A DNA stretch of 64,000 nt. Origin: Nitrosopumilaceae archaeon. GTDB taxonomy: Archaea; Thermoproteota; Nitrososphaeria; Nitrososphaerales; Nitrosopumilaceae. The DNA lies in the NCBI GenBank assembly GCA_965214835.1, contig CBDCCK010000002.1, positions 2,880,001 to 2,944,000 of the forward strand, written 5' to 3'. Below the pieces are notes generated by a model that was not told the DNA's origin, did no database searches, and was given only the letters and a program-made list of their open reading frames with translations. Both the position numbers and the translations under genes were made by a program. How positions within the stretch are numbered: position 1 is the stretch's first letter; every line of letters starts with the position of its first letter. This document shows, in pieces, positions 1 through 64,000 of this stretch.

Positions 1-316
1 TGCTGGACTCGACTAGCCTCCGCCCTATTCCCCGGTTTCGGTACCTTTCAAGCACGATCAGCTCGGGCATATACAGCTCTGTGCTTTTGTGGTTTAGCCT
101 TGGCAGAAACACAAGGCTTGCCATGCCGGCAATATCCACGTCATCTACCACCGCAACAAGAACCTGCTTGTCTGAGTCCCTGATGTACCGCCTGACCAGC
201 CTCCTAAAGTCATCCACATCAGAGTCCTGCCTCGGTCTTGGACGGCCCAGCTCATAAGACATTCCAAGAATCAATGGGACGTCGTTCTCAGATGCAGGCC
301 GGATATCTATCTCCAT
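1..316 (-). CDS. GNAT family N-acetyltransferase (runs off the window edge)
   Basis: Manual translation from ATG at 316: MEIDIRPASENDVPLILGMSYELGRP...LYMPELIVLERYRNRGIGRRLVESS, with GNAT motif A (R/Q-x-x-G-x-G). Absent from the ORF track because it is truncated. Confidence 0.85.
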   Translation of the reverse strand, partial: MEIDIRPASENDVPLILGMSYELGRPRPRQDSDVDDFRRLVRRYIRDSDKQVLVAVVDDVDIAGMASLVFLPRLNHKSTELYMPELIVLERYRNRGIGRRLVESS

Positions 317-359
317 CAGATAAACAAGAAGCGAGTGGAATAAAAATTCACTTGAGCTT

Positions 360-670
360 GCTGGAAACTTCCTCTTTTGCGAGGCAGCCAATACGGACGT
401 GTTTTTTGACTTTCTCAGGGCGCTGCGCCTCAAGTACGGCAAGGCGCTGCGGTTTGTAGACAATGCGTCGCACCACAAGTCGAGGGAACCCAAGGGAAGG
501 ATGGACGAGTGGAACATGGACGTGGCAAGGTACCTGCCCCGTACACGCCGGAGACGAACCGGATGGAGGTGCAGTGGCACAGGCTCAAAAAGACAACTAC
601 AAACTGGCTGTATCCGGACACCGACAGCATGTAAAAGTCAATACGCCTCATGCTGCGCAGTGGCTAGATA
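360..670 (+). pseudogene. IS630-family transposase C-terminal fragment, frameshifted
   Basis: FFDFLRALRLKYGKALRFVDNASHHKS resembles the DDE_3 segment of the IS630 copies at 12902 and 59971. Confidence 0.8.
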
Positions 671-849
671 AAGGTAGTAGAAATGAGCGAATGGCTGACG
701 TGAATACTGTGGACTGCCACTGCGTCAATGTTTTCAACTGTCAGGTATCTGGACAATGATGGTGGCAAATCACTCACTTTGCAGATACATCTCAACGGAA
801 TCAAGAATCTCCCTATGGCGGGCCAGGGAGTGCAGTCTGCCTGAATCAG

Positions 850-1450
850 GCAGGTTGCCATCAAGCCGCATTCTTGAAGGAATCGTCCAAAGAGTCGGGC
901 TCCGCTACCTCATACAGGCAAAGGCGGTGCAGCACTGGATTCACGGATACGTCAAGAACCCGGAAGACGGCACAGTCGAGATTGTGCGCAAGTGAGGACG
1001 CTGAGACATCGGCGCAATGCTCGAATCCATAAGAAACCTTCCAAGGCCCGTCCTGATCAGAAACATCCGATCCGAGTATTAGACATTATGTGTAATCGGT
1101 GCAGATCAAAAAAATCAGGTAGCTTTTACGCCATTTTTGGCAAATACGCATAAGACCTATTCAGAAGGTACGAGCCGGTGCCCGACTTTTCGCATAGAAC
1201 ATGACGGACTAGACGAGGAACTGTCAAAGAACATGTCGCCATAGAACCAAACGCTTCTCAATGATGCGCGCATCCTTGTGGATGAGGCCAAGGGGTTTCA
1301 GTACCAGCTCCATGTATTTAAAATCCATAGATTCAAAGCAGAACCAGACGGTAGGAGAGATACGCCAACTATCCTCCAATGTCAGCGACATGCTAGATTC
1401 TAAATTTCAAAAGCTGGAAAACGAGATGTTCAAGATGGAGATCTGGGGGC
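850..1450 (+). pseudogene. Long-form acylphosphatase, decayed and interrupted by a MITE
   Basis: ILEGIVQRVGLRY...GYVKNPEDGTVEIV matches the acylphosphatase G-x-VQ-x-VG-x-R / N-x-x-DG-x-V motifs. Fragments continue across the MITE at 1082-1157 into a coiled-coil tail. Confidence 0.65.
1082..1157. mobile_element. MITE family A (76 bp, IS5/ISL2-type ends)
   Basis: Ends GACATTATGTGTAA...TACGCATAAGACC resemble the GACCTTATGCGTAA TIR of the IS5 copies. Flanked by TA; reverse complement is similar to 15160-15235. Confidence 0.8.
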
Positions 1451-1825
1451 AGCAGGATCCGGCAGAGAGTATGTACATGATCAGTACAGAGGAGGATCGT
1501 TTGGTGTTCGCTTTGCAGCTGCCGGTTCTCTTTTTCAACCTTCTCCATCCTTTATGTGCTCAAACAGGCAGAGTACGTCTGGACTGTTCCAATCATACTC
1601 GTAATGCCAGGATCCCCGACCAATAATTGGAAAGCAAGTCCTGCAATCTTTATGTACTGTGATTTTTCCAAATCTTCCTACTGGCCAGAGGTGTTGCCCC
1701 GGAGGCTTCAGAGGTGGCAAAATTCACGCTTGCACTTCCAGAGCCCGAGCTGTTGCAAATCAGCAGAATCAGCATTACAAAAGCCCCGATCGTGCCATCC
1801 CGCAGGTATTCCTCAAAATATTAGG

Positions 1826-1900
1826 CGGGCCCGACCGGATTCGAACCGGCGACCTAACGCTCCGCAAGCGTTCGCACTATCCATGCTATGCAACGAGCCC
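1826..1900 (-). tRNA. tRNA-Arg(GCG)
   Basis: Cloverleaf GGGCTCG/CGGGCCC, D arm with GGA (A20), anticodon arm AACGC-TTGCGGA-GCGTT, T arm GCCGG-TTCGAAT-CCGGT. Confidence 0.92.
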
Positions 1901-1947
1901 AGATACACTTGGGGTATACAGGCTTAATTTGGATTGCGATTAGGCAC

Positions 1948-2130
1948 CTAGACATCTCTCATGCCCGCCTTGATTCTTGCAGGATGCTCGTCGGGAATTG
2001 GATCAAATCCATGCCCATCTCTTGCACGGGCACGTACGAGCTCGCCTGATCTTAAATCCAAGCTTTGCGCCAGCACGGACGGAATGACCACAAAAAATGA
2101 AGAGTTGTCCTTGATAGAATCTTTGCCCAT
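1948..2130 (-). CDS. Small AbrB/MazE-like DNA-binding protein (possibly decayed)
   Basis: SSFFVVIPSVLAQSLDLRSGELV fits the AbrB/SpoVT pattern (x-x-IP-x-x-x-x-x-x-L-x-L-x-x-G-D/E-x-V). Confidence 0.5.
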   Translation of the reverse strand: MGKDSIKDNSSFFVVIPSVLAQSLDLRSGELVRARARDGHGFDPIPDEHPARIKAGMRDV

Positions 2131-2700
2131 GTATTTTTTCCATGTCATCAGCAAATGTCGGGGATTCATAAGACTCTGATTCCAAAGGCGCCAAAACACG
2201 GTGCCAAAGGATCCAATCTCCAAGGGGCAGTGGTGGACTTTCAACTCGCGCTACTTTACAAAACACGAAAAACAAGACCAGAACGCCCGGGGCCCCTGAT
2301 CCCACCAGCCTTCTGGGACGTCAGAGTCGTCCCAGTCCCTTGTACCTTGCCTGAGTGAAAAATTCCCCCAGACTCCAGATGACCGTTCCAAACCGACGGC
2401 CGAAATATTTTCATGGGCTGAAACTATTACGATTAATCATGGATGATTAATTTTAAAATTACAATATCATGTCCAAAGGAATATCAAGAATCGTGACAGG
2501 AATCAAATGACACAACACAAGAAATGTCTGAGGGTATTGGATATTTCCCTTTCTATCCTGTCACGATATGCCACACATCTTGGAATCTTTTGAATCTTTT
2601 GATCATCAAAAATCTGTAGTCTAGTCATTCATCGACTGTTACAATATCACCTGAGAAAATTATACTCCCGGGCTCTCCTGTGACATTAATCGACACAATA

Positions 2701-5700
2701 GGCCTTATGCGTAATCGACCGGATCGAAATATTCCGACGGTGGCCGGCCACACATGCAAGGCTGACGGCATCACATGACGTGTATGAGCGCGGCAGAGTC
2801 CGTATATAGTGCAGCTACGGGCAGTTCCAGCTGGTAAAAACTACAGTATAGTGCGGCATCGTGTGGTGCCGCAATGCGTTCTGTATCGTGGTATCAGAAC
2901 CCATGCATGAGCTTCTTGTTCCGCTTGTCCCACAGCAGCCTAAAGTTGGCAAGCCCGGCCGTCACCTGGAACTCCCTGTCGAACTTCTCGGCAGTCCCGT
3001 CGTACGGATCACGCATCCGTTTGTACTGCTTGATGCGTCCTATGGCGTGCTCTACTGTCACCCTCTTGCTGCTTATCCTCCTGTTCTGCGCTTTCTGTTT
3101 CTTTGTAAGCTTGCCTTTCCTTGGCTTCTTGTTGGACTGCACGGATGTGACCCCGGGATACACCTCCTCGATTCCCACGTATCCCAGATCCGAGAACATC
3201 TTTACCTTCTCGTCCTCGGGGTGCTTTCTGTTACTGCGCATCCTGGCAGTCAGGATTCCCAGATCCGGTGGGTTGTTCTTTATCATGGTGAGGTCGTGCA
3301 CGCTTCCGGGAGCCGACTTGCTTGCATACATCGTCAGTCCCTTCTTGCCGGCAATCACCCGGGGTGTTGCGCGTAAAGCTCTTCTTCTTGCCCGAGTACG
3401 CCCCCCTTTCTTGGCTCCTTGTCTGTGGGGCGCTGTATGTCGATGTGTGTGCCGTCTACAATCACGGTCAGATCCGGGACGATCTCCCTGATCCCCTCGA
3501 TCGTGCGGGTGTTTCGTATCTTTCGCGATACGGCGTCCGGCGTGGGCAGTATCTTGAGAAATATCATGTCGCAATACCTGAGGTACCTGCATACGGTACT
3601 CTGGTCTATGCCAAAGAATGCCGCAAGCTGCTCCTGTGTCGGGTTTCCGTACTTGCGCATCAGCGACATCAGCAGGGCGTGGCGGTAGGACAGCAAGGAG
3701 AAGGCGCGGGGCAGGAAGGAGAGGATGCAGTACAGGAAGAAGATCAGAGAGTACGAGAAGAAGAGCAGGCAGGACGGCAGGAGGCACGAGCGGGATCAGG
3801 ATAGGATAGAACAGATGGAGCAGCGGCTGGACGCTGAGCGCCGGATGTGGCCCGCAACCTGGGATGACGACAGGCGCTCCGCGGACAACGCCGCCCTCAT
3901 GCACAGGCTCGAGGTGCTCGATGACATAATAGACGGCGGGTCCCTGCAACCCACCACGTCGATGAACCTCCGCCAGTTTGACTACATATATGACCGGTTT
4001 ACGAAGCTTGCCAAAAAGCACACAGAAGGCCCCCTGTTCTCAGAAGACGAGGACAACTTGCCCGGAAACCGGTGCAAGCTGTCCTACCGCCACGCCCTGC
4101 TGATGTCGCTGATGCGCAAGTACGGAAACCCGACACAGGAGCAGCTTGCGGCATTCTTTGGCATAGACCAGAGTACCGTATGCAGGTACCTCAGGTATTG
4201 CGACATGATATTTCTCAAGATACTGCCCACGCCGGACGCCGTATCGCGAAAGATACGAAACACCCGCACGATCGAGGGGATCAGGGAGATCGTCCCGGAT
4301 CTGACCGTGATTGTAGACGGCACACACATCGACATACAGCGCCCCACAGACAAGGAGCCAAGAAAGGGGGGCGTACTCGGGCAAGAAGAAGAGCTTTACG
4401 CGCAACACCCCGGGTGATTGCCGGCAAGAAGGGACTGACGATGTATGCAAGCAAGTCAGTACTTCCTAGATGTACTTTTGCAGACCCGACACGGCACCTC
4501 CGCTACTTTCCGCGATCGTTTACAAACGAGTCGGCCGCATCGACAATGCACGCGACAAACAGCATCATGGTAAACCCCTTCCCTCCTGCAAATCCGTCCC
4601 ACTTGGATTCCACGTCTATGAACACGGCAGTCCTCCACAGGTTGTACAGTATGACAGACATATAGAACAGCAGCAGCCTGACGACCGGGGAATTGCTGCA
4701 CGTCTTGCCCATTATCCCCTTGATCACCCTGAACCCGGTCTCGATTCCCCACCGACTGCGGTACTCCTCCGGTATCTGCTCAATGACTGCCTCTGCACTT
4801 TTAGCAGACATGTTGGTGGCAAAGACCAGATACCTGTCGGCTATGGTCTCTTCTGCCTTGTCCTTCTTTGCTGCTGCCGTGCCGTCCTTTTCTACCTCGT
4901 CCTTTTCCACAATGACTAGCCTGAATGTGGCGCTCTTGCCGTCCTTGTTGGTCATTGTATATTTTGATACCGCACCGCGTTCTCCGCGGTCATGCTCCTC
5001 TATTGCCGCCACTATCCTCCTGTTCTTGACGGCAGGCATGATGTAGCTGCCCGTGCTTGTTTCTGCAGCCCTCATGCAGTCCACGTTAAAGAACCCGCGG
5101 TCATACAGGAACGTCTTGATCCTCATCCCTGATCTGGACGCCTTGCGGATCATTTTAGGCACGAAATCGGCCAGTTTTGCCTCTTTTGGAAGCTGCAGCG
5201 AGGAAAGCACGAGGTCAGACCCGTCATCTGATCCTATTCCGTGCATGGTAATGTGCGAGAGAAACGTCGACGTGCCGTTCTTGGGCTTTGACTTTCTGGC
5301 GATATCCTCCAGGCCCTTGCCATAGTATTCCACGTCGGTAACGTCCACTGCCACGACGTCCGTGTTGTGCAGCATGCCTGACCTGCGGGCGCACCTTACC
5401 GTATGCTGCAGCATGGAGCTGCACCACTTTTGCGCATCATCCAGGCTGACGCCCCGGATCGCCTTTAGGATCCAGTCCGGACTAGGCGTACGGCAACTAT
5501 ACGCGCCGCCCTTGGAGGCAGCCCCGTCGTCATGCTGCTGCCTGCTGCATTTTGAGGCCCGCCTGCGAAGGTGCGTCACGGCAGATTCTGCAAACATCCT
5601 CCTCTCAGACATGAAATATAGAACGCGCAGTGCGTCGATGTGGTCATACACTGCGTTGCGACTCTTTGAGACGGCCAGCCCGAGCTTGGGAAACCGCCGT

Positions 5701-6491
5701 CGCAATGTTTTAAACTGTCTCGATGTTATGTCAAACTGGTGTGCAAACACGTCGTTTTGTGTTACTGACATGATGATGGTTGGCACACCGCCTGATCTAT
5801 AGTATGATGGTCAAAAAATCTCGGCAAATTGCGTAATTATCGTGCCTGCAAAAGTACATCGAGGAACTACTGAAGTCGGCTCCCGGAAGCGTGCACGACC
5901 TCACCATGATAAAGAACAACCCACCGGATCTGGGAATCCTGACTGCCAGGATGCGCAGTAACAGAAAGCACCCCGAGGACGAGAAGGTAAAGATGTTCTC
6001 GGATCTGGGATACGTGGGAATCGAGGAGGTGTATCCCGGGGTCACATCCGTGCAGTCCAACAAGAAGCCAAGGAAAGGCAAGCTTACAAAGAAACAGAAA
6101 GCGCAGAACAGGAGGATAAGCAGCAAGAGGGTGACAGTAGAGCACGCCATAGGACGCATCAAGCAGTACAAACGGATGCGTGATCCGTACGACGGGACTG
6201 CCGAGAAGTTCGACAGGGAGTTCCAGGTGACGGCCGGGCTTGCCAACTTTAGGCTGCTGTGGGACAAGCGGAACAAGAAGCTCATGCATGGGTTCTGATA
6301 CCACGATACAGAACGCATTGCGGCACCACACGATGCCGCACTATACTGTAGTTTTTACCAGCTGGAACTGCCCGTAGCTGCACTATATACGGACTCTGCC
6401 GCGCTCATACACGTCATGTGATGCCGTCAGCCTTGCATGTGTGGCCGGCCACCGTCGGAATATTTCGATCCGGTCGATTACGCATAAGGTC
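2701..6491. mobile_element. IS5-family (ISL2-like, DDE_Tnp_4) element rearranged into a fold-back, with a nested ISH3
   Basis: TIR G(G/A)CCTTATGCGTAA at both ends with flanking TA. 2701-3694 is the reverse complement of 4078-4456 plus 5877-6491. Transposase motifs IVDGTHIDIQRP, SDLGYVG, RVTVEHAIGRIK. Confidence 0.9.
4457..5872 (-). mobile_element. ISH3-family (IS4 superfamily) element, intact; transposase at 4503-5786
   Basis: TIRs CAGTACTTCCTAGATGTACTTTTGCAG / CTGCAAAAGTACATCGAGGAACTACTG; 4-bp TSD AAGT; 427-aa ORF with AVDVT, YDRGF and YRSRWGIETGFR. Confidence 0.92.
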
Positions 6492-6550
6492 TAGTCCCAA
6501 GCCCTATAATTTTCGTAAACTTAATACGTGCGGCACGCCATTGATCACAT

Positions 6551-6694
6551 ATGACACTGAGAGAGGTGGAACCACTGGATGATGAACAGTGGAAGATGTT
6601 GATCGATGCCTTGAACAAAGGACCCACGCCGGAACAAAGGCGGCTTTTGAGAAAGGCCATAGAGAACGGAAAGCAATTCAAGGTAATCCGGTAG
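6551..6694 (+). CDS. Putative antitoxin, DUF1778/TacA C-terminal-like (47 aa)
   Basis: MTLREVEPLDDEQWKMLIDALNKGPTPEQRRLLRKAIENGKQFKVIR; ends 15 bp before the GNAT gene. Below the ORF track cut-off. Confidence 0.6.
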   Translation: MTLREVEPLDDEQWKMLIDALNKGPTPEQRRLLRKAIENGKQFKVIR

Positions 6695-6709
6695 CTGGGC
6701 GGAGTCAGA

Positions 6710-7219
6710 TTGACGGTTCGTCCAGCCAATTTTTACAAGGACATACGCATTCACAGGTTGGGCAGGACCGGCTTTGTTCTGAATCGCTTTGAGTGCCGCA
6801 AGCAGCAGTACGCGGACTACCTGAGAGAGGGGGCTTTTGATGATCAGGCCAAGAAAGTCGGCCAGACCTGGCTTTTCGTATACAAGAAAGAGTGCGTGAT
6901 CGGCTATATCACGATTGCAATGGCACATCTGAGCAGACGCGAACACGGTAAACTGGAATCCTTTCCCCATTCCAACGTGCCGGGATTGCTGGTAGGACAG
7001 ATTGCCACGCACAGGAATTTCGAGGGTTTGGGCATTGGAAAGGCGATGATCGACTGGGCCGCTGCGCAGGCAAAAGAGTATCAAGAAGATATGGGCTGCC
7101 GGCTGATCATTGTCAATCCTGACAAGGACGTGGTCGGCTGGTATGAAAAAATAGGATTTGTACGCATACGGCACGAAAGAAAACAAGACATGATGTTCAT
7201 CGACTTGGACTGGGTTTGA
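6710..7219 (+). CDS. GNAT acetyltransferase, TacT/AtaT toxin-like
   Basis: FECRKQQYADYLREGA...VIGYITI...VPGLLVGQIATHRNFEGLGIGKAMI...WYEKIGF is the typical GNAT-toxin pattern. Confidence 0.8.
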   Translation: MTVRPANFYKDIRIHRLGRTGFVLNRFECRKQQYADYLREGAFDDQAKKVGQTWLFVYKKECVIGYITIAMAHLSRREHGKLESFPHSNVPGLLVGQIATHRNFEGLGIGKAMIDWAAAQAKEYQEDMGCRLIIVNPDKDVVGWYEKIGFVRIRHERKQDMMFIDLDWV

Positions 7220-7344
7220 AGATGCAAGCTGGCGGAGCCGGGCATGATCATACCAATATCGGCAGACGGAAACGTGCCGCACAAGAGCAGCCGCGACACT
7301 GCGGCGGAAAGGCAGATCCGTCATCTGCAGGAAGGGCGCATATA

Positions 7345-7420
7345 CGATCAGGAAAAGCGGCCCAAACGGATGGAGGAGGACACCGGTGATGATGCGACAT
7401 GATTTTCATATGAAACATAC
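7345..7420 (+). mobile_element. IS481 right-end remnant
   Basis: GATCAGGAAAAGC...CAAACGGATGGAGGA...GCGACATGATTTTC is similar to 48524-48590. Confidence 0.6.
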
Positions 7421-7468
7421 AAACTACCAGATCCCTACTTTTTTATAGAATGTCCAGATAGATTACGG

Positions 7469-7563
7469 CGTTGGCGACGGGAATTGAACCCGCATGAACG
7501 GCCCGTCTCGGGGCCACTCGCCGAGGTCTGAACTCGGTGGGCTTGCCAATGCCCAACGCCAAC
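7469..7563 (-). tRNA. Atypical tRNA-like gene, anticodon CAG, G73, 27-nt variable region
   Basis: GTTGGCG/CGCCAAC acceptor, GGGC/GCCC D stem with GG, CCGAG-TTCAGAC-CTCGG, 9-bp variable stem, GCGGG-TTCAATT-CCCGT T arm. Confidence 0.8.
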
Positions 7564-7771
7564 GTCATTTCTTGGACCTGCTTTGTATATTAGATTAGAA
7601 AAATGCGGGACTTTGGGTAATCATTCAGGAACGGCATTGTTGTACAGATTGACAGACTCAGAACACCATCCAGATTATACGGATTTTCCCTATTGCGATG
7701 TCATCCGAACCCATGAACAGGATGGAACCGGGTTCGTCACAAACATGATATGCAGAACATCACACGCGGCA

Positions 7772-8122
7772 CTATTTCAGACCAAGCCACTGGAGTCCTT
7801 TCAGGTCGGCAAAGAATTGCTTGTAGACTTCCGCCGGTGGCCGGTTATACGGAAAATTCTCAAGCACGTACAGCCTCTGGTCTATTATGCGCACCAACTC
7901 GAGTTGCTGGTTGACACTCAGGTTCTCATAATGCGTCACCTCCACTATGGCACCCTGCAGCTCAGACTGGAAGCGTTCAAACCACTTGTCACGCCAGAAC
8001 AGCTTGTCACTGTCACCCGGAACAGGATTTACGCGCGCTTCAATCTGCTTGAAAAACCTTCTGAGACTGGATATCTCCCTGCCTCTTTTTATTTTCCTGA
8101 TTGCTGCACGAGCGACATCCAC
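7772..8122 (-). CDS. Hypothetical protein (paralog at 37931), probably 5'-truncated by ISH3
   Basis: The C-terminal half aligns with the ORF at 37931-38173. Confidence 0.6.
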   Translation of the reverse strand: MDVARAAIRKIKRGREISSLRRFFKQIEARVNPVPGDSDKLFWRDKWFERFQSELQGAIVEVTHYENLSVNQQLELVRIIDQRLYVLENFPYNRPPAEVYKQFFADLKGLQWLGLK

Positions 8123-8153
8123 TATTATGACAACTATGATTCCCCCTGCAATT

Positions 8154-9570
8154 CAGTACTTCCTAGATGTACTTTTGCAGACCCGACACGGCACCTCCGC
8201 TACTTTCCGCGATCGTTTACAAACGAGTCGGCCGCATCGACAATGCACGCGACAAACAGCATCATGGTAAACCCCTTCCCTCCTGCAAATCCGTCCCACT
8301 TGGATTCCACGTCTATGAACACGGCAGTCCTCCACAGGTTGTACAGTATGACAGACATATAGAACAGCAGCAGCCTGACGACCGGGGAATTGCTGCACGT
8401 CTTGCCCATTATCCCCTTGATCACCCTGAACCCGGTCTCGATTCCCCACCGACTGCGGTACTCCTCCGGTATCTGCTCAATGACTGCCTCTGCACTTTTA
8501 GCAGACATGTTGGTGGCAAAGACCCTGGTACCTGTCGGCTATGGTCTCTTCTGCCTTGTCCTTCTTTGCTGCTGCCGTGCCGTCCTTTTCTACCTCGTCC
8601 TTTTCCACAATGACTAGCCTGAATGTGGCGCTCTTGCCGTCCTTGTTGGTCATTGTATATTTTGATACCGCACCGCGTTCTCCGCGGTCATGCTCCTCTA
8701 TTGCCGCCACTATCCTCCTGTTCTTGACGGCAGGCATGATGTAGCTGCCCGTGCTTGTTTCTGCAGCCCTCATGCAGTCCACGTTAAAGAACCCGCGGTC
8801 ATACAGGAACGTCTTGATCCTCATCCCTGATCTGGACGCCTTGCGGATCATTTTAGGCACGAAATCGGCCAGTTTTGCCTCTTTTGGAAGCTGTAGCGAG
8901 GAAAGCACGAGGTCAGACCCGTCATCTGATCCTATTCCGTGCATGGTAATGTGCGAGAGAAACGTCGACGTGCCGTTCTTGGGCTTTGACTTTCTGGCGA
9001 TATCCTCCAGGCCCTTGCCATAGTATTCCACGTCGGTAACGTCCACTGCCACGACGTCCGTGTTGTGCAGCATGCCTGACCTGCGGGCGCACCTTACCGT
9101 ATGCTGCAGCATGGAGCTGCACCACTTTTGCGCATCATCCAGGCTGACGCCCCGGATCGCCTTTAGGATCCAGTCCGGACTAGGCGTACGGCAACTATGC
9201 GCGCCGCCCTTGGAGGCAGCCCCGTCGTCATGCTGCTGCCTGCTGCATTTTGAGGCCCGCCTGCGAAGGTGCGTCACGGCAGATTCTGCAAACATCCTCC
9301 TCTCAGACATGAAATATAGAACGCGCAGTGCGTCGATGTGGTCATACACTGCGTTGCGACTCTTTGAGACGGCCAGCCCGAGCTTGGAAAACCGCCGTCG
9401 CAATGTTTTAAACTGTCTCGATGTTATGTCAAACTGGTGTGCAAACACGTCGTTTTGTGTTGGTATCATGATGATGGTTGGCACACCGCCTGATCTATAG
9501 TATGATGGTCAAAAAATCTCGGCAAATTGCGTAATTATCGTGCCTGCAAAAGTACATCGAGGAACTACTG
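8154..9570 (-). mobile_element. ISH3-family element, second copy, frameshifted near 8525
   Basis: Near-identical to 4457-5872, with GACCCTGGTACC in place of GACCAGATACC (+1). No TSD (AATT / ACAT). Confidence 0.9.
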
Positions 9571-9622
9571 ACATGGCCATAAAGACCCTTGCAGGCAATG
9601 TAGCCTGGGGGTAACCTCTTAC
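9571..9622 (+). mobile_element. IS66-like 3' end remnant
   Basis: AAGACCCTTGCAGGCAATGTAGCCTGGGGGTAACCTCTTAC mirrors the transposase C-terminus and TIR of 10258-11905. Confidence 0.65.
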
Positions 9623-9630
9623 CGCCGAGC

Positions 9631-9720
9631 GTAAGAGTTTACCCCATAGGCGACGTTGCCGACCAGAACCTTGATCACCGTGCCCACCACGCCGCATTTT
9701 CGGGAGGGGTAAATTCTTAC
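9631..9720. mobile_element. MITE family D (IS66-type ends)
   Basis: GTAAGAGTTTACCCC...GGGGTAAATTCTTAC inverted ends, 90 bp. Confidence 0.8.
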
Positions 9721-9745
9721 ATATCACTAAACTAACCCCTTTTTT

Positions 9746-10000
9746 ATGTCTCCAAACAAAATTAAGATAATCTCATATGTTTTATTGGGATATGGAATAT
9801 TTGGATTAATATCGATAATATTAGATCTATCAGGTTTCACATTAGCTGATGAAAATAATCTAGACAGATGGATTAACTTTAATCAAGATACTTTTGGTCA
9901 AACTATCTCAATATTGTATGCAGTTGGACCTTTAATTCCAGGATTGTTACTGCTTAGAAAATATCGAAAAACTTTAAGACCAACAAAATCCAATGTATGA
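9746..10000 (+). CDS. Small AT-rich two-TM membrane protein
   Basis: 84-aa ORF with two hydrophobic helices and a basic tail; homolog at 48610-48844. Confidence 0.65.
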   Translation: MSPNKIKIISYVLLGYGIFGLISIILDLSGFTLADENNLDRWINFNQDTFGQTISILYAVGPLIPGLLLLRKYRKTLRPTKSNV

Positions 10001-10257
10001 TAAGTACAAGTGGTACTAACACATCATTGTCAAAGGTCTCAGTACCTTAACCCTTTCTTTTTCATTATGAGAAAATTAACGATGTTGCTGATCACAGTAT
10101 TACCGTTATATGGAATTTTAATTTTGAACATCACATAACTCAAATGTAAAACGAGTTAGCAAAGCACGATTGCTCCCAACCAAAAGATCTAAAAGATGCG
10201 TTTGGTGACCTATTATCAGCAATGAAAACAAATCACTTGAAACGCAATATGTTAAAC

Positions 10258-11905
10258 GTACGAGTTTACCCCTCAGGCGACGCTGCCAGTCAGGGTCTTG
10301 ACGAGCATTTCCCTCACGCCGCACCCCCGGGCGCGCCAATTCATCGCGCACGTCATCAATACGGTGAACATCTCCATGCCTTCCATGGTACGGAGTCCTT
10401 GGAATACCTTGCGCGCAATTACGGACGGCCTCAGCATGCGCTCGGCCAGGTTGTTGGTGGGCTCCATACCCGGATGCAGTATGAACGTGTAGAGAAATTC
10501 AGAGGCGTTCCCAAGCTTTGTGGCAAAGCTCTCGCATCCGGCCTCCCTGCCGAATGCCTCGGCCAGCCCGCGCGTTTCTGCCATCAGCATGTCGTGCCGG
10601 GCGGCGCCCTCCTCCTCCGGCGTCCCCAGCCCCTTGGCATGGATGAACTTTTTCTTGAGTGTACCATACAGCGCGTGGGCCTTCCGGGAGGTCTTGCCGG
10701 CCTCCCTGGCCTCCCGGAGTATGCGGATCCGGCACCACTGCCTGGTCTTGAATGCGGCGTATACGCCGTACCCGTCGACTGTGACCGGTTTGTCATAATA
10801 CGGAAAGTTCATGTCAACTACGGCCCTGCCCCTACTGGGTGCGGCCAGCGTGTGGACGCCGGCGACGGTGCCGTCCCTGTTCCTGCCCACGACCACCCAT
10901 ATGCGGGCCGTCCTGCCGTTGTATGGCATGGCAGTCTCGTCAATATGCAGATAATCAGAGTCCCTGATGGCCTGCCTGATGCTCTCTACGCCGGGCTTTA
11001 TCGCATTGGCGCCGGCCCTCAGGCACTGCAGCACGCCTGCCTCTGAGACGTCCATGCCCAGGATTTCTGAGCACAGTGTGGTCGTGGCCTGTATGGAGGC
11101 AGGTGCCACGCGTATTGCGGCCATCATCCCCGTGATGTTTGGTCCAAACTCGGTTCCCGGCACGTTCCATGACCTGTCGTCCTCTATGCACATGTTGCCG
11201 CAGTCGGCGCATTTGCGCCTGTATGCGGTGTGCTGTGTCGTGACCGGCTCGGGCCTCTTGGGGGTATCGGTCACAAGCTTGGAGAAGATCTTTTTCGGCT
11301 TCTTCATGTTGGTGCTGCCGCACTTGCCGCACTTTTTGGGGCAGTGCTTTACAAACAAGGTCGGTTTTCTGGCGTGTGAGACCCCCTCGTGTCCCTGTCT
11401 GCGGCCCGGCTTTGCCTTTGCAGGTGCCGGTACATTACCTGATGCCTTTGCCGCGGCGGCCTTTTTCTGCCTGGTAGGAAGAGTTCTGCGATGAGGGGGT
11501 GTGAGGGTTTTCGTAATATCTGATGTGCTGTCTGAGCTGCTGGTTTTCTGCTTCCAGTGCCGCGGTTTGCGCGTCAGGTGCCGTCCCTCCCCGGGGTTCG
11601 CCCTCTGGCCACCCTGGGGCGGGCCCCTTTTGCTTGAACCAGTTGATCTGTGCTGTCTGCATCAGGATTGTCACCGAGGCCTCGGCCAGCTGTTCGGCAA
11701 GCCCGACTATTGCCCGATCCCTGTCTGCGATGATTCCATCCTTCTTGTCTGATTCGGCTATGACGCGGGCCAGCTCGTCGCGCAGTATCTTGATCTCTGA
11801 ATCAGGCAATGAATACAGGTGTGGTCTTGACGTATATGGATCCAGATGGTGATCAAAAGTTGGCCTCGTACTCAACCTAAACTATAGGGAGGGGTAAACT
11901 CATAC
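10258..11905 (-). mobile_element. IS66-family (single-ORF, ISBst12-like) element, frameshifted
   Basis: TIRs GTACGAGTTTACCCCT / AGGGGTAAACTCATAC; motifs YYENPHTPSS, CxxC zinc finger, LHIDET, TVDGY, EPTNNLAERMLR. Confidence 0.88.
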
Positions 11906-12329
11906 CCGCCGAGCGAGCGATTCGTATTTATAGAAAGGCCAGGCTGTACAAGCTGACATCGAATTCAAACCGATTCGGGGAACAAAATGACTGGCAGTCA
12001 GTGCGTGGCTGCCAGCCCCATATTTTAAGCAAAGACTCACACAGTATTCGAGTCCTATCATAGATGGTGGATTGGTGAGAAATCTACTTGTCACTGGAGC
12101 CACCCCTGTTTTCCACACCTGCACGGGTCCCCGGGTTCCTTGCACGCAGCTGCATGCCGGCACCATTTGATGAGCGCATTGATTTTGCAAACATGATACT
12201 CACTGGAGCAGGTGCCTCGTCTGATGACCTAGCAACCATGCATGGTAGCCGATCACAAAAAGGACAGAAAACCTCCACCCGGGGATCTAGATTATACCCA
12301 ATGATGCAGGCAAGCATAAGACCAGATGA

Positions 12330-13360
12330 TTCAATGATTCCAGTCAGAAGCTTCCCAACGTCCCGGCCCCGTCCCTCCTTGAGAGGTACAAAAATGAGAC
12401 CGACTCCAAGGCCGCAGCCAGGCTGATGGCCTACATACGGCGCAAAAAAGGCGACTCGATACGCCAGATAGCCAAGCAGCTCGGCCGGGGGTACTCTACG
12501 ATACGCGACTGGCTGATACGGGCCATGCAGCTTGGCATACAGGGCAGGTACGACATCAAGAGGCCCGGCACCAAGATGTGGCCGGATGCAGGGAATCTCA
12601 AGCAGGTACGCGCCGACCTGATTGCGGGCCCGCGCAGCTGCGGATTAGAGTCGGAGGTGTGGACCGCACCGCTGCTTGCGGTACACATCAAAAAGAAATA
12701 CAAGGCAGACTATGCCGTCTCCAGCGTATACAAGATACTGCACATGCCTGGGCTTTTCATGCAGAAAGCCCCCCGCCCAAAGCACCCAAAACCAGCCTCA
12801 GAATCCGAGAAAGAGGAGTTCAAAAAAAGCTAGGCGGCATGTAAGATATTACTCGAAGAGAGGGTACACGGTAATGATAGGGGACGAGGCCTCGTTCATC
12901 CTTGGGTGGAACGTCAAGAACAGCTGGTACCCCGTGGGAAGGCCCGGTCTTTGCGCCGTCCAACCTGTCAAAGGAGAGGTTCTATTCGATCGGGGCCCTG
13001 TCGGCAAACGGACTTGGCTGCCGCTTTTACAAAAAGGCCAAGTACACGTTCATCAGGTTTCTCAAGGTGCTGCGCCGCAAGTACGGCAAGGTGCTGCTGT
13101 TTGTCGACAACGCATCGTATCACAGGGCAGCACTGGTCAGGGAGCAGCTGGCAGAATGGAATGGTGATGTAGTGCCAAAGTTCCTGCCGCCGTACACGCC
13201 GGAGCTGAGCTCGATAGAGGGGCAGTGGCGCGGGGTCAAAAAGGCAACTGCAAGCCGCCTGTATCAGACCGTCGGCGAGATGCAAAAGTCCATACGCGTT
13301 ATGTTGCGCAGGGGCGAGATCAAGATCTGCCAGATGGGCGATTATCTTAGCTAGATACTA
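12330..13360 (+). mobile_element. IS630-family element, transposase frameshifted
   Basis: HTH segment 12426-12833 and DDE segment (GDEASF, FVDNASYH, LPPYTPELSSIE) to 13354. Ends approximate. Confidence 0.85.
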
Positions 13361-13370
13361 AGCAATGACT

Positions 13371-14027
13371 CTAGACTTCAATTTTTTTCCGGGTCCATTT
13401 TCTTCTGTAGTGTACAAACGTGGCAGTCAGAACTGCTGCAGCGATAGTTACAGCTATCATTGTGTTGAAGACGGCATCCATGTTTGCGCCATCCTTCTGC
13501 ATTGGTAGAGTTTGCGGCTGTACTGTAACTGCTGTGTGTTCCTGTTTTATTTCCCTCTGTATATGCTCTGGGTGTTCCTGTATCGGTAGAGTTGGGACGG
13601 GTTCTGGGTGTAGTAAAACATTATCTACGTTGTCGAGTGCTGCCAGCCTGACCAAATCAGAAGGCGAAACTAAAATCACCGTATCGTAGCCCCCATAAGA
13701 CAGATAACATGATTTTGCCACCACACCTAATTCCTTTGGTATTGTACAGTCATCAGATTCAAACTTCACCAAAACATACAATCTTTCGCCATGAATGCTT
13801 TTTTCTGAGACATGCCTGCTCCCCATCACGCCGGTTTCCTCGTGATCCAGATAAAGCTGATACAGGCCATATGCAAGTCCGTTTCTTACGGCATCAGGTA
13901 TGTCCTCTCGCATCTCGTCTGGTTCGGTCTCCGTGGAGTTGGTCTGGACAAAGACAGGCGACATGATTAAAGGTATGAGCGCTAATAACAGCAACAGAAC
14001 AGTCCTGTTTTTGCCCAACGTTGCCAT
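13371..14027 (-). CDS. Secreted, C-terminally anchored protein resembling a free-standing S8 propeptide (copy 2)
   Basis: Signal peptide, ...SPSDLVRLAALDNVDNVLLHPEP..., C-terminal TM and RRKW tail; close paralog of 33051-33704. Confidence 0.75.
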   Translation of the reverse strand: MATLGKNRTVLLLLLALIPLIMSPVFVQTNSTETEPDEMREDIPDAVRNGLAYGLYQLYLDHEETGVMGSRHVSEKSIHGERLYVLVKFESDDCTIPKELGVVAKSCYLSYGGYDTVILVSPSDLVRLAALDNVDNVLLHPEPVPTLPIQEHPEHIQREIKQEHTAVTVQPQTLPMQKDGANMDAVFNTMIAVTIAAAVLTATFVHYRRKWTRKKIEV

Positions 14028-14069
14028 TGTTGATACTGCATGGCTCTGCCTAATAAGATAGACATCGCA

Positions 14070-14640
14070 GGTTCTGTGTAATCTTCGAGACCTGAAATAT
14101 AGATCTTCTCTGAAATTATCATACCTGAATTCTTCTTCTTTCAATGATGTCTGTTCCCCGTATGTCGAAAAGTCCCCCAAGTGAGAACTTGAACTGTAGC
14201 ATCCGGGCAGTTGGTTTTCCACCGTCATCGCCTTTTCTTTGGATCGTCAGTTCGTCGAGTTTGAGGTCTCCCCCATCCGTGATTGAGGCCTCACCCATAC
14301 AATATTCTATGACTTTGTCAACTGGCAGGACTGCCGACCTGACGGGTGGGTTCTGTGTAATCTTCGTGATATGGATCTTCTCTGAATTGAACCCAATCTG
14401 TTCTCTTATGGGCTATGTGACGTTGCCGGGACGTGAGAGGATGCAACCATTCTGTATGCCTTTGCAACCTACAATGCTTCCCAAAACAGTCAGAATATCC
14501 TTCAAATCGCGTGACTGAACCGATATCGGAGATTTCCCGCATTCGAAACTTTCCAGAAGAAATCAGTTCCTGTTAACTTACTAGTTCCGATCTACCGACA
14601 CTTTCCAGTGAGAATCATCTACCGTAAACTTTCCAGTTCC
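14070..14640. mobile_element. Cluster of IS6-like terminal remnants
   Basis: GGTTCTGTGTAATCTTCG at 14070 and 14349 (related sequence at 42000); CCGATCTACCGACACTTTCCAG...CTTTCCAGTTCC matches the end of the 27032 element. Confidence 0.65.
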
Positions 14641-14666
14641 TTGTAATGGTACAATATTATATGGTA

Positions 14667-14747
14667 GACGAGTAAGTCCACGGGAAACCGTGTTCCACAA
14701 AGGAATGGGAGGGGTTCATGCCCAATCGGGAATACCGTGGGGTCGTC
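14667..14747 (+). ncRNA. Candidate structured RNA adjacent to a DUF3800-like gene
   Basis: Closing stem GACGA/TCGTC, CACGG-GAAA-CCGTG GNRA hairpin (alternative pairing CCACGG/CCGTGG), TTCC/GGAA and GGG/CCC hairpins. GC-rich patch 7 bp from the gene's stop codon. Confidence 0.5.
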
Positions 14748-14754
14748 TTTCTTA

Positions 14755-15158
14755 CTATCTCCAAAGTATTCTTTCACCACTGCCGATCTTTTTTGAATGA
14801 AGAATGTTCGAATACGCCCACTCATTATTTTCAAATTTATGATAATACGAACCAGATACCATATCTGCGGCCCATATTCCTGCTTCTAAAACTGAAGAAG
14901 TATCAATTGACGGAGACAATCTACCTCGATATTTCCTCCGTCCCCCATATTGAAAATAATTAATACTTACAGCATGGGTATTGAATTTTGTAGCTTTTGA
15001 TACAGATAACCTTTCTTGTATGTGGTCACGTCCCCTTACTAGCTAGACACGAAGATCACAATCATTCATACTAATTCGTGCCTAACTGATGGGGGTAGGT
15101 GACCTCGTACCCTTTCTTTGTCATAATAGACTGTGGGAGGATTTGGTGGAGACATTTT
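14755..15158 (-). pseudogene. DUF3800-like protein, C-terminal remnant
   Basis: After removing the MITE and one TSD the frame is open: ...TVYYDKER...TSSVLEAGIWAADMVSGSYYHKFENNEWAYSNIL...; matches the S-x(5)-I-x-x-AD-x-x-x-G motif. Confidence 0.6.
15018..15110. mobile_element. MITE family B (93 bp, IS66-type ends)
   Basis: GTATGTGGTCAC...GTGACCTCGTAC; perfect 8-bp TSD CCTTTCTT. Confidence 0.9.
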
Positions 15159-15159
15159 A

Positions 15160-15235
15160 GACCTTATGCGTAATTGCCAAAAATGACGCAAAAGCTGCCC
15201 GGTTTTTTTGATTTTAACCGATTCCGCATAAGGCA
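15160..15235. mobile_element. MITE family A
   Basis: GACCTTATGCGTAA...TTCCGCATAAGGCA, flanked by TA, 76 bp. Confidence 0.85.
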
Positions 15236-15264
15236 TATTTAACATAAAAGTACCGTTTTTATTT

Positions 15265-15282
15265 AGTTAATAATTATTAACT
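15265..15282. promoter_or_regulatory. Perfect 18-bp palindrome overlapping an AT-rich promoter; candidate operator
   Basis: AGTTAATAATTATTAACT, about 20 bp upstream of the wHTH-containing gene. Confidence 0.5.
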
Positions 15283-15301
15283 GATAGGAAATATTGGTTT
15301 T

Positions 15302-16300
15302 ATGAGTACAGAGACGGTATTGGTTGAAAGAATGGGAAAATACTTTGAAAGAAAAGGATGGATTGTAAGAAGGGACGTAAAGATCAGGGGGAGGATTGCT
15401 GACATTGTTGCAGTAAAAGGCAACAAGATTACAACAGTAGAGGTAAAGGGTTCGAGGGGGGATATTGAAAGAGGGATAATGCAGTCACTGCACCAAAAGG
15501 GTGCTGTGAATTTTTCCTATCTAGCTATACACAAAGATATGTTTGCAAAATCGGTAAAAGAGACATGTCAGAATCTCGGCATTGGTCTTATTTTGGTAAA
15601 TGAAGACATAGAAGAGATAGTCAAGCCAGAACACACATCATCACTGGAGTCTGTCAAAAAAAAGATATTCAAAGAAAAACCAGTGATTAAAAAGAAAGCT
15701 ATTGAAACTAAAAGCTTACTTGGTTCCATATTTCATGCAAAAAGCCAGATCCTAATTCTCAAACTGTTCTTTCTGAATCCTACAAAAGAGTTTCATCTAA
15801 GCGATATCGCACGCAGGACAGACCTTACATCACCTGCAGTATCAAAAGAGATGACAAATCTGACAAGAGTAAATCTTGTCACGAGAAGGGATCAAGGCAA
15901 TTTGTCATTTTACAGAATAAACACAAAAAGCATAATCTTTGATGAGATGAAAAGAATATTCCTAAAGTATGAAATCTTTAGCGAGCTTCTTTCAAAGGAA
16001 CTTGCAAGAGAGGCGACAAAGTATGCATTAATCTATGGTTCATTTGCAAAAGGAACGGAAAAAGAAGGAAGCGATATCGACTTGCTTGTTATCGGAGATG
16101 CAAAAGAAGAATATCTTCTCAAGACTATTCCCAAAATAGAACGAAACACAGGTCGTGAGATTAACTTTATACTCTGGACTGAAAAGGAATTTTTTGAGAA
16201 AATAAAAAAGAACATACCACTAATCAAAGAAATCTTCAAGACTCCCGTAATCATGATTGTTGGTGATGAGGATGAATTTAAGCGACTTGCTAAGGAATGA
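15302..16300 (+). CDS. PD-(D/E)XK nuclease-like + wHTH + minimal nucleotidyltransferase (MNT) fusion
   Basis: IADIVAVK...VEVKG; FHLSDIARRTDLTSPAVSKEM wHTH; YGSFAKG...SDIDLLVIG. Confidence 0.85.
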   Translation: MSTETVLVERMGKYFERKGWIVRRDVKIRGRIADIVAVKGNKITTVEVKGSRGDIERGIMQSLHQKGAVNFSYLAIHKDMFAKSVKETCQNLGIGLILVNEDIEEIVKPEHTSSLESVKKKIFKEKPVIKKKAIETKSLLGSIFHAKSQILILKLFFLNPTKEFHLSDIARRTDLTSPAVSKEMTNLTRVNLVTRRDQGNLSFYRINTKSIIFDEMKRIFLKYEIFSELLSKELAREATKYALIYGSFAKGTEKEGSDIDLLVIGDAKEEYLLKTIPKIERNTGREINFILWTEKEFFEKIKKNIPLIKEIFKTPVIMIVGDEDEFKRLAKE

Positions 16301-16706
16301 TCTAGTAGAGGAATTTCAATCTGATAAAGAACAGATTAAAAACGAGATAAAGAATGCAGAAAAACAAATAAAATCATCTGGCAAGATGTTTGGAATTGAT
16401 GAGTGGGGATACGCACATACTGCCTCGTATACTGCCATGCTTCATGCAGGAAGGGCATTAATGTTTTCAAAAGGATACAGGCCCAAAAGCCATGATCATC
16501 ATGTTGCAGTAATATCGTTTTCGTGGGCCGTTTTTTGGAGGAAGTTTGATAATCACGTACTTGAAGCCTTTGACAAAGGACGAAGGAGAAGACACGAGTT
16601 TCAATACGATGATGCAGATGCAATATCAGAGACTCAGGCAAGAAATTTGGTTGAAACTGCCAAAATCTATGTAAGCAAAGCCAAAGAAATTTTGAGCATG
16701 GTCTAA
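16272..16706 (+). CDS. HEPN domain protein (MNT-HEPN partner)
   Basis: AYTAM-like helix (ASYTAMLHAGRALM), KSHDHH, RRRRHEFQY; overlaps the MNT gene. Confidence 0.85.
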   Translation: MNLSDLLRNDLVEEFQSDKEQIKNEIKNAEKQIKSSGKMFGIDEWGYAHTASYTAMLHAGRALMFSKGYRPKSHDHHVAVISFSWAVFWRKFDNHVLEAFDKGRRRRHEFQYDDADAISETQARNLVETAKIYVSKAKEILSMV

Positions 16707-16903
16707 CCCATTGCAGAGACTGTTTTGTCCACTTCCTACTGTTCCTACAGGGTAATCGTATGTGGTCACGTCCCTTGCTAGCTAGGCGTGAAGATCACAA
16801 TCATTCATGCTAATTCGTGCCTGACTGGCGGGGGTAGGTGACCTCGTACGGGTAATCAGTTTTGTCTTATAGTCTAACCCATTGCAGAAACTGTTTTGTC
16901 CAC
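16701..16903. repeat. 32-35 bp direct duplication around a 36-39 bp insert (later hit by a MITE)
   Basis: GTCTAACCCATTGCAGA(G/A)ACTGTTTTGTCCAC at 16701 and 16872. Confidence 0.85.
16758..16849. mobile_element. MITE family B
   Basis: Similar to 15018-15110; 8-bp TSD GGGTAATC. Confidence 0.9.
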
Positions 16904-16983
16904 GCTGAATTGAGCCATCTGAAGTGGTTCAGCCTTCACAGAAGTTCCCCATAAGACGGCGCCAGGCTCAATAATTCAGACTA

Positions 16984-18075
16984 TACTGATGATCATTGAA
17001 AATTTCGCCTGATTACACATCTTGTAAAGGTTTATAGCTCCCCACCATGTCACTCCCGGCATGAACAAGACGAAAATCCTCACGGATGCCATGCATGTCG
17101 AAAAGGATCTCAAGATTCACACCAGAATCATGGCGGTGCGCTCCGTACTGCTTGGCAACACCACCGCACAGACTGCAGAGATTGCCGACGTGACACAGCG
17201 TACCGTACAGATGTGGATCAAGAGATTCGAGCTTGACGGCATCGACGGCCTCCGTGACTCCTAACAGGGACAAAAAACCAAAGGTTCCGGTCGGCAGGAT
17301 AAAAAAGATCGCCACAAAGTTGCGTAGGATGGAAAAGCTCACCCCGAAGAAGCTGTGCAACCGGGTGCGCCGCAGGCTGCATGTCACATACAGCGTGGGA
17401 AGCATCAGAAGAATCCTACGCACGATGGGATTCTCGCCAAAGACGTCAACCACCAGGCTTGCAGATGCTGCCGACGCAAAGGCGGTAAGACGGTGGCAGG
17501 GGGCGGCAAGAACCGCGATCAAGCTTGCAAAAAGGCGCGGATTTAGGATAGCCGTACAGGACGAGTCGATATTCGTCAGTACGGGAAGGGACGGCAGAAA
17601 GTTCTGGTCGCCCGTGGGGGACAGGATCGAGGTGCAACGATCCGGCAGAAGGGAGCGCGTCGCGGTATACGGAACGATTGCAGACGACGGAACCCGGCTG
17701 ATGCGCACATACGACAAGTTCAACAGCGCAAACTTTGTGCATTATCTCAAGCAGGTGCACAAAAAGCGGGGAAAGGTTCTGATTGTGATGGACAACGCAG
17801 CACAGCACAAGACCGGAAAGGTCCGCAGGTACCTGAAGAAAAATCCAGACGTCGTCCTGCTGTACCTGCCGGTAGCCAGGCCGGAGCTGAGCGTCATAGA
17901 GGCAGTCTGGAAGGATGCCAAGTACGGGCCGGTCACGTCGGCATTTTACGAGACGGTAGATCACCTCAAAAGGGCCGTCTCGGAATACTTTAGGACGTGT
18001 TCCATCAAGGTTGACATCTATAGGTACCTTGAGCGCAGCTTGTAAGGGAGGCGAAATTTTCAATGGTCATCAGTA
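16984..18075 (+). mobile_element. IS630-family element, transposase frameshifted near 17260
   Basis: TIR TACTGATGATCATTGAAAATTTCGCCT and its inverse; TA duplication; QDES, MDNAAQH, LPVARPELSVIE. Confidence 0.9.
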
Positions 18076-18405
18076 TAGGCTGCATGCAGATCCGCATGTC
18101 ACCATCTAAACTACAAGTCTGATTACGTAACAGATCGGCCTCGAAGTTCAGGCGTGAGTTTTGCCGCCAAAGAGGCATTTGCAGATGTAATTCGTGCCTA
18201 AAATCGTAAATTATCTATGTGTCGTGTTTATAAGGATTCCACGCATAACCGGGGGTAAGAGTTTACCCCCTCCAGAAGATACGGCATGGTAGGCCATGGT
18301 GATCAAGTGCCTAGCCTACAGTGTCGCCTAGCGAGTCCGGGCATTACAGCAGGCAATAGGCATTCGCAGACAGAGATTTTTATCATGCAGGGCGCTGCCA
18401 AAGGC

Positions 18406-18660
18406 ATGATCGAGTCAGAGGACGCAGTCAGGGTCATCGAGGTGCTGACAAGGAACCTGGAAGGAATCGCAAAGAATCCGGCAAACTTTCAGAGACTACC
18501 GGACAGCTTTTGGGGGTATTACGCAAGGGGGCACGACGGCAAGGGAAGGTTTGGCGTGATTGTTACATACTCGGAGGACGAGACGGACGTCGATGATGTG
18601 ATGAGGATGTACGAGGCATGGCTTGCGAAAAACAGGTCGCGCCCAGAAGACCCGCAATAA
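18406..18660 (+). CDS. Hypothetical protein
   Basis: Clean ORF with core-like codon usage (MIESEDAVRVIEVLT...). Confidence 0.65.
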   Translation: MIESEDAVRVIEVLTRNLEGIAKNPANFQRLPDSFWGYYARGHDGKGRFGVIVTYSEDETDVDDVMRMYEAWLAKNRSRPEDPQ

Positions 18661-18692
18661 GGGATAAATTTCCCAGTGGTGCAGGGCTGCAT

Positions 18693-19049
18693 GTGGACAG
18701 GTGCGGCTATTGCAGCTCGGCATTTGGGGACAGGAGGTGCTACTTTTGCCAGACGGTGTGCTGTACAGGCTGCATGACAGACGACAGATCACGCTGCAAG
18801 CGGTGCTATATCAAAAAGGCGAGGCTTGGATGGAGGCAGGTTCTGGGGAGAAACAAGGCCGTCCTGGCGTTCGTTGCAGGGCTGTGGCTGTACGCGGTGT
18901 TTCCAGGGCCGCTGATGCCGGGGCTGGATCCGACGTTTTATGCAGTCTCAGTCGCCGCGGCCGTGCTAATAATGATACCAGTGTGCCTGGCCATGTTTTT
19001 CTGGTCGCTGAACCCGCCGTCCTCGGATCTGAGGAGGGGCAAAGACTAG
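18693..19049 (+). CDS. Cys-rich zinc-binding membrane protein
   Basis: Four CxxC motifs followed by two TM helices. Confidence 0.7.
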   Translation: MDRCGYCSSAFGDRRCYFCQTVCCTGCMTDDRSRCKRCYIKKARLGWRQVLGRNKAVLAFVAGLWLYAVFPGPLMPGLDPTFYAVSVAAAVLIMIPVCLAMFFWSLNPPSSDLRRGKD

Positions 19050-20056
19050 GCCAGCCTTGCAACCACGTCCCCGGTAAACTCGGCAGTCGACTTTGAGCCT
19101 CCGATATCCCGGGTCATGGAGCCGGCCCTGATGGCATCATGCACGGCATTAGTGATTTTCTCAGAGATCTCCACGCACCTAGAGTCGTTGTGCTTTTGCC
19201 CCAGCCACTCAAGCATCAGCCTGGCAGAAAGTATGAATGATACGGGATTCGCAACGTTTCGTCCTGCAATGTCAAACGCCGCGCCGTGTACGGGCTCAAA
19301 GATTGCAAAGTCATCGCCCACATTGGAGGAGGCCGCCATTCCCAGGCCGCCGGCAACCTCCGATGCCTCGTCAGAGAGGATGTCGCCAAAGAGGTTTGTA
19401 GTCACGATGACGTCAAACCGGTGCGGCCTCCGGACCAGATCCATGGCACACGCATCGACATACATCTGCTCAAGCTCCACATCCGGATAGTCCCTGCCTA
19501 CCTCCGCGCAGGACCGGGAAAACAGTCCGTCGGTGAGGCGCATGACGTTTGACTTGTGGACGCACGTCACCCTCCGGCCACGCCTCTCTGCCAGCTCAAA
19601 GGCATGCCTGGCAATGCGTCTTGAGGCATGCTCGGAGATTATACGCAGTGCCACGGCAGAGTCTCCCAGGGAGAACTCCTTGCCGGTGTAAAGATCCTCG
19701 GTATTCTCGCGCACTATTACCATATCAACGTCCCTGGCGGCGGCGGGCATAAAGTCATAAGACTTTACGGGCCTTATGTTGGCATAAAGATCCAGGGCCC
19801 GACGCAGCACCACGATCACGTCTGCGGCGCTCTCGCCCACGGGCGCCTTGAGGCAGGCATCAGAGCCCCTTATCGCGCCAAAGGTATCATCAGGAAGCGC
19901 CTGTCCGGTATCACGCAGCGCAGCGTCGCCTGCGGGAAGCCTGGCCACGTCAAGCCTCAATCCAAGCCTGTCGTTGACTGCCTCAAGCACGGAGGAGACA
20001 GAATCGGACAGCTCCGGGCCGATGCCGTCGCCGGTAATCATGGAGATTCTGTACAC
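19046..20056 (-). CDS. leuB: 3-isopropylmalate dehydrogenase
   Basis: GDGIGPE, RENTEDLY, NLFGDILSD, EPVHGAAFDIAG; downstream of leuA. Confidence 0.9.
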   Translation of the reverse strand: MYRISMITGDGIGPELSDSVSSVLEAVNDRLGLRLDVARLPAGDAALRDTGQALPDDTFGAIRGSDACLKAPVGESAADVIVVLRRALDLYANIRPVKSYDFMPAAARDVDMVIVRENTEDLYTGKEFSLGDSAVALRIISEHASRRIARHAFELAERRGRRVTCVHKSNVMRLTDGLFSRSCAEVGRDYPDVELEQMYVDACAMDLVRRPHRFDVIVTTNLFGDILSDEASEVAGGLGMAASSNVGDDFAIFEPVHGAAFDIAGRNVANPVSFILSARLMLEWLGQKHNDSRCVEISEKITNAVHDAIRAGSMTRDIGGSKSTAEFTGDVVARLA

Positions 20057-20135
20057 GGATCTCCTCAGGGGGAAGGGGATTTAACGATTTGTCACTTGGC
20101 CGGATCCTGCAGTGCCGTGCTCTGGTTCCAGCAAG

Positions 20136-21650
20136 TCATGACGCCTGCTTTTCAGAGAGGGTCTTTTTGAGCATGATTCGGTTGATGCCGTCAATGACTG
20201 CCTGGACGCTGGTCGTGACAATGTCCTCGCCTACGGCCTTGGCAGATGCCTTGTTTCTGGCAGCGTCCTCGACCTTGATGGTCACCTCGCACATTGCGCT
20301 GGAGCCACCCGAGATCGAGGCCAGTCCGTAGTCTTTGATCCTGACCTCGGCAATCTCCCCGGTGATCTTCTGGATTGCGTTGAGGGCAGCATCGACGGGC
20401 CCTACGCCATAGTCTGTGGCAGTAAAGTCCTTGCCGTCTATGTTCAGCCTGACAAACGCATACGGCATTGTTCCGATTCCCGTCGAGACCGAAAAGCCGA
20501 CTAGGTGCACGAGACGCTTGATTCCCTTGTCGCCTAGGATCTCACTTGCAATGGAGAGCAGCTCCACGTCAGTTACCTGCCTTCCTTGGTCGCCCAACGA
20601 CTTTACCCTTTCAAGGATTTTGCCTCCCTGCGCGTCGTCTGGCCTTATCCCGTACTCCCCAAGCATGGCGTTCATCCCGTGCAGGCCTGCATGCTTGCCG
20701 ACCTGCAGCCACCTCTTGCGCCCGACCAGTTCGGGGCTGATCGGCTCGTAGGTCAGCGGGTTGCTGAGGACGCCGTGGGTGTGAATGCCCGACTCGTGCC
20801 CGAACGCATTGTCGCCCACGATTGCCTTGTTTGCCTGGACGGATATCCCGACAAGCTTTGAGACGAATCTGGAGACCTCATAAATTAGCTGGGAGTGGAT
20901 GTTTGTCTCGTATTTCTGCCCAAAGGGCAGGCACTGCAGTCCCATTACAAGCTCCTCAAGGGACGCGTTGCCTGCGCGCTCGCCTATGCCGTTGATTGTC
21001 ACGTGCGCGCATGCGGCCCCGGCCTGGATTCCGGAGATGGCGTTTGCGACTGCAAGCCCAAAATCGTTGTGGCAGTGGACGCTGACGGGGAGCCCTGCGG
21101 CATCGATTGCGTCCCTCGTGATTTGTGCGATATGCTCCGGGGTGGAGTACCCTACGGTGTCAGGAATGTCTACCCTGTCGGCCCCGGCCCCTGCGACCTC
21201 GCCGAAAACCTTCTTCAAAAAGTCCCTGTCGGTCCGCGTCGCATCCTCGGCCGAGAACTCTACCTGCAGTCCGTGGGACTTGCCGTACTCTACTGCCTCG
21301 ACGGCCTTTGCCAGGCACTCGTCGCGGCTCATGTGCAGCTTGTGCTCCAGGTGGATGTCAGAGGTCGCAATGAACGTGTGGATATAGTCCAGCCCCCCGT
21401 CGATTGCAGCGTCGATGTCCCTCTTGGTGGTCCTTGCAAGGCCACAGACCTCAGCACCGAGGCCCTCGGCTGTGATCATCTTGACTGCCCTGAGCTCGCC
21501 AGAGGAGATTACCGGAAACCCGGCCTCTATGGCATCGACTCCCAGCTCGTCCAGCTTTTTTGCAATGTCCAGCTTTTGCTCCGGCGACAGGGATACGCCG
21601 GGCGTCTGCTCGCCGTCCCGCAGGGTGGTATCAAAGACCCTGACCCTCAT
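20136..21650 (-). CDS. leuA: 2-isopropylmalate synthase (LeuA/CimA family)
   Basis: DTTLRDGEQ, HCHNDFGLA, GERAGN and a regulatory domain. Confidence 0.9.
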   Translation of the reverse strand: MRVRVFDTTLRDGEQTPGVSLSPEQKLDIAKKLDELGVDAIEAGFPVISSGELRAVKMITAEGLGAEVCGLARTTKRDIDAAIDGGLDYIHTFIATSDIHLEHKLHMSRDECLAKAVEAVEYGKSHGLQVEFSAEDATRTDRDFLKKVFGEVAGAGADRVDIPDTVGYSTPEHIAQITRDAIDAAGLPVSVHCHNDFGLAVANAISGIQAGAACAHVTINGIGERAGNASLEELVMGLQCLPFGQKYETNIHSQLIYEVSRFVSKLVGISVQANKAIVGDNAFGHESGIHTHGVLSNPLTYEPISPELVGRKRWLQVGKHAGLHGMNAMLGEYGIRPDDAQGGKILERVKSLGDQGRQVTDVELLSIASEILGDKGIKRLVHLVGFSVSTGIGTMPYAFVRLNIDGKDFTATDYGVGPVDAALNAIQKITGEIAEVRIKDYGLASISGGSSAMCEVTIKVEDAARNKASAKAVGEDIVTTSVQAVIDGINRIMLKKTLSEKQAS

Positions 21651-22129
21651 GCCCCGCTCCTCTGCAAGGCGGCAATCCCGGTCCTGGAGGTCTCCAGGAT
21701 TCCGAACTTCTTGGCAAGATCCTCAAAGGCCTTGATCTGATCCGGGGTCGCAGTCAGCTCGACCATTATGGAGTCCTGCTTTGCGTCATGGATCTTGCCG
21801 CCATACGCGTTTGCAAGCTTGTTGATCTCCATGCTGTCCTCCGGTGACCGTACCCTGATCTTGAATATGACCAGCTCCCTGAACACGGTCTTGTGCTCGT
21901 CTAGCTGGCGCACCTCCACGGTGTCAATCATCTTGTCAAGCTGCTTTACGATTTGTTGTATATGCTTTTCATCGCCGATGGTGATAATGGTCATCCTGGA
22001 GAACTCTGGATTCTGGGTCACGCCCACAGATATGCTGTCGATGTTAAAGTTACGGGAACGGAAGAGGTGCGTGACCTGGAACAGGATTCCAGGCTTGTTT
22101 TCAACCAGTAATGAGAGAATCGCCCACAT
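21647..22129 (-). CDS. ilvN: Acetolactate synthase small subunit
   Basis: ACT domain LVENKPGIL...RNFNIDSISVG. Confidence 0.93.
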   Translation of the reverse strand: MWAILSLLVENKPGILFQVTHLFRSRNFNIDSISVGVTQNPEFSRMTIITIGDEKHIQQIVKQLDKMIDTVEVRQLDEHKTVFRELVIFKIRVRSPEDSMEINKLANAYGGKIHDAKQDSIMVELTATPDQIKAFEDLAKKFGILETSRTGIAALQRSGA

Positions 22130-22137
22130 GATAACCA

Positions 22138-23826
22138 CTAAGACGGCAGTATCATCTCCTTCAGGGAGGTTCCGGGGGCCACGAACGGCAGCACGTCCTC
22201 CTCGGGATCTATGGGTATGTCAATTACGGTGGCAACATCGCTGCCCAGCGCGGTCCTGATTGCACCCCCAAGCTCGTCAAGGGACTGTGCGCGTATGCCC
22301 TGGGCGCCATAGGACTCTGCAAGCTTTACATAGTCAGGACAGTGCTGCTGATCCACGCCAATCATCCGCCTGTCATAGAAGGTTCTCTGCCACTGCGCGA
22401 CCATCCCCAGGGTGTAGTTGTTGACGAGGAACACGATTACGGGAATGTCCTCGGTGATGCAGGTCGCAAGCGAGTTCTCCGTCATGTTAAAGCTGCCGTC
22501 CCCCGCAATGTCGACTACGGGAACGTCGGGCCTTGCCACCTTGGCGCCGATGGCTGCAGGAAACCCCCAGCCCATGGTGCCCAGTCCGGTAGAGCTAAAG
22601 AAGGTCCCCGGGGTGATCACGTCATAGAACAGCGACGCCCACATCTGGTGCTGGCCCACCTCGGTGGTGATGATTGCCTCCTTGGGAAGCAGCTCCCTCA
22701 GCTTTCGCAGAATCTTGGCTGCCCCCAGCTCCCCGGGGTGAATCTTGAGGTTCTCGCGCCAATAGTCCTTTACCTCCCTGACATGCCGTATCCATGCGTT
22801 GTCATCTGTGTGTTTTATTGCCTGCTGTGCCAGCATCTTTATCATCACGCGCAGCGATGCACGCACGTCTCCTACGACTGCCACCTGCGTGGTCTGGTTC
22901 TTGCCTATTTCGGCCGGATCTACATCAAGATGGATGATCTTCAGGTTCCTTTCAAACTCCTCGAACGTTCCCACAGACCTGTCAGAGAAGCGGGTTCCGA
23001 TTGCCAGGACGCAGTCGGCCTCACTCATTAGCTTGTTTGCCTCCGCATGCCCATGCATGCCAATCGGCCCCAGTGACAGTGGGTGGCTCTCGGGAAATGC
23101 GCCCTTGCCCTTGAAGGTAGTCACGACTGGAATCACCAGCAGCTCTGCGATTGCCTGCAGTTCTGCAAACGCAGACGAGATGATTGTGCCGCCGCCTGCC
23201 AGTATCATCGGCTTGTCAGAGGATAGCAGTATCTTGATTGCCTTTTCAATGTTGGCAATGTCGGGATCTGTCCACGGATGATAGCCGCGAATCTTAAACT
23301 CCTCTGGAAAGCTCATCTGTGCCTCGTTTTGCTGCACGTCCTTTGGTATGTCAAGCAGTACGGGTCCGGGTCTTCCGGTCTCTGCGATGTAAAACCCCTT
23401 TTTGACGACCTCTGGAATCTCCTGGGCCGATCTGGGCTGGAACGCGTACTTTACGACAGGGTTGGCCATCCCGATGATGTCGCTTTCCTGAAACGCGTCA
23501 CGGCCGATCATGCCTACCGGAACCTGTCCGGTTACTGCGATCATCGGGGAGGAGTCGGCCTGCGCAGTGGCAATGCCGGTCAGTATGTTGGTGGCGCCGG
23601 GCCCGGACGTTGCAAAGCAGACTCCCGGCCTCCTGCTTACCCTGCCGAACCCGTCGGCCATGTGTGCCGCAGACTGCTCGTGTCTGACAAGTATGTGCCG
23701 TATGTCTGACTTGTATAGCTCGTCATACATGGGAAGGTTGGCCCCCCCGGGCAGTCCAAAGACCTCCCTGACGCCCTCCTTTTGCATGGCCCTCATCAGG
23801 GCGGCCGCGCCAGACATTGTTTCCAT
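22138..23826 (-). CDS. ilvB: Acetolactate synthase large subunit
   Basis: FGLPGGA, RHEQSAAHMADG, TSGPGATN, GDGSFNM. Confidence 0.95.
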   Translation of the reverse strand: METMSGAAALMRAMQKEGVREVFGLPGGANLPMYDELYKSDIRHILVRHEQSAAHMADGFGRVSRRPGVCFATSGPGATNILTGIATAQADSSPMIAVTGQVPVGMIGRDAFQESDIIGMANPVVKYAFQPRSAQEIPEVVKKGFYIAETGRPGPVLLDIPKDVQQNEAQMSFPEEFKIRGYHPWTDPDIANIEKAIKILLSSDKPMILAGGGTIISSAFAELQAIAELLVIPVVTTFKGKGAFPESHPLSLGPIGMHGHAEANKLMSEADCVLAIGTRFSDRSVGTFEEFERNLKIIHLDVDPAEIGKNQTTQVAVVGDVRASLRVMIKMLAQQAIKHTDDNAWIRHVREVKDYWRENLKIHPGELGAAKILRKLRELLPKEAIITTEVGQHQMWASLFYDVITPGTFFSSTGLGTMGWGFPAAIGAKVARPDVPVVDIAGDGSFNMTENSLATCITEDIPVIVFLVNNYTLGMVAQWQRTFYDRRMIGVDQQHCPDYVKLAESYGAQGIRAQSLDELGGAIRTALGSDVATVIDIPIDPEEDVLPFVAPGTSLKEMILPS

Positions 23827-23999
23827 GTTACCCATCAAACATCATCGCCATAATTTTAATGTGTTATAAAACAAAAATACACTGCCTACAGTGTAAAATC
23901 AGCCAGCAGAAAAAGTGGTGCGCTAGTTTTGATATCTACGTTCATTCTAACCATATTTTTGGCTTGAAGTTGCCTAATAAAGATTGCTGGATGAGGGAC

Positions 24000-25509
24000 G
24001 TACGAGGTCACCTAGTTTTGACGTGTTTTGACAACCTGCTTAACATATTGCGATCATGCTGATCAAATACGATGCCCGTATAGTATCAGCATGAAAGGCC
24101 GTCGACCCACATACCGCGAACTAGAGGCCACAATTGTATCATTCACAGACAGAATAAGCACGCTAGAAAATAACCAAAAGGCAGCGAACAGGACAATCGA
24201 GGAGCAAGGCAGGCGGCTCCGGTACTACGAGAACGAGAACTCCCACCATCTGCAGAATCACTAGAGTACAAGAGGCAAAAGACGCAGCGGAAAAGGGAGA
24301 GGGCCAGTAACCGTGGCAACGGCAGCAATAGTGGCAACAATAATGGCACCGGCAAAAAGCCGGGAGGCCAGAGGGGCCACAAGGGGACATCCAGAAGACA
24401 CGACCCCCAGAAGACGGTGCTTCACACGTTCTAGGACAACGACGGGACGTGCTCGCCGGTGTGCAGGTGCGGGAGGGCCATGGACATAACTGCCCTGATA
24501 CGGGACATCATCGACTTTGAACCGGTCCGGATGACAGAGACGCGACACATAACCGAGCGTGCCACATGCAGACTGTGCGGCATTACGATATCAGCAGACG
24601 ACGGACTCCCAAGGAGGGGCAGGTACGGCAAGCACATGATCTCCCTTGTGTCTGCCTTGCGCGCAAGGCACATGCCGCTGCAGTCCGTGGCAGACACGCT
24701 CAAGGATTTTACCGGCAGGAGCATCGCCAAATCGACCGTAATCAACATGATCGGAGGGGTATGCGACTCTATGCAAAAGCCGTCAGGCGCGATCCTGGGC
24801 GGCATCAAGAGATCATCCAACGTCAGAATAGACGAGACTGCGGCCAGCATGAACGGCAGCCGCATATGGACATGGACTGCCGAGACGGACAACGGCGTGT
24901 TTGTCGAGTACAATACGAGCAGAGGCGCACTGTTCCTGGACAGGCACATGGAGGGGTATGGTGGAATAGTGACATCTGACAAGTATTCGGTGTATGACAG
25001 GTTCAACGGGGAGGACAGGCACCAGCTGTGCTGGTCGCACGAGCTGCGCGTATCAAAATACGCGGCGCAAAAGCAGGGCGCCCCGCTGTTTGCGGGAATA
25101 CTGTACGAGCAGCTTCGGCAGCTGTACCGCAGCGCCGTCAGGGCAAGGAGGAAGGACAGGGGCAAGGATCTGCGCAGAAGGTTCGAGTCCTGGCTGCGCA
25201 ACATACTGTTCGGGTACCGGGAAAGCACGGACGACCCCGTCCTGGGCCCGGTACTGCGCAGACTGACAAGCTCGCTGCCGCACCTGTTTACGTTCCTGGA
25301 GCACGACGGCGTGCATCCCACAAACAACGCCGCAGAGCGTGCCCTCCGTTACGCCGTCGTCTTCCGCAAGATAAGCGGGCAGATCAAGGGAGGGGAACTC
25401 TGGATGAGGAGGTGGTCGCAGTTTATGACGTGCATACTGACATGGAGGGCAAGGGGAAGATCCATAGCAGACGAGGTCATGAAACTGGTTTAGGAACGTG
25501 ACCTCGTAC
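24000..25509 (+). mobile_element. IS66-family element, transposase 24091-25493 with frameshifts; probable partner of MITE B
   Basis: TIR GTACGAGGTCAC / GTGACCTCGTAC; RIDETA, TSDKY, QLCWSHELR, PTNNAAERALR. Confidence 0.88.
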
Positions 25510-25719
25510 GCGTGCAGAGCCATGGGTGGACAGGGGTACTACCTCGGGGGGTGATCCGTGGCGTACATTTTCAGGTATTGATGGTAGGGAGATTGTCCGA
25601 TTTTTCCCGCCTGCACGTCTGCCCCAAATATGGGTGACATCTAGAAGGGTTGACAGACAGCCAACCCCGTGTGAGAGGCTGACGAAAACTTAAAGCGATT
25701 CAATCTGGAAAAGGCATAG

Positions 25720-26124
25720 ATGTCAGAAAACGAGCAGGTCATCAGGGTCATTGAGGCATTCTTTGATGCAGGAAAAACAAAGGATCTTGCGCCGCTAAGG
25801 GAAATCCAGCTGGATGACCCAAGGTTCTCAAGCTTTAGCGATGTTCCGCCATACGACCTAAAGGACTTTAAGACATCGATTGTGCTAGAGGAGCTAAGAT
25901 TTGTCAGCATCTCAGATTATGACTATCAGATAACCAATCCAAGGATCAGCATATTCGGTGATACTGCCATCGCAGCCTTTGAGCTGATGCAGAAGGGAAT
26001 GCTGGTAGACACCAAAACATACACGGGAGAGCACATGGTGATCAACGGCAGGGCGACGTTTGTCTTGGTCAGGTCAGACGGATGGAAGATTGCACACATC
26101 CACCTCTCAAGGAGCGACGGCTAG
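25720..26124 (+). CDS. SnoaL/NTF2-like domain protein
   Basis: GDTAIA...GRATFVLV...WKIAHIHLS. Confidence 0.8.
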   Translation: MSENEQVIRVIEAFFDAGKTKDLAPLREIQLDDPRFSSFSDVPPYDLKDFKTSIVLEELRFVSISDYDYQITNPRISIFGDTAIAAFELMQKGMLVDTKTYTGEHMVINGRATFVLVRSDGWKIAHIHLSRSDG

Positions 26125-26147
26125 ATGGGGCCCGTGCCCGGTTTTCG

Positions 26148-26978
26148 CTATGCTGCCGAATCGCCGCCAGGCTTGCCTAGCCTTTGTGGCTTTTCCTGCG
26201 CAGATAGGCTTTGGTACATGGAATACGCCTCATCCACGGTAGCGTTGCTGTGAACGATTGACCTGACTGCACGAATCATCGCTACGGGGTGATCAGATTG
26301 CCATATGTTTCGCCCCATATCCACACCGACTGCACCTCCCCTGATTGCGTTGTAGGTCAGCTGCATCGCATCACGCTCGGGGATTTTTTTGCCTCCCGCA
26401 ACGATTATCGGAACGGGGCAAGAGTCTACAACCCCCTCAAAGCCATCGCAATAGTACGTCTTTACAATGTGTGCGCCCTGCTCTGCTGCCATCCTGCATG
26501 CAAGCGACAGATACCTTGCGTCCTTGCCAAGCTCCTTTCCCACGGCAGTCACTGCAAGGACGGGAAGTCCGTAGCGCTCTGCCTCGCCGACAAGATTTCC
26601 CAGATTAACAACTGTCTGATACTCGTATTTTGAGCCGACAAACATCGACATTGCCAGTGCGCTTGCGTTGACGCGTAATGCGTCCTCTATGCTGACTGTA
26701 ATGTCTTCGCGGGACAAGTCCTCGCCAATGATGCTAGAGCCTCCGGAGACGCGAAGCACCATCGGAACCGGAGTTTTTGGATCCACGCAGTTTCTCTGTA
26801 TGCCTCTCGTCAGCATCAGGGAGTCGCAGTACTTTAGCAGTGGCGAGATTGTCTTTGCCGCATTCTCCAGCCTCTCGGTCGGACCGAGGAAATAACCGTG
26901 ATCCACTGCAAGCATCAGAGCTCGTCGGTCATGTGGCTTGATTATACCTGCAATCCTGTTTTGTAGACCCCAGCTCAT
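26148..26978 (-). CDS. lsrF: Class I DhnA/LsrF-type aldolase/thiolase
   Basis: MLAVDHGYFLGP, AAEQGAHIVKTYY, AGGKK, GVDMGRNIWQ. Confidence 0.85.
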   Translation of the reverse strand: MSWGLQNRIAGIIKPHDRRALMLAVDHGYFLGPTERLENAAKTISPLLKYCDSLMLTRGIQRNCVDPKTPVPMVLRVSGGSSIIGEDLSREDITVSIEDALRVNASALAMSMFVGSKYEYQTVVNLGNLVGEAERYGLPVLAVTAVGKELGKDARYLSLACRMAAEQGAHIVKTYYCDGFEGVVDSCPVPIIVAGGKKIPERDAMQLTYNAIRGGAVGVDMGRNIWQSDHPVAMIRAVRSIVHSNATVDEAYSMYQSLSAQEKPQRLGKPGGDSAA

Positions 26979-27044
26979 CTATCTTCGATTCTGAAGGAGT
27001 GGTGCGCCTTTCTTAAGCCTTTCTTATTTTGGGAACTGGAAAGT

Positions 27045-28193
27045 TTACGGTAGATGATTCTCTCTGGAAAGCATAGGTAGATCGGATTTGGCGGCATTCT
27101 GGATTATGGTCTTCCACTTGTTGTCTCCCTGAATCCTGATTCCGGCCCTGTCGGCAGGCGTGTCGCCGTCAAGGCCCTGATGCGGGCGGACGTAGTTGTG
27201 GTGGATCTGCATTCCCTTGAAAATTGCAGAGTCGTCTCTTTTGACCCCACGGACCACCTTTTCTCTGGCTCTTAACGTGTTGCCGTTGAATGACTCCATC
27301 TGGTTGTTGTTCATGTCGCCGGAGATGTGGATGTGCCTGTGGTGTTCCGTGTCCTTGTGGAGGAGGTTCTTGGGCCTGTACTGATCCTTCCACGCATGGT
27401 GAAAGTTGGCAGCCCCATCAGAGATCAGCGTCCTGGGAATTTTTCCGGCCTTATTTCTCGCATACCTGAACATCGGAGACACGTCATCGTTTCCTTTGTG
27501 TTCTGCCACCATCTGTGCAAGCCAGAACCGTGTCTCGGAATCCAGCATGGCAAAGAGATACTTGCGATCCCCCTTGATTTTCAGGTACAGTTCATCGGTT
27601 CTCCATACCTCCCCCACCTGCGGCGTGATTTTTTCTAGGTATTTGTCCATGAGTCTGACGTATTTCCTGTTCCAGTTTTGGATCGTTGTGTGGGTTACCA
27701 TAATACCTGTAAGTGCCAATGATTGGGCCACTTTTCTTGAGGATTCCCCGTTAAAGTATAGATTCATGGCAACCGTTATCTGGTCCGGAGTTGCCATCAT
27801 CCTTTCAAATCCGAGATTGACTGAGAACTTTCTCTTGCAGTCGTTGCACCTGAGCATCTGGATATCGTGCTGTTTGTTGTGCCGCACGCCCATCTTTACC
27901 AGCTTTGTGGAATTGCAGTACTTGCACGAATCAAGAGTGAGTTCCGAGATTACCACATCGTCCCTGACCTCCCGGTGAATCCTGATCGAAATTTCAACTG
28001 CATGAATGTGCTTGCAACACGTCCCTCTGAACCGGTGGTCCTCGCAGGAGCAGACCCAGCCACGTTCGGTAGAGACAACATCATGCATCTTGTTCCTTGA
28101 CTGGGATCTGACTGCATAACGGGAACCGTCAAGTCTGGTGATCTGGTCCGGGGTTTCCGCTATCTGTCTTCCTCTGATCTCTCGTGGATTCAT
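27045..28193 (-). CDS. IS6-like DDE transposase with N-terminal SWIM and zinc-ribbon domains
   Basis: CSCEDH...CKHIHAV SWIM; WRTDELY, ISDGA, NNNQMESFN, HHNYVRPHQGL. Confidence 0.85.
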   Translation of the reverse strand: MNPREIRGRQIAETPDQITRLDGSRYAVRSQSRNKMHDVVSTERGWVCSCEDHRFRGTCCKHIHAVEISIRIHREVRDDVVISELTLDSCKYCNSTKLVKMGVRHNKQHDIQMLRCNDCKRKFSVNLGFERMMATPDQITVAMNLYFNGESSRKVAQSLALTGIMVTHTTIQNWNRKYVRLMDKYLEKITPQVGEVWRTDELYLKIKGDRKYLFAMLDSETRFWLAQMVAEHKGNDDVSPMFRYARNKAGKIPRTLISDGAANFHHAWKDQYRPKNLLHKDTEHHRHIHISGDMNNNQMESFNGNTLRAREKVVRGVKRDDSAIFKGMQIHHNYVRPHQGLDGDTPADRAGIRIQGDNKWKTIIQNAAKSDLPMLSRENHLP

Positions 28194-28395
28194 GCGAAGC
28201 TGACCTCACAAATTATAAGATGGGAGAATGAAGCATGTTCAGATCGTAACAAGTTCGTCAACGGGCGTCCTGTGCCCTTTGATTTTTTTCTCACCGTCGC
28301 GTCTTTCATTAACCTACATTCTTCCCTTCTTCATATAAAGGTTTAGGGAATAAAATAGGTTAAAATATTTATAAAAGTATGATCCATTCAGAATC

Positions 28396-28623
28396 ATGGC
28401 AAAGCAGGAGGTCAAGACGATTAACGGGAATGATTATCTGTATCTCACGTATTACGACAGCGAATCCAAACGGAAAAAAACAGTTTATTGCGGGCCTGAC
28501 GGTGATGCCAGCTCGAAAAGAAAGGCAATTGAGAAGGAAATTGAGCTTATTAGTTATAAGATAAAAGAGCTGCAAGGCCGCAAGAAAGAACTGCAAGAAG
28601 ATCTAAGGACGGGGGCATATTGA
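28396..28623 (+). CDS. Small putative DNA-binding protein of mobile elements
   Basis: KTINGNDYLYLTYYD...KKTVYCG resembles the N-terminus of 51275-52138; coiled-coil tail. Confidence 0.65.
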   Translation: MAKQEVKTINGNDYLYLTYYDSESKRKKTVYCGPDGDASSKRKAIEKEIELISYKIKELQGRKKELQEDLRTGAY

Positions 28624-28775
28624 AAGCGATGAGCCTGTTCAGCGGGGCAGGTGGCGGTAGTCAGCAAGGAGATGGGCAGGCGCTATCTCGGGTTTGAGAT
28701 CGCCAAGGAATACTTTGACTTTGCCAAGGAGCGCATAGAAAAGACAGGTGCGCAAGGTACCATTCAAAGAGGGAC
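28620..28775 (+). pseudogene. Chimeric DNA methyltransferase remnant (C5 N-terminus joined to N4/N6 C-terminus)
   Basis: TTG start gives MKAMSLFSGAGG; a shifted frame gives VVSKEMGRRYLGFEIAKEYFDFAKERIEK. Confidence 0.7.
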
Positions 28776-29205
28776 TACGCGGTAATGATAGGCGACGAGT
28801 CCTCGTTCATACTGGGATGGAACGTCAGGAACAGCTGGTACCCCGTAGGAAAGCCGGTCTGCACGCCATCCAGCCTGTCAGACCTATGTGCCTGACGTAA
28901 TTTTGCACAGGGACTCTGAGGTGGGAAAGCCGGTCTGCACGCCATCCAGCCTGTCAGGGAGGAGGTACTGTGCAATAGGGGCCCTCCCAAGGAGCGGGTT
29001 TGACTGCAGCTTTTACGAAAAGGCCGACACGGACACGTTCTTTGACTTTCTCAAGGCGCTGTGCCGCAAGTACGGCAGGGTGTGCTGCTGTTCGTGGACA
29101 ACGCGTCGTACCACAGGTCGGCGGAGCTCAGGAGAAGGATGGCCGGCTGGAAGGGAGACGTGGTGATAAGGCACCTGCCGCCGTACACGCCGGAGCTGAA
29201 CAACA
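28770..29205 (+). pseudogene. IS630 transposase fragment carrying a 37-bp duplication plus 39-bp insert
   Basis: Homologous to 12860-13210; repeat at 28845-28881 and 28921-28957. Confidence 0.85.
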
Positions 29206-29653
29206 CGTCGTGGTCCCCCGCAAGGGCGGCTGCTTGGGCTACCTCCTTCTGGTTGCGTGGGTTCTGTATCCCGAGATAGTACATCAGTGTGCTTGTATCA
29301 AATGATATCAACAGGTCTGTGTTCTTTACAGGCATTAGAAGCCAGCCCCTTCAAGGGTGGAATGTATGGAGAAATTCTTCTTAAGCACATGATATGTTTA
29401 GCTTCCATGGGCTATAAGGATAAACTCACATGCGGCACCTCCGGCGATGGCAACAACGATTCCGATCCATACGACGTTCTCCTTTGTTATCTGTACCATT
29501 TGAATCTGCAAATTCGTTTTGCATATAAACACGCAAATCGGTGGCGCGCGTGGGATCATGTCCCAGCGTGGAATGGAACCGTTGGTTATGGCGTGTTAAC
29601 TTCCATGTGAGTCAGAATAAACGTAGTACAGCTAGCCTTGATAGGAAAACATA

Positions 29654-32600
29654 TCATGGAATCGTCATTCCAAACGGGCGCTCATAGTCGTTTCCGTTGT
29701 CGTCTGACGCGCTGATCCATAGCGCGTATGTCCCCGGGGCCAGGGACCCGGAGCTGAGCGTTACCGCTGCGGTGCCGTTGCCATGGTCTGCTACCGACAC
29801 GGACTCTGCCGGCAGCAGCACGTCTAGATGGACTGCGGTGATGGTAACGGCATCGCCCTCCGGATCCTGCGCGGTCACAGCAAACGTGGTGACTGCGTCC
29901 GTTATCACGATCGGTCCGTCATATGCGGCGCCGTCATGGTACAGCTCAAGGTCGGGCTCCTGGTTGTCGCCTGCCTTTTCATTTGCCGCGGCGGGGGGCG
30001 TATCGCCGGATGCCCTTGCAGACGAGCCCGATGCTGCATGCACCGGGCCCAGAGTGATGCCACGGGCGTCATCGATGTTGGCATCGGACAGCTCCACGCT
30101 CGTAGTCGCGTTGAGCCTTACGATGTTGTCGTCGTCCTTGTTTAGGACCAGGAGCATCTGGTGGCCGTCCAGCACTATGCCAAACGGCTCGTCAATCCCC
30201 GATGTCTCCTCGTTGATCAGGGAATTGTCCGCAACGTCGATCTCGTTTATCCTTCCCGAGTCATCTCCTGACATGTACAGGCTGGTGCCCGTCCCGTCAA
30301 ACCCCGTGCCGCAGTCAAGGCCGTATGCCTCGTGCGTGTTGGGTGACGAGGAGTCGATCTCGCCGATGTATGCGCCGTCCGATGCGTCATAGTACAGTAT
30401 CGCATCCCCCACGTAATCGGATACGTACATCCTGTCGTTGCAGAACACGACGTCTGTCGCCAGAACGACCGACGGTATGCTGCTTCCCCGCGGCGGCACT
30501 CTCAGCGCGTCGCCGAACAGCCCGTTGGAGTTGCCATACGAGTCAAAGGACTCGATGCCAAGCGCGTGTGCCACGTACAGCTGGCCGCCATGCCAGGTCA
30601 TTCCGCGCGGCTTGCTCTGCGGCGATGCCCAGGACGCATCTACCAGGGTCCCGTCGCCGCCGTCGTATGCCCTGATCTTGCCGTACCTGTAGTCGGATAC
30701 GTACAGGTCTCCGTCGAGTCCGAAGGCCAGGTCATACGGGCTGTCCAGCCCTCCGACGCCTGCGTCGACGAATGTTCCCGAGTACGTTCCGTCCTGCTGG
30801 TACACCAGGATGTCGTCGTCGTCCGTGTTTGCCACGTAGATGGAATATTCTGTCAGTGCCGTGGTCGTGGCGGTGTCGTCTGGATTGCCCGGCGCCCCCG
30901 TAATCCTGATGGCATCGACCATCAGGTCCTCAGACGAGCTGCTCGCCCTTGCCGTCAGTTTTATCTTGAACGTGTCGGTAAGGTGGCCTGTCAGGTCAAA
31001 CGTCTCGTGATGCCACGCGTCGTCGTCATCGACGTTTCCCTGCCAGTCAAACGCGCTGGTCCATGTCGTGCCGTTGTCTGACGATACGTCGACCCTGAGG
31101 TATTCCCCCGTATCGAGGCTGCGATCCACGTACCTGTACAGAGACAGCTCGGCAAACCCAAACCGTGCCAGGTCTACCGGCTCGGCCAGCGTCAGTATGC
31201 AGTCGCCGTCACAGTCGTCTGCCTCTGCGACAAGATTCGTCGCGGGATCCTGCCCGGGCGGATGCCCGCCCTCGTCAGGCGTTCCGACCCGCCAGTCGGG
31301 CTCGCCTGACTCTGTCCACGCGTCAAGCGAGTCAAAGTCGTCAGAGAACGCCGTCGGCACCTTCTGGCCGTGCACTATGACGTCGTCAATCTCCGCAAAC
31401 TCTGCCGGCTCGCTTGATCTTTCCAGGAACCTTACTGCAAACTGGCCGGTCAGGTACTGCTTTGGCAAGTCATGAGTGTGGCGGTGCCAGGTGTCGTCGT
31501 CCCCGTCCCCGTGCGTAAAGTCGTGCGAGTCGGCCCATGTCGTGCCGTTGTCGTGGCTTATGTGTACCCTCAGGTACTCCCCGCCGTCCATTCCGCTTGA
31601 GACGTACGCCCAAAAGCCAAATGACGCGTTAAGATACTCTGACAGATCGACTGCCGCCGTTCTGATGTGGCAGGATACGGCGCACGCGCCTGCGTGCGAG
31701 ACGTTGTTTGTCTGGCCGTGCCCGGGAACCGCGATCGTGTGGTTTCGGACTGCCCAGTCCCTTCCCGTGTCTGACTGAATCCACTGCGACAGGCCCGCAT
31801 CGAACCTGTCGATGAACGGGAACTCCATTGCGTTGACTGCGTTGACTAGGCCCGTTCCGTGCGTGTTGTTTTTTGGGTGGTAGTCCTTCGTGTTCTGCTC
31901 CAGCGCCTGCCGCACCTGATCGGGGGTATAGTGCGGGTTCTGCTCCTTGATCAGGGCCGCGACTCCCGCGACATGTGGCGTGGCCGCCGATGTTCCTGGA
32001 AAGAATGGATACGTGCTTGTCACTACCCAGTCAGGCCCTACGATGTCGGGCTTTGTCCTGCCGTCTGCCGTCGGTCCCCTGGATGAAAAGGCTTCCAGGC
32101 TCTCAGTGGAGTGGTGTACTGCTCCGGTCGTGACTGCGCCTTCTGCATCTCCTGGAATTGTTATGCTGCCTGCCGCAACCATGTGGGGCGCCTCGATTTC
32201 ATGGTTGAAGCTAATCAGCTTCAGGGTCTTGACTGCCGCGTTGCTTGCCTTTTCTACTCTTACCTCGTAGGTACCGGCAGACTGAACCGGATACAACAAG
32301 TACTCCACCGGATCATCATTTCCGTTTTGAATAGTCATACTACCTCTTACCATATGGTTTGTGCTGTTGTACAAGTACAAGTCATAGTTATTGCCGGATG
32401 ATCCCCAGGTATCATCCCAGGTTAATTCTAATTTTATTGTTCTATTTGCGGCAGACCAAATGTCTATACCGTCATCTGACACGCTAAAGTTATTCCAACT
32501 ATCCGAGTCCGGATCACTAAAGTTTCCGCTCCAGTGCTTGTTTGCAGCGTTTCCGGCTGATTTTATCCACGTAATGCCTGCATCACGCGCCTCGTTTATC

Positions 32601-33061
32601 TTCTGAGATGGCTCACTTGTGCCGTCGTAAGGTCCAATCCTAGGAATATACATGGACATTGTTACTATGTCGATGTCTCCGCGCTCTATGATGTGATCAA
32701 CCATCTCTGCGAATTTTCCAGTATTGAAATTATATAGATAAAGACTTGCGTTTGGCGCCACATCCAACACAATTTCTGCAACCCCGGTCCCATGATCAGT
32801 GGAGCCCCCCGCAGTTATGTCCGGAGTGTAACGAAAGGAGGTATGATTTGCGATGTTTGGCGCAATCTCGAGATTTGTCACGTTGAAGCCTATATCGATG
32901 ACCGCTATGTTGACTCCTTGGCCTGTGTATCCCATGCCGTTTACAAAATCAGATTCAATTGTTTGCACGCCCTGGGAGGTTATGTGACTTGCGTGCGCAG
33001 CCGTTGCTGCCAGAGACGTTGCAATCAGCACCGACAATAAAGTAATAACGCTAGACTTCAA
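29654..33061 (-). CDS. Large secreted S8 (subtilase) serine protease with PPC-like insert, two jelly-roll-like repeats, beta-propeller and Ig-like tail
   Basis: Catalytic triad motifs AVID, HGTGVAE, GTSAATPHVAG; FSSRGPT..GRTKPD. Likely TTG start at 33061 gives signal peptide MKSSVITLLSVLIATSLAATAAHA. Confidence 0.9.
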   Translation of the reverse strand: MKSSVITLLSVLIATSLAATAAHASHITSQGVQTIESDFVNGMGYTGQGVNIAVIDIGFNVTNLEIAPNIANHTSFRYTPDITAGGSTDHGTGVAEIVLDVAPNASLYLYNFNTGKFAEMVDHIIERGDIDIVTMSMYIPRIGPYDGTSEPSQKINEARDAGITWIKSAGNAANKHWSGNFSDPDSDSWNNFSVSDDGIDIWSAANRTIKLELTWDDTWGSSGNNYDLYLYNSTNHMVRGSMTIQNGNDDPVEYLLYPVQSAGTYEVRVEKASNAAVKTLKLISFNHEIEAPHMVAAGSITIPGDAEGAVTTGAVHHSTESLEAFSSRGPTADGRTKPDIVGPDWVVTSTYPFFPGTSAATPHVAGVAALIKEQNPHYTPDQVRQALEQNTKDYHPKNNTHGTGLVNAVNAMEFPFIDRFDAGLSQWIQSDTGRDWAVRNHTIAVPGHGQTNNVSHAGACAVSCHIRTAAVDLSEYLNASFGFWAYVSSGMDGGEYLRVHISHDNGTTWADSHDFTHGDGDDDTWHRHTHDLPKQYLTGQFAVRFLERSSEPAEFAEIDDVIVHGQKVPTAFSDDFDSLDAWTESGEPDWRVGTPDEGGHPPGQDPATNLVAEADDCDGDCILTLAEPVDLARFGFAELSLYRYVDRSLDTGEYLRVDVSSDNGTTWTSAFDWQGNVDDDDAWHHETFDLTGHLTDTFKIKLTARASSSSEDLMVDAIRITGAPGNPDDTATTTALTEYSIYVANTDDDDILVYQQDGTYSGTFVDAGVGGLDSPYDLAFGLDGDLYVSDYRYGKIRAYDGGDGTLVDASWASPQSKPRGMTWHGGQLYVAHALGIESFDSYGNSNGLFGDALRVPPRGSSIPSVVLATDVVFCNDRMYVSDYVGDAILYYDASDGAYIGEIDSSSPNTHEAYGLDCGTGFDGTGTSLYMSGDDSGRINEIDVADNSLINEETSGIDEPFGIVLDGHQMLLVLNKDDDNIVRLNATTSVELSDANIDDARGITLGPVHAASGSSARASGDTPPAAANEKAGDNQEPDLELYHDGAAYDGPIVITDAVTTFAVTAQDPEGDAVTITAVHLDVLLPAESVSVADHGNGTAAVTLSSGSLAPGTYALWISASDDNGNDYERPFGMTIP

Positions 33062-33704
33062 TTTTTTTCCTAGTCCATTTTCTTCTATAGTGTACAAACG
33101 TGGCAGTCAGAACTGCTGCAACGATAGTTGCAGCTATCATCGTGTTGAAGACGGCATCCATGTTTGTGTCTTCTTGTGGTATTGGTTGAGTTTGCGGTTG
33201 TGCTGTAACTGGATGCTCCTGTTTTATTTCCTCCTGTGTAGGTTCTAATTGCTGCTGCATTAATGAATCTGGGCCGGGTTCAGCTATTTCTAAGACGTTG
33301 TCTACATTATCAAGTTCTATTAGTCTAACCAAGTCAGAAGGTGAAATTAAAATCACCATCTCGTAGCCCCCGTAAGACAGATAACACGATTTTGCCACCA
33401 CGCCTAATGCCTTTGGTATTGTGCAGTCATCAGATTCGAACTCAACTAAAACATACAGCCTTTCACCATGAATGCTTTTTTCTGAGACATGCCTGCTCCC
33501 CATCACGCCGGTTTCCTCGTGCTCCAGATAAACCTGATACAGGCTATATGCAAGTCCGTTTCTTACGGCATCAGGTATGTCCTTTCGCACCTCGCCTAGT
33601 TCGGTCTCCGTGGAGTTGGTCTGGGCAAAGACAGGCGACATGATTAAAGGTATGAGCGTTAATAACAGCAACAGAACAGTCCTGTTTTTGTCCAACGTTG
33701 CCAT
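33051..33704 (-). CDS. Secreted, C-terminally anchored protein resembling a free-standing S8 propeptide (copy 1)
   Basis: Signal peptide; LYQVYL...LYVLVEF...ISPSDLVRLIELDNVDNV; Q/P-rich linker; TM and basic tail. Overlaps the protease start by 11 bp. Confidence 0.75.
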   Translation of the reverse strand: MATLDKNRTVLLLLLTLIPLIMSPVFAQTNSTETELGEVRKDIPDAVRNGLAYSLYQVYLEHEETGVMGSRHVSEKSIHGERLYVLVEFESDDCTIPKALGVVAKSCYLSYGGYEMVILISPSDLVRLIELDNVDNVLEIAEPGPDSLMQQQLEPTQEEIKQEHPVTAQPQTQPIPQEDTNMDAVFNTMIAATIVAAVLTATFVHYRRKWTRKKIEV

Positions 33705-33907
33705 TGTTGATACTGCATGGCTCTGCCTAATAAGATAGATCATCGCAGGTTCGTACTCTCATATACGAATTGTGGGATCCAGAAAGCAGTTCTCCCGTAA
33801 TGGGATGGCCCCTAGGCAGGATTGGAGTCACGGCCCTCTACCGAACATGTATGAAATTCGCATGTGACTGTGATCCTCGCGTCCAGATAATGACAGGTGC
33901 TGCCTGA

Positions 33908-35411
33908 TAGACTGTTGCATAACTCCGACTAGAGCCCAGCCAATCCTTCTGGATCACTACCGGTGCTCGGTTCCTACATGGCAGTCACCGCCTCTGCGAT
34001 CCACTTGTTGTACAGCCATATCCTCAGCTTTACCTCCTGCACTATGTTGGACCACTTGAGGGCCTTTACGTCCTCGCCGAACATGCGCTTTATGGCCGAT
34101 ATCACGATCTCGACGATCCATCTACTGCCAAAGCCGACCGTGCTCTTCCAGTACCGCAGGTTCTCCTGCCTCTCCTCCTTTGACAGGTTGCCCACCGGCA
34201 CCTCGGGGCCGCCCCCGAGCTGCCATCGCACCAGCCGGCCCCACTTGTCGCCGGCGCCCTTGCCCCTTGCAGTACAGCTTGTCAAAAGCCGTATGAGGGG
34301 CATTACGTCGTACTTGTAGCACTCGGCTACGTTCTTTCTAGAGCCGTATGCGCCGTCTGCAAGCAGGATCTTGCCAGGTGTAATCTGGTCCTCGCCGGTG
34401 CCGAGCATATCTAGCGGCGATCTCCCGTCTGCAAGCATGTTGGGGATCTTGATTGTATCCACGATGTCAGGGCAGTCCTGCTCCTCTTCCTTCTTGATGC
34501 TCTTGATTGTATCCACGATGTCAGGGCAGTCCTGCTCCTCTTCCTTCTTGATGCTCTTGATTGTATCCACGATGTCAGGGCAGTCCTGCTCCTCTTCCTT
34601 CTTGATGCTCTTGATTGTATCCACGATGTCAGGGCAGTCCTGCTCCTCTTCCTTCTTGATGCTCTTGATTGTATCCACGATGTCAGGGCAGTCCTGCTCC
34701 TCTTCCTTCTTGATGCTCTTGATTGTATCCACGATGTCAGGGCAGTCCTGCTCCTCTTCCTTCTTGATGCTCCTGGCCGCCTCCTCAAGCAGCGCAGGCA
34801 GCTCCGTGCTGTCGCCGACTGCCTCGCTTGTGACGGACACTGCCAGCACCTGCTTGGTGTCTGCGTCTACCATCAGGTGCATCTTGACGAACCCGCGCCT
34901 TACCTTCCATTTCTTGCGTATCCACTCGCCCCGGTTGTGCTGCTTGAGGCCCGTGGCATCGGCTATCATGACCAGGTTGTTGGACTTGTCGCGCACGGTA
35001 ATTATGTGCTCTGCAATGTCGACGTCAAGCTTCTGCATCCTCCTGAATATCGTGGTATAGCACGGCGAGTCCATACCCCTTAGCATTTCCCCGAACATGC
35101 CTGACAGCTGCCTGTACGGTATCATCAATGCGGTCCTGAGGGCGGCCGCGGCCATTATCATGCCTTCCGCGTACAGGAACGGGGCGCCCTCCTTGTGGCG
35201 GTTGGCATCCTTGAGATCCTTCTCCCAGCCGGGGTCGTGCTTGACGACCAGGCCGGCTCCCCTCTCTACGTACTTTGCGTTATCCGTGTGTGTCAACTGA
35301 TACCATACAAGGCATCCTCATGATCCATTACTTTTTCGGCCAAGTTTCGTTGATCATTATGGTGATTTTCGGTCAAGTTTCAGATTTTAGGCAGGGTTAT
35401 GCAACAGTCTA
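33908..35411 (-). mobile_element. IS5-family (IS903-like) element; open 440-aa transposase at 33974-35296
   Basis: TIR TAGACTGTTGCATAAC; 8-bp direct flank CTGCCTGA; ADATGLK...RGEW, LADGAY, RWIVE. Confidence 0.9.
34447..34772. repeat. Six perfect tandem copies of a 54-bp unit, in frame inside the transposase
   Basis: Encodes (SIKKEEEQDCPDIVDTIK)6. Confidence 0.97.
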
Positions 35412-35657
35412 CTGCCTGATCAACGCCTGTCATTCCGCGCTTAAATCATCAGACGCATGGCGATGGCAGTGTCCCTTGGGAGGTTCGTCACAATGGCCAG
35501 CGCCATCCGCAACAAGTCACAAGAACACGGCAGCTCGGATATCCTCATTCAATAGGTAGTACGCGAAGCACATGCATAACGAGGGGCTGATCCGTCATCA
35601 CGACTACGGCAAGAGTGTTTTTATCATGTGTTCAACAAACTAAGAGAAACAACACGA

Positions 35658-37416
35658 GACCTTATGCGTAAACGACCGGATCGAAATATTCCGACGGTGG
35701 CCGACCACACATGCAAGGCTGACGGCATCACATGACGTGTATGAGCGCGGTAAAGTCCGCATGTCGTATATCTACGGATCATTACAGCTGGTAAAAACTA
35801 CAATGTCGTGCAGCATCGTGTGGCGCCGCAATGCGCTCCGTATCGTGATATCAGAACCCACGCGTGAGCTTCTTGTTCCGCTTGTCCCACAACAGCCTAA
35901 AGTTGGCAAGCCCGGCCGTCACCTGGAACTCCCTGTCGAACTCCTCGGCGGTCCCGTCGTACGGATCACGCATCCGCTTGTACTGCTTGATGCGCCCTAT
36001 GGTGTGCTCTACTGTCACCCTCTTGCTGCTTATCCTCCTGTTCTGCGCCTTCTGTTTCTTTGTAAGCTTGCCCCCCCTTGGCTTCTTGTTAGGTTGCATT
36101 GATATGACTCCCGGGTACAGATTCTTGATTCCCACGTATCCCAGGTCCGAGAGCAGTTTTACCTTCTCGTCCTCGGGGTGCTTTCTGTTGCTGCGCATCC
36201 TGGCAGTCAGGGCTCCCAGATCCGGGGGGTTGTTCTTTATCATGGTGAGATCGTGCGCGCTTCCGGGCGCCGACTCGCTTGCATGCATCGCCAGTCCCGT
36301 CTGGTCTGCAATCACCCGGGGTGTTGCGCGTAAAGTCCTTCTTCTTGCCCGAGTACGCCCCCCTTTCTTGGCTCCTTGTCCGAGGGGCGCTGTATTTTGA
36401 TGTGCGTGCCGTCTACCATTATGGTCAGATCCGGGACGATCTTCTTGACCTCCTTGATCGTACGGGCGTTTCGTATCTTCTGAGATATGGTGTCCGGCGT
36501 GGGCAGTATCTTGAGAAATATCATGTCGCAATACTTGAGGTACCTGCATACCGTACTCTGGTCTATGCCAAAGAACGCCGCAAGCTGCTCCTGCGTCGGG
36601 TTTCCGTACTTGCGCATCAGCGACATCAGCAGGGCGTGACGGTAGGACAGCTTGCACCGGTTTCCGGGCCCGTCGTCCTCGTCCTCTGAAAACAGGGGTG
36701 CCCTCCGTATGCTCTTTGGCAAGCTCCGTAAACCGGTCGGATATATGGTCAAACTGGCGGCGGTCCATCGACGTGGTGGACTGCAGGGATTCGCCGCCGA
36801 TTATGTCCTCGAGCACCTCGAGCCTGTGCATGAAGGCGGCATTGTTTACGGTACGCCTGTCGTCATCCCAGGTTGCGGGCCACATCCGGCGCTCGGTGTC
36901 CAGCCGCTGCTCCAGCTGCCCTATCCTCTCCTGATCCTTCTCGTGCCTCCTGTCGTCCTGCCTGCTCTTTCTTTCGTACTCTCTGATCTTCTTTCTGTAC
37001 TGCATCCTCTCCTTCCTGCCCCGCGCCTTCTCCTTCTTGTCCTTCCTGATCCTTCTCGTGCCTCTTGATCCTCTTCTCGTACTTCTTGATCTTCTTTTTG
37101 TCCCGCGCCTTCTCCTTCCTGTCCTGCTTAGTCCTCTTCTCGTACTCTCTGATCTTCTTTTTGTCCCGCGCCTTCTCCTTCCTGTCCTGCTCGATCCTCT
37201 TCCTCAGCCGTTGTATCAGCTCGTCCTTGTACTCTGACATCACCCTTGTGTGGGAATGGATCCCGGATCTAAATCAACCGGATGAAAATACTTGCAGGTT
37301 TGATCAAATATTTTCAACGTAATGAGGTACAGTCACGCGTGCGCTGGCCCTGACTCGCCCCATTTGTAGCCCGTGCGCCGGGGGCATCGCCGCTAATTTC
37401 GTTTACGCATAAGGTC
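35658..37416 (-). mobile_element. IS5-family (ISL2-like) full-length element, transposase frameshifted
   Basis: TIR GACCTTATGCGTAAACGA at both ends; long K/E/R-rich repetitive N-terminus followed by HTH and DDE_Tnp_4 motifs. Confidence 0.9.
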
Positions 37417-37930
37417 TACGTTAAAATACGGTACATGACACTATGTGATTATGGTCACAATATGTTTTGAAAACGCAGGAATACAAAACCCCGAAAATTC
37501 CCGTGAATTGGTCATTGATGATTCGAAAGGAGCAGATGAAAGAAGAATAATCAGATGTTCTAATGATAATGGGGATGCAAATGCCGATCCCGGATACACT
37601 ATAGCGTTATCAGACAATGATATATTGAGGCTTGCCAAACAACTACTTCATTGTGTCAACAACCGGACGTAGTCCGACTCGTCTGTTATCCGCACAACCT
37701 ATCTTCAACATTTTCAATACAAGTCATGCCTGCTCCCTTCCCTCGTTCCCAGTGACGATGATGGTGACGGTGACTTTTGTGACGACGCAATGACGGATCT
37801 AATCTTATCGTGCAGACGCTTGTCGCCTGTCATATTTCATATCATCCCGGCTGATTTGCGGATCTTGGCTGCCGTCCAGTTCACACTGAAACCCGAGTCT
37901 TTCCAGCCAGAGAGCCCCGCATGATGCCGC

Positions 37931-38173
37931 TCAAAACTTTAGCCATGGCAACTTTCTCAGTCCGTCAAAGAACTGCTCGTAGATCTCTGATTCCATATGG
38001 CTGTCTCCCGAAAAATTCTCAATTATGTCCAGTGTCTCATCGATCACCTGCATCAGCTCGATCTCCTGTTCCGTTGTAAGATGCTCGTGACACATTGCCA
38101 GCAGTTTGACATTCTGCAGGCGGGACTTGAGATGTTCAAGCCTTAGCGTACCTCCCGGAGGTGATAACGACAT
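37931..38173 (-). CDS. Hypothetical protein (paralog of 7772-8122), probably 5'-truncated
   Basis: HEHLTTEQEIELMQVIDETLDIIENF...EIYEQFFDGLRKLPWL aligns with YENLSVNQQLELVRIIDQRLYVLENF...EVYKQFFADLKGLQWL. Confidence 0.6.
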   Translation of the reverse strand: MSLSPPGGTLRLEHLKSRLQNVKLLAMCHEHLTTEQEIELMQVIDETLDIIENFSGDSHMESEIYEQFFDGLRKLPWLKF

Positions 38174-38218
38174 TCTGGCACACGCATCACTTTCTGACGT
38201 TTTAATGTCTTTGAAAAC

Positions 38219-38400
38219 TGATCTGGATCCCGTATTTTCGAACCACTTTTTGGGCGTTTTTGCGTAGTTCTGGCATCATCTGCCTGCCTCCCTTTGGTGC
38301 CGTACGATGAACTCCATCGGAGTGAGATATCTAAGCGAGGAGCGTATTCTATCATGATTACAGTCCCTAAAGGCCTCCTTTATGACGTCTGTCGGCGTCC
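38219..38400 (-). mobile_element. IS3-family end remnant
   Basis: Near-identical to 43858-44030. Confidence 0.8.
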
Positions 38401-38429
38401 GTCCGTGGCAATTGCGCCGTAGGCCACAG

Positions 38430-38700
38430 TCCTGCGGCGGCGTTGTTCTCAAAGGTGGCGCGCTCAAGCAGCTTGCCCGAGTCGTCCTTTATTGCAACGA
38501 CGCACCTCTTCTTGTGAACGTCTATTCCTACGTTGATCATGTTATCACCTCCTTTTTGATCAAAATGCCTGATCTGGGCGGAATCTCCCATTCACCGTCT
38601 GTGCGGTACGTTGCTTTCCGCCTACCGTTACGGGTCAGTCTATAGGACACCCTTGATGCGCGTGGTAAGTGACAATCGACCCTCAGGCCCAACAACAATA
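38430..38700 (-). mobile_element. IS110-family remnant: recombinase N-terminus plus upstream non-coding end
   Basis: MINVGIDVHKKRCVVAIKDDSGKLL (GIDVHK motif), ATG at 38540. Confidence 0.75.
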
Positions 38701-38714
38701 ATAGCATATCACTG

Positions 38715-39310
38715 GATATAGATAAGATTTCATATAGCGTCTATAGACCTGTCGGATACTGCCATTCCTGAAAACGTAATGTGGAATGACGACATCAAAA
38801 AGCGAGCGATTAACGAAACCCTCTCCAGCCTTATCGAAATAGCCCAGGCGAAATATAATGAAAGGGGGTTGCTCAACGCGCTGGTGGTTCTAGACGAGGC
38901 CCACAGGTATGCTCCGAGGGAGCACACCGATGATCCAGCCGTCAATTTGCTAAAAAACACGCTGAAGGATGCTGTGCGGGAGACGCGCAAGTTCGGTTTG
39001 GACTGGATGCTGATAAACCAGTCAATTGCAGGACTAGACAGGGAACTCATCAACCAAATGGGAATGTATTTCTTTGGATACGGTCTGATATACGGCGCGG
39101 AAAGGCAAGCGTTGATGGAATTGATCGGAGGGCATGAATCGGCCGCCCGGCTTTATGCGCAATTCAAGGATCCAGCAAGACGCTCCAGCCACGTTCGTAC
39201 TCGTTCATGAGCGTTGGCCCGTCATCGCCAATGTCGTTTTCACAGGCTCCGCTTTTTTTCAATGCCATCCAGTATCCTAGTGAGTACGTACAAGCCAACA
39301 TAGTAAACTA
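38715..39310 (+). pseudogene. HerA/DUF87-type ATPase C-terminal fragment
   Basis: LVVLDEAHRYAP, ETRKFGL, INQS; no N-terminus; frameshift near 39190. Confidence 0.7.
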
Positions 39311-39328
39311 GGCATGGTCATGGGTGGG

Positions 39329-40620
39329 TGTATAGTCCGAAAAGTAGTTCACCCCTTCTCCGAGTGTGTAAAGTCGGTCAGGACCAGATGTGCCAGCTTG
39401 ACCCACACTGGAAGCACGGGTGTGTGGGTCTGGCGACGAAAGCTCCGTAAATACGTGAGCCCTGGGCACCCAAACGGCATGAAGCTAGAGAAAAGCCAGG
39501 TGGAATGGATAGTGAGGGAAAAGAAAAAGGGCGAGCTTACCAACGCCCGGACAGCCGGAACCATGGACGTGACGGTACGGTGGGTCCAGAAGCTGTGGGC
39601 CAGGCACAAAGGCCGCCCTACGGCAAGTGAGATATCGCATCCTGCGCCAATGGGAAGGCCCCAGAACGGCCTGCCAGGGGGGGGTTGTCGCCTAATTCGC
39701 CAGAATCCCTGAAAACCATTGAGTTGCCATATGGATCAGGCGTGTAAAAGGGCGGAAATTCAGAAAAACATGCAGGTTGAGTCAAATAAGTAGAATTAGG
39801 CGACAACCCCCCCCTGCCAGGACGCAGAGAGCACTCTGCAGTCATGTCTGCCAGACATGCAGAACACATGGGGGCTGCCGGACTGCAGCGGCGCATAGCA
39901 GAGCAGACCGGAATCCATATCACGCATGGCATCATACACAAGATACTGAGGGACGAGGAGATGGCAGAGGTACAGCCCAACAAGGGTACGAGGCACAGGT
40001 GGATCCGCTACGAGCGCGAGTACTCAAACTCGCTGTGGCATACGGACTGGAAGCAGATCCACGGCGGAATGCACGACGGCAGATGGTTCCTGTGCTACGA
40101 GGATGATGCCTCCAGGTTTGTGACCGGATACGGCATCTTTGATAACGCCACGGCCAGGAACGCCCTGGCCGTGCTTGAGACGGCAATGGAAAGGCACGGT
40201 AAGCCGGCCTCAATCATGACAGACCACGGCAGCCAGTTCTATGCCAACGAGGAGACGGCAAAAAAGAGGGGGGAAGGCGAGTTTGAGAAGGATCTGGTGA
40301 ATCTGGGAATACGGCAGATCCTGGCAGGCGTGGGACGTCCACAGACCAACGGAAAGGTCGAGCGCCTCCACGGGGAGATCCAGCGCAAGCTGCACGAGTT
40401 CGAGGAGATCATGATGAGAAAGAGCGACCCGATAGACCTGTTCATGCAGTGGTACAATCATGACAGGCCCCACAGGTCGCTGGACTGGGACAACCAGGAG
40501 ACGCCCGCACAGGCATTTCTCAGAAAGATGCCCAAGGAGGGGGAAACCGTTATTGACGGGCAGACAGGGGAGGAGTATGATGTCAGATAAGGGGGGGCGA
40601 ACTACTTTCTGGATCCCACA
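39329..40620 (+). mobile_element. IS481-family element interrupted by MITE C
   Basis: TGT...ACA ends with CCGAAAAGTAGTTC-type TIR; WHTDWK, DDASR, TDHGSQF, PQTNGKVER; 17-bp direct flank. Confidence 0.88.
39679..39812. mobile_element. MITE family C (134 bp)
   Basis: TIR GGGGGGTTGTCGCCTAATT; 9-bp TSD CCTGCCAGG. Confidence 0.88.
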
Positions 40621-40745
40621 GCATGGTCATGGGTGGGAACAAGTGGAAGACCATAACCCAGAATGCCGCAAAGTCCGATCTACCGACACTTTCCAGAGAG
40701 AAATCATCTACCGTAAACTTTCCAGTTCCTTATTTTGTACACGTA

Positions 40746-41257
40746 TGTGGGATCCGAAAAGTAGTTCACACCCCTCCCCCCTATCTGACAAATGTCGTAT
40801 CTGAAAATTATTTCACCAAGTGACATCGTACTTCTCTCCTGACTGTTCGTCAACAACCGTGGTTTCCTTTGTGGACATCTTGCGCCCATATGCTTGCGCG
40901 GGCGTCTTCTGGTTCTTTCAGTCAAGGGACATGTGGGGCCTATCGTAGTTGTACCACTTCATGAACAGATCCGTGGGATCGCTCTTTCTCATCATCATAT
41001 CCTCGAACTCGTGCAGCCTGCGCTGTATCTCGCCGTGCAGCCTCTCTACCTTGCCGTTTGTCTGCGGATGGCGCACCCCGGCAAGGACCTGCCGTATGCC
41101 TAGGGCCTCCAAGCTCCCCTCGAACCTGCTACGCCCCCCCCCCCTTTGCGCCCTGCTTTTCGTTTGCATAAAACTGGCTTCCGTGATCCGTCATTATTGA
41201 GGCAGGCCTGCCATGGTTCTGCATGGCCTCGTCAAGCACCTTGAGAGCGTTGCACAT
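40746..41257 (-). pseudogene. IS481 transposase C-terminal remnant
   Basis: HPQTNGKVERLHGEIQRRL; TIR at 40746. Confidence 0.85.
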
Positions 41258-41431
41258 GGTAAGCTCCGATCGACTCAGGCCCAACAGTAATGCTAGATCA
41301 GAGGATACGGATGAGATTTCATATAACGTCTACTGAGATGGGCGATTATTTGAGATAGACACGACGTACAGTTGGAAATGCGCCGGTTCCCACCGATATT
41401 GGGTTTTGAATTGTGATGGTTCTGACACTGG

Positions 41432-41704
41432 TCATTTTCCCGTATCGTGGTTTGATGCCAGTAACATCGCCTTTGCAAGATCACCTCCGGATCTAAGAAG
41501 GGCATCATTTGCGGTGTCTGCATCACATCCTGTCTGTGTCATCACCGCCTGCAGGTCAATCTTGCTGACATACAGCCCGTTGTCGCTTATCCACAGTACC
41601 GACCGCAGGATGTCACCATTGAACTTCATCAAGGCGCAGATGGCCACCTCTCTGGTACACCCAAACCGCATCAGGTTGTTGATTTTTTCCTCCTCACGGA
41701 TCAT
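41432..41704 (-). CDS. Small protein with two tandem UBA-like domains
   Basis: INNLMRFGCTREVAICALMKFNGDILRSVLWI and LQAVMTQTGCDADTANDALLRSGGDLAKAMLL. Confidence 0.65.
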   Translation of the reverse strand: MIREEEKINNLMRFGCTREVAICALMKFNGDILRSVLWISDNGLYVSKIDLQAVMTQTGCDADTANDALLRSGGDLAKAMLLASNHDTGK

Positions 41705-41999
41705 ATCTGCTGGAAAAAACCGGGTGACGGCATGCTAGCTCACCAAGTCGACGTGTATCGTGCAAGCTGTCGTCGGGCCGGACTGGACACTGTTCTGGAC
41801 TGGATCGTCAAACCTGTCATGTGTGTCATACCATACAAAATACGAAGATTCGTCAGCCCATTGAATGTTAGGAATCAGTGTATTGCCACTGCTGCTGGAC
41901 ATGGTAATGAAGACATCATAGTTTGCATGTGACGGCATGAATTGTGTATTAATCATCAGTTTTGTTGATGTGGATGAAGGTAAAAGTATACCTATGACG

Positions 42000-42380
42000 G
42001 GTTCTGTGTAATCCTAGTGATATAAACGTGAAATCACGATCTTCTCTAGGTTGGAATTTGTACCTAAACATAGCTCTTAGTGAAGCATTTTGAATGATCG
42101 TCTTCCACTTGTTTGTACCGTCCATGTTTATCAGGGCCGATTCTGCCGAGGTCTGGCCGTCCAGTGCGCCGTGCTTTTTTGTGAAATTATAACATACCCC
42201 CACTCCATCAAGGATTGCAGCATGGATCTTTTTGAGGCCCCTGAATACATTCCCACGGTCTCTAGTCTCGCCGTTGAGCCCTCCATCTTGTTGTCCCGAT
42301 CTCTTTTTCCAGCTAGGCGGATGTGTTTTACGTGATTCGTATTCTTTCCAAATACCTCCCTTCCATGCATGCTTGCGTTC
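42000..42380 (-). pseudogene. IS6-like transposase C-terminal remnant
   Basis: YNFTKKHGALDGQT...NKWKTIIQNAS; GGTTCTGTGTAATC end. Confidence 0.75.
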
Positions 42381-42384
42381 CAAG

Positions 42385-42575
42385 TACAAGTGTATCGAGC
42401 TCACCAACAACGCTGGAGCGGGCGCTACGCCCCGCCGTGCTACACCGCAAGATAGACGGCAAGATCAGGGGCTGCCTGCTCTGGATGGACCGGTCTGGAT
42501 GGTTCGCGACATGCACGTCGACATGTAGGCCGCAGGGCAAGTCCATAATGGCAGAGGTGGCCAAGATAGTACAAG
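42385..42575 (+). pseudogene. IS66 transposase 3' remnant
   Basis: TNN..ERALRPAVLHRKIDGKIRG, similar to 25320-25490. Confidence 0.7.
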
Positions 42576-42580
42576 CATAA

Positions 42581-45399
42581 TACCTTATGCGTAAACGAAA
42601 TTAGCGGTGGTACCCCCGACACCCATGCTACAAAGAGAGGGTGCAGCAGTGACGGCGCACACACATGACGGTGCCTTGCAATGTTCAAAATATTTGATCA
42701 AAACCACAATTATTTTCAGACGATTGATTTAGATCTGGGATCCATTCTCGCACAAAAGTGATGGAAGTCCGAGACCGAGCTGATACGGAGGCTGAGGGAG
42801 GAAAAGGCGCAAGACAGGAAGAAGAAGATACGGGGCGGGAAGAAGATCAGAGAGTACGAGAGGGAGAAGACTCAAGACGGGAAGAGGATCAGCGAGTACG
42901 AGAAAAGACACGAGCAGGATCAGGATGAGATGAGGCAGATGACGGCCTTCGCAAGATGTGGCCCGCATCCTGGGAGGACGACAGGCGCTCCATACACAGT
43001 GCAGCGTTCCTGCACAGGTACGAGGCGCTTGAGGACATAATCAGCGGCGGGTCCCTGCAGGCCGCCACGTCGATGGACCTGCCACCAGTTTGACCATATA
43101 TCCGATTTGTTTACAAAGCTTGCCAAAAAGCATCGAGTGCCCCCTGTTTTCCGAGGACGATGACGACGGGCCCGGAAACCGGTGCAGGCTGTCCTACCGC
43201 CACGCCCTCCTGCTTGGCCTGATGCGCAAGTGCAGAAACCTGATCCAAGAGCAGCTGGCAGTATTCTTTGGCATGAACCAGAGCACGGTATGCAGGTACC
43301 TCAAGTTTTCTGATACCATATTTGCCGAGATACTGCCCACGCCGGATGCCATATCATGCAGGATACGAAACGTCCGTACGACAGAGGAGCTCAAGGCGAT
43401 CGTCCCGGATCTGACGGTAATCATAGACGGCACGCACACGGACATACAGCGCCCCTCAGACAAGGAGCCGAGAAAAAAGGCATACTCGGGCGAGAAGAGC
43501 TTTACGCGCAACACGCAGGTGATGAGGCAACAAGGACGGACTGACGGCATACAAGCGCATCGGCGCCCGGAAGCACGCACGACCTCCACATGATACGGGA
43601 CAATCCGCTGGATCTGGGAATACTGACTGCCAAGATGCGCAGCAACAGGGGCACCCGGAGGACGAGAAGGTAAAGCTGCTCACGGATTTGGGATGCCTAG
43701 GAATCGAAAAATTGTACCCGGGAACCACGTCCCAGCAGGCCCCACAAAAAGCCAAAGGGGGCAAGCTTACAAGGAGGCAGCGCGCGCAAAACAGGAGGAC
43801 AAGCAGCAAGAGGGCCATAGTCGAGCACGCCATAGGGCGCATCAGACAGTACAAGCGTGATCTGGACCCCGTATTTTCGAACCACTTTTTGGGCGTTTTT
43901 GCGTAGTTCTGGCATCATTTGCCTGCCTCCCTTTGGTGCCGTACGATGAACTCCATCGGAGTGAGATAGCCAAGCGAGGAGTGTATTCTGTCATCCGTGA
44001 AACGACTAGTCCCTAAAGGCCTCCTTTATGACTATGTGGCCTTGATGCTTCCGTGAAACGTTGGCCGTTTTGTTCCGGCGTCCTGTATGCTATGAGCTCG
44101 TGCCTTATTCCCAGCCGTTTTAGGGACTCCCTGAACATGCGCGACGTATACTGCGGATCGTTGTCTGTCCGCAGGGTAAGCATGCTGCAGTCCGGATCTG
44201 CTGCCGATACCGCATCGAGTACGGCCTGAACCGCATTCTCCTTTTGCGCCGTGGTATCAAAGGAGTATGCAAGCCATCTGCGCGAAAAGGCATCAAGTAC
44301 GTTGAAGCAGTAGCACCAGCCGTCCCCGCTGCCGCAGTCCACGTATGTGATGTCTGCCTGCCACAGCCGGTTGGGGGCATCTGGCTTTGTAAGCTTGCGC
44401 GAGGCCCGTATTATGTCGTTTTTGGTCTTTTTGGGCTCGATCCAGCCTATCTGGCGGTAGATTCGCTGTATCTTTTTGCGGTTTACGCGCACGCCAGTCT
44501 CGCGCAATATCTGGTTTGCCATCCTCCGGGTTCCGTACGTTGGCCTTGTTTTGCCTATGGCACGTGTGATTGAGACCGTCCTAGAGTCGGCTTTTCTGGT
44601 TCGTCTGTCGGCGTCCTTCCTGGCGTAATACCAGGTGCCCTTTGAGACGCCGCAGTATTTCAGGGCCGTGTTGAGGCTCATCTTCTGGTGGCAGATCTGT
44701 ACGGCATTCATCCTTTGCTCAGCTCCATTGTTTTTTTTAAAGCGTCACAGGCCACTGCATACTCGCCTATGATGCGTTTGAGATTCTGGTTCTCCTTTTG
44801 CAGGGCAGCCGCTGCCTTGTCATTCCGGCCCAGGATGGATGCCTTGCCGCCCTCGACGAACCTGTCCATCCATCTGCCAAATGTGGTGGGCGCGATGTTG
44901 TGCTTGCGGCACAGCTCGGCAGTGCTGATGCTGGTCTTGATGGACTCCATCACTATGTCTGTCTTTTCGGCCAATGTGAACTTTTGTTTTTTCATGCCCC
45001 GTATGCCCTCCTGTCATATACAAATTCTACGCATTTGGGTGGTTCGAATTTTATGGGATCCTCACCAAGCGGATGTGCGACCCGTACGACGGGACTGCCC
45101 GAGGAGCTTGACCGGGAGTTCCAGGTGACGGCCGGGCTTGCCAACCTTAGGCTGCTGTGGGACAAGCGGAACAAGAAGCTCAGGCTTGGGTTCTGATACT
45201 GCGATACGGAGCGCATTGCGGCGCCACACGATGCCGCACCATGCTGCAGTTTTCGTCAGCCAGACGTGTTCATAACTGCGCGGTATGATGTCCCTGGTGG
45301 CCCAATGCATGTCATGTGGCGCTGCCTGCCTTGCATGCACGGCCAAAGTAATGTCGGAGTTTTTTGATCCCGGCGATCCGGTCGATTACGCATAAGGTC
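42581..45399 (+). mobile_element. Degenerate IS5 (ISL2-like) element with a nested IS3
   Basis: TIRs ACCTTATGCGTAA / TTACGCATAAGGTC; many frameshifts. Confidence 0.85.
43858..45067 (-). mobile_element. IS3-family element (orfA 44708-44995, orfB 44013-44711, damaged 3' end)
   Basis: TG...CA imperfect TIRs; 4-bp TSD AGCG; YGTRRM, WQADITYV, LRTDND, TPEQNG. Confidence 0.9.
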
Positions 45400-45519
45400 T
45401 ATAGGCTGCCTCATACTTTTGCCATGTCACTCATGACACTGCGTCTTGGCTTGATGAGTGCTTGACGTGTCAGGAAATCATCAAGCCCGCATGATGATAT
45501 GCGAGGACGCCTCTCCACG

Positions 45520-46548
45520 TTATCTTGTGATGATTATCTTCATCGCATTGTCGCCGGCCCTGGCATGATCAAAGGCCTTTTGGGAGTCGGCGATTGGGTA
45601 GGTGTGAGTGACCAGCCTGCTGACGTCGACTTGGGACGACGAGATCAGCTCCAAGGCGGCCCTTGTATCTGCATCGGATGCGGCATAGCTTGTGAGCAGG
45701 GAGATTTCCTTTGCATAGATCTTGCTCATGTCGATTTCCATCACGGCGCCCCCGGAGGGGACCCCGAACATCATGACAGAGCCGCCGCTGCGAACCAGGT
45801 CAATTGCGTCCTCTAACGCCTGCAGGCTGCTGGTGGCGACAACTGCCACGTCCACGCCGCGGTTTTCGGTATGCTCCATGATCCTCGGTTTTCTGCTCTG
45901 ATCAGATGGGTGAAGGGACTCGGTTACTCCGAGTCTCCTTGCAAAGTCAAGGCGAAAGTCGTTTACGTCAAGGCATAAGATTTTTGAGAATTTCTTTGCC
46001 TGTGCCAGCATCACGTGCATCATTCCGGTCGGGCCCACGCCAAAAACTGCAATCGAGTCGTTTTTCCGATATGGGATTTTGGTCCAGGCACGTACGCAGC
46101 AGGCAAGGGGCTCCACCATGGCTGCCTCCTCAAAGCTCATTTTGTCAGGCAGCTTCAGCACCCCCCCGTGGGATACGTTCCACTCTGGTACCACATACTG
46201 CTCAGACAGGCCGCATGGAGAAAGATTCGTCTCTGAATACTTTGGGCAGACCGTCTCGTCTCCGTGCCTGCACAGGTGGCACGAATAGCAGGGGACGTGG
46301 TGGTGCGTAAAGACCCTGTCTCCAGCCTGGAGGCCGGCTACCCCATCCCCAACCGCAATGACGGTGCCCGCAGGCTCGTGTCCCAGGCGCATCGACGGTT
46401 TCCCATACCTTCCAAACACCTTTTCCAGGTCAGATCCGCAAATCCCGCATGCCTCCATTCGAACCAGGATCTCCCCAGATGAGACCCGGGGATCATCGGT
46501 TTCAGAGACGGCAACGACGGAGGGCTCACTTACAGAGGCAGTCTTCAT
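45520..46548 (-). CDS. Zn-dependent (MDR family) dehydrogenase
   Basis: CGICGSD, GHE, CxxCxxC structural zinc site, GVGPTG. Confidence 0.92.
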   Translation of the reverse strand: MKTASVSEPSVVAVSETDDPRVSSGEILVRMEACGICGSDLEKVFGRYGKPSMRLGHEPAGTVIAVGDGVAGLQAGDRVFTHHHVPCYSCHLCRHGDETVCPKYSETNLSPCGLSEQYVVPEWNVSHGGVLKLPDKMSFEEAAMVEPLACCVRAWTKIPYRKNDSIAVFGVGPTGMMHVMLAQAKKFSKILCLDVNDFRLDFARRLGVTESLHPSDQSRKPRIMEHTENRGVDVAVVATSSLQALEDAIDLVRSGGSVMMFGVPSGGAVMEIDMSKIYAKEISLLTSYAASDADTRAALELISSSQVDVSRLVTHTYPIADSQKAFDHARAGDNAMKIIITR

Positions 46549-46585
46549 TGCTCAGATATGCGGCAATGGGTATAAGTAGATTAAA

Positions 46586-46879
46586 CTAGACGCCCAGAAT
46601 CTTCTTGAGCATGACCCTATAGTCAACCTCAGATTTTGCACTGCCTGCTGCAGGCAATGCAAAGACGAGGGCCGATTTTTGCGCCCGAAGTGCGGTCAGC
46701 TCGTCGGTTATCGGCTCTGCAATGTCGTCACTGACCAGCACCAGTCCGATATCGGCATCATCGGCAAGCTCCCTGATTTTGCCTAGTGCCTGCTCAGAGC
46801 TTGTAGATACGACGCCGGGTACCCCGGCCAGCTGAAAGCTTGCCACAAACGACTTGCTTCCCACGGTACAGATCTTCAT
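46586..46879 (-). CDS. atpF: A/V-type ATP synthase subunit F (stand-alone)
   Basis: MKICTVGSKSFVASFQLAGV...IGLVLVSDD...LKKILGV. Confidence 0.85.
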   Translation of the reverse strand: MKICTVGSKSFVASFQLAGVPGVVSTSSEQALGKIRELADDADIGLVLVSDDIAEPITDELTALRAQKSALVFALPAAGSAKSEVDYRVMLKKILGV

Positions 46880-47239
46880 ATGGCTTGATGAGAAAAAGTT
46901 GTAATTTAATCCTTTACAGAAAATCAGCCAAGGCGTGCCACAAGCCAGATGCCGGGCCGGGCCGAACCGCCACCGATCTGCATGCATTCCCGGGACTTTG
47001 GCCAGCCAGTGCACGCCTTGCTTGGAAACGAATCCATCCCTGCAGGATGTATCCGGTTCGGCGGTGGCATGCGGATCTGCAGGCGATCCAGACCGAACCG
47101 TCTCGGGCTCGGGGCCGTCCTATGGGAAGCTTTTGGAGACGGAAAAAGCCACGTTCCTTTTCTGGCCAAGCGTGAAAACCACAGTTGTACGTGGATCTGT
47201 GCCTGATTGTTTGGCAGGTGGCCTCATATGAGACGTAGA

Positions 47240-47410
47240 CTATTTTCTACGAAACAGTCCGGACAGCCTTTCTACTACATTGTCCAGCGGGCATGACTCG
47301 CAGTGGGCCCCAGAGTACCGATCCATGTGTCTTTCGTATTTTTTTCTAGAGTCAAAGACTGTGTCGCATTTTTCGCAGTAGATCTTGGTTACGTCCTGTC
47401 GATCTTCCAT
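47240..47410 (-). CDS. Small zinc-finger protein (56 aa)
   Basis: IYCEKCDTVFDSRKKYERH...CESCPLD; manual translation. Confidence 0.65.
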   Translation of the reverse strand: MEDRQDVTKIYCEKCDTVFDSRKKYERHMDRYSGAHCESCPLDNVVERLSGLFRRK

Positions 47411-47460
47411 GGTTGATAGGCCCTGCTATCACATATAAAGATCCTGCCGGAGATGCCACC

Positions 47461-48595
47461 TGTGTATTGTACGAAAATTAAGTCGCACTAATTTGAGGAG
47501 GGTTGCAAAGGATTGCTTTAGGCTTTACCGATCAAGAAAACCGATGGTTGCAAGGCCCAGCGCACGACAGATCAGATACGCAGTAACGCAGTGTGCTAGG
47601 GGACGAAGGCCTTCGGAGATGGCCCAAGAGATAGGCGTCACAAAAAGGCATGTCCAGCGGATGTACGCCCAATTCAAGAAGACAGGAGGTACACACCATG
47701 TGCCTCTCAAGCCGGGAAGAAAAAGGAGTGCACCGGTTCCCGACGGGAGATTCATGGCTGGCCAGTGATGAAAGATGTCCTCACAGCCGGGAAGAAAAAG
47801 GAGCGCATCGGTTCCCGACGGGGCCGTGCGCGCCGTCTTGGAGGAGCACAAGCACAGTGCAGCAGGCGTGGTTCATACGGCCAGGAGGCTGCGAAGGCAA
47901 CACGATATAATCTATTACGAGGTATACAGGATAACGAGGGGGCACGGGCTGGTGACGCCGTCGCCTGCAAAGTCACAACCTAGAAAATACGTCCGCTTTG
48001 AGCGCAAGTACTCCAACGCCATGTGGCATGTGGACTGGCACGCCATGAAGGATCCGCGCTTTGCGGGACTCAACCTAGTCACGTTCCTGGACGACTCGTC
48101 TAGGTGCGTGACCGGTGCGGGCCTGTTCAAGGAGGCCACCTCGGAGAACGTCGTGGTGGTTCTGCGGCAGGCCACAGCCCAGTTCGGCGCGCCTGCCACA
48201 ATCCTCTCAGACAACGGCAAGTGCTTTGTAGGGGCGCGCTCGAGCTCGAAGAAGAGCCCGCCCAAAGGCGGGTGGAGGCCCACTGCATTTGAGGAGGAGC
48301 TACTCGACTGCGGAATCGAGATGATAAACTCCAAGCCGTATCACCCGCAGACCAACGGCAAGCTGGAGCTCTTCCACCGGAGCATCGAGGAGGAGATGTG
48401 GAACCACGAGAGCCTGTCTGCATATATCGGCTACTATAATGATGACAGGCTGCACTGGTCGCTGGATATAGACAACTATGAGACGCCGCTGCGGGCATTC
48501 TGTGACAGAAAGGCCACAGAAGCGATCAGGAAAAGCAACCCAAAACGGATGGAGGATGCCGGTGATGGTGCGACATAATTTTCGTATAATACAAA
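47461..48595 (+). mobile_element. IS481-family element; transposase disrupted by a 38-bp duplication plus 37-bp insert
   Basis: About 29-bp TIR TGTGTATTGTACGAAAATTAAGTCGCAC; WHVDWH, DDSSR, SDNG, PQTNGKLE. Confidence 0.88.
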
Positions 48596-48609
48596 TTTCC
48601 ACATGAAAC

Positions 48610-48844
48610 ATGAAACATAAAAAAAATAAAAATCATAAGCTGTATACTTACAATCTATGGAACTATAAGCAGTGTTTCATTAGTGTTCTCTTTACCACCA
48701 CTTGTAGGCGCAATAAATCAAACAAACATGCTTGGAAGTATGGTATCTATTGCCTACGCAGTTGCTACCACATTTGTACCTCTCATCATCGGGTTGTTTT
48801 TAATTAAAAAGCATAAAGTACACGTTAGCTTGCTGCGGGGCTGA
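48610..48844 (+). pseudogene. Two-TM small protein homologous to 9746-10000, shifted at an A8 run
   Basis: IKIISCILTIYG...NQTNMLGSMVSIAYAVATTFVPLIIGLFLIKKHK is in frame +1 relative to the ATG at 48610. Confidence 0.65.
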
Positions 48845-49000
48845 ACACGCGATAAAAACACCCCCACCGTAGCTGGGGTGATGGATCAACCCCTTGCGCG
48901 GCAAGCGCTCAGCGCATTCCGGGCCGAATAGGGATATCCGATCTGCTGTGTTCCTGTGCTTGGTGCACCGATGGATGACCGCAGCTTCTGATCCGTCGAA

Positions 49001-49212
49001 GCGGGGTTGCCGCCTAATTCATCAGAATTCCTGAAAACCAGGATATGTCGTCTGGGTTAGACGTGCAAAAGACTTTATGCGTAATCGACCTGAATGAGAT
49101 GAATTTGTTCGTAATGGTCCTAATCTGAACCGATTATGCAAAGTCTAAAGGGAGTGGAGGCTCAAAAGCGTGCAGATTGAGTCAGGCAAAGGGAGTTAGG
49201 CGACAATCCCGC
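49001..49212. mobile_element. MITE family C containing a nested MITE A (49071-49145)
   Basis: GGGGTTGCCGCCTAATT...AGTTAGGCGACAATCCC similar to 39679-39812; inner GACTTTATGCGTAA...TTATGCAAAGTC. Confidence 0.8.
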
Positions 49213-49945
49213 CGGCACGTGCAGGACGGCCGTGTACAACGGGTTCAGGGCAGCTCGGTGTTCACGTAGCCCGACGCCGAACAGATTAGTGAGAATCGGA
49301 TCGGATCAAAATTCCCGAGCATGGATGAGACGCCATTTTCGGTGGCAGGCAGCAGATCCTCGCATTCCCGGGTTGCAGTCGGCGACGGCTGCGTGCACTT
49401 TACGGCGGCAGGGACGTGTGCGGGCACAGTACCCGACGAGTTCTATCCGTGCTTCCTAGTGCCGTTGACCTGCGACGGGTACAAGCCGTGCCGTAGGTAT
49501 GAGAACATACAAGGGTGCTGGATGCACTTGCTACGCGAGGCTGGGATGCACGTATCCAAAGGGCGCGCCGAAAGGTCGCGCTGCAAGCAACTGCAGCTCA
49601 TACTCCACGAGGCCAGGCACATGTCCCCTGATCACTACTGCGCCGGGATTATACCGCGCGTAAAGGCAATAGCGGCGTGGCACACCAGGGGGCACAGTTA
49701 CGACGGCAGGCTTGCGGCTGCTGCCCCGCACATGATCACCGTTGCCAGGCATCCGGGCAAGGAGTCCACCAGCAACAGGGCAGGGGGCGCTGTGCAGGAT
49801 AGTCATGCAGGAGGCATACGGTTCTGGCTTTGCACCCCCACCGGCACGAGGATGCTCAGAACAATAATGACGTGCATCTGGACATGGCGCATGCGCGGGC
49901 CGGATGTGCCGGCCGCGCTAGTCGAGGCGCTTACGGCATCCAAGG
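49213..49945 (+). pseudogene. Degenerate IS66 transposase
   Basis: MDETP, TCDGY, QGCWMHLLRE, IMTCIWTWRMRG. Confidence 0.75.
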
Positions 49946-50148
49946 ATTCGTGCCTGTTTCCCGCCCCGGTTCCCCATGTTCAACCTAGCCGATTACGCAC
50001 GATATGCCAAGATTATGCTGCAGTTTTTGGTGTGCCCGCTGCGGTCAGCCGAGTCTCAGGCAGGGGACGGATCAAGGCCCGAGTCAGTTTAGGCACTAGT
50101 GTGTTAGTTTAGCACTAGTTTATATAACATGAAGGCAAAACTACCATA

Positions 50149-51039
50149 ATGAGAACATACATCGCAATCGCAGCAGTGTTGGTAATGCTGCCTGTTGCCC
50201 AAGTGGCAGGTGCAGGATCGGTACCATCATGGTTTAAGGATAACGCGGATGCGTGGTCGCAGGATATCATAAGCCAGGACGTGTTTATTCAAGGCATTCA
50301 GTACCTGATCACCGAGCAGGTAATCGAGATACCTCCAACCGAGGCCGCAGGGCAGGCATCAACGAGCGTGCCGGGCTGGTTTAAGGAGACATCCCAGGCG
50401 TGGGCACTAGGAATTATTGACGAGGCAGAATTTCTCGGTGCCATACAGTACCTGGTGACAAACGGGATAATCACGCTAGGAGTACCGGCTGACAGTCACG
50501 GGCAGGCAGCGAGCAGCGGTTCAGAGATAGAGTCGCTATACGGGGAGCTTGAGGCATGCGCAGAAATATCCAAGGCATACAAGAGGCTAGACTGTGAAAA
50601 GGCAGCAGAGGAGGCAATCACGGTCTATGAGTACAAGAGAGACGCGCAGCCGATACAGGTGGGCCCAATAAGCTACTACTGGAAGGGAATTGGCTCGGAG
50701 GGCAACTCGCTTGAGACCAGCGAGTCAGGACAGGCGTTGCTGAACATCAGAATGCTTGCAGAGAATACAAGCTCCGACAGGGTGGCGCTAAACTGCACCA
50801 GCCCCCAGATTTGCAGCTATGATATCACAGACGGCAGTACCGAGTTCAAGTATTCTGCGACGGACTTTACCAGCGGGCAGATCGTGCTCAACCCAGGCGG
50901 GGTTGCCGAGTTTAACATGCTCTTTGGCCCAAACATAGGATATGGCGGCACACAGTTTGTCTACGACCCTGCAAGAGACTACCACTTTAGGATATCTGAG
51001 GGATTCGGAGGAGCGCAGGTTCCACTAGACCTCAGCTAG
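50149..51039 (+). CDS. Secreted thaumarchaeal surface protein with two 'VPxWFK' repeats
   Basis: Signal peptide; VPSWFKDNA..W...FIQGIQYLI repeat; beta-rich C-terminal domain. Confidence 0.75.
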   Translation: MRTYIAIAAVLVMLPVAQVAGAGSVPSWFKDNADAWSQDIISQDVFIQGIQYLITEQVIEIPPTEAAGQASTSVPGWFKETSQAWALGIIDEAEFLGAIQYLVTNGIITLGVPADSHGQAASSGSEIESLYGELEACAEISKAYKRLDCEKAAEEAITVYEYKRDAQPIQVGPISYYWKGIGSEGNSLETSESGQALLNIRMLAENTSSDRVALNCTSPQICSYDITDGSTEFKYSATDFTSGQIVLNPGGVAEFNMLFGPNIGYGGTQFVYDPARDYHFRISEGFGGAQVPLDLS

Positions 51040-51083
51040 TCCCTTTTTTATGGTGAACAAGATGATGACGAGGGTGCAACGGG

Positions 51084-51287
51084 GTGGAGACGGTGGGAAG
51101 GACCTGTAAGGGGATTTGCCGGACGTTAAAGGCCGAACCGATGCCCAACCGGCTGCGGTACGGGATGGGCCACAAGAGGTGTACGTTTTGCGGTCTGTAC
51201 TTTAGCATTGCAGATCCCAGATGCCCCTGCTGCAAGGCAGTGCTCAGAACAAGGCCAAGAGGCAGGAAGGGGCAATGGCATACATAA
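51084..51287 (+). CDS. Small Cys-rich zinc-ribbon protein
   Basis: CKGIC...KRCTFC...RCPCCKAVLRTRPR. Confidence 0.7.
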   Translation: METVGRTCKGICRTLKAEPMPNRLRYGMGHKRCTFCGLYFSIADPRCPCCKAVLRTRPRGRKGQWHT

Positions 51288-52138
51288 GATCAAAGTCTGT
51301 CAAGGGGGATAGGTACCTCTATCTTGTCAGGAGCATCTGGGATCCAAAAAAGAGCACCTCGCGGCAGGAGATCATAAAGTACCTCGGAAAGGCATCAGAG
51401 GTAAGGCCTGATGACATTCCAACAGACTACAGGCACGACCCAAAGATCGAGGCGTTTCTTGCGACAGGTACCGGAAGGGGGATTGTCGAAAACGAAAAGG
51501 CCGTGGCAAAGCTGCAAGACAGCACGTTCAAGGCGCTGACGGCAGGAGACCTAGACCGGGTAACCGGTATCTACGAGGCGTACTGCAAGGCCTCAAGCAT
51601 GTTGAGCTTTTATGACAATATTCTAAGGCCGACAATGTACAGGATTGGGAGGATGTGGGCGCAAAACAGGCTGAGCATAGCAGACGAGCATGTCGCAAGC
51701 AACATTGCCTCGGAGCTAATCAGCGTCATAAGCGAGAAGGGCTCCAGGCCCGAGAACAAGGCAAGGGTGCTCATTTGCTCCCCAAACGGGGAGGAGCACA
51801 ACTTGGGATGCGGTGTCCTGCAGTCATTCCTGCAAAGCAGGGGATACAGGGTGTTTAACCTGTCACCGTCAGCACCGTCAGAGGCCATAACGCACTTTGT
51901 AAGAGAGTCAAATCCGGACATTGTCTTGATTTCAATTACAACCAAGGACAGCATCAGGACGGGCCAGAGGCTGGTCAGGAGGATACAGGGGGAGAGGGAC
52001 ATTCCAATACTTGTCGGCGGACAGGCATTGGAGAACTCCAGCGCCAGGTTCGGCTGCAGGACTATTGTAAATCAGCCATTGGACAGGATCCTAAAGTCAA
52101 TCAGAGAGGAGCTAAAACGGTTCTATTTGGAATCATGA
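51275..52138 (+). CDS. Cobalamin-binding domain protein with N-terminal putative DNA-binding domain
   Basis: GRMW...ADEHVAS and GEEHNLG B12-binding motifs. Confidence 0.85.
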   Translation: MAYIRSKSVKGDRYLYLVRSIWDPKKSTSRQEIIKYLGKASEVRPDDIPTDYRHDPKIEAFLATGTGRGIVENEKAVAKLQDSTFKALTAGDLDRVTGIYEAYCKASSMLSFYDNILRPTMYRIGRMWAQNRLSIADEHVASNIASELISVISEKGSRPENKARVLICSPNGEEHNLGCGVLQSFLQSRGYRVFNLSPSAPSEAITHFVRESNPDIVLISITTKDSIRTGQRLVRRIQGERDIPILVGGQALENSSARFGCRTIVNQPLDRILKSIREELKRFYLES

Positions 52139-52376
52139 GTTCAAAAACAGAAGTACGTCTGCCCGGCCAGACAGGCCTTGTCAAATTTTGCCGTAAGATC
52201 CCCCATCGTAGATATGGAGATAAGCCGGCAGTTGTGACTCTTAAAATCGCCAATCATGGCTCCTTCGGCCCAGTTGACGCTCCGGTGGAAGGTCGGATTG
52301 TTCAACAGATTGATGGAAAAGTCAGGCAGCCTGCACGGCTTTTGATTATGGGGCGCTTTTCAGGCTTGCAGTGATC

Positions 52377-53588
52377 CTACTTTTTGGATGCGCTGACCAG
52401 GGAGATTACGTCCCGATCCCGCAGCTGATAGTCAACGGGCAGGCGCAGTTTGTAGCGAAGATCCTTTGCATGCAGGAGCCCCTTGGTGAGATCAGTGTGG
52501 ATCTCCCCTGCCAGATCCGCAACGGTCGCACCGTCCTTCATCAGGATGAGATCAGGCAGGACGTTGCCCTTTTTGTCCGAGAGCCTGCCTTCGTCGGCCA
52601 CGGGGTAAATCGAGTTCATTTTTAACAGCTTGAATACTGCGACGTTGATGGCAAACTGTACACCGGTCCTCATATACTCGCCCATGATGTCCTTGGTGAT
52701 AAAGTCCAGTGCGCGTCTTTGCCTATCGTTGAGTCCGGCATGGCGTAAAATTTCGAATTGTTCAGAGCCCGGGGAATACTTGATCAGCCCCTTTTGTTCT
52801 GCGCGCCTTAGGCTGAGCTCGCTGTCTGCGCTGGCAGGGACGACGATCATGTCGGCATAGCGCTCGCGCAGGCGGGCAAAGTTCTCGTCTGCGCCCCCAA
52901 CATCTATCTTGTTTGCGACAATCAGCGTGGGCTTGGATGTCCTGCGCAGGTGTGCGGCAAATTTTTTGCTGTCCTCGATGCCAAAGTCGTCAAGTGCCTT
53001 TTCATCCAGGCCGGTGGCACGCAGGGCGTCCCTTACATGGGACTTGCTGACTCCGACGCCCCTGTACAGTTCGGTTATGGCACCCACAAGGTCGTATCCT
53101 GACTGCACAAGCTTTGCAACCTTGTCCCGATTGCCTTCCAAGATTTTGCGGTACCACATGATCAGCTCCTCCTCTATGTCTGCAAAGTCAGAGATGGGAT
53201 CGCCGGTTCCCGCCTCGGAAATTTTGCCGGCCGAATCGATGCCTCCCGAGGCGTCGACTACGTGAAGCAGCGCATCAGACTGCGCTGCAACGGATAAAAA
53301 CCGGTTGCCCAGCCCCTTTCCCTGCCAGGCATCCTTGACTAGGCCGGGCAAGTCGAGCAGTTCGATTGGAATGTATCTCCAGCCATCAACGCACTTTGAG
53401 TTGTCAGGGTTGTCCTGAACCTTGAATTCGGGGTGGACGCAGAGGGTGATGGCGCTTGCAGTAGAGGAGGCCGGCTTTTTTGTGGTAAAGGGATATGTGG
53501 AAATTTCAGACGAGGACAGCGTTGCAGAGTTAAAGAAGGTGGTTTTGCCGGTGTTTGTCTTGCCAATCAAGCCAATCCTAATAGGCAT
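52377..53588 (-). CDS. ychF: YchF/Obg-family ATPase/GTPase with TGS domain
   Basis: GKTNTGKTT, YPFTT, DLPGL, ANKID, IHTDL. Confidence 0.88.
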   Translation of the reverse strand: MPIRIGLIGKTNTGKTTFFNSATLSSSEISTYPFTTKKPASSTASAITLCVHPEFKVQDNPDNSKCVDGWRYIPIELLDLPGLVKDAWQGKGLGNRFLSVAAQSDALLHVVDASGGIDSAGKISEAGTGDPISDFADIEEELIMWYRKILEGNRDKVAKLVQSGYDLVGAITELYRGVGVSKSHVRDALRATGLDEKALDDFGIEDSKKFAAHLRRTSKPTLIVANKIDVGGADENFARLRERYADMIVVPASADSELSLRRAEQKGLIKYSPGSEQFEILRHAGLNDRQRRALDFITKDIMGEYMRTGVQFAINVAVFKLLKMNSIYPVADEGRLSDKKGNVLPDLILMKDGATVADLAGEIHTDLTKGLLHAKDLRYKLRLPVDYQLRDRDVISLVSASKK

Positions 53589-53608
53589 GAAAACAATGCC
53601 GCTTTTTG

Positions 53609-53971
53609 TTATTTATCTTTGCCTGTGATTTTTGTCTCCAGTTTTTTGCAGGCGGCATCCAGCTGGAGGACCGACCATCTGATTTCGTCGATCTCATCGG
53701 CGGTGAGATCATCGTCCCACTTGTCAAGGACGGCAGAGCAGATTTGGTAGCACTGAGACAGCAGGTTCCAATAGGGGTGGTGCTCTGCAGTAGCCAGGGA
53801 CAGCTCTGCCACATCAGACAGTCCGTTTTTTGCCCTAGAAAGGGAGGTGAGGCGTTCCCCAAAGATCTTAACGGTGTCCGAATCCAGGTCGGTCTCTACC
53901 TTTAGCTTGACGTCGCCGAATTTTGTGATCAAAAGCTCCAGCTCTTTGTAAAACTTGGAAAAATCACCCAT
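53609..53971 (-). CDS. Hypothetical protein
   Basis: Clean ORF in an apparent operon between the CoA-binding gene and ychF. Confidence 0.7.
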   Translation of the reverse strand: MGDFSKFYKELELLITKFGDVKLKVETDLDSDTVKIFGERLTSLSRAKNGLSDVAELSLATAEHHPYWNLLSQCYQICSAVLDKWDDDLTADEIDEIRWSVLQLDAACKKLETKITGKDK

Positions 53972-54382
53972 CTAAAACAGCCTCCGACGCTCTGCTAGCA
54001 TGCACCGGTTAAAGACAACATCAACCCCTGCACCCTTGGCCAGATCCTCGGCCTCTGAATTATGAATCCCCTCTTGCAGCCAGATTACCCCGGGCCTCAT
54101 CTTGATGGCGTTTTCAACTATGGGCAAAACATCCCCGGATGGCCTAAACACGCTGACAATGTCAGCCTCGCCCTTTACTTTGGCCACGTCAGGATAGCAC
54201 CTTCTGCCAAGTATTTCATCGGCAGTGGGGTTTACCGGGGTTATGTCATACCCGTTTTCAGACAGGTATTTTGGAACGTAATGCGCTGCCTTGCCGGGGT
54301 TCCTTGACATGCCTACAACGACGACTCTCCTCATCGACAAGATAGATCGGATCTGCTCGTCGGTGTGCGCATCTTGCTCCAC
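53972..54382 (-). CDS. CoA-binding protein (YccU-like)
   Basis: VVGMSRNPGKAAH, PVNP, VFRPS, WLQEGI, NRCM; GTG start. Confidence 0.9.
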   Translation of the reverse strand: MEQDAHTDEQIRSILSMRRVVVVGMSRNPGKAAHYVPKYLSENGYDITPVNPTADEILGRRCYPDVAKVKGEADIVSVFRPSGDVLPIVENAIKMRPGVIWLQEGIHNSEAEDLAKGAGVDVVFNRCMLAERRRLF

Positions 54383-54449
54383 GCAGTAACCCAGGCAAGG
54401 AAGTATAAATTTCATAAAATATTTTAGGCGCCAGTTGCAAGATGATACC

Positions 54450-54983
54450 ATGAGATACGATCCCAAGCAGATCATGGTTCTAGGCGCGATCCAAGGAGGC
54501 GCCAAGAAATTTGACAATATTAGGAAGATTACAAATCTAGATCCCAAGGAACTAAACTCCATCCTAGAGGAGCTAGACAAGAGGGGGCTGATCCGGGTGG
54601 AGGAGAGGAAGAGCTTTTTTGGAAGAAAGGTCGAGATAACAAACACAGAGAGTGGCACAGGGGAGCTTGAAAACAGCATCGGTGAGATGGAGGCAAAGTG
54701 GGGAGAGATGAAAACACTGTACCAGATGCAGGACAAAAAGAGGCTCCGGGGCTTTATGGATGACAATAGATCGTTTTTTCCGATGATGATGTTCTTTGGA
54801 GTCATGGATATGATGATGTTCAGCATGATGTTTGGCATGATTGGATCCACGATGAGCAGCTATGTTCCAGCCGAAGACATGCCGGCAGGAGCCGAGGATC
54901 CGGGAGCCGCAGGGGAGGCGGGCCAGGACTACAGTGATCCGGGCCTGGATGACGGCGGTCTTGACTTTGATCTAGGATTTTAA
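54450..54983 (+). CDS. Winged-helix protein with Met-rich and acidic tail
   Basis: IRKITNLDPKELNSILEELDKRGLIRVEE. Confidence 0.75.
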   Translation: MRYDPKQIMVLGAIQGGAKKFDNIRKITNLDPKELNSILEELDKRGLIRVEERKSFFGRKVEITNTESGTGELENSIGEMEAKWGEMKTLYQMQDKKRLRGFMDDNRSFFPMMMFFGVMDMMMFSMMFGMIGSTMSSYVPAEDMPAGAEDPGAAGEAGQDYSDPGLDDGGLDFDLGF

Positions 54984-55133
54984 GCAAAGTGCATCGATGG
55001 CAATCCCATAACAAAGGAACAAGCACTCAAGACACAGCCATGGTTGCCCGGCTGCAGATGCGCCCAAGAGGAAGGGCCGGGACGTTCTGCAGGCAGGGAG
55101 GAAAATTACATAACACCGGCAAGCAAACCGAGA

Positions 55134-56141
55134 ATGATGTTTTACAACTCTTATGACAACATAGGACTAGTCAGGGTATTGTCGTTTTTAAAATCACACC
55201 ACACAGAATATTTGTCTGGACAGGATCTCAGCGACGTGTTAAAAATCAGCAGGGCTGCCGTCTGGAAGCATATCAAAACAATCAGGAGGCTTGGATACAA
55301 GGTGGAGGCAAGGAGGAGGCTGGGATACCAGCTTGTGGGGGATACGGACAGGCTGCTTCCCTGGGAGGTAGTTGCTGGACTGGATACAAGACGAATCGGC
55401 AAAAAGGCATACTACTTTGACGAGGTCGAGTCTACGCAAGACTATGCAGTAAGGCTGGCAAGATCAAAGGGCGAGGAGGGCTCGGTGGTGATTGCCGAGA
55501 GGCAGACGCACGGAAGGGGAAGGCTGCAGAGGAGGTGGGAATCCCCCGACGGCGGAATCTGGATGTCCGTCATTTTAAGGCCAAGGCTGGACGCAGATGC
55601 CCTGCCCTTGGTCTCAATGGCGGCAGGAGTAGCACTGGCAGACGCAATAGAGACCTCGGCAGGCATCAAGCCGAAGCTAAAGTGGCCAAACGACGTTGTG
55701 ATTGATTCAAAAAAGGTGGCAGGCATCATAGCGGATGCATCAATCGAGTCAAACCGCCAAGAGTACATCGTAGTCGGGACAGGAATCAACTTTGATGTAG
55801 ACTCTGAAAGGATGGAGGGGCTCCTGGGGGGGACTCCGAATTCCTACGGCGTGACGTCAATTGTGCAAAACAGCAAAAGTGCAACAAGGCTAAGGCTGAT
55901 CCAAGAGATCCTCAAAGAATTGGAGGAATGCATCGGCCTGCTAGAGGCTGGGAGGACGGACGCAGTCATCAAAGACTGGATGCGGCATTCTAGCACGATT
56001 GGGAGAAAAGTGACCGCGCTGGCAGGAGGGGTGAGGATTACGGGCGTGGCCGAGAGGATAGACGTGGACGGGGCGCTGATAATCAGGACGCCCGGGGGAA
56101 CACAAAGGGTGCTTGCCGATGACGTCGCCCACCTAAGATGA
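55134..56141 (+). CDS. birA: Bifunctional biotin-protein ligase/repressor
   Basis: HTH SGQDLS..LKISRAAVWKHI; QTHGRGR; KWPND; KKVAGI. Confidence 0.93.
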   Translation: MMFYNSYDNIGLVRVLSFLKSHHTEYLSGQDLSDVLKISRAAVWKHIKTIRRLGYKVEARRRLGYQLVGDTDRLLPWEVVAGLDTRRIGKKAYYFDEVESTQDYAVRLARSKGEEGSVVIAERQTHGRGRLQRRWESPDGGIWMSVILRPRLDADALPLVSMAAGVALADAIETSAGIKPKLKWPNDVVIDSKKVAGIIADASIESNRQEYIVVGTGINFDVDSERMEGLLGGTPNSYGVTSIVQNSKSATRLRLIQEILKELEECIGLLEAGRTDAVIKDWMRHSSTIGRKVTALAGGVRITGVAERIDVDGALIIRTPGGTQRVLADDVAHLR

Positions 56142-56459
56142 CCTTCTGCCGGCCTTCCGCCCGGCCTTCCGCCTGGATCCGGCCTGCGGTTTGTCGGGGA
56201 TCAGCCGGCTTTGATCATGCAGGACGCCTTTGAGCTCGTCTTGAATCTCAAGGACCGACTTTAGCAGGGACTCAAGGCTTGTAACGTATTCCTCATAGCG
56301 CGATAGCAGCTCAGTCTTTGACGAGTCAGACCTTTGAAGGTGCTCGTTTTGTCTCAACAGGTTCGCAGACTCGATCATCTCAGGCATGTCAGGGGGCATG
56401 GGTCCCATGGAGGCAATCTCGGACCTAAGCTGCTCTATGCGGTTCCTCAGCTCGGCCAT
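56133..56459 (-). CDS. Hypothetical coiled-coil protein
   Basis: Clean ORF, helical composition. Confidence 0.6.
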   Translation of the reverse strand: MAELRNRIEQLRSEIASMGPMPPDMPEMIESANLLRQNEHLQRSDSSKTELLSRYEEYVTSLESLLKSVLEIQDELKGVLHDQSRLIPDKPQAGSRRKAGRKAGRRSS

Positions 56460-56593
56460 TTGGCGGCCCGCCCCTAATCCACTCACGGTGTTTTTTGACA
56501 AAATCCATTGTTAAAGCTTTTTCTGCCGGACAGACGCGTGGCACGGCAAAGGGTGAAAGTATGTCTAAATACGGAATTTGTGGAGATTATCCA

Positions 56594-58009
56594 ATGAAGG
56601 TGAGGGCCCTGTTCATAGCGGTGGTTTTTGCCATCGGCGGCATTTCTGCAGCCCAGGGGAATCCGGCAGACGGCGCAGAAAGGCTGTTTGATGAGGCAGC
56701 AGTGCACTTTATGGAGGGGGAGTACCAGCATGCAGTCTCAATTTATGACGACATCCTGGAGGCGCTGCCAGGCAATGTCGCCACGCTGAAAATGAAGGGG
56801 GTCGCTCAAAGCAACCTGGGACACCATGAAAAGTCGCTGGAGCAGTTCTTCCAAATCCTGCAGCAGGATCCAGATGATCCCCACGCGCTGGCCGGGATGG
56901 GGGTGGGCTTTGGCTACCTAGGCGAGTACCACGAGGCAAAAAAATACTTTGAAAGGGCGGCAAGGATAAGCCCAGAGAGCACGACCATACAAAACTACAA
57001 CGAATACATCTCCAAGGTCATATCAAAATACCCGTACACGCCGACTGAAAAACCAGCGCGGCTACTAGAGCAGGAGACTGCCACGCATATTCCCAGCTGG
57101 GTCAAGGGTACCACACTGGCTTGGACTGCAGGGATGCTCGGCGACAGGGAGTTTTTTAACGCAATCGAGTTCCTGATTGAGCGCGGGGTGATTCGAACTT
57201 CAGCTACAAGCTCACAGGCGGTGCAGGGCGTTCCCCCCTGGGTTCGGGAAGGCGCAAGTGCGTGGGTCGAGGGCACCACAGATGGCAGGACATTTGCGAC
57301 CGGGATAGAAACTCTAGTCAAAAACGGAGTGATCTTGGTGGAGCGTGCAGTGGAGGAGAAAACCCAGGAGGAGCTGGACTCGGAGCTGCTTTACTTCAAG
57401 CAGTACCTGCGGAGGATTTCAAGCGATATTGCGCAGGAGAGGCGATACATAGAGTTTCCAAACCCCAGCCAGGATGTGATTAAAAAGTTCATGCGGGACT
57501 ATGTAAAGTGGAACTTTGAGGAGGAGGCAAAAAAGGCGTCCTCAAAATTTCCCGATCCCACATATAGCATCATAGACGACGTGGTGGTTCTAAGATACAA
57601 GATTTACGTCAACGAGCAGCCGACTGGGCTGCCCCTGGATCACGCAGGCACCCTGATGGAGTCGATAGAATACTGGGAGTCAGAAGGGCTTAGCACCGGC
57701 GGCAAGAAGCTCAGGGTAGAGTTTGAGTACACAGGCTTCAAGCACGAGGCAAACGTGTGGGTGACATGGGTAGTCAGGAACATCGGTGAGGGGGTACTGG
57801 GACACGCGCATTTGGGAAAGGGGATAGTGGAGGTTGCGCTTGGGGATTACAACTGCGACGGAAGCTTTCAGCTCTATGACGTGGACTCGGTGGAGCAGAT
57901 CATGAGGCACGAGTTAGGACACAGTATAGGGCTACGGCACGTCGATGACCAGCACAGCATAATGTATCCGTACTACAAGCCAGGCTACGCCTACTGCCTG
58001 CTGGGATGA
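56594..58009 (+). CDS. Secreted TPR + metzincin (matrixin/M57-like) protease
   Basis: TPR repeats, two IPSW/VPPW repeats, HELGHSIGLRH and Met-turn SIMYP. Confidence 0.88.
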   Translation: MKVRALFIAVVFAIGGISAAQGNPADGAERLFDEAAVHFMEGEYQHAVSIYDDILEALPGNVATLKMKGVAQSNLGHHEKSLEQFFQILQQDPDDPHALAGMGVGFGYLGEYHEAKKYFERAARISPESTTIQNYNEYISKVISKYPYTPTEKPARLLEQETATHIPSWVKGTTLAWTAGMLGDREFFNAIEFLIERGVIRTSATSSQAVQGVPPWVREGASAWVEGTTDGRTFATGIETLVKNGVILVERAVEEKTQEELDSELLYFKQYLRRISSDIAQERRYIEFPNPSQDVIKKFMRDYVKWNFEEEAKKASSKFPDPTYSIIDDVVVLRYKIYVNEQPTGLPLDHAGTLMESIEYWESEGLSTGGKKLRVEFEYTGFKHEANVWVTWVVRNIGEGVLGHAHLGKGIVEVALGDYNCDGSFQLYDVDSVEQIMRHELGHSIGLRHVDDQHSIMYPYYKPGYAYCLLG

Positions 58010-58118
58010 CATTCTAATTATATAAAATGAGAACGATTAGCTTGACCTACACACAAATCACCCCAAGAATAATTGTAAAAGGATAATAAAGGAAATTGCC
58101 CATACACTATAACAGATT

Positions 58119-59027
58119 ATGAGTTCGGTATCAGAGCATCGATGCCCGTCTTGCGGTAAGAAGAAGATGGTCACCGATGACAATTCAGGGGAGGTGTTTT
58201 GCGCCAATTGCGGCTTTGTAATCACAGACAAGATCGAGGACATGGGTGCAGAGTGGCGCTCCTTCTCAAGTGACGAGACCAACCGTACACGCGTAGGCGC
58301 GGGAACATCGCTGACCATGCACGACATGGGGCTATCGACGATTATCGGCCAGGCAAACAAGGACTCTACGGGCAAGCCGCTGTCTGCAAGCGTAAAAAGC
58401 TCCATTGAGAGGCTCAGGACGTGGGACAGCAGGACGCAGGCACACTCGTCGGCGGACAGGAACCTGCGCCAGGCCTTAAACGAGATGGACAAGCTAAAGG
58501 ACAAGCTGGGCCTGACAGACGCGGTAATCGAAAAGGCAGCCTACATATACAGAAAGGCCATGGAGAAAAAGCTTGTCAGGGGCCGCTCGATTCAGGGGCT
58601 GGTGGCAGCATGCCTTTATGCATCATGCAGGAATACAGAGACGCCCAGAACGCTCGATGACATTGCAAATGGGATCAACATCAGAAGAAAGGACGTCGCA
58701 AGGTGCTACAGGCTGATTTTCAGAGAGCTGGAACTGAAGATGCCCGTAGTAGACCCCGTAAAGGGCGTATCAAGGATAGCAAGCATTGCGGAGTTAAGCG
58801 AGAAAAGCAAGCGGAAGGCAATCTCAATCCTGAACAAGGCCAAAGACATCGGAATCGTGGCAGGAAAGGATCCCATGGGGATTGCGGCCGCCGCGCTGTA
58901 CCTTGCATGCATCAGCACGGGGGAGGTAAAGTCCCAAAAGGACATCTCGATAGCGTCAGGGGTGACCGAGGTTACGATTAGAAACAGGTGCGCGGGGCTG
59001 CGCAAGATCATCCAGGACCAGGACTAG
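58119..59027 (+). CDS. tfb: Transcription initiation factor IIB
   Basis: CPSC...CANCG zinc ribbon, EWRSF, two cyclin repeats, GVTEVTIRNR. Confidence 0.96.
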   Translation: MSSVSEHRCPSCGKKKMVTDDNSGEVFCANCGFVITDKIEDMGAEWRSFSSDETNRTRVGAGTSLTMHDMGLSTIIGQANKDSTGKPLSASVKSSIERLRTWDSRTQAHSSADRNLRQALNEMDKLKDKLGLTDAVIEKAAYIYRKAMEKKLVRGRSIQGLVAACLYASCRNTETPRTLDDIANGINIRRKDVARCYRLIFRELELKMPVVDPVKGVSRIASIAELSEKSKRKAISILNKAKDIGIVAGKDPMGIAAAALYLACISTGEVKSQKDISIASGVTEVTIRNRCAGLRKIIQDQD

Positions 59028-59578
59028 CCGAGCTCTCCAGCCGTGCTGCCGCGCCTGGCAGTGACCACAAAGATTCCAACCGTGATTCCAGACTGGTATC
59101 CTGCATACATGACCACCTCAAACAGCTCGGGAACATAGTCTGTGAAGCGGCTCAGGGCCGCCACAGTCATCATAACCACACCCAGTGAAAAAATGAAATA
59201 CCTTGCGATGCTTGGCAGCTCCGCATGACGGAACACCAGTACTAGCGAGACCGAGACGAACAGCGCAAGGACTGCGCCAAACCCGGTGTGCAGTCCGAGT
59301 GCCATAATCACAAAATCAACTCCCTGGTCTACGGTCTGCGGAAACGCCACGTCGGAGATCGGGATCTTGTCAGGATTTGCAAACCTTAGGGTGTTTGCAA
59401 CCGCATTTGCAGAAAACAGGGCCAGCAGGACTGCAGAGGCAATGCGCGCATGAGTCCTCAGCCTCGGAAACCGGCGCCTGATCCCCCTGCCAAGGATTGC
59501 GCCCTGGACTGTGCCTATCCCCAGGACTATTACCATGCTGGCAAGAAGGTTCTCCTCGGCAGCCTGGAGTATGTCCAT
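59024..59578 (-). CDS. Hypothetical multi-pass membrane protein
   Basis: About five hydrophobic segments. Confidence 0.7.
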   Translation of the reverse strand: MDILQAAEENLLASMVIVLGIGTVQGAILGRGIRRRFPRLRTHARIASAVLLALFSANAVANTLRFANPDKIPISDVAFPQTVDQGVDFVIMALGLHTGFGAVLALFVSVSLVLVFRHAELPSIARYFIFSLGVVMMTVAALSRFTDYVPELFEVVMYAGYQSGITVGIFVVTARRGSTAGELG

Positions 59579-59970
59579 GCAAAGCTGAATCCGGCGGATC
59601 ATAAATTAGTGTTGAAGCCCAAGTAGCTGTACAGCAGGCCATGGAAGCGGCGGGATCCAGTGATTTGCTCTGGTCTCGGCGGGATCCGACGGAGGATCAG
59701 ACAGTACGCGATCCCAGCACGCCGCCAGCAGAGGCGAGCGCGTCTCCTCGCTTTTGCAGGCAGCCACTGTAGTCAACTCATAAAAAAGTGGATAGTTTTG
59801 ACAATTGCTTTTGGCCCAAGGGTCTAGAATCAGGCAAACCGCACGCGCATGCATGGAAAAACAGACAGAATTCGCGACATCAGGGGGCAGATTCCTGCCA
59901 GGCAAGGCACCCATGCCTTTGCAAGGCGTACCAGACCGGCAAAAGGGAACACGGCAGGCCGCCGTTGCAG

Positions 59971-60880
59971 TCAGCCCGTCAGGTATCGGAACATCCTTAC
60001 CGGAAGGATCTCGCGCCTGGCAGACAGCCTTCGCACGGACCGCTCCATGTCATCAAGAGTATCAAATATCCGGGCAGACAGCCTTCGCTTTATCTTCCTG
60101 TACCGTATCTCGACGGGGTTGAGCTCCGGCGTGTACGGCAGTGTGTACTCTAGCAGTATCTCACCGTCGTACTTTTCCAGCGTCTCTTTCACGCCGCCGG
60201 ACTTGTGGTATGACGCATTGTCCAGGAATATCAGCACCTTGCCGTATCTTTCGTGCACCCTTTCTAAAAAGTCGCAAAAGCTGCCGCCGTTGGCCTTATA
60301 GAACATAAAGTGAAATATGCCTGCTGCCAGTACGGTAAATCCCCCTGCCGTCTTTTCCCTGATCAGATTCTGTGCTGCCTCCTTGAACTCGTTTTGCTTG
60401 TGTTTTGAGGCGGCCTTTGGGTTCTTTGGCCTTGATTTCTTCCAAGCGAACCCAAGCTCGTGTGCCAGCAGCCGCGTGCCGCTACTGCTGTACTGCACGC
60501 CGAATTTTTTCTTGATGTGCCGCCTCATCAGGCGCGAGTCCCACAGGCTGCCCTCAAAGCCGCAGTCCCCGGGACCCGGCTTGAGATCCTCGTCAAGCTG
60601 GCTCAGCTGCGACTCGCTCAGCTTGTGCTTGCGTCCCCTGCCTGCGCGCTCGTGTCTTGCGCGCATTCCCTCATCCTGTGCGCGGTTGAGCCACCGGGAT
60701 ATGGTGGAAGTTGCCCGGTCGAGGCTCCTTGCTATCTGTTCCGTACCAAGGCCGTCCTTGCGCTGCATGTATGCAAGCAGCCCGTCGCGTTCTCTCTTGT
60801 CAGCTGCCTTCTTGTACGCCTCGTGCAGGTAGGAGCGCCTCGTGTTTGGCAGGAACTCGTCTCCCGATGCCACGGATTCC
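59971..60880 (-). mobile_element. IS630-family transposase with an internal deletion
   Basis: HTH, KSRPKNPK, FLDNASYH, LPYTPELNPVE; the first catalytic D region appears deleted. Confidence 0.85.
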
Positions 60881-61232
60881 TTTCTCTTTCTGTCTATGCA
60901 TATGCGTATGCCTTGCCCGGTCTTAACCTTTGGATTAAAAATAGTTGCCAAAGTTGTCCGTTTTTTTATGTGTTGACTATGCAGCTCCTTTTGGTCTAGG
61001 CCCCGCCGACTTGGCTTGCCACCGGGCGGAGTCTCAAACGCTGGTGGCCACGGCCGGCTCACGGCTAGTACGCACACCAAAAAATCAACCGTGGTTTTGA
61101 CACATCATGCCTGTTTTGATAAAAAACGATAGATTCTCGACTGTACGCACTACAAGGGGGGCTTTGCGGCACCTTCCCTGAAGGCAGCCAGGACAGCGAT
61201 CTATTTATTGAGATCCGCTACGGGGGTATAGT

Positions 61233-61820
61233 ATGCCTGAGGAGGCCAATCAGAGCATGGGCGAGTACTATAGGCACATGTCGGTGTTTTGGAGCGACCT
61301 GATACACCTGATGTCAAGCAAGCCACAGGCCCTGACGTCGGTGGGCCCGATGAGAAACTTTGCAGCCAATGCAAAAAAGATCACCGGAGAGCTTCGGGGG
61401 GCAGGCGAGGATCTGGCAGAGTTCAACAAGTCGCTGATGGAGTACTATAGGCAGCTAGTCGAGACATGGAACGAGGCGCAAAAAAAGGTGGACCTCAAGG
61501 CACCCAGCATTCCAAAGGACGCAGAGCAGTTTGAGGCGTACAAAAGGATCTGGATTGATATTTTCGACAATGACTTTACAGAGCTGTTTGACTCAAAGAG
61601 GTTCGGGGAGAATTACGGCACGCTGATTGCCAAGGAGTTGGAGCTGACAAAGCACTGGAACAACATCATGAATGTAATGTTGCAGTCTGCCAACCTGCCA
61701 AACAAGCAGGAGGTAGACGAGGTCTACAGGGAGCTGCACTCGCTAAGAAAGAGGGTCTCAAGGCTGGAGGCGCAAAGCAGGAAGAGGGGAGGACGGAATG
61801 CAAAACCAGGCAGACAGTAA
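61233..61820 (+). CDS. phaE: PHA synthase subunit PhaE
   Basis: WIDIFDNDF...NLPNKQEVDEVYRELHSLRKRV; overlaps phaC. Confidence 0.88.
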   Translation: MPEEANQSMGEYYRHMSVFWSDLIHLMSSKPQALTSVGPMRNFAANAKKITGELRGAGEDLAEFNKSLMEYYRQLVETWNEAQKKVDLKAPSIPKDAEQFEAYKRIWIDIFDNDFTELFDSKRFGENYGTLIAKELELTKHWNNIMNVMLQSANLPNKQEVDEVYRELHSLRKRVSRLEAQSRKRGGRNAKPGRQ

Positions 61821-62856
61821 GATAGCAGAGGAGATCCTAAAGTTTTCAAACAATGTGGCGCGGGCCCCCAGCCATGTTTTGTCACCGGACGAAATCATCT
61901 TGGAGACGACCGAGCACGAGGTCGCATACGAGGAGGACAAGGTCAGACTGCTACACTACAAGCCGCTGACAGAAAAGCAGGTCAGCATCCCGATCGTAAT
62001 CGCCTATGCAATCATCAACAGGTACCACATACTGGACATCCAGCACGAGAAAAGCTGGGTTCGAAACCTCCTAGGGCAGGGATTTGACGTGTACATGGTA
62101 GACTGGGGAATGCCGACCAACATGGACAAGTACCTTGACTTTGACGACTATGTCAACGGGTATCTTCACAACTGCATAGAGTTTGCAAAAAACGAGTCAG
62201 GCTCCGAGCATGCGACGCTGCAGGGGTACTGCACCGGCGGAACCATCGCCGCAGCATATGCGGCGCTGCATCCAGAAAACATCAAGAACCTGGTTGTGAC
62301 GGCGCCCGTAATCGATGGCTGGAGGGATACGACGGTGGTCAGCAACCTTGTAAGACACATAGATGTAGACAGCATGGTGGAGACCATCGGCAACATGCCG
62401 CCGGAGTTCATGTACTATTGCTTTTCCATCCTAAAGCCGTTCGAGCAGGGAATTGAAAAGTACATCAGACTGTTTAACAACATAGACAACAAGAGGTTTG
62501 TGGATAGCTTTATGAGGGTGGAAAAATGGCTGGCAGAGACCCCGCCAATCCCCGGGGAGCTGTTCCGGCAGTGGATAAAGGACATCTACCAGGAGAACCT
62601 GCTGGTCCAGGACAAGATGTACGTGGGAGGAAGGCACGTATCCCTGAAGAACATAACAATGCCGATATTCACACAGGTGGCAGTGGGGGATCACCTCGTT
62701 TCGCCAGAATGCAGCATGCCGATTCACTATGCAGTCCAAAGCGAGGACAAGACCATGAGAATCTATCCCACGGGGCATGTGGGCATGATTGCAAGCTCGT
62801 TTTCACAAAGAACGGTTTTGCCCGAATTGGGCGACTGGTTGAAGGAAAGATCATAA
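61798..62856 (+). CDS. phaC: Class III PHA synthase PhaC
   Basis: YAIINRYHILD, VDWG, GYCTGG, GDHLV, TGHVG. Confidence 0.93.
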   Translation: MQNQADSKIAEEILKFSNNVARAPSHVLSPDEIILETTEHEVAYEEDKVRLLHYKPLTEKQVSIPIVIAYAIINRYHILDIQHEKSWVRNLLGQGFDVYMVDWGMPTNMDKYLDFDDYVNGYLHNCIEFAKNESGSEHATLQGYCTGGTIAAAYAALHPENIKNLVVTAPVIDGWRDTTVVSNLVRHIDVDSMVETIGNMPPEFMYYCFSILKPFEQGIEKYIRLFNNIDNKRFVDSFMRVEKWLAETPPIPGELFRQWIKDIYQENLLVQDKMYVGGRHVSLKNITMPIFTQVAVGDHLVSPECSMPIHYAVQSEDKTMRIYPTGHVGMIASSFSQRTVLPELGDWLKERS

Positions 62857-62881
62857 AAAAGAAGGATGGACCTGGGGTCTC

Positions 62882-63307
62882 CTAGTTGGTTCTCGGTGTA
62901 AATGCCGAAATCCAGGACTGTAGTATGTTTCTGTTCAGATCAGCAAATGACTTTGCATTGTCATTGAATGTCTTGATGTTCTGCTGTGTCGCATCTATTG
63001 CTGCCAATACCAGCTGGTTTTGAATTCCAGTGGCCTTTACAAACTCAGCAGAGGAGTCCCTGACGATTTTTGCTGCCGCCTCTGGGACCACAGTGTTGAC
63101 GCCGGACTTTCTTGCAAGTTCCTTTTGCAGCGTAACCGAAGAGGTTACAAGGTTCTCACATGCCTGCAGGTACTCTTGCTGCACGTTGGTAATTGATTGA
63201 TGGTACTGCGGAACAGACTGCCTCACCGCGTTGAAGAGCTTGTCAAAGCCCTGCTGGTATACAGAAAAGATATCCCTTGGATTTGCTTGTTGCTCGTTTT
63301 TACTCAT
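62882..63307 (-). CDS. Putative phasin (PhaP-like)
   Basis: Q/A/N-rich amphipathic helical protein next to phaEC. Confidence 0.55.
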   Translation of the reverse strand: MSKNEQQANPRDIFSVYQQGFDKLFNAVRQSVPQYHQSITNVQQEYLQACENLVTSSVTLQKELARKSGVNTVVPEAAAKIVRDSSAEFVKATGIQNQLVLAAIDATQQNIKTFNDNAKSFADLNRNILQSWISAFTPRTN

Positions 63308-63723
63308 TGTTTCACCTCCCTGCTCTTTGATTTTTTTGATACGGGAAGGACGATTATCTGTACCAAATCGCCTTCTCCTAGTCCGAGTGCATCCCTCTCT
63401 GCCTCCGGAATCGAGATGCGGCCATTGCTGCCAATTGTGGTCTTGTATGCACCCCAATTGGCAAAACTTGGCAACACCTGCCCAAGGCTGAACATTCTAT
63501 CCATGGCCTGGCTCTGAAGCGAGGCTACCTTGTCTACAACGTCGCTTTGGGCCTGAGCGGTCTTTTCTGTGATCTCTTTGAGGGTGTCAAGGGGGTTGAA
63601 GGCCTGGTTGTTTCCCATCAATGTAGCAAAATTACGCATGAATTCTGCCTGTGCCTTTCCACTCTTTTGTATCCACTCTTGGAACATTGCTGACGGATCA
63701 TGTTGGTTTTGTTTACCACTCAT
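63304..63723 (-). CDS. AbrB-domain protein (haloarchaeal PhaR-like)
   Basis: NGRISIPEAERDALGLGEGDLVQIIV C-terminal AbrB domain; overlaps the phasin-like gene. Confidence 0.7.
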   Translation of the reverse strand: MSGKQNQHDPSAMFQEWIQKSGKAQAEFMRNFATLMGNNQAFNPLDTLKEITEKTAQAQSDVVDKVASLQSQAMDRMFSLGQVLPSFANWGAYKTTIGSNGRISIPEAERDALGLGEGDLVQIIVLPVSKKSKSREVKQ

Positions 63724-63772
63724 TGGTAATTACAGGATCATACTGGTATATAAATCATGCAAGAGTTATGGC

Positions 63773-63864
63773 GCATGAGGTCACCTGCCCCCGTCAATCA
63801 GGCACAAATTGGCACGTACAATTATGATTTCCATGCCTAGACAACGGGGGACGTGGCCTCGTAC
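63773..63864. mobile_element. MITE family B, diverged, reverse orientation
   Basis: GCATGAGGTCACCTGCCCCC...GGGGACGTGGCCTCGTAC; TSD GTTATGG(C/T). Confidence 0.8.
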
Positions 63865-64000
63865 GTTATGGTTGCAATCGGTTAGGTTGAGCATGTAAAG
63901 ATTAGGGTGGAAAAACAGGCACAAATCCCAGGATGCCGTAGACGCCTCGACCAGTCTGGCCGATGCATCCGCGCCCGCGCATATGCCATGTCCCGATGCA

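What the first reader, a model, noticed from the sequence alone, without database searches (positions are those of the whole stretch)
28845..28957. CRISPR-geometry scar 1: 37-bp target duplication around a 39-bp foreign insert in an IS630 gene
Seen: GT(A/G)GGAAAGCCGGTCTGCACGCCATCCAGCCTGTCAG occurs twice around ACCTATGTGCCTGACGTAATTTTGCACAGGGACTCTGAG; the homologous IS630 near 12934 has one copy and no insert. Known: Cas1-Cas2 inserts a spacer-sized fragment and duplicates a repeat-length target, and off-target 'neo-array' integration has been shown experimentally in E. coli. IS TSDs are far shorter. Inference: a natural ectopic spacer integration, or an unknown integrase with a roughly 37-bp staggered cut, that inactivates mobile genes.
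Basis: partly seen in the sequence, partly recalled or inferred. Interest (0 to 1): 0.8.

Follow-up and report, generated by a model that had tools for sequence, protein, structure and literature searches.

The report
Stray CRISPR spacer insertion in genome
The CRISPR memory-writing enzyme of this archaeon has pasted a spacer-sized DNA fragment into a dead transposase gene instead of the CRISPR array, and it is one of about fifty such misplaced insertions scattered over the chromosome, a rare natural record of this enzyme working off target.

Summary
At window 28845-28957, a 37-nt target (36/37 identical) is duplicated around a unique 39-nt insert. All 7 paralogous IS630 copies examined have one target copy and no insert.

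It is not a one-off. Of 74 isolated direct-repeat pairs in the genome, 45 have a 71-76-nt period. The modal duplication is 36 nt.

This matches the genome's own type I-G CRISPR array: 148 identical 36-nt repeats, periods 71-76. A single Cas4/Cas1 fusion gene and cas2 lie directly upstream of that array.

Eleven ectopic inserts have near-perfect sources elsewhere in the chromosome. Seven of the 11 are directly flanked by TTC or TTG (chance 0.064). TTN is the published type I-G PAM. Four of the 11 sources lie within 6.3 kb of an oriC-like locus.

A relative in another genus, G066, carries the same kind of unit with its own array's period (70-71). Unitigs from two studies contain the unit.

Verdict: ectopic Cas4/1-Cas2 spacer integration, confidence about 0.9. 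The mechanism was already shown experimentally in E. coli. My searches found no natural report of it at this scale, in archaea, or for type I-G.

The idea that mobile genes are specifically targeted is not supported. Host genes are hit too, and the excess in repeated DNA looks like survivorship. The source of this particular insert was not found.

The parts
28845..28881 (+). Copy 1 of the duplicated target (37 nt as matched; 36 nt expected from the genome-wide mode)
   Evidence: mode of 36 nt
28882..28920 (.). Inserted spacer-sized fragment (39 nt, or 40 if the duplication is 36). Unique in the genome, source not found, orientation unknown.
   Evidence: No hit in the phage collection, in viral contigs or metagenome contigs with a 27-mer, or in 300 family genomes at up to 3 mismatches.
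28921..28957 (+). Copy 2 of the duplicated target (1 mismatch to copy 1)
28727..29207 (+). IS630-family transposase gene fragment (DDE_3 part), truncated at both ends, which carries the unit. It is the target, not part of the mechanism.
   Evidence: Extent of homology to paralogs. DDE_3 hit for 29061-29279. Single-copy target in 7 of 7 paralogs.
12934..12971 (+). Empty (unduplicated) target in the paralogous IS630 copy of the same window
47710..47822 (.). Second ectopic unit in the window: 38-nt duplication (2 mismatches) around a 37-nt spacer, period 75. It sits in an rve-type transposase gene. The spacer matches C2:2467574-2467610 at 36/37, about 13 kb upstream of cas4/1.

Best explanation
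The 113-nt structure is the product of an off-target (ectopic) spacer integration by this archaeon's own type I-G adaptation complex, a Cas4/Cas1 fusion plus Cas2.

Inferred mechanism, from published Cas1-Cas2 biochemistry:
- The complex, loaded with a processed prespacer of about 36-40 nt, made its two transesterification attacks on opposite strands of ordinary chromosomal DNA. [quoted passage not shown]
- The two attack sites are set 36 bp apart by the complex itself.
- Gap repair therefore duplicated 36 bp of the target on either side of the inserted fragment.

Target choice is almost independent of sequence. The only preference seen is a weak one for G/C around the two nick sites.

The unit has no CRISPR repeat, so it is presumably not processed into crRNA and is immunologically silent. 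That would explain why sister units carrying self-derived, PAM-flanked spacers are tolerated.

Shown here: the geometry, its identity with the native array, the presence of the enzyme genes, the PAM on the sources of sister units, the empty paralogous sites, and the same phenomenon in a relative.

Inferred: the chemistry, the silence of the units, and that this particular insert came from a foreign element.
For: (1) Geometry. The unit has a 37-nt duplication, a 39-nt insert and a period of 76.

(2) Native system.
- The array at C2:2482178-2492955 has 148 identical 36-nt repeats. Periods: 71 (7), 72 (45), 73 (54), 74 (18), 75 (16), 76 (4), and three outliers.
- Spacers are 35-41 nt in 145 of 147.
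- Cas4g/Cas1g scores 754.8 bits against NF049935, and Cas2 lies directly upstream.
- Cas3g, Cas8g2 (weak), Cas7g and Csb2 lie downstream.
- The genome has only one Cas1 match.

(3) Genome-wide clustering.
- 45 of 74 isolated repeat pairs (length at least 28, period up to 400) have a period of 71-76.
- The length mode is 36 nt.
- The period distributions of ectopic units and array do not differ: both medians are 73, Mann-Whitney p=0.70.

(4) The inserts are captured prespacers.
- 11 ectopic spacers have full-length matches of at least 96.5% identity elsewhere in the chromosome.
- 7 of 11 have TT[C/G] directly adjacent (chance 0.064, p=1.1e-6).
- 11 of 11 have it within an offset of -2 to +1 (chance 0.24, p=1.6e-7).
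- The one array spacer with a target (C1:6366-6401) also has TT followed by C upstream.
- TTN is the published PAM, and 36 bp the main spacer length, of a type I-G (I-U) Cas4/1-Cas2 system (PMC6547450, passages).

(5) It is an insertion, not a deletion: 7 of 7 paralogs have a single target.

(6) Independent genome. G066, whose own array has a 36-nt repeat and a period mode of 71, has isolated 36-, 36- and 38-nt duplications with periods 71, 70 and 71 in 386 kb.

(7) Unitigs from two studies contain the unit.
Against: - No protospacer was found for this particular insert. Its PAM and orientation are therefore untested, and the assignment rests on its sister events.
- Its period of 76 is in the tail of both distributions: 4 of 147 array periods and 2 of 44 ectopic periods.
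- The two copies differ at one base, so the exact duplication length (34, 36 or 37) is not certain.
- The 4 imperfect or partial self-matches that I set aside show no directly adjacent TT[C/G]. If they are counted, strict PAM adjacency is 7 of 15.
- The same-genus relative G004, with a related repeat and a Cas4/1 fusion, has none of its 3 isolated pairs at this period in 400 kb. The enzyme alone therefore does not guarantee the phenomenon.
- No integration was observed directly, and the duplicated targets do not resemble the CRISPR repeat (about 9-10 of 36 identities, which is chance).
Confidence: 0.9

Rival explanations
1. The unit is the footprint of another integrase or transposase that makes a staggered cut of about 36-37 bp, such as a casposase or an unknown recombinase. 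Such an enzyme would leave a long target-site duplication around a short remnant.
For: A long duplication flanks a short foreign insert. The genome is full of IS elements: 116 of 300 random 336-nt pieces are multi-copy.
Against: - The genome has only one Cas1-family gene, and it is the Cas4/Cas1 fusion beside the array.
- The inserts of the roughly 44 units are all different, and 11 are exact copies of ordinary chromosomal sequence flanked by the type I-G PAM. They are not remnants of one element.
- Insert lengths follow the array's spacer lengths.
- From my own knowledge, not from a call: casposon duplications are about 14-15 bp and IS630 duplicates TA.
Confidence: 0.03
2. The unit arose by replication slippage, template switching or break repair with filler DNA, which produced a local duplication with a captured fragment. 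No dedicated enzyme was involved.
For: Direct repeats do recombine here. Four ectopic units and two array units have been amplified to repeat-spacer-repeat-spacer-repeat with identical spacers.
Against: Such processes give no fixed length, yet 45 of 74 isolated pairs fall in a 6-nt period band equal to the CRISPR period. They also would not select TT[C/G]-flanked sources. The insert has no similarity to its flanks.
Confidence: 0.03
3. The unit is a working or nascent mini-CRISPR (a 'neo-array') that is transcribed, processed and used for defence, for instance against IS630 or the unknown source of the insert.
For: Off-target integration has been proposed as a way new CRISPR loci arise. This is Nivala et al. 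2018, which I saw only through citing passages in PMC6698737 and bioRxiv 10.1101/148544.
Against: - The duplicated sequence is unrelated to the repeat that the I-G Cas6-like subunit would recognise.
- No ectopic site has acquired a second, different spacer: 0 chains were found, and the four 3-copy units have identical spacers.
- Many units carry self-derived, PAM-flanked spacers that would be autoimmune if they were used.
Confidence: 0.03
4. The structure is an assembly or sequencing artefact.
For: Short repeats can mislead assemblers. The Logan contigs break at the 34-nt exact repeat.
Against: A 102-nt unitig spanning repeat 1, the insert and repeat 2 with 0 differences is present in three runs from two studies. 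About 44 sister units share PAM-flanked sources.
Confidence: 0.01

Closest known systems
Off-target ('non-canonical') spacer integration by Cas1-Cas2 in E. coli (Nivala, Shipman & Church 2018, Nat Microbiol). The paper is not held in the library; I saw it only through citing passages in PMC7054753, PMC6698737, PMC9456107 and bioRxiv 10.1101/148544.
   Same: A spacer-sized fragment is inserted outside the CRISPR array by the adaptation integrase. Here the target duplication has the length of the repeat.
   Different: - The E. coli case is type I-E in a bacterium that overproduced Cas1-Cas2 and was fed oligonucleotides. According to PMC9456107, non-canonical integration there is favoured near IHF-like motifs.
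- The present case is a natural archaeal genome with a type I-G Cas4/Cas1 fusion and about 48 fixed events.
- Here the spacers are PAM-selected and partly self-derived.
- Here target choice is nearly sequence-independent, with only G/C enrichment at the nick sites.
- No ectopic unit here has grown into an array.
- Natural evidence was described as 'circumstantial ... in two other species' (bioRxiv 10.1101/148544).
Canonical type I-G (formerly I-U) adaptation by Cas4/1-Cas2: Geobacter sulfurreducens (PMC6547450) and Methanosarcina barkeri (PMC10504553). I read passages of both.
   Same: The gene module is the same (NF049935). The PAM is TTN upstream of the protospacer. Spacers are about 36 bp. 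The PAM-proximal end of the spacer lies next to the leader-proximal repeat copy, in the one array spacer that has a target.
   Different: The canonical reaction is directed to the leader-repeat junction. Here the same product geometry appears at sites that lack any leader-like or repeat-like sequence. PMC10504553 reports imperfect site fidelity in vitro: 80-90% correct on the leader side and 60-70% on the spacer side.
Ectopic spacer acquisition inside CRISPR arrays of Streptococcus thermophilus and S. mutans (PMC7999890, PMC5338259, PMC8265633). I saw the search listing and abstracts only.
   Same: Spacers are inserted at a non-leader position.
   Different: Those events use an internal bona fide repeat of the array (type II-A). 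Here the target is ordinary genomic DNA.
Casposon integration by a casposase, a Cas1 homologue (recalled from my own knowledge; no call)
   Same: A Cas1-family integrase makes a staggered attack that yields a target-site duplication.
   Different: Casposons are kilobase-sized elements with terminal inverted repeats and duplications of about 14-15 bp. No second Cas1 gene is present here, and the inserts are 33-41 nt.

Membership tests
Ectopic Cas1-Cas2 spacer-integration product | The target duplication equals the host CRISPR repeat length | tested here: met
   The host repeat is 36 nt. The genome-wide mode of the duplication is 36 nt, with 36 of 44 events at 35-39 nt. This unit measures 37 nt with 1 mismatch.
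Ectopic Cas1-Cas2 spacer-integration product | The insert length lies within the host spacer-length distribution | tested here: met
   The insert is 39-40 nt and array spacers are 35-41 nt in 145 of 147. The period of 76 occurs 4 times in the array. The ectopic and array period distributions do not differ (p=0.70).
Ectopic Cas1-Cas2 spacer-integration product | An intact adaptation module (cas1, cas2, here also cas4) is in the same genome | tested here: met
   The Cas4g/Cas1g open frame is 566 aa and scores 754.8 bits. Cas2 scores 32.1 bits against a cut-off of 24.5. The genome has a single Cas1 locus.
Ectopic Cas1-Cas2 spacer-integration product | The insert derives from a PAM-flanked protospacer | tested here: inconclusive
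   For the class this is met: strict adjacency in 7 of 11, relaxed in 11 of 11. For this unit no source was found.
Ectopic Cas1-Cas2 spacer-integration product | An empty site with a single target copy exists in homologous DNA | tested here: met
   7 of 7 paralogous IS630 copies have a single target. No orthologous locus was found in 30 relatives.
Ectopic Cas1-Cas2 spacer-integration product | Integration depends on Cas1 catalysis | not testable with these tools
   This needs in vitro or heterologous integration assays.
Bona fide CRISPR array | The repeat belongs to the system's repeat family, a leader is present, and there are several different spacers | tested here: not met
   Duplicated targets share about 9-10 of 36 positions with the repeat, which is the chance level. 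There are two copies and one spacer. No chain of different spacers exists at any ectopic site.
IS or MITE insertion with target-site duplication | A multi-copy element with terminal inverted repeats and a short duplication | tested here: not met
   The insert is single-copy. No inverted repeat was reported at its ends. The duplication is 36-37 nt.
Tandem duplication or minisatellite | The whole unit is repeated head to tail, with the intervening DNA homologous to the flanks | tested here: not met
   The insert is unrelated to its flanks and absent from the paralogs.

The most novel reading that the evidence does not exclude
In this Nitrosopumilaceae lineage, the type I-G Cas4/1-Cas2 integrase works genome-wide as a leader-independent, nearly sequence-independent DNA inserter. 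Its rate is high enough to be a real mutational force: about 15 fixed events per Mb. These include 24-25-codon in-frame insertions in host glycosylation genes, and units that can later amplify or be lost by recombination between their 36-nt duplications.

Because the units are immunologically silent, they would preserve an unselected archive of naive adaptation. That archive shows self-DNA sampling concentrated beside oriC and strict PAM choice.

The driver may be over-expression of cas4/1-cas2. The genes sit on the same strand about 620 bp behind the broken end of the spc ribosomal-protein operon.
Probability: 0.35. Interest if true: 0.85.

Novelty: new variant of a known kind. Interest (0 to 1): 0.72.

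Why it matters
Off-target integration is regarded as a hidden cost of CRISPR adaptation and as a possible origin of new arrays. In the literature I could search, natural evidence for it is thin. This genome, and at least one relative, offers dozens of fixed natural events.

What the events show:
- The integrase's 36-bp 'ruler' operates without a repeat sequence.
- The enzyme has an intrinsic, weak G/C target preference.
- When interference cannot purge self-targeting spacers, about a third of captured fragments have a match in the cell's own chromosome: 15 of 44 units counting imperfect matches, 11 of them near-perfect. They are taken with correct PAMs and with a hotspot next to the replication origin.

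This makes several questions directly testable in an uncultivated archaeal group:
- How well does naive adaptation discriminate self from non-self?
- What is the autoimmune and mutagenic load of carrying Cas1-Cas2?
- Do ectopic units ever seed arrays?

It also gives annotators a simple signature: isolated direct repeats whose length and spacing equal the host's CRISPR repeat and spacer. This explains otherwise puzzling 72-76-nt insertions in genes.

Tried and rejected
- **Global similarity of the duplicated targets to the CRISPR repeat.** None was found: about 9-10 of 36 identities in the better orientation. The idea that sites mimic the repeat end (TTGAxGC), which I had from eyeballing a few cases, was dropped.
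- **Orienting all units by terminal-base bias of array spacers.** The bias is too weak to use.
- **Multi-spacer neo-arrays.** No chains of different spacers exist. Two pairs with periods of 148 and 142 turned out to be repeat-spacer-repeat-spacer-repeat with identical spacers.
- **Source of this unit's insert.**
  - Own genome: none.
  - Phage collection, blastn at E up to 1: none.
  - Viral contigs and metagenome contigs, exact 27-mer: none.
  - 300 family genomes at up to 3 mismatches: none.
  - Plasmids were not searched.
- **Orthologous empty site.** None was found in 30 relatives, so polarity rests on the paralogs.
- **Enrichment of units near the cas locus.** 11 of 44 lie within 150 kb against 4.1 expected (p=0.002). 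This is confounded with the region opposite the oriC-like locus and with the GC-skew minimum at 2.34 Mb, so I draw no conclusion.
- **Excess of periods divisible by three.** 26 of 44 units against 61 of 144 array periods gives Fisher p=0.059. This is suggestive only.
- **Sigma-70-type promoter scan upstream of cas4/1.** It is not informative for an archaeon.
- **RNA evidence.** No RNA holder was listed by the look-up of sequencing runs.
- **Laid reads.** Read laying used contigs only, so nothing can be said about minority alleles without the insert.
- **Unavailable sources.** Nivala et al. 2018 (PMC5832444) is not held. Supplements of papers were not consulted.

**Rows dropped**
- From the 53 isolated events of period 68-79, 3 were dropped as identical paralogous copies. 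1 more (C2:2692095) was dropped as the reverse-complement copy of C2:1308253. 5 were dropped for periods outside 71-76. This leaves 44.
- From the 17 self-match candidates, 2 were dropped as paralogous copies of the whole unit (1736693, 1973493). 4 were dropped as imperfect or partial (2814926, 204691, 2227481, 1652870). This leaves 11.

Full report
**1. The observation**

At window 28845-28881 and 28921-28957 a 37-nt sequence occurs twice. The copies are 36/37 identical and flank a 39-nt stretch at 28882-28920. The 34-nt exact core and the insert are far beyond chance: none of 100 shuffles gave any match.

The unit lies in a fragment of an IS630-family transposase gene. Homology to paralogs covers about 28727-29207, and there is a DDE_3 hit at 29061-29279. 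The surrounding neighbourhood is made of IS debris:
- an IS6/IS240-type transposase at 27045-28193 on the minus strand;
- a DNA methylase C-terminal fragment at 28651-28785.

The paralog in the same window has one target copy at about 12934-12971 and no insert. In an alignment with seven paralogs from the chromosome, 7 of 7 have a single target and no insert. This is therefore an insertion of 76 nt with a target duplication.

Unitigs from three public runs, belonging to two studies, contain repeat 1, the insert and repeat 2 without a difference. It is not an assembly artefact.

**2. It is one of many**

The window is G000:C2:2880001-2944000 of a 3.22-Mb genome in two contigs. A second unit of the same geometry lies in the window at 47710-47822.

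I scanned the whole genome for direct repeats. The settings were exact 14-mer seeds, offsets of 20-400 nt, and gapless extension.
- The scan found 74 isolated pairs of length at least 28. Of these, 45 have a period of 71-76 nt, and no other 6-nt band holds more than 7.
- The modal repeat length is 36 nt.
- After re-extension and removal of paralogous copies, 44 distinct units of period 71-76 remain. Of these, 36 have a duplication of 35-39 nt.
- 39 of the 50 units of period 68-79 have no mismatch between their two copies, so most are recent.
- Four further units have been amplified to repeat-spacer-repeat-spacer-repeat with identical spacers.
- Some units sit in IS copies that later multiplied.

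**3. The ruler is the genome's own CRISPR system**

The chromosome has one large array (C2:2482178-2492955) of 148 identical 36-nt repeats. Its periods are 71 (7), 72 (45), 73 (54), 74 (18), 75 (16) and 76 (4). There is also a small degenerate array at about 135.8 kb.

Directly upstream of the large array lie a Cas4g/Cas1g fusion gene (NF049935, 754.8 bits) and cas2. Downstream lie an IS630, then cas3g, cas8g2 (weak), cas7g and csb2. It is the only Cas1 gene in the genome.

Ectopic and array periods have the same median of 73 and do not differ (p=0.70). Both the duplicated length and the insert length therefore equal repeat and spacer of the resident type I-G system.

**4. The inserts are genuine prespacers**

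blastn-short of all spacers against the genome gave two contrasting results.
- Only 1 of 147 array spacers has a long match, and it lies on the 13-kb contig C1.
- Many ectopic spacers have full-length matches elsewhere in the chromosome.

I set aside two hits that are paralogous copies of the whole unit, and four imperfect or partial hits. That leaves 11 protospacers with at least 96.5% identity.
- 7 of the 11 have TTC or TTG directly 5' of the protospacer on one strand (chance 0.064, p=1.1e-6).
- All 11 have it within an offset of -2 to +1 (chance 0.24, p=1.6e-7).
- The four hits set aside as imperfect or partial have no directly adjacent motif.

TTN upstream of the protospacer, and 36-bp spacers, are what the Geobacter type I-U/I-G Cas4/1-Cas2 module produces (PMC6547450, passages read).

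The single array spacer with a target shows the same motif on the side facing the leader-proximal repeat. This is consistent with the directional model for I-G Cas4/1 (PMC10504553, passages).

The PAM result excludes slippage, filler DNA and remnants of a single mobile element as explanations for the class.

**5. Where the self-derived spacers come from**

Four of the 11 sources lie in C2:900193-906409 (p=2.4e-6 after correction for the number of windows).

This stretch begins at an oriC-like locus. A 33%-GC kilobase there is flanked by PolD DP2, Orc1/Cdc6 and PolD DP1. The locus lies near the cumulative GC-skew maximum at 0.88 Mb.

The spacer of the window's second unit comes from 13 kb upstream of cas4/1.

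**6. Where the units land**

The duplicated targets do not resemble the CRISPR repeat. At the two junctions there is a compositional preference.
- T is absent at flank position -2 in 0 of 64 junctions, and G/C is frequent from -2 to +1.
- The 10 nt around both nick sites are 68% G+C, against 52.5% for random sites (p=3e-8).
- The targets themselves are 57.7% G+C, against 52.4%.

Units are over-represented in multi-copy DNA: 30 of 44 against 116 of 300 random pieces (p=7e-5). They are somewhat under-represented in long open frames: 27 of 44 against 79% of random positions. This is the pattern expected if insertions in dispensable DNA survive.

Units are not confined to mobile genes. In-frame units sit inside open frames encoding a family-2 glycosyltransferase, a PMT/LamG protein, a sulfotransferase, an NAD-dependent epimerase and a DNA methylase. 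Others sit in rve-type and IS630-type transposase genes.

Units are denser near the cas locus: 11 of 44 lie within 150 kb (p=0.002). That region is also opposite the oriC-like locus, so the two explanations cannot be separated.

**7. Relatives**

Record titles of the closest Cas4/1 loci (60-72% identity) name Nitrosopumilus, Nitrosopumilaceae, Cenarchaeum and Thaumarchaeota MAGs. Cas1 was found in 18 of 60 family genomes sampled.

- **G004** (same genus). In 400 kb around its cas4/1, the array has a related repeat and periods of 72-74, but none of the 3 isolated pairs has a period of 68-79.
- **G066** (another genus, 70.6% G+C). In 386 kb around its cas4/1, the repeat is 36 nt and the period mode is 71. 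Five of 13 isolated pairs have periods of 70-72, and three of those have duplications of 36, 36 and 38 nt.

The ectopic period thus tracks each genome's own array. The phenomenon recurs but is not universal.

**8. Why so many here?**

This part is inference only. Two ideas fit the data.
- (a) Relaxed selection in an IS-laden genome lets the insertions persist.
- (b) cas4/1-cas2 is expressed at a raised level. The genes lie on the same strand about 620 bp behind rpl6, at the broken end of the spc ribosomal-protein operon (S3, L24, S4e, L5, S8, L6). L19e, which from my own knowledge of archaeal operon order normally follows shortly after L6, is at 320 kb. In G004, cas4/1 follows a helicase gene instead.

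Neither idea was tested.

**9. This unit specifically**

The period of 76 and the insert of 39-40 nt are within the array's range, although in its tail. One substitution separates the two copies. No source of the insert was found in any collection searched. Its PAM and orientation are therefore unknown, and a foreign origin is presumed rather than shown.

The IS630 copy is truncated at both ends. I cannot say that the insertion is what inactivated it.

**10. Comparison with what is known**

The mechanism, off-target integration by Cas1-Cas2, has been shown in E. coli that overproduced the integrase. That is Nivala et al. 2018, which I saw only through citing passages. One of those passages calls the natural evidence circumstantial.

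Four full-text searches found no report of a natural genome with many such units, nor of the phenomenon in archaea or in type I-G systems. The library lacks most subscription journals, and supplements were closed, so a prior report cannot be excluded.

I class the finding as a new variant of a known kind. The reasons are the natural setting, the type I-G system, the archaeal host, the dozens of events, the PAM-selected and partly self-derived spacers, and the near sequence-independent target choice.

**11. Verdict**

Confidence that the unit is an ectopic Cas4/1-Cas2 integration is about 0.9. Interest is 0.72.

Noticed in passing
window 47710-47822: A second ectopic unit: 38-nt duplication, 37-nt spacer. 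It lies between the HTH and the rve core of an IS481/IS3-like transposase gene. Its spacer matches C2:2467574-2467610 at 36/37, in the ribosomal-protein gene region 13 kb upstream of cas4/1.
   Followed up: yes
G000:C2:899000-902800 (L040): An oriC-like locus: a 33%-GC kilobase flanked by PolD DP2, Orc1/Cdc6 and PolD DP1. Four self-derived ectopic spacers come from the 6.3 kb that begin here.
   Followed up: partly
G000:C2:2464001-2483000 (L002) and C2:320491-320646: cas4/1-cas2 and the array sit directly behind rps8-rpl6, at what looks like the broken end of the spc ribosomal-protein operon. L19e lies about 2.2 Mb away. Read-through expression of the adaptation genes is a possibility.
   Followed up: partly
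G000:C2:135821-136368 (L004): A small degenerate array of 8 repeats, with 2-5 mismatches to the main repeat and on the opposite strand. It lies next to a Cas3g C-terminal fragment and is probably the remnant of a second type I-G locus.
   Followed up: partly
G000:C1:6366-6401: The only array spacer with a match in the assembly targets the 13-kb contig C1 (36/37, mismatch at spacer position 1, TT then C upstream). C1 also shares a roughly 1.7-kb IS with at least 14 chromosomal sites. C1 may be a plasmid or virus that escapes through the seed mismatch.
   Followed up: no
G000:C2:1927769, 2513205, 2610439, 2832639; also 135966 and 2489774 inside the arrays: Units amplified to repeat-spacer-repeat-spacer-repeat with identical spacers; the total span is close to two periods plus 36 nt (within 8 nt). 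This indicates recombination or slippage between the 36-nt duplications. It also implies that units can be lost precisely.
   Followed up: partly
whole genome G000: The genome is very repeat-rich: 116 of 300 random 336-nt pieces have at least one other copy of 150 nt or more.
   Followed up: no
window 34386-34817 and 36929-37219: A 54-nt tandem repeat (7 overlapping 108-nt copies) and a 21-nt-periodic CT-rich repeat cluster. Similar 84-nt-period repeats recur at many chromosomal sites.
   Followed up: no
G000:C2:34400-36100: A dense cluster of a roughly 24-nt palindromic motif at irregular spacing of 64-73 nt and longer. It is followed by a 39/45-nt alternating tandem repeat. Its function is unknown.
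   Followed up: no
G066:C1:2796131-3159912 (L041-L060): A relative with 70.6% G+C carries at least 528 copies of a 36-nt type I-G repeat within 386 kb. It also has its own ectopic units at 2788178, 3036054 and 3097447.
   Followed up: partly
G000:C2:2500864-2504001 (L037:6864-10001, minus strand): A 1045-aa UvrD/PcrA-like helicase with a C-terminal Cas4/AddB-like nuclease domain lies directly after the type I-G effector genes.
   Followed up: no

Follow-up and report, generated by a model that had tools for sequence, protein, structure and literature searches.

Overlapping genes in an ammonia-oxidising member of the Nitrosopumilaceae encode a secreted S8 subtilase that has no prodomain and, directly upstream, a small membrane-anchored protein with the fold that the protease lacks. 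Fold searches and profile comparisons support the conclusion that the upstream protein carries a subtilase prodomain fold, homologous to the prodomains fused to related S8 enzymes. The catalytic residues of the protease are intact, and the coupling of the two genes is conserved in other genera. On balance we favour the explanation that the upstream protein acts in trans as a membrane-tethered prodomain, which would provide folding help and transient inhibition to its neighbour. The window referred to below is the whole stretch of 64,000 nucleotides that was analysed.

Anatomy of the two proteins

The features of the pair, all on the minus strand, are as follows.

33051..33704 (-): stand-alone membrane-anchored prodomain-fold gene, 217 aa (ORF, model, fold searches, profile match to fused prodomains)
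33624..33704 (-): signal peptide of the upstream protein, residues 1-27 (sequence; helix 6-21 in the model; predicted cleavage site)
33267..33578 (-): prodomain/I9-type domain, about residues 43-146 (model, fold matches, alignment A9)
33162..33266 (-): Q/P/E-rich linker, about residues 147-181, low pLDDT, candidate cleavage region
33054..33149 (-): C-terminal transmembrane helix and basic cytoplasmic tail (hydropathy; helix 182-213 in the model)
33051..33061 (-): 11-bp overlap, the protease TTG falling within the final codons of the upstream ORF, in the +1 frame (sequence)
29654..33061 (-): prodomain-less secreted S8 subtilase, 1135 aa, TTG start at 33061 (ORF list and sequence)
31830..32989 (-): catalytic domain with D56, H90, S358 and oxyanion N171, and a beta-rich insert inside as in CspB (alignment A6, model, Foldseek)
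29657..31829 (-): C-terminal accessory region, made up of beta-sandwich-like repeats, a stretch resembling a propeller and, at the end, an Ig-like module
33974..35296 (-): DDE transposase gene next to the pair on its upstream side, as context (Pfam DDE_Tnp_1, E 4.5e-18)

The protease is a member of subtilase family S8, with the Asp-His-Ser triad in order and the oxyanion Asn, and Pfam Peptidase_S8 spans its residues 47-398 (E 2.6e-27; 96 bits against a cut-off of 21.8). The corresponding columns of alignment A6 (D32, H66, N147 and S334, offset by 24 from the protease numbering) are invariant. The top Foldseek match of the catalytic part is CspB 4I0W (E 1e-20), and the best match of the S8 profile among PDB sequences is Tk-SP. 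In S8 enzymes the signal peptide is usually, if not universally, separated from the mature part by an N-terminal propeptide; here a 24-residue signal peptide is followed at once by a mature-type start and no prodomain match was found in the protease. The ORF list, the sequence and the Pfam span thus agree with the earlier note on this DNA, which had seen no room for a pro-domain, and the nine closest protease homologues likewise have none. The initiator is TTG, not ATG. The C-terminus (hydropathy 0.99) has no membrane anchor. Pfam matches in the accessory region are weak and all below cut-off, PF01436 and PF21471 are precomputed on close homologues, and the module labels listed above are in part presumed.

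The upstream gene has the anatomy that the earlier note had described, and its signal peptide, Q/P linker, C-terminal transmembrane segment, basic tail and 11-bp overlap are all found again in the ORF list and the sequence. In the model, its domain consists of a four-stranded sheet (residues 82-139) and helices, with pLDDT of 88-97 over residues 41-140, and a Cys pair in it is common to the G665 orthologues (alignment A9). Between the two copies of the anchored gene in the window, dN/dS is 0.18 in the domain and 0.52 in the linker, and domain and anchor are under purifying selection.

Fold and homology of the upstream domain

Alone, the upstream protein matches no family in Pfam or NCBIfam, and its identification as a prodomain therefore needed profiles and structure. 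Its four-stranded antiparallel sheet with packed helices superposes on solved prodomains, and its best fold matches are the subtilase prodomains of Tk-SP (pro region; Z 8.5, rmsd 3.1, 81 aligned), CspB, Tk-subtilisin (propeptide; Z 6.9, rmsd 1.7, 58 aligned) and POIA1 (Z 5.1, rmsd 3.4, 65 aligned). For a fold this common such Z values are moderate, but prodomains occupy the top ranks. CspB 4I0W is again the top match in Foldseek, 17 of the 18 best rows of a second structure search are subtilase prodomains, and in a search of 48,161 chains independent of Foldseek the Tk-SP pro region is the sole match with Z >= 8. ORF2, the partner of the Aeromonas protease ASP, is absent among the matches listed in the fold searches.

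Homology at the sequence level emerges when families are compared. A profile of nine stand-alone proteins, two of them sister-clade proteins very close to two of the fused rows, matches a profile of 15 fused prodomains with a probability of 96.6% (E 6.5e-10). As single sequences, the L001 paralogue matches the fused-prodomain profile at 62% (E 7e-5) and the window protein only weakly (probability 1.7%, E 0.03). The Pfam family CspB_prodomain matches two of 83 family members (best E 4.5e-7) and Inhibitor_I9 matches none of the 83, while the 83-row profile of the prodomain family gave nothing meaningful against PDB sequences. In an Atlas feature search, which serves as a lead only, the CspB-prodomain cluster ranked first (0.94, 134 shared features). 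The earlier description of the upstream protein as pro-domain-like is thus borne out, by the fold searches and by the profile match to fused prodomains.

Linkage, junction and history of the pair

The protease falls within a clade of 12 prodomain-less S8s with support of 100/100, the group for this one-clade test having been defined by N-terminal anatomy after a first S8 tree, from a quick search, had been seen. The anchored gene lies directly upstream in all six core-clade loci with known context (the window, L001, L002, L292, L293 and L337; for 7 of the 12 members the context is not known). Orthologous intact pairs are present in other genera, and the survey of gene-pair conservation proposed in the earlier note has thus found a conserved, coupled neighbour. 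A word-based homologue search gave only three close proteins and its profile version six, and neither these nor a cluster look-up yielded a gene context for these seven members. The contig scans were run with the S8 alignment because the 83-row alignment was too divergent; both scans are samples, and the genome scan was swamped by generic subtilases.

Both G665 loci share the 11-bp overlap of the window; three further loci have 14 bp and the sister clade 4 bp. Comparison of the junctions shows that the overlap, the start codon and a purine-rich stretch before it are conserved, and that this stretch lies within the basic-tail codons of the upstream gene; the two genes form one translationally coupled unit. 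A scan with bacterial promoter and terminator models, which do not extend to archaeal promoters, stayed at chance level. The range 29560-33117 or 29509-33117 is covered with 0 differences and 0 gaps by assembled contigs of three runs, X1, X2 and X4, which come from two studies and may include the source of the window itself. An assembly error at the A7 run is ruled out, as the contigs of all three runs cross the junction unchanged, and the view in the earlier note that the split is not a sequencing frameshift holds.

The register of the junction could also be read as a site of +1 ribosomal frameshifting or slippage, by which prodomain, membrane hairpin and catalytic domain would be made as a single chain. 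The offset is +1 in 6/6 intact core-clade junctions; of these, 5/6 have an open +1 frame ahead of the TTG and 5/6 a run of 5-7 A. However, the A run is absent at the G665 C135 junction, and in the sister-clade pairs the stop and start codons overlap within 4 bp and the other frame is used. A start codon preceded by purine-rich sequence, and a complete signal peptide for the second protein, are present at every junction, and the orphan copy in G664 has lost the TTG along with the protease. A single frameshifted chain is therefore very improbable.

The same genome holds four such upstream genes, three of them followed by the start of a prodomain-less S8 and the fourth by a seven-codon remnant; the gene arrangement is more than chance. 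The window includes this fourth copy with its surroundings.

13371..14027 (-): the window's second copy of the anchored prodomain gene, an orphan of 218 aa with 80% identity (tblastn, alignments)
13358..13381 (-): seven codons left of a protease start, behind the second copy and reaching up to an insertion sequence
about 12426-13354: insertion sequence behind the remnant, which we take from its motifs to be IS630-like

Insertion sequences or frameshifts interrupt three of the four loci in the genome, as would be expected if the pair were a functionless remnant of a broken zymogen gene, or an artefact, in an IS-rich genome. This reading is largely refuted and can hardly be maintained, as the junction is confirmed in three runs, orthologous pairs are intact in other genera, domain and anchor are under purifying selection and the catalytic residues are invariant.

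Beyond the core clade the association is looser. In the sister clade, two of the four prodomain-less S8s stand without a prodomain gene beside them (L339 in G067, and L338 in G088, where just 555 bp upstream are visible), and both genomes have a stand-alone prodomain gene elsewhere. For L023 and six distant homologues neither a cis prodomain nor such a neighbour was detected among the matches listed, and a stand-alone copy was not found in the three genomes searched for these cases. The earlier note had named close homologues without propeptide and without this neighbour as evidence against its reading, and this evidence is present in part: two of the four prodomain-less S8s of the sister clade, L023 and the six distant homologues are of this kind. 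Conversely, orphan copies without a protease behind them are known from the window (at 14 kb), G664 (L346) and G019 (L062), and at at least 13 loci a stand-alone prodomain gene lies beside an S8 that has kept its own prodomain.

The prodomain-less state requires at least three changes on the tree, which together with the at least 13 double-prodomain loci rules out a simple one-time fission as the whole story. The suggestion in the earlier note that the pro-domain has become a trans-acting partner is thus sustained by fold, homology and conserved linkage, but a mere detachment of the protease's own prodomain does not account for the partner. Since anchored genes are also found upstream of S8s with their own prodomain, loss in cis after a stand-alone copy was present is the more economical history; the prodomain tree itself (112 columns) gives no direction of fusion or loss. 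Anchored stand-alone copies beside intact zymogens would have been widespread, and some lineages would later have lost the cis prodomain.

These loci also bear on an explanation in which the anchored protein is an inhibitor only, protecting the surface of the cell against its own subtilases or foreign ones, while the protease folds unaided and an unneeded prodomain was lost. Where an S8 keeps its own prodomain, folding help from a stand-alone gene is redundant, and the at least 13 double loci therefore speak for inhibition, as do the neighbourless prodomain-less S8s. Known stand-alone propeptide mimics are inhibitors (PMC6993865), and some archaeal subtilases fold independently of the propeptide, which in hyperthermophilic archaeal enzymes is reported to be an inhibitor not essential for folding (PMC10580911). 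The orphan-copy branches show dN/dS of 0.18-0.29; however, they span time before the loss of the protease, and these ratios are thus no proof of function as orphans. Against inhibition alone stand the 6/6 linkage and conserved translational coupling of the core clade, and the lone sister-clade S8s have a stand-alone gene elsewhere in their genome, which could act at a distance. We regard this as a serious but rather unlikely alternative.

Proposed working and known systems

In the tethered-prodomain model that we favour, both products would be exported, each by its own signal peptide, and the upstream protein would be held in the membrane by its C-terminal helix with the prodomain-fold domain outside on a flexible linker. 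There the domain may bind the newly exported prodomain-less subtilase in trans, aid its folding and block its active site for a time, and the anchorless protease would then be released, probably by cutting of the linker or the partner. Unlike in ORF2 and in cleaved prodomains, the C-terminus of the partner is not free, which counts against this model; the two lone S8s among the four of the sister clade and the orphan copies count against a strict need for the partner.

Instead, the main role of the partner could be docking, with the anchorless protease kept on the cell surface in a long-lived complex, much as CspB retains its bound prodomain (PMC3567191). None of the nine core-clade proteases checked has a C-terminal anchor. 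However, the fused relatives are mostly anchorless too (hydrophobic C-terminus in 16/109), so that prodomain loss did not create a need for an anchor. A contact of the prodomain type, moreover, normally blocks the active site of a subtilase, and docking as the main function appears improbable.

Help in trans has precedents. Deletion of the CspB prodomain cut the yield, and co-expression in trans restored folding, specifically with the cognate domain (PMC3567191). CspB (PDB 4I0W) shares the catalytic domain with internal beta-rich insert and a similar prodomain, but consists of one chain with the prodomain in cis, acts in spore germination and has no separate anchored gene. Tk-SP and Tk-subtilisin of Thermococcus kodakarensis (PDB 3AFG, 4JP8) are the best structural matches of the upstream domain, but are single-chain zymogens.

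By analogy, the pair may work much as ASP/ORF2 does. ASP of Aeromonas sobria, named in a 2022 survey as the exception among subtilases, which as a rule fold with the help of an N-terminal propeptide (PMC9549277), requires the adjacent ORF2, which also inhibits it (PMC5638518). Both systems combine a propeptide-deficient subtilase with an adjacent, separate partner gene, which in ASP/ORF2 is needed for maturation and is a transient inhibitor (PMC5638518, PMC9549277). However, ORF2 is encoded downstream and places a free C-terminal Lys in the active site (PMC5638518), whereas the partner here is encoded upstream, ends in a membrane helix and has no free tail that could enter the active site. ASP is a bacterial, kexin-like (S8B) enzyme and the protease here an archaeal S8 of the CspB/Tk-SP type. 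ORF2 is soluble with a propeptide-like fold; the partner here, unlike ORF2, is membrane-anchored and detectably homologous to the cis prodomains of sister enzymes.

Stand-alone propeptide-like inhibitors include POIA1, the yeast peptidase B inhibitor, Arabidopsis propeptide-like inhibitor 1, TgMIC5 and Plasmodium SUB1-ProM, which resemble the partner in being separate genes with a propeptide fold; SUB1-ProM adjoins subtilase genes, and SUB1 is described with its own propeptide (PMC6993865). These inhibitors are all eukaryotic, whereas the partner here is archaeal. To our knowledge, their target proteases all keep their own propeptides, and we know of none with a C-terminal membrane anchor.

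In the same archaeal group, sponge-associated ammonia oxidisers have expanded, multi-copy secreted anchorless S08A proteases; the inhibitors discussed are serpins, and the word propeptide does not occur in the main text of that study (PMC6790972). Neither the pair nor the family was found described in the full-text literature searched (main texts, with subscription journals lying mostly outside its coverage).

The locus points to a second, independent external-partner solution, archaeal and membrane-tethered, and exposes an unannotated family of small anchored proteins. More tentatively, these may belong to a widespread, undescribed prokaryotic family of membrane-anchored stand-alone prodomains (with a C-terminal helix in these archaea, and a lipobox or N-terminal anchor in many others) that would give CspB-like subtilases a station on the cell surface. 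This station might have taken over folding in several Nitrosopumilaceae lineages, with the enzyme released by cutting of the tether and one station possibly serving several unlinked prodomain-less proteases, giving a natural series that runs from cis, by way of both together, to trans alone, with repeated switches between them. Close relatives, and sometimes a single genome, combine fused, doubled, split and orphan states, and these natural variants, together with the traceable homology to cis prodomains, put the step from an intramolecular to an external chaperone within reach of direct tests. The model also predicts that heterologous production of these archaeal proteases may require the neighbour gene.

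The protease and its overlapping neighbour

Two separately exported products, a partner anchored by its C-terminus and an unanchored S8 protease, are encoded by genes whose coupled starts are conserved:

33704-33051, reverse strand: partner ORF of 217 aa, upstream of the protease and overlapping it by 11 bp
33061-29654, reverse strand: S8 protease with a TTG start, from ORF and sequence reading

The Pfam S8 domain covers protease residues 47-398, and no substitution occurs at the catalytic Asp, His and Ser or at the oxyanion Asn in 14 aligned relatives. Ahead of the mature-type start there is nothing but a signal peptide of 24 residues. The prodomain-free protease with an 11-bp overlapping upstream gene, described in an earlier note from sequence, is real. 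Contigs from sequencing runs X1, X2 and X4 (two studies; one possibly the window's own source) span the junction with no differences and no gaps, in agreement with the note's view that this is not a simple frameshift split; a +1 frameshift at the junction, fusing both products into one chain, is highly improbable. GC content rises from 0.44 in the partner gene to 0.50 in the catalytic part and 0.61 in the C-terminal part (nearby housekeeping genes, 0.58-0.59), a gradient compatible with the unit (29654-33704) being mosaic or acquired.

The 3.2-Mb genome, transposase-rich and in two contigs, takes its Nitrosopumilaceae label from database entries of close homologues. It holds four anchored prodomain genes, and only the window locus is fully intact. 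At locus L001 the catalytic domain is intact and an insertion sequence interrupts the protease further on; at L002 the protease is broken; and behind a second partner copy in the window (13371-14027) come seven codons of protease start and then an insertion sequence. Orphan partner genes, with no protease behind them, occur in this window, in genome G019 and in genome G664, there followed by a decayed signal-peptide remnant. Along the orphan branches dN/dS is 0.29 and 0.18, and for the paired copy 0.12; the orphan values cover periods both before and after the protease was lost. A dN/dS comparison of the window's two copies gives 0.18 for the domain, 0.14 for anchor plus tail and 0.52 for the linker. 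That the pair is a decayed, broken gene without function as a pair is scarcely credible.

Several minor features accompany these copies. In the stretch before the partner gene (33720-33755), the two window copies match from about 50 bp ahead of the ATG, and the matching part takes in an AT-rich hexamer that ends some 23 bp before the ATG and might serve as an archaeal promoter of a leaderless transcript. At the last predicted signal-peptide position, the Ala of the paired copy is replaced by Val in both orphans (window 13371-14027; L346 1366-2118), which could hinder cleavage. Just upstream of the pair, a DDE transposase (33974-35296, reverse strand) contains about six perfect in-frame tandem copies of an 18-residue unit. 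Elsewhere in the genome, a 1779-aa S8 protease of a different subfamily with an apparent fused prodomain of its own (L004 2243-8859; contig C2, about 662-669 kb) has a C-terminal region matching that of the window protease (41.5% over 751 columns), suggesting domain shuffling between S8 types. Downstream and overlapping it lies a 426-aa gene, labelled serpin-like from its sequence.

Fold and descent of the partner

Both its fold and its ancestry mark the partner as a prodomain. In an AlphaFold2 model from an 83-row alignment, residues 41-140 form a four-stranded sheet with packed helices (pLDDT 88-97). Foldseek with this model gave no matches at E <= 0.001; above that threshold, rows 1 and 3 were the prodomain of the Clostridium subtilase CspB and POIA1. 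In a VIA second look, subtilase prodomains made up 17 of the 18 top rows, and in an independent search of 48,161 chains the pro region of Thermococcus kodakarensis Tk-SP was the sole match at Z >= 8 (Z 8.5, rmsd 3.1, 81 aligned), in line with the pro-domain likeness suspected earlier. Against a profile of 15 fused prodomains the window partner alone scored poorly (probability 1.7%), its L001 paralogue reached 62% and a 9-row profile of stand-alone proteins 96.6% (E 6.5e-10).

A prodomain profile search over 1.84 billion representatives (E <= 0.001) returned 1199 matches. The best 150 of these comprise 46 S8 fusions, 100 short proteins and 4 long ones that have no S8. A C-terminal hydrophobic helix is present in 55 of the short proteins, and the remaining 45 include 13 with a lipobox-like motif, 24 with a hydrophobic N-terminus and at least 3 plain zymogen fragments. 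A widespread family of anchored stand-alone prodomains, acting as a cell-surface station for CspB-like subtilases, is tentatively proposed.

Paired, fused, doubled and lone enzymes

Protease and partner, which the earlier note had read as a two-component system, form a conserved two-gene unit. Among 120 database homologues of the protease, a fused prodomain can be detected in 105; 3 have a long N-terminus without a match, and in 12 the N-terminus is short. These 12 are the query, the nine proteins closest to it (55-58% identical), a distant protein and a fragment. In a carefully built tree of 31 catalytic domains (excluding P0157 and P0159, duplicates of L293 and L292), the window protease belongs to a clade of 12 rows with 100/100 support, none of which has a prodomain. 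Five of these have genomic context (the window, L001, two in G665, one in G664), broken L002 providing a sixth locus, and the anchored gene is directly upstream in all six; the G665 partners share the window's Cys pair and 11-bp overlap with TTG start. The split form is rare and patchy, since an S8 search found the subfamily in 41 of 401 family genomes. G664 (L337 7250-12001 and L346), although placed in a different genus, shares with the window's genome a 4.7-kb block at 96.8% identity and insertion sequences at up to 97%, whereas identity is 74-80% in two housekeeping-type stretches and 83-87% in the partner genes; its partner variant occurs in the same sequencing runs as the window's, which suggests gene exchange between co-occurring archaea.

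HMM scoring detected a fused prodomain at 78 of 104 distinct S8 loci. Visual inspection of the remaining 26 showed a recognisable prodomain that had gone unscored in 13, truncation at a contig end or gap in 2, split pairs in 4, and neither prodomain nor neighbour in 7. At 13 of the 104 loci (ten read, three by HMM only) the prodomain is doubled: the S8 retains its own, and a separate prodomain-like gene stands upstream. Stand-alone and fused domains often cluster by locus or lineage rather than state in a prodomain tree (112 columns, weak), and the prodomain-less label requires 4 changes on the S8 tree, at least 3 forced by well-supported branches. A single origin of that state was rejected (AU p 0.006, in a test run after the quick S8 tree had been seen). 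The earlier idea that a pro-domain had split off stands as regards homology, by profile, but a one-off fission is contradicted by the doubled loci and the S8 tree changes.

In the sister clade (G019, G067, G088) fused and prodomain-less enzymes are mixed within genomes, which may reflect either loss after duplication or re-fusion. Two of its four prodomain-less S8s have the neighbour (L060, L063); the adjacent partner gene is absent at L339 and, in the 555 bp visible, at L338, and both these genomes have a stand-alone prodomain gene elsewhere. L023 and six distant enzymes have neither prodomain nor neighbour, and no stand-alone copy was found in the three genomes searched for these. Pairing as first envisaged holds at all six core-clade loci with genomic context and is not seen at L338, L339, L023 and the distant enzymes. 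The L023 enzyme (G025 C30, about 15.2-17 kb) begins with a beta-rich domain of another type instead of a prodomain, and a fused-type S8 lies immediately upstream of it.

Possible mechanism and known systems

The tethered domain would bind the protease during export, promote its folding and inhibit it; cleavage in the linker after this domain would then free the enzyme, because the domain's C-terminus runs into the linker like an uncut zymogen junction. Such folding help, inhibition and release by an anchored domain in trans is somewhat favoured. Among solved structures CspB comes closest to the catalytic part in fold, and its prodomain is described as needed for folding, effective when co-expressed in trans, cognate-specific and blocking the active site (PMC3567191). 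A partner that only restrains subtilases, the protease folding unaided, is a less likely alternative; it draws on the doubled loci, on the enzymes without a neighbour and on the reported dispensability of hyperthermophilic archaeal propeptides for folding (PMC10580911). That the partner mainly holds the protease at the cell surface is improbable.

The Aeromonas protease ASP is reported to require ORF2, encoded just downstream, whose C-terminal Lys lies at the ASP catalytic site and which inhibits the protease with an IC50 of 84 nM (PMC5638518). The present pair most likely works like ASP/ORF2 without belonging to that system, the anchored partner gene here being upstream whereas ORF2 is downstream. 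A 2022 survey singles out ASP as the exception to folding with the help of a propeptide and counts AspA as one of just two subtilases that lack one (PMC9549277), stand-alone propeptide mimics in eukaryotes are described as inhibitors (PMC6993865), the main text on expanded S08A proteases of a sponge symbiont does not contain the word propeptide (PMC6790972), and PMC13492141 and PMC3599501 are confirmatory only. Full-text searches of a literature that takes in few subscription journals found no account of the pair or the anchored family, and the archaeal membrane-tethered form, with its traceable origin from cis prodomains and natural intermediate states, looks undescribed. Precedent exists for the principle; the tethered archaeal form and its natural intermediates make the mechanistic question testable.

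Other arrangements were also seen. Database proteins P0005, P0012, P0036, P0087, P0004, P0006 and P0007 contain between two and six prodomain-like domains in tandem but lack an S8 domain, and are possible multi-headed inhibitors or chaperones. In a Thermoleophilia bin (L117 3213-6994) an S8 without a prodomain is followed directly by a paralogous S8 whose N-terminus resembles one, an arrangement that may also allow a single prodomain to be shared. In G067 (L059 3029-7517) a possible pseudogene or assembly error breaks the reading frame of a fused-type S8 soon after the catalytic domain starts.
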